From Conexivisphaerales archaeon (GTDB lineage Archaea > Thermoproteota > Nitrososphaeria > Conexivisphaerales > DTJL01): 13,068 nucleotides of DNA. Position 1 is the stretch's first letter. Each line of letters starts with the position of its first letter. The position numbers were made by a program, and so were the translations under genes. Positions 1-13,068 of the stretch are shown in pieces. The DNA lies in NCBI GenBank assembly GCA_049509455.1, contig JBEKZX010000075.1, positions 1 to 13,068 of the forward strand, given 5' to 3'. Below the pieces are notes generated by a model. The model ran no database searches and had not been told where the DNA came from. It saw nothing but the letters and a program-made list of their open reading frames with translations.

Positions 1-1338
1 CCCCTTCTCGTTCCTGAAGGCGTGAATGACTGCCGCGATTCCGACGAAGAAGAAGTAGATCATCGAAGCGATTACCGCCGCGTAGAGCGACTGGAAGCCT
101 CCGTAGAGTACCGCGCCTGCCGCGACCAAGCCTACCGTGACCACCAATTCCAAGAGGAGCGTAACGACGGGAGAGCCGTACCTGGGACTGATCGTAGCCA
201 ACCTCTCAGGGAGGAACCTGTCGAACGCCTGCGCGAAGATGTACCTTGAAGTGACGATGATTCCGTATGCGAGCACGGCCAGGGTCCACAGAACCCAACC
301 TATGCCCAGGAACCAGGCCACGTAGGTGTTATTCACCGCGCCCATGGCGAGGGTCCAGAAGTTGAACGAGTAGGTGTACACCAGCGTCGGGTTCGAAAGG
401 GCGGCCGTCACGAACTGGAAGCCGCCTGCGTAGTACATCGCGCCGAAGGCAGTGGTGACGAGTATCATCACCAAGAATGAGGCGATAGGAACGTTCCACT
501 TGATTGCGCGGGTTCCCTTGATTTCAGACGCGACTGCGGGGCCGGCGTTGAGCCATGGGTAGACGAAGATTGCGAAGAATGGCAGAAGGAATAGGGACCC
601 AGCCCAGTTGAAGGTGGAGCCCGTGTAGCTGGACGCCACGGCGTTATAACTGATCGTAGGGTCGTTGACGGCGCTGGAGAGTCCGTTCATGTAGTTCGCG
701 ACGCCGGTCTGGCCGGCGCTGACGAGGGCGAGTATCCCCACCACCATCGCGACCACGCCCACGAGAGCGAGAACGGAGACGAGCCTGTAGCCGTACTTGG
801 GTTTGAAGATGTTGATTCCTATCAGGATGGCGAATATCAGCGCTCCCACTACGAGTTGTACGTATGGCGTCGAACCGGCGAGGTCTCCGGGCAGTGCGAG
901 GCCTAAGGAGAAAGAGCTAGACGGATAGAAGAATAGGCCAACGGAACCAATTGCGAATATTGCTGAAAGGGCGATTAGGGCCAGATATGCCATGGTCTCG
1001 ACCGTGTAGCCCATGAACGACAGTGCGCTTCCGAAGAGGCCGCCGTACGTCCTCGACACCCAGATGTAGTCCCCCCCTGTGCGTGAAACCCTCCTCGTCA
1101 TCATAGTGTAGACGACTATTTCGGGTATGGATAGGATGAACGCTATGAGTGAGGCACCTACCAGGTTGACGCCGGATACGGAAGAAGGAAGAGCCACCAT
1201 GGTGAAGCCGATGGTCGCAAGGGCCGCTCCGGCAGACATGTTGCTTACGTTTAGAGCTATTGCGTCGAACATGGATACGTTCTTGACTAGACCTGTGCTT
1301 TCTCTGACGAAAACGGATGACCGTTCTTTCTCGGTCAT
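1..1338 (-). CDS. APC-superfamily amino acid/polyamine permease (3' end runs off the left edge)
   Basis: Not in the ORF track because the stop lies outside the window. Manual translation from ATG at 1338 gives an open frame to the edge: MTEKERSSVFVRESTGLVKNVSMFDAIALNVSNMSAGAAL...SRTGGDYIWVSRTYGGLFG...AGPAVASEIKG...SRYIFAQAFDRFLPERLATISPRYGSPVV. It has many hydrophobic segments plus the APC-typical 'GGxYxW.SR', 'EIK' and 'SR..FA...DR.LP' motifs. Confidence 0.93.
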   Translation of the reverse strand, partial: MTEKERSSVFVRESTGLVKNVSMFDAIALNVSNMSAGAALATIGFTMVALPSSVSGVNLVGASLIAFILSIPEIVVYTMMTRRVSRTGGDYIWVSRTYGGLFGSALSFMGYTVETMAYLALIALSAIFAIGSVGLFFYPSSSFSLGLALPGDLAGSTPYVQLVVGALIFAILIGINIFKPKYGYRLVSVLALVGVVAMVVGILALVSAGQTGVANYMNGLSSAVNDPTISYNAVASSYTGSTFNWAGSLFLLPFFAIFVYPWLNAGPAVASEIKGTRAIKWNVPIASFLVMILVTTAFGAMYYAGGFQFVTAALSNPTLVYTYSFNFWTLAMGAVNNTYVAWFLGIGWVLWTLAVLAYGIIVTSRYIFAQAFDRFLPERLATISPRYGSPVVTLLLELVVTVGLVAAGAVLYGGFQSLYAAVIASMIYFFFVGIAAVIHAFRNEKG

Positions 1339-1360
1339 AACATGGAGTCGTGTTAGCGCC

Positions 1361-1375
1361 GATTTAAGCCTTTAC
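1361..1375 (-). promoter_or_regulatory. Archaeal BRE/TATA promoter of the APC permease
   Basis: The minus strand reads GTAAAGG-CTTAAATC. TTAAAT (1367-1362) lies 24 nt before the ATG at 1338, which fits a leaderless transcript. Confidence 0.65.
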
Positions 1376-1620
1376 TGGTGGGAGCAATCTGCAGTCTAAG
1401 TTCGAAAATCGTCGCACTTTGATGCCAACAAGCCTTCAGCTCCGACTTGGATCGATTGCTTCACGAGGAACTTCGGACTTGCTCCCTGCGGTTCATGCCA
1501 AATGGGCTACAGGGCGTAGCGGGGTACCGGTTTTATCACGGACGCAAAGGTCGCTTATGCCGACCCCGCCAGCAACCCACATATATGCTCGCATCGCACA
1601 GGACACAACGTAAGGCTGCC

Positions 1621-2673
1621 TTGACGTCACCAGAAAGGGTTCGCGTCTACTTTGGGCCGGGCGGAGAGACGTTCGAAGCCGAAAGGGAGCCACGCAGCAT
1701 GGTCGACGTCGAAAAGCTGCGCGCGGACCTGAAGATCCCCTCCTACGTGGACCTCAAGCCGACGGTGATGCGCAGGGCCATCGTGGCCCTCTGGGCCGCG
1801 ACCACGGCACCGTCGACCTTCGGGAAAACCCGGGATAGGAGGAAGCTGGACTCCCCCCTACAGCCTCTTCTGATGGGCGGCGCCGCCGTCAAGGTCCTGA
1901 GCGCCAGCGCCAACGAAGTGGGAGGCCCCATGAACCGCAAGATCCACGACCTTGACTTCATCCTGCCCAAGAGCCAGGCCGGGAAGTTCGTGCAGGTGCT
2001 CTCTTGCCTGGAGGCCGTCGCTGGCTCCGAGTACATGCACTTCCTCACCTCGAACGACAGGAGGTTCAACGCCCTGCGAGCGGGCGAGAGGTACAGGGCA
2101 AGGGGCATCGACTGGGGCGAGGACGGACAGCCCTCGCCCAGCGTAGTTGACATACTCGTTGACAGGATAGAAATGCGCCACCGCATCAACGTACGAGAGG
2201 AGTTCGCCCTCTCGGAGAGGAACTTCCACACGATTGGGATGGAGAAGCTCATCATATCGAAATGTCAGCTGATCAACGAATACGACCCCAAGGTCGTCAG
2301 CCTTCCGCAGAGCGCAGCTTGCAGGATCCTCCGGTATCCGCCCTACAGAAAGGACAGGACCATCCTCGGTATGGAGGAGAAGGACATGCTGGATGTCTCC
2401 GCGCTCTTCATTGACGGAGGAGAGGACGGCCGGTTGGACATCGGGAGGCTGAGGCGGGCGCTGGACGACCGGAAGTTGCTTCTCACCGTCCGGTTGAACT
2501 TGGAGAACCTCGTTTCGGCGGAAAACTGGATGAAGACCAGGGGCCTCAACGGACATCAGATATCGCGCGTTCACGAAACGGGCAGGCGTATCCTTTCTGC
2601 GCTCCCCGTCGTTGACCAGGCCTGGTCCAAGCCCTGGTGGAACACCAACGTGGAAACACCTCTTGTAACCTGA
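1621..2673 (+). CDS. Pol-beta-superfamily nucleotidyltransferase (DUF1814/AbiEii/DUF2204-like motif pattern), function unknown
   Basis: Long ORF with strongly GC3-biased codons from about 1621. Motifs: LMGGAAV, RKIHDLDF (hDhD), VVDIL (third Asp), MEKLIISK and EKDMLD. The start is uncertain: TTG 1621 (TATA-like CATATATG at 1580-1587), ATG 1699 (GGAG 9 nt upstream) or ATG 1585. The track start at 1447 is probably too early. Confidence 0.75.
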   Translation: MTSPERVRVYFGPGGETFEAEREPRSMVDVEKLRADLKIPSYVDLKPTVMRRAIVALWAATTAPSTFGKTRDRRKLDSPLQPLLMGGAAVKVLSASANEVGGPMNRKIHDLDFILPKSQAGKFVQVLSCLEAVAGSEYMHFLTSNDRRFNALRAGERYRARGIDWGEDGQPSPSVVDILVDRIEMRHRINVREEFALSERNFHTIGMEKLIISKCQLINEYDPKVVSLPQSAACRILRYPPYRKDRTILGMEEKDMLDVSALFIDGGEDGRLDIGRLRRALDDRKLLLTVRLNLENLVSAENWMKTRGLNGHQISRVHETGRRILSALPVVDQAWSKPWWNTNVETPLVT

Positions 2674-2698
2674 CACGCCCAGGCTTCCGACGACCAGG

Positions 2699-2721
2699 CT
2701 CCATGCATTCGTAGCATGGAG
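2699..2721 (+). terminator. Hairpin downstream of the nucleotidyltransferase gene (possible terminator or 3' stability element)
   Basis: CTCCATGC-attcgta-GCATGGAG forms an 8-bp perfect stem with a 7-nt loop, 25 nt after the stop at 2673. Confidence 0.3.
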
Positions 2722-2808
2722 GCGTGGATGGAGATCGCTGTACTCGCAAGAAGCGCCGGGAGAGGGATTTGAACGCCATTTTACTAGTAAGAGGACTTTG
2801 AGTATGAG

Positions 2809-2815
2809 AAAAAAA
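2809..2815 (-). terminator. Oligo-T terminator of the HEPN-like gene
   Basis: A7 on the + strand (T7 on the -) begins 8 nt after the TGA at 2826-2824. Confidence 0.5.
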
Positions 2816-2823
2816 GATGAACC

Positions 2824-3538
2824 TCAAAGCTTCGCATGTTTTCCAGCGATCAGCGCTTTTTCCAAGTCTTGCAAGCTGAAGTTGTATCGCGGCCCTTTCA
2901 GTATGATCTTGGACCTTTTAGATCCGGACCCTGGGCGTGCAAGGTAATTGAACGCCAAGCCCCTCGAGAGCAACTTCCAGTTCTCAGTCGCCCTTGTCAG
3001 GTCCAGAAAGAGTATGTCAGGGCTTACAGTGAGCCAGAGTTCTTGATTGGATGCGATGCTGTAGCCTAGGAATTCGCGCGGGCGCGGCCTTGAGCGCACG
3101 ATGTCCAATTGCCGGCCGAGCGCGGCCCCAGTCAAGGATATCGCAAACTGCTTGGTCGGAGAGATCTGCTACGATCTGTTGGTATTGATGTGCTTGTCCA
3201 TTTCTGATGAGATCAAAGATAGCCCATAAAAGCTCGTCTCCTTTCGTGCTTCGGTAGGGCAAATCAAACTCGTCAAAGTCTGCGCAGAACCCAGGTAGCC
3301 TAGTGAAGCATTTCGGCTCAATCTTATGGAGTTCCGAAGAGAAATCAGAAATGGCTGAACTTGCAGCATCACCCCAGCAGAGTCTTGAAGCAAATTCAAG
3401 GATGCACATGGCTTGCCGTGCGAACATGAAATTTCCCCTTGATTTGGCGGATGGATTCCAGGCGACCGAATTCCAAGCGTCTTCGAAATCTCCCGCCATG
3501 AAGCTGTACAGGGTTTCGGGAGGGAGGTTTAGACTCAC
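2824..3538 (-). pseudogene. Frameshifted HEPN-like protein (about 238 aa if repaired) with an RNGQAHQY (RX4HXY) motif
   Basis: ORF 3538->3017 reads as protein-like up to ...WAIFDLIRNGQAHQYQQIVADLSD. The reading then continues in another frame as KQFAISLTGAALGRQLDIV...ALIAGKHAKL* (track ORF 2824..3135, open from 3168). The shift falls between 3136 and 3168. There is a TATA upstream and a T7 terminator after the second-frame stop. Confidence 0.65.
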
Positions 3539-3560
3539 ATCAAATCATGTGAGAGAGAAG

Positions 3561-3567
3561 TATTTAT
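3561..3567 (-). promoter_or_regulatory. TATA box of the HEPN-like gene
   Basis: ATAAATA on the minus strand, 23 nt before the GTG at 3538. Confidence 0.5.
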
Positions 3568-3870
3568 TGTCAAGACAGCCAGTCTTGGACACCGAGCGAT
3601 TCCAATGGATGGCTCATACTTCATTATCGGTCCAAATAGTAATGCAAGTGATTCAGCGGTGGACTGCCCGAGTATTGGAAGAGCCGGAGTCGTGGCGCAG
3701 TATCAGTTACACGTACATCAACTCGTGTCCTGATATACACCTCCCGATTAGTATAGTGATCCAGAGCACCGGAGACAATCCTGTAATGATACTCCAATAC
3801 TGCGCGAAGTTCAATCCGACGCTCATCAGGAATAAGATCGGCTGAAAGATCTTTTCAAGGTGCCTTGGAA

Positions 3871-3886
3871 GAGAGAAAGGTATATC
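3871..3886 (+). promoter_or_regulatory. BRE/TATA promoter of the antitoxin-VapC operon
   Basis: A purine-rich GAGAGAAAGG is followed by TATATC, about 30 nt before ATG 3915. Confidence 0.55.
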
Positions 3887-3914
3887 ACGTAGGATTAAAC
3901 CCCCTAAAACGAAT

Positions 3915-4100
3915 ATGGCCACGAGGAAGCGAAGGTCTCAAGTCGTTCCAGTCTATGAGAAATTAGAGCCCGGGTCATGTTACATCATAAGCAAGAGTAA
4001 GAAAGATCTGTTGGTAGCATGCAATCGGGAAGGCAATGTGGAAGTCAAGAGAGTTCCTATACCGAAGAGAAGCGCCGAAGAAAGGCGCATGAATGAATGA
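3915..4100 (+). CDS. Small basic protein, putative VapB-like antitoxin (possibly a diverged AbrB-type)
   Basis: 61 aa with its own promoter. Its stop overlaps the PIN gene start (ATGA at 4097-4100). EKLEPGSCYII weakly resembles the AbrB 'L.i.pGd.v.i' segment. Confidence 0.65.
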   Translation: MATRKRRSQVVPVYEKLEPGSCYIISKSKKDLLVACNREGNVEVKRVPIPKRSAEERRMNE

Positions 4101-4540
4101 AGTCGCTCTTCGACACAATGCTCTATGTATCTTGGCACACCTCAGGCAGGCTACCTGAGAAGTGGCAACGCGCTTGGGACGAATGTGCATACAACGGGAC
4201 GCTGCTAATCAACGAGCTTTTGATTTCGGAGATTTACAACCAGTTGGCAAGAACAGTAGGCTACGAGAGCGCTCAAAATTGCATTATGAAAATTAAGAGT
4301 CTAAAGGGAATTAAGATGTTTCCGATAGATGAAGATGACAATCTGGCTATGGATGCGGGCCGGATACGGCTAATAGCAAAGCAGCATAAGTTGAATATCT
4401 CCCTAGTAGACTCCTACCTTATTTCGATTTCAAGGAAGACAGGCGCTAGGATTCACACGACCGACCACGTGATCAGAGACTTGGCCCGAGTAGTAAAGTG
4501 TGAAATGAACTACCTTCCATTAGCTGAAATCGGCGAGTAA
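4097..4540 (+). CDS. vapC: PIN-domain ribonuclease (VapC-type toxin)
   Basis: 147 aa carrying the PIN acidic set: SLFDT (D6), LISEIY (E45), NISLVDS (D105) and HTTD (D123). It is coupled to a small upstream gene. Confidence 0.88.
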   Translation: MKSLFDTMLYVSWHTSGRLPEKWQRAWDECAYNGTLLINELLISEIYNQLARTVGYESAQNCIMKIKSLKGIKMFPIDEDDNLAMDAGRIRLIAKQHKLNISLVDSYLISISRKTGARIHTTDHVIRDLARVVKCEMNYLPLAEIGE

Positions 4541-4693
4541 TATGGGACACCTTTCTGCACGGGGTACTGTAAAGTCTTCGGTTGACGGGGCGAGGTACCT
4601 GATTCTTCAGCAAGCGACAACTTGACAGCGCCCACAAAACTACTTATTATCTCGCCGCACCCCGTGGGGCCAAGGTCCCTCGCACCGACCTCC

Positions 4694-4700
4694 TTTTTTT
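4694..4700 (+). terminator. Possible oligo-T terminator of the vapC operon
   Basis: T7 run after a GC-rich stretch. It is about 150 nt past the vapC stop, so the assignment is weak. Confidence 0.3.
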
Positions 4701-4720
4701 CGGAAACGCGCCTAAAGCTT

Positions 4721-4742
4721 TTTCCCAGTATTTACTGGTATT
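4721..4742. promoter_or_regulatory. Operator copy A (TTTCCCAG-N6-CTGGGAAA family) upstream of the glutamic peptidase
   Basis: TTTCCCAG-TATTTA-CTGGTATT matches 13 of 16 arm positions. It is followed by CACTTAATAC (TATA-like) and ends 37 nt before ATG 4779. Confidence 0.7.
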
Positions 4743-4778
4743 CACTTAATACATATTCTAAGAACACCGTTCCATGCC

Positions 4779-5939
4779 ATGCAAAGAACCATATTGACAA
4801 TGGCGGTTCTTCTCGTTCTTCTGCTTTCTCCATTGATATCCGTCAAGGCGAACGGCGAAACCATCGGCACTCCGGAACAACCAAGCGAGGCCATCACGAT
4901 CAGGCAGGCGACCGCCGAAGCGTCATCGACTTTCAACGCCGCCGAGGCCATCGACACCGTCACCAAGGACGCAGTCTTCGGCACGGCGACGAACCAGCTG
5001 CAGTGGTCTCTAGCCAACTTTGGGTACGACTGGCAACTCGATAACGGTGCACCAAGAATCACGGACGTCGAATTGTTCTTCCTCCTTTCGAATCAGACCG
5101 GGCCGGTAGGCTGGCTCGTCGCGACCGTGACGCCTAACCTTGAGAACCTGCTTTCGTTATCGTCCGAAGGAGCGGTGTATCATTACACGGTGAACTTCAA
5201 CTACAGCTGGGCTGGCTACGAGTTCTACAACTCAAAGATCCCCGGCAAGACTCCCATCTATGAATCAACCCAAAGCTGGACCATACCCTCCGTCTCTCAG
5301 CCCTGGTCAGGCGCCTGCTCGAGCTTCGTCTGCGACTACTCGGTGTGGGCCGGCTTGACCGACCAGGAGGGCGGTGGCACGTCCGGTCAGAGCGGCTACG
5401 GCATCGTGCAAGCAGGATTCGATTCATGCATAGGCAGCACCTATTGGGTGGGCCTGGCATGCAACGGGCAGTCATTCGATGGATGGTTCGAGGTCTTTCC
5501 AGCCATCACACAATTCCCCATCAACTTCAACGCCAATTCAGGGGACTCGGTCTACTCGGACGTATACAGCTACGGCGCTCAAGGATCTAACTATTGGGAC
5601 TACTCCATAGTGCTGCTTGATTACACCGCGAACACGGGATATTCAACCGATACTAGCTTCGGCAACTTCAGCAAAACGGACATGGGGGTTCCGTACTACG
5701 CCGACGCGATGACCGAACAAATCGGCTCTCCCCTGCCGCAATTCAACCGGGTAAACATTACCTCGGATGTGCTCGTGAACGGGACATCCGAATCGGTGTA
5801 CAACCTGTTCCAGAGTCCTTACCAGTACTATATCTTGAACGAAGAACTCAATTCGACAGGCTCCGTGGCGGTGGGAACGACCGTAGTCTACTCGAGCGGA
5901 ATCTTCAGCACGGTCTGGTTAACCAGCCAAGGAACGTAG
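4779..5939 (+). CDS. Secreted glutamic peptidase, family G1 (eqolisin/scytalidoglutamic-like; Pfam Peptidase_A4-like), with signal peptide and probable propeptide
   Basis: N-terminal signal peptide (MQRT + hydrophobic core + VKA). G1 motifs occur in the correct order: YSWAGY, WTIPSVS, SVWAGL, IVQAG (Q211), GWFEVFP, SGDSV, ADAMTEQ (E313), LPQFNRVNI. There are two Cys pairs (C180/C185, C217/C228) and six N-x-S/T sequons. Confidence 0.85.
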   Translation: MQRTILTMAVLLVLLLSPLISVKANGETIGTPEQPSEAITIRQATAEASSTFNAAEAIDTVTKDAVFGTATNQLQWSLANFGYDWQLDNGAPRITDVELFFLLSNQTGPVGWLVATVTPNLENLLSLSSEGAVYHYTVNFNYSWAGYEFYNSKIPGKTPIYESTQSWTIPSVSQPWSGACSSFVCDYSVWAGLTDQEGGGTSGQSGYGIVQAGFDSCIGSTYWVGLACNGQSFDGWFEVFPAITQFPINFNANSGDSVYSDVYSYGAQGSNYWDYSIVLLDYTANTGYSTDTSFGNFSKTDMGVPYYADAMTEQIGSPLPQFNRVNITSDVLVNGTSESVYNLFQSPYQYYILNEELNSTGSVAVGTTVVYSSGIFSTVWLTSQGT

Positions 5940-5956
5940 CAGTCAACCACATCTGC

Positions 5957-5963
5957 TTTTTTT
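5957..5963 (+). terminator. Oligo-T terminator of the peptidase gene
   Basis: T7 run 17 nt after the TAG at 5937-5939. Confidence 0.55.
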
Positions 5964-6050
5964 GGAGTCCGACCCACAATGGATCAGGATCGAAGCCCGC
6001 TTCGGGAAAAGGGTCCCGGGTCCCCATGCCTAGGCGGTGGGGCGAAGGTC

Positions 6051-6728
6051 TCAGAGCACGACAAAGTGGAGCAGGACGATCCCTCCCCATTCGTCGCCAC
6101 CCACAACCGTGTAGACACCAGGATCAAAACTCTTGAAGCTGCCCCCGACGTAGTATCCTGAGAAGACCATGACTGCAGTCATGGAGGCTTCCGAGCCCTG
6201 ACAGCTAAGCGACGGGCCGCATACTTCTAGGTAAGTTGCGTTGTCACCGAGCGGATGGAAGACAAACCCCGCGATGGCGTATTCAACGGGGCAGTGATAA
6301 GCAACGGGCGGCCCCTCATAGAGTTCGAGAGGCTCGGCGGACTGCAAGTCCCCGATGGAGAGGTTCCCGCTGAAGACGAGGATCCCCATGGGAAGGTTCG
6401 ATGGCCCGCAAGGCCCCGTCCCAAAGCCTTCGTACTGCCATTGGCCGGCCGCCGACACTTGGAGGTCTTGGGAAGACGGGTTGTACATCCAGACCGAAAT
6501 CAGGACCTCTTCCCCTTCGGGTATCGAAGTGCCATTGACGGACAGGTGCAACTGTAGTCCGCGAATTGACTGGACGGAAACCGACGAGGCCGCTGGGGCG
6601 TAATCGTCGCCTGCCAGGTGGGGCCCCCACTCTAGAAGAGCGCCGGACATCACAGCCAACGTCACCATCGCCAAGGCCGCCAATTCGAGGCTTTTTCGGA
6701 GCAAGCCCTTCCCCTCAATCGGATTCAT
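6051..6728 (-). CDS. Membrane-anchored exported beta-rich (Ig-like) protein, function unknown
   Basis: An N-terminal hydrophobic anchor (LELAALAMVTLAVMSGALL) is followed by a beta-strand-rich domain with 4 Cys (GPCGP, HCP, VCGPSLSC), sequons (NGT, NLS, NAT) and a C-terminal PGVYTVVGGDEWG..LLHF strand motif. The start is ATG 6728 or ATG 6752. Confidence 0.8.
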   Translation of the reverse strand: MNPIEGKGLLRKSLELAALAMVTLAVMSGALLEWGPHLAGDDYAPAASSVSVQSIRGLQLHLSVNGTSIPEGEEVLISVWMYNPSSQDLQVSAAGQWQYEGFGTGPCGPSNLPMGILVFSGNLSIGDLQSAEPLELYEGPPVAYHCPVEYAIAGFVFHPLGDNATYLEVCGPSLSCQGSEASMTAVMVFSGYYVGGSFKSFDPGVYTVVGGDEWGGIVLLHFVVL

Positions 6729-6823
6729 GTCCGTCCCCGAGGGAACTGCCATTCAAATCCTCAACAGCCCCCCGCTTCCACAACATGGATCGATGAACTA
6801 TTTGTGCCGACGACTAATGGGCG

Positions 6824-6845
6824 TTTCCCAGCATAAACTGGGAAA
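6824..6845. promoter_or_regulatory. Operator copy B (perfect palindrome) between the divergent surface-protein and regulator genes
   Basis: TTTCCCAG-CATAAA-CTGGGAAA has perfect 8-bp arms. It ends 7 nt before the regulator ATG at 6853 and 38 nt before a minus-strand ATG at 6786. Confidence 0.8.
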
Positions 6846-6852
6846 ACCTAAT

Positions 6853-7370
6853 ATGTGGAGAAGGGGAAATTGGCTCCGAGACGTGAGGCTATCAACCATC
6901 GGGACGCTGCTGATCACAGTACTTGCCGTGCTAGTCACTTCCTTCTTCCTCCTGAACCTCACTTCCCCGCCATTTGGCCATGGAACGGCCTCTGGGGGGA
7001 TTGCCGAGGAGGTGCTCGGGGTGCTGGCCCTCCCAGTCACGACCCTGAGCTGGGCAATGGTAGGGTTGGCGTTCATCGTCGACAGGAACGGAAGATTGGC
7101 AATGAGGAAGGCCGGCGTCGACGAGGAAGTTTACGACGTAATGGTGAAGATGAGGGGAGCGAAGTCGAGGCTGGCAACAAGCCTAGGCACCGATCCGAAC
7201 TTGCGGAAATCACTGGCCTGGACTGGAAGGAGGTGGACCGCGACCTTGAGCTGCTTGAGAAGTACGGAATCGTATCCCTGTTCGCTGAATCAGGGGCCAT
7301 CAAGATCTACGGGCTCACCCAGCAAGGGAGGCTGCTCGTGGACCTCTTGACCGAGATGCTGAAGGATTGA
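6853..7370 (+). pseudogene. Frameshifted membrane-anchored winged-HTH (ArsR-like) transcription regulator: 2 TM + C-terminal wHTH
   Basis: Frame 1 (track 6727..7350) encodes two TM helices and ...VYDVMVKMRGAKSRLA. Near 7177 the sensible reading moves to frame 3 (track 6855..7370): KPRHRSELAEITGLDWKEVDRDLELLEKYGIV...YGLTQQGRLLVDLL*, a clear wHTH with the 'Y.LT..G' wing. The net loss is 3n+1 nt. The start is ATG 6853 or GTG 6883. Confidence 0.8.
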
Positions 7371-7417
7371 ACTATGTTGGGTGGTATTCGTGCGAAATAC
7401 TCACAAGGATTTCAGCC

Positions 7418-7439
7418 TTTCTCATACCGCTCTGGGAAA
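7418..7439. promoter_or_regulatory. Operator copy C upstream of the 196-aa surface protein
   Basis: TTTCTCAT-ACCGCT-CTGGGAAA matches 14 of 16 arm positions. It is followed by CTCTCATATC and ends 37 nt before ATG 7476. Confidence 0.72.
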
Positions 7440-7475
7440 CTCTCATATCGGACCTCGGAGACAATCTGCTAAGCG

Positions 7476-8066
7476 ATGAGTGTGCGCGCCAGGAAGACCG
7501 CTGCCGTGTCTGGGATCATCGCAATAATTGCGCTTGTGATCGTGGTTGTGGTTTTCATCAATTCCATGAATGTCGGCGGTTGCACGTCCTCCGTGGAATA
7601 CGTGAACGATGTAAAGTGCAATGATGCGCCAGCCAGCCTGCCTCTGCTGGGTCCAGGCTGCACGGCAGAGATATACGTCACGTACTTTCTGGGCACAAGC
7701 GTACCGGAGAACCTGTCTCAACTCTCCCCCATTTACAAGGTGTCCGCCTACGATCTCAACGTCTCCTTGGTCACCGATGGCGAAGTGGTCGTGAACTCGT
7801 CCCTCTTATCCGGGCCTTCCTTGACGAACGTGAACACGACGGTCATGTATACCATCACCGCTTCGAATAATGCCTTTGGGACCTACATCCTGGGGGTGCA
7901 CGGTTCATGGTGCCCTGGAATCTTCTTCATGGTCGGTTCCAGGATTGAGAGCGTCACCATAAGCATGATACCCATCACTCACGGGTGTTCACCATCGGCA
8001 GTAGCCATGACGGAGGTGAAGGGGGTCCGCATCATCCCGAATGAAGCGGAGTTACCCGTAGGTTGA
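7476..8066 (+). CDS. Membrane-anchored exported protein, Cys-containing and beta-rich, function unknown
   Basis: 196 aa. A basic N-terminus (RARK) and one TM helix (GIIAIIALVIVVVVFI) precede an exported domain with 5 Cys and 4 sequons (NLS, NVS, NSS, NTT). Confidence 0.82.
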   Translation: MSVRARKTAAVSGIIAIIALVIVVVVFINSMNVGGCTSSVEYVNDVKCNDAPASLPLLGPGCTAEIYVTYFLGTSVPENLSQLSPIYKVSAYDLNVSLVTDGEVVVNSSLLSGPSLTNVNTTVMYTITASNNAFGTYILGVHGSWCPGIFFMVGSRIESVTISMIPITHGCSPSAVAMTEVKGVRIIPNEAELPVG

Positions 8067-8219
8067 TGCCCAGCTTCGGCGATCCTAACCCGGTTCAATT
8101 ACGCGTTGGGGTCGATTCCTTGGACCCTCTCCGAAGCTTCCGTCGGAGAGCAAACTTACGCGATTCTATAACCTAACATTCTCGTATCTGCCCACTTGGC
8201 CCATTGAATTCATGTCCAA

Positions 8220-8240
8220 ACCTGACAGCTATTGTCAGGT
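8220..8240. promoter_or_regulatory. Second palindrome type, a candidate operator upstream of the 4-TM gene
   Basis: ACCTGACA-GCTAT-TGTCAGGT has perfect 8-bp arms. It is intergenic and about 15 nt upstream of an AT-rich AATTAA. Confidence 0.5.
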
Positions 8241-8306
8241 GGCCAAAACTACGGAATTAACTCACTCCTCCGCAGGTCCAAGCCCACGCCCTGCACCGCA
8301 ACACCT

Positions 8307-8846
8307 ATGAGCCGTCTTCAGCGAAAAGGACTCATGGTAGAGACAAGGACGGTGGCAATCGTGGGTCTCGTCATCGTCCTCCTGTCAATGGGGATGGATT
8401 GGGTGATGGGTCCCATCGAATCGACATTCCTCTCTCTGCCGTCTGTAATGACATCATCTCCCTCCGATGATTCGACATTCGAGGGCTGGGCCACCAACAT
8501 CCTCGTGCCGTACTTGTCTTCACCGGGGCAACTGCTAGCCATCGCGCTTTCGATAGGAGGCTTTCTTGCTGGAGTTGTTGCAGTTATCAGGTGGAAATAC
8601 ATGTGGGTGGCGGGCTCTCTGGGTCTGGTGGGAGGTTCGCTCTGGACGATCGGAATCTACTCCATCCCCTCGAAGGTGGCGGCTCAGCTGTGCAGCTGGC
8701 CGGGTTACGCGGGCCTGCAGGTTTCTTGTGGGAGTCCAGCATTGCAGACAGGTCCAGGGCCCTATGCGATGATTCTCGGCGGAGGAATCATGCTGACGGG
8801 GTACCTGTTGAGCCGCAAAGGTATTCTGGAGGTGCCCGCTGATTGA
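8307..8846 (+). CDS. Four-pass membrane protein, function unknown
   Basis: Four hydrophobic segments (VAIVGLVIVLLSMG; LLAIALSIGGFLAGVVAVI; MWVAGSLGLVGGSLWTIGI; PYAMILGGGIMLTGYLL), with a Cys pair in the last loop. The start is ATG 8307 or 8334; the track start at TTG 8232 falls inside the palindrome. Confidence 0.8.
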   Translation: MSRLQRKGLMVETRTVAIVGLVIVLLSMGMDWVMGPIESTFLSLPSVMTSSPSDDSTFEGWATNILVPYLSSPGQLLAIALSIGGFLAGVVAVIRWKYMWVAGSLGLVGGSLWTIGIYSIPSKVAAQLCSWPGYAGLQVSCGSPALQTGPGPYAMILGGGIMLTGYLLSRKGILEVPAD

Positions 8847-8865
8847 GGATCCCCAATCAGCTGCT

Positions 8866-9759
8866 TCATCCATAGAAGGATACCGTTACGTTCACGGACA
8901 ATCCCCCCGTAACGTTACCGTTCTGAACCCATACAACTATCTGCCCTGCATCAAGATTGTAGATAAGTGGCGTCCCCGATGGAAGAGTTGTCCAGCCAAA
9001 CGTCGAGCAGAGGCCGCCTGTGCAATAATCCACTTCAATAGTCGCCGTGTCGTTACTCGACCCGTAGACGAATAGAAAGACTGGCGTGGAGGTCGTGAAG
9101 TTGGCCAGCATGACCTGCGACGCGCAGGAAAACGACTCTCCGTTGAAGCTATTAAAACCGCAATTGGGAGTGGCGGGGGGAAGTGTCACATTCGAGTTGT
9201 TCCCGTAAGCCAACAGTAGGCCCAACACCTGCGAGAGGTCCGCTTGGCTGCTCTGCAGCTGGGCGACCTCCTGCTCCAGGTTCGATAGCTGGGATGCGTT
9301 GACTTGGTTGGATTGGAGTTGTTTCAACAGGTTCTGAATCGTGTCTTGCTGCGTGCGAACTTGCCCCTGAAGGGACTGCTGGGTCAAGACGGTGAAGGAA
9401 CCGAGAACAATCAGCACGACCAAGGAGATCGCCAGCACGCCCGTAAGGAGATTCATCCTCTCGACTCGGGCTGCTGACGGCCGTGCTACCGATCGAACGG
9501 TAAGGCGAATGGCCTCTCTGCCATCGTCTGTGAGCTGATAGAGCCCGTCCGAATTGGTCATCACCAGTCCGTCCAGCTTCTCAAGATGGTGTGTCAGATG
9601 GCCGCTGCTGGTGACGTTCACCTTCCTCTTCAGATCAGAGAAGCCAAGGGGCGAATCGGAAAGAGCGTGCAATATCTCCATCCTGATGGGATGACTTAGC
9701 GCCTCAAAGAGGTCGGCCCTCTCCTTGCTGAACTCGTCGTCTGACTGATCGCCGCTCAA
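8866..9759 (-). CDS. Membrane-tethered ArsR-type winged-HTH regulator: wHTH - TM - coiled coil - exported domain
   Basis: N-terminal LFEALSHPIRMEILHAL...FSDLKRK...SSGHLTHHLEKLDGLV...GLYQLTDDGREA (ArsR-like wHTH), a TM helix (LLTGVLAISLVVLIVLGSFTVL), a Q/L-rich coiled coil, then a C-terminal domain with 4 Cys and many sequons. TTG start with a TATA (TAAATA, 9789-9784) about 25 nt upstream. Confidence 0.88.
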   Translation of the reverse strand: MSGDQSDDEFSKERADLFEALSHPIRMEILHALSDSPLGFSDLKRKVNVTSSGHLTHHLEKLDGLVMTNSDGLYQLTDDGREAIRLTVRSVARPSAARVERMNLLTGVLAISLVVLIVLGSFTVLTQQSLQGQVRTQQDTIQNLLKQLQSNQVNASQLSNLEQEVAQLQSSQADLSQVLGLLLAYGNNSNVTLPPATPNCGFNSFNGESFSCASQVMLANFTTSTPVFLFVYGSSNDTATIEVDYCTGGLCSTFGWTTLPSGTPLIYNLDAGQIVVWVQNGNVTGGLSVNVTVSFYG

Positions 9760-9769
9760 CGGTCATCTC

Positions 9770-9796
9770 TAGGAACACTGCTGTATTTAGTTCCTA
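9770..9796. promoter_or_regulatory. Inverted repeat bracketing the TATA box of the ArsR-type regulator (candidate autoregulatory site)
   Basis: TAGGAAC-N13-GTTCCTA. The minus-strand TATA (TAAATA) lies within the spacer. Confidence 0.5.
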
Positions 9797-10868
9797 TTAT
9801 CTGGACAGCCCCGAAGTTGCCCTGCCCTCATGGTCTCGGAATGTAGACCAGCCATAGAATCCTGATGATGGCCGACCAATGGGCGGCATACAGCATCTAC
9901 AGTAGCGGGACGACATTGCCCATGCCCCGCCTTGGATATTGCCTGGTTTGAATATTCCATCTGCCACAAGAGTCTAGGGAACTGCGTTCATGAGGTGGGC
10001 GAGGAATATCAGGGATACCGCAGTCGTCAGATTCCTAGAGGCATGAAGTACGATGAAGTATCTGTCGTAGACACACCTAAGGAATCCAGGGCCACCATAA
10101 CCGATTTGCTAGTGATTTCAGAAGATGGGCCTTGCACGTGGTTTGGCTTCGCTTCCACTTCCATTTGCCAACGAGCCACTAGGATTCAATCTCTGTATAA
10201 CGAAGGAATCATCTCCAACGATGCAGCTCTAAAGTTCAGCAGGTTCTTCGCATCGAACAAAGAGGGCAAATCAACTTACCCTTGAAACTCTTTCGTAATG
10301 CACCAAGCTCTCTTGGTTTCTTGATGAACGTTCCTCTGAACTCTGTCTTTTGTTGAAGCATCTGTAGCGTCATTAGTCTAAGCCGAGTTCGTCTTTAGCT
10401 TCAAGACGGCGTTAAAGTTCGTAGAATGAAAACTGCTACCTAGCTCGTCTCCTAATGAGCGGAGGATACGTCGGTTCTATGAGTCGAGCTTTTTGTCCGT
10501 GGTCAAGAAGAGGTCCAAGCGCCCGAATTTTCATTTTCGTAGGCGCCATAGCAGCGCTTGGCGTAGCAGTTTGCAACTCGATCTAAATAGCACTATGATT
10601 CGGACTAAAGAGTGCGACATTCGTCGAGTGGGTGCCGGTCGAGTCCTATGAGACTGCATGCGAAAGCTGTCGTCCAGGCGCATGTTCCGACGGGAGACGC
10701 AAGTCTAAGATGTTTGGCGAAGGAGGCTGAATGTCGCTGGTATGCATCTGACACCAATTCTCGCCCTCCGCTCGTATCTCATGTGACAGTTGGTCCCCGT
10801 AGATGACGGCCGCGCAGAAGCATTGAGACATGCAAACGCGCGAGAATATCTCGCTTTCCGTCGACAGT

Positions 10869-11222
10869 ATGGCGACTAGCGGCTCCACATGGGCTGAGTT
10901 GAAAAGAGCAGTAGAGTCTAGGGAAGGCATGACCATAGGCCAGCGTCAAATGACGAAGCTCCCCTTCAGCTTGGAGGATACGGAGTTTGTAGTGAAAGGC
11001 AACGATGGAACACACTTCATACCTGACCCTATGGTGATGGAGGTGGCCGCAAAGGGGCTGACCTGGGCGATTGGCTTCCCACGTACATGCGAAGGCCCAG
11101 TACACATGGGCATACTTACTTGGTACACGTGGATGGAGCACGAACGGTCATCACGTAATCATCACGAAGAGTGGGTGGGAGGAGCCTTCGGCCCACAGCA
11201 TGTCATGACGGAGGTCAAATGA
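10869..11222 (+). CDS. Hypothetical protein
   Basis: About 117 aa from ATG 10869 (track start 10830), with coding-like GC3 bias and globular-looking composition. No motif was recognised and no clear promoter. Confidence 0.4.
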   Translation: MATSGSTWAELKRAVESREGMTIGQRQMTKLPFSLEDTEFVVKGNDGTHFIPDPMVMEVAAKGLTWAIGFPRTCEGPVHMGILTWYTWMEHERSSRNHHEEWVGGAFGPQHVMTEVK

Positions 11223-12022
11223 CCTGATTCGAGCTAATCCTGTAGGCGCTCGGCCAGAGGCCAAGTAGGTCTTCCCACGGCCGCATGGAGGGTCTGTGAC
11301 TGGTATTCCACTTGCGAGCAAGGACTTGTCTCCTTCCCTTCTGGCTGAGAGGATGACATCTCTTACCCTAGCACTCTTTGGAACTCTTGCAAGGCATCGT
11401 CTGGTGTCTGGCCTGCGTGGTATCTTTCATCAGCGTGGCGTAACCCATGTCCCCGGATGCCTCAGCATTGGCTCTCCCTCCTCAATGGAAGGCATCAGGA
11501 TAGAAACTCTGGGCTTCTCATCTGTGCTGCAGATTGCGGATGCTCCGCGGCGCCCCATAATCTTGCCGGGGGCGTGCGTTGAGTCGAGGCACAGGTTCAT
11601 TCGGATGCCTAGAGTGGCCCAGGAGAAAGGGGTCGAGATGAAAGGTGAAAAGAGGCCGGATGAATGGAGACGAAATCAAAGCCCAGGAGATCTGAGAAGA
11701 CGATCCCGGAATAATACGCGAAGCCGAGACGGGAAATGCGAGCAGAGATGGGCTTCGAGAGGTCCTACGGATGAGTGAAGCAAGATCCGACGGATGGCTG
11801 CCGTGCCATCAATACTGCAAATCATGGCTCCAAAGGGAATCAAGAGGGGGGAGCTGATCGACGACAGCTAGGTCATGGGTTGGGTGATTGACTAGCACAG
11901 CTGCAAGTTGGGGAAAGTTATGGACATCGAATGATACGGCTAGAGCAGAGGTTGGAGGGCCATGACAGAAGGGTGCGTTGCGGTGCGGTGACGAGCAGCG
12001 CGGTGCAGCCATCATCCATGAC

Positions 12023-13068
12023 CTACAGAAGCTGCAGAACATTGCTGAGCGATTCTCTGCAAGCCTTCTCCGACGCTGAATCGTCATCGACGAGCATCAG
12101 AGGCGTCGTTATCCCACCAAGCTTCTTCAGCTCGTCAACCGGAGTGACCTTCGCCCATATCCTTCCGTTTGCCAGGTTCTGAACAAACAAGATCAGGGGA
12201 AGGCCGTACTTCATCGCCACCTTGGTCTCTGCCAGCATCTTCCTCTTCGGTATCCATCTCTGCTTCGTCGCGTCCTCTGACAGGGTCAGGGCCTTGAACG
12301 CGCTCACGTACTTCAGCGCACGAGTGTTTGGATCATGGAAGACATAGTCGGGCTCTCCCTCCTTCAGACTGCATGTATGCAACTTCGCCGCGCTTCTCAG
12401 CACCGTCTCGGAGAACTGGAGCTGGGCGCGATTGCCCTTCTCCCTGTTCGCCATTCCGGCCTCTCTTGTCAGCTTCCCTCTGGTCGGCGGCACTCCGGCC
12501 CCCGTAGGTGGTTCCGGTCCGGTTCGGGCTGATGCCTGCGTCGTGCCCTCCTTCTCCCGTCCTCGTCCGTCCTCCTCGGAAAGAAGCTCAAGGTACTCGT
12601 CAACCTCCTCGGAAAGTATGCCGAACCTCTCCAGCACGTTTTCAGCACCGCTTATGAGCTTCGAGATGACCTCCTGGTCTTTCCTGTGCTCATCGTACCA
12701 CTTGTTGTATCCATCGATCACCTTGTTGAACTGCTCCCTTCTCAACTCTACGCTCTCGTTGATCGATGCCACCGTCCGAGTCTGAAGCTCGATCGCCTTG
12801 GCTTGGGCCTCCACAGCTGAGGCTAGTTTGCTGGCCTTCTCTTCGAGGGCGTCGACCTTGCGTGATAGGCCTGAGCCCGAGACCTGTAACGCTGTAACCT
12901 CGCTTGTCAGCGGCTTGAGGGAAGCGTCAAGCTGCTTGAAGCTGTAGTCAACCATGTTCATCTTCTCTTCATCGTTGAGCCTTGAATGCAACGATGCCTT
13001 GTGGTAGATTGTCCACGCTCCGAGAAGAATCATGAAGAGCGAGAAGATCCAAATCGCTGTCAGGACTG
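12023..13068 (-). CDS. Membrane-anchored coiled-coil protein with a C-terminal PD-(D/E)xK-like (Hjc/restriction-endonuclease-fold) domain; 5' end outside the window
   Basis: The frame stays open from 13033 to the right edge (VLTAIWIFSLFMILLGAWTIY, a TM helix). It continues with a long heptad-rich helix, a Pro/Gly linker, then REKGNRAQLQF...EGEPDYVF...YVSAFK. Confidence 0.78.
   Translation of the reverse strand, partial: VLTAIWIFSLFMILLGAWTIYHKASLHSRLNDEEKMNMVDYSFKQLDASLKPLTSEVTALQVSGSGLSRKVDALEEKASKLASAVEAQAKAIELQTRTVASINESVELRREQFNKVIDGYNKWYDEHRKDQEVISKLISGAENVLERFGILSEEVDEYLELLSEEDGRGREKEGTTQASARTGPEPPTGAGVPPTRGKLTREAGMANREKGNRAQLQFSETVLRSAAKLHTCSLKEGEPDYVFHDPNTRALKYVSAFKALTLSEDATKQRWIPKRKMLAETKVAMKYGLPLILFVQNLANGRIWAKVTPVDELKKLGGITTPLMLVDDDSASEKACRESLSNVLQLL

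Follow-up and report, generated by a model that had tools for sequence, protein, structure and literature searches.

A 22-bp palindrome, TTTCCCAG-N6-CTGGGAAA, very probably serves as the operator of an adjacent membrane-anchored regulator and would place under its control the regulator gene itself, an exported glutamic peptidase and two surface proteins, T2 and T3. This reading is drawn from comparative sequence analysis of a 13,068-nt stretch of DNA, hereafter the window, and of related genomes. Overall, it agrees with the core of the original prediction, in which a membrane-bound winged helix-turn-helix (wHTH) protein binds the palindrome, autoregulates, and co-controls genes of exported proteins, including a glutamic peptidase. 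This core has strong comparative support from arms that are kept in other genera while the spacer varies, from covariation between recognition helix and operator, from a second, independent pairing with an A4 peptidase, and from multi-site local regulons elsewhere; the gene starts, the placement of the sites and the intactness of the regulator had to be revised.

The palindrome occurs at positions 4721, 6824 and 7418 with three, zero and two mismatches, respectively. The coordinates and arm matches first reported (13/16, 16/16 and 14/16) were right, and all three copies are intergenic, as had been stated. Dinucleotide shuffling of the window (200 replicates) gave 0.07 matches on average, and no shuffle reached three. 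The whole genome (2.05 Mb) holds ten matches at up to three mismatches, where about seven are expected by chance; three of the ten, including the sole perfect copy, lie within 2.7 kb in the window, and the other seven amount to roughly the chance number. By this genome-wide scan, proposed earlier as a check, a MITE or other dispersed repeat family was ruled out. That sites 1 and 3 carry three and two mismatches, and that seven three-mismatch matches arise elsewhere by chance, could suggest that the three copies are themselves chance matches or remnants of repeats or mobile elements. However, in addition to the shuffling result, all copies are intergenic and stand equally far from a TATA-like box and a start codon, their flanks are not common to the three, and the site is conserved in other genera, so this explanation is effectively refuted. 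The window contains no further credible site at up to five mismatches, and a half-site plus TATA scan of G000 for extra regulon members returned nothing above control patterns. No Rfam family was found in the window, and no structured RNA was detected opposite site 1 (fold z-score -0.15). The source organism is an uncultured soil archaeon.

Table 1 Features of the predicted circuit, in positions of the window
Feature	Coordinates	Strand	Remarks
Operator site 1 (predicted)	4721..4742	.	distal arm perfect, proximal arm CTGGTATT, 3 mismatches in total
TATA-like box CTTAATAC, peptidase promoter	4745..4752	+	begins 2 nt past site 1
Exported A4/G1-type (glutamic) peptidase, long divergent form, signal peptide	4779..5939	+	Pfam PF01828
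T2, N-terminally anchored beta-sandwich (Ig-like) protein	6051..6752	-	family often neighbors these regulators
TATA-like box CCCATTAG (minus-strand reading), T2 promoter	6814..6821	-	begins 2 nt past site 2
Operator site 2 (predicted)	6824..6845	.	perfect palindrome, center of bidirectional promoter
TATA-like box CTAATATG, regulator promoter	6848..6855	+	contains ATG 6853; conserved as CTAATA in G004
Candidate regulator, 2-TM + C-terminal MarR/ArsR-like wHTH	6883..7370	+	GTG start; frameshifted
Operator site 3 (predicted)	7418..7439	.	distal arm TTTCTCAT, proximal arm perfect, 2 mismatches
TATA-like box CTCATATC, T3 promoter	7442..7449	+	
T3, N-terminally anchored protein, no family assigned	7476..8066	+	ATG 36 nt after site 3
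reg2, second membrane-tethered regulator: N-terminal DUF7347 wHTH, TM, outer domain	8866..9759	-	

The TATA-like 10-mers noted at the outset are real and offset as in relatives; the distance from site to box is identical in all four promoters (peptidase, T2, regulator and T3). The tRNA promoters of the source genome follow the format GAAA-N2-CTTTAAA, and the outer GAAA/TTTC of each palindrome arm occupies the BRE position of this generic format. Part of the symmetry, namely this outer GAAA/TTTC, could stem from back-to-back BREs instead of the regulator. Because the outer part of each arm coincides with the BRE position, the sites overlap core promoter elements and do not stand beside them. 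The distances reported to start codons were correct (4742+37=4779, 7439+37=7476, 6824-38=6786), with the peptidase ATG 36 nt after site 1, but ATG 6786 is not the start of the Ig-like gene, as it is out of frame with that ORF and opens a frame of only 23 codons. The T2 gene starts at ATG 6752, 71 nt from site 2 and with GAGGA 5 nt upstream. Similarly, ATG 6853, taken as the regulator start 7 nt after the site, falls within the TATA-like box, and the conserved start is GTG 6883, 37 nt past site 2.

Given this promoter format, the palindrome could be imagined to need no dedicated regulator: two BRE/TATA units placed back to back would form a compact bidirectional core promoter, perhaps read by a specialized TFB paralog and reused at neighboring promoters. 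Outer GAAA, N2 and a TATA-like box are the generic arrangement of the source genome, the TATA boxes keep a constant distance of 2-3 nt to either arm, and relatives have promoters with a half-site only. Yet the inner CCAG...CTGG lies outside the BRE and is conserved across genera, and the distal arm is retained in the unidirectional sites 1 and 3, where it serves no promoter. The motif, moreover, occurs only 3-8 times per genome, was not found in genomes without the regulator, and covaries with the regulator's recognition helix. We consider a regulator-free promoter very improbable.

The candidate regulator belongs to a small family in non-ammonia-oxidizing Nitrososphaerota (order Conexivisphaerales and kin). 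The sites of this family are 16-22 bp palindromes with a TATA box 2-3 nt away on each side, and the start codons of the regulator and of a divergent gene for an exported protein are 27-44 nt past the palindrome. Directly upstream of the orthologous regulator, we found a perfect copy in G004, of the same genus, and one-mismatch copies in G006, of another genus, and in L054, a further MAG. Among these three copies the N6 spacer varies and the flanking CTAATA box is kept; in G004 and G006, the sole good copy genome-wide is the one adjoining the regulator. Co-conservation of motif and regulator, another check proposed earlier, was borne out, with five genomes of the order that lack the regulator holding no copy at up to one mismatch. 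A two-mismatch match in G003 (L042) was put down to chance; the gene it precedes looks cytoplasmic. In a search based on an alignment of the wHTH only, about 28 of 41 family loci had a TATA box with a palindrome or half-site directly against it, 25-45 nt ahead of the start of the regulator.

From subfamily to subfamily, the site class changes together with the recognition helix: WKEVDR is paired with CCCAG-N6, WKTVDRH with GTCCG-N6, WKAVDYH with TTCCG-N2, and EWR[TS]VDWE with TACCAG-N2. Across species, the palindrome thus stays beside the regulator gene and covaries with the DNA-reading helix of the protein, the pattern expected of autoregulation. A point on the other side is that the N6 and N2 classes differ by 4 bp in the spacing of their half-sites, which requires different dimer geometries. 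Local multi-site arrangements also recur: G029 carries its own palindrome in three copies within 3 kb, and genomes of the GTCCG class contain 6-8 composites of half-site and TATA box, compared with 0 for the control pattern. The divergent genes at other family loci encode N-terminally anchored proteins, DUF4349+PKD proteins and, in G035, an A4 peptidase; the regulator thus stands beside a divergent A4/G1-type peptidase gene in a second genome, distant from the first. The imperfect sites 1 and 3 have no orthologous sites for comparison, as neither the peptidase gene nor that of T3 was found adjoining the regulator in same-genus genomes.

The palindrome might instead be bound by another protein, most plausibly the neighboring reg2, with the 2-TM wHTH gene merely one of its targets. 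reg2 is intact here, whereas the 2-TM wHTH gene is broken; its homologs lie near family members in G004, G002, L078, L071, L091, L037 and L074, and G000 holds 7-8 DUF7347 paralogs. Against this, no reg2 homolog lies within about 4 kb of most operator-bearing loci (L058-L068 and others), and the full palindrome is always directly 5' of the 2-TM wHTH gene, its class following the recognition helix of that protein. The reg2 promoter, for its part, has a different inverted repeat of its own at 9770-9796. Binding by reg2 or another such protein appears highly improbable.

The preferred binder, the membrane-anchored wHTH protein, has the domain order TM1-loop-TM2-wHTH, with an outer loop of about 19 residues in this subfamily. 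An AF2 model of the G006 ortholog (pLDDT 76) contains helices at 94-103, 110-117 and 121-133, strands at 137-143 and 146-151, and a C-terminal helix; the first three helices and the beta-hairpin wing after them form the wHTH core. The best Foldseek matches of the wHTH model were MarR, CadC, SmtB and CzrA (E 4e-4 to 3e-3, probability 1.0). As modeled, the DNA-binding domain has a fold of the MarR/ArsR-SmtB type, not OmpR, and because the fold is MarR/ArsR-like, the comparison with Ptr2/Lrp drawn in the original prediction is an analogy only. The best sequence match in the PDB was NmtR (E 0.005). None of the curated Pfam wHTH families passed its gathering threshold: HVO_A0114 came to 23.6 bits against 27.6, and HVO_A0261_N, HTH_45, HTH_5 and HxlR were all below threshold; a literature search on HVO_A0114 returned no paper. 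In the window, a frameshifting 16-nt deletion lies at about 7176/7177, in the winged helix. One frame covers TM1, the loop and TM2 up to about 7182, and the remaining wHTH continues in another to 7370. We found no regulator paralog in the source genome, and the G004 copy also looks disrupted, in its TM region. Because the deletion frameshifts the wHTH, the circuit may have lost its function in this genome; a real deletion would mean that it is currently uncoupled and that, under a repressor model, its targets are constitutively on.

All three downstream genes had been described as encoding exported proteins, and each product indeed has one N-terminal hydrophobic segment. The peptidase scores 29.1 bits against PF01828 (Peptidase_A4; cut-off 22.3, E 8e-7), which places it in family G1, compared with E of about 1e-30 for canonical A4 peptidases of the order. 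To look for the catalytic Gln/Glu dyad, the peptidase was aligned with five canonical A4 genes from the order: all share a Q-[ST]-G motif and one Glu, but in the AEWIVE motif of the canonical genes the peptidase has Asp in place of the first Glu. No reference structure aligned with it by sequence. The short canonical A4 peptidases of the order lack such sites, which are specific to the long peptidases. AF2 models T2 as a generic beta-sandwich, for which the PDB gave no match below E 1e-3, and an Atlas lead to a BsuPI-type protease inhibitor was not confirmed. T3 has no family and no Atlas match above 0.8, and BLASTP detected no homology among T2, T3 and the G004 and G006 targets.

Site clustering, conservation, covariation with the regulator, promoter geometry, fold and TM segments are computed results, whereas binding, the sign of regulation and its signal are inferences. 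The regulator would act as a MarR/ArsR-like winged-helix dimer, held at the membrane by two N-terminal TM helices with a short loop outside. Site 2, between two divergent TATA-like boxes 2-3 nt from its arms, would serve the regulator and T2 promoters, and sites 1 and 3 would extend this control to the promoters of the peptidase and T3. Transcription is predicted to start about 30-35 nt after each site. The mRNAs of the peptidase, T3 and the regulator would then be near-leaderless, and that of T2 would have a leader of about 35 nt. Since the outer GAAA/TTTC lies at the BRE position, a bound protein would have to either exclude TFB or cooperate with it. We favor repression, lifted by a signal that the protein senses at the membrane or through its outer loop, at about even odds; activation is possible though rather doubtful, and a dual role unlikely. 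The circuit may take part in an envelope or extracellular-signal response. A bolder reading, which we hold to be quite unlikely, is a previously unrecognized class of archaeal one-component envelope sensors, in which the tether holds exported-protein promoters at the membrane and couples transcription to secretion, or the co-regulated glutamic peptidase cleaves the regulator's outer loop in a protease-driven feedback switch.

To our knowledge, almost nothing is known of transcription control in non-ammonia-oxidizing Nitrososphaerota. The regulator family offers a readable, predicted protein-DNA recognition code, with five operator classes each matched by a recognition-helix variant, and its predicted regulons are small sets of exported proteins, among them unusual long glutamic peptidases. 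The compact bidirectional promoter, with a predicted operator over both BREs, is a clean in vitro system for competition or cooperation between regulator and TFB. The analysis also yields a concrete hypothesis on how extracellular proteolysis may be controlled in these acid-soil archaea.

ToxR, CadC and TcpP are bacterial one-component, membrane-tethered wHTH proteins that bind promoter DNA at the membrane and respond to envelope or external cues. The predicted regulator shares this logic; they, however, have an N-terminal OmpR-type wHTH, a single TM helix and a periplasmic sensor, whereas here the topology is reversed, the wHTH is of another class and the loop is short. MarR and ArsR/SmtB proteins match it in fold, and palindromes of 16-22 bp at their own promoters are typical, but they are soluble and lack its N-terminal membrane anchor. 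Our search of the literature on membrane-bound archaeal regulators and Conexivisphaerales peptidases returned nothing describing this module, and the only studied membrane-bound archaeal transcription factors it recovered were ArnR and ArnR1. In PMC13286277, which cites the original report (PMC6396743), these one-component archaellum regulators of Sulfolobus acidocaldarius are, likewise, membrane-anchored archaeal transcription factors controlling surface-structure genes. ArnR is described there as an activator with an N-terminal HTH and C-terminal TM helices, the reverse of the TM-loop-TM and C-terminal wHTH found here; the predicted site here overlaps the BRE, and no sequence relationship between the two regulators was detected. 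The activator EarA, whose site lies upstream of the BRE (PMC13286277), resembles the present case in a site directly upstream of the core promoter and a presumed interplay with TFB. Unlike that of EarA, the predicted site here ends 2-3 nt from the TATA box and, in a bidirectional promoter, takes in the BRE position on either side.

We searched the window for the palindrome TTTCCCAG-N6-CTGGGAAA and recovered all three copies of the original prediction, at the coordinates listed in the table below. Dinucleotide shuffles of the window held a mean of 0.07 matches, and three matches occurred in 0 of 200 shuffles. The source genome is a MAG of 2.05 Mb (140 contigs, 58% GC), in which the window constitutes the whole 13,068-bp contig C114. 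Ten matches with up to three mismatches were found across this genome, three of them, including its sole perfect copy, inside one 2.7-kb stretch of the window. The remaining seven equal the ~7 expected by chance, and no sites beyond the three window copies were found in the genome. Since the flanking DNA differs among these three copies, the palindrome is not a repeat family. The data thus argue against copies arising by chance or as a repeat.

Features of the putative module and related elements in the source genome
Feature	Coordinates	Strand	Remarks
Palindrome copy (site 1)	4721-4742		3 mismatches
Palindrome copy (site 2)	6824-6845		perfect
Palindrome copy (site 3)	7418-7439		2 mismatches
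TATA-like box CTAATATG	6848-6855		contains ATG 6853
Exported Peptidase_A4/G1-type protein	4779-5939	+	29.1 bits vs cut-off 22.3
T2 (anchored Ig-like beta-sandwich)	6051-6752	-	without Pfam family
T3 (anchored protein)	7476-8066	+	without Pfam family
DUF7347-type wHTH genes	window 9505-9717; contigs C10, C56, C96, C119, C136

In line with the prediction of exported proteins, each of the three downstream gene products has a single N-terminal hydrophobic segment. The regulator gene is spread over two reading frames, the first encoding M-RLSTIG..., TM1, a ~19-residue loop, TM2 and the first helix, and the second the remainder of the winged helix, ending at 7370. Alignment to the same-genus orthologue in G004 revealed 16 missing nt at ~7176/7177, and protein alignment with G006, from another genus, gave the identical gap; the missing nucleotides would encode a portion of wHTH helix 1 (ELLRSM in G004). 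A search of the source genome with the G004 wHTH found no regulator paralogue. The G004 orthologue has apparent frame breaks in its TM region, which may be sequencing errors because the assembly is presumably long-read based. At this locus (L010, contig C3, 8560-8790), the gene seems to require two frame changes, and an internal TTG opens a shorter ORF of 158 aa that would retain one TM helix and the wHTH; the disruption may reflect long-read error or real decay. Upstream of the module lies a PIN-domain gene (4097-4540), and this region together with 1447-3538 looks like a variable island.

The regulator had been proposed to start 7 nt after the perfect copy, at ATG 6853. This ATG falls within the TATA-like box, and the start is GTG 6883, 37 nt past the palindrome, which matches in alignment the orthologous starts in G004, G006, G029 and G035 (TTG-AGG, TTG-AGA and TTG-AAG). 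The proposed fixed spacing to start codons held for the peptidase and T3, both with an ATG 36 nt beyond the respective site, and failed for the minus-strand ATG 6786, which does not share the T2 reading frame. The T2 start is at 6752, with GAGGA upstream, so its mRNA would have a ~35-nt leader. The tRNA promoters of the source genome read (C)GAAA-N2-CTTTAAA or CTTATA, with the TATA centre near -30, and four module promoters match this format (CTGGGAAA-ac-CTAATAT, -cg-CCCATTAG, -ct-CTCATAT and CTGGTATT-ca-CTTAATAC). This fit places the outer GAAA of each arm at the BRE position, and the putative operator would therefore overlap the core promoter on both sides. On the opposite strand, at 4690-4720, aa-GCTTTAGG comes after the distal arm of site 1; it is a TATA box close to consensus, directed towards the PIN-domain gene's 3' end. 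Transcription from it could yield an antisense or small RNA; the region gave no Rfam match and no unusual fold.

The source organism belongs to the non-ammonia-oxidising Nitrososphaerota; G006 carries the label Conexivisphaerales, and the regulator family has other loci in 'Thaumarchaeota', Nitrososphaerales and Candidatus Gagatemarchaeum MAGs. In G004, a perfect palindrome with a different spacer lies 37 nt before the orthologous regulator start, with a divergent anchored-protein gene at its other side. Aligning this intergenic DNA with that of the source genome revealed only the arms and the CTAATA box as conserved. In G006, a one-mismatch palindrome separates the regulator start (34 nt away) from a divergent anchored-protein gene (32 nt away), and at a further locus (L054) the palindrome beside the orthologous regulator reads TTTCACAG-N6-CTGGGAAA. 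Genome-wide scans of G004 and G006 found no second good copy, and five genomes of the order without the regulator contained zero copies at up to one mismatch.

Relatives of the regulator were found at 41 further loci, and we aligned the family operators on a 22-bp frame. They share a palindrome flanked on either side, at a distance of 2-3 nt, by a TATA box, which is strong (agTATTTAT) at the regulator side and weaker at the target side, and start codons follow 27-44 nt past the palindrome. Across the family, operator class tracks the recognition helix in five classes: TTTC[AC]CAG-N6-CTGGGAAA with WKEVDR, TTTGTCCG-N6-CGGACAAA with WKTVDRH, TTCCGAG-N2-CTCGGAA with WKAVDYH, TTAYCAG-TA-CTGGKAA with EWR[TS]VDWE, and GTCCTAA-N3-TTAGGAC with W[GNK]AVDYH. 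This covariation, together with the presence/absence pattern and low copy number, argues against not only chance or repeats but also binding by another protein, the neighbouring membrane-tethered regulator reg2 (8866-9759, with a DUF7347 wHTH), and a role as a pure core-promoter element or the site of a specialised TFB. Separately, three genomes of genus g9 (L020, L023, L027) carry a conserved 22-mer, TTCCCAG-AGCTTT-CTGGCATA, within ~1 kb of small (~95 aa) weak wHTH homologues.

Genes divergent from family regulators encode DUF4349+PKD exported proteins and, in G035, a second long, divergent A4 peptidase; such sites were absent from nine short, canonical A4 peptidase genes of the order. G029 carries its own palindrome three times within 3 kb, as in the window. 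GTCCG-class genomes contain 6-8 copies each of the composite TTCGGACAAA-N2-TA (vs 0 for a control pattern), and at the family loci examined the copies precede genes for N-terminally anchored proteins, several of which belong to the T2 family. At L009 (G004, contig C5, 537-1569), a T2-type beta-sandwich is either joined to a reg2-type wHTH and TM segment or lies immediately next to it, so membrane-bound regulators may also use the T2 fold as their outer domain.

A strong N-terminal TM helix is present in every family member, and in most of them another hydrophobic segment immediately precedes the wHTH; the outer stretch between the two varies from ~20 to ~180 residues, suggesting that the signal is perceived extracellularly or within the membrane. 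In the AF2 model of the G006 orthologue (mean pLDDT 76), two long helices are followed by the wHTH and a C-terminal helix, and Foldseek matched this model to MarR and ArsR/SmtB regulators (E from 4e-4). The best-supported reading is that a membrane-tethered dimeric wHTH would bind the putative operators at the module promoters, autoregulate, and control a few genes for exported proteins. Evidence on the sign of regulation points both ways: the BRE overlap, the MarR/ArsR fold and the intact targets beside a broken regulator favour repression, whereas the rigid site-to-TATA spacing, half-site-only promoters included, and the weak target-side TATA boxes favour activation.

Upstream of reg2, an inverted repeat (TAGGAAC-N13-GTTCCTA, 9770-9796) with a TAAATA-like box in its spacer lies 11 nt before the reg2 start and is a candidate autoregulatory operator. 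With 7-8 DUF7347-type wHTH genes, found in open frames of 300-700 aa, the source genome seems to have an enlarged repertoire of membrane-tethered regulators.

The regulator family passed no curated Pfam family, and a collection of 5.8 billion proteins yielded only 11 relatives, under the JGI names HxlR or ArsR family. Literature searches on HVO_A0114, membrane-bound archaeal transcription factors and Conexivisphaerales peptidases turned up no account of the module. What is new here is the regulator family together with its operator code and targets. Among archaeal regulators studied so far, ArnR/ArnR1 comes nearest, with a domain order opposite to that of this family (PMC13286277).
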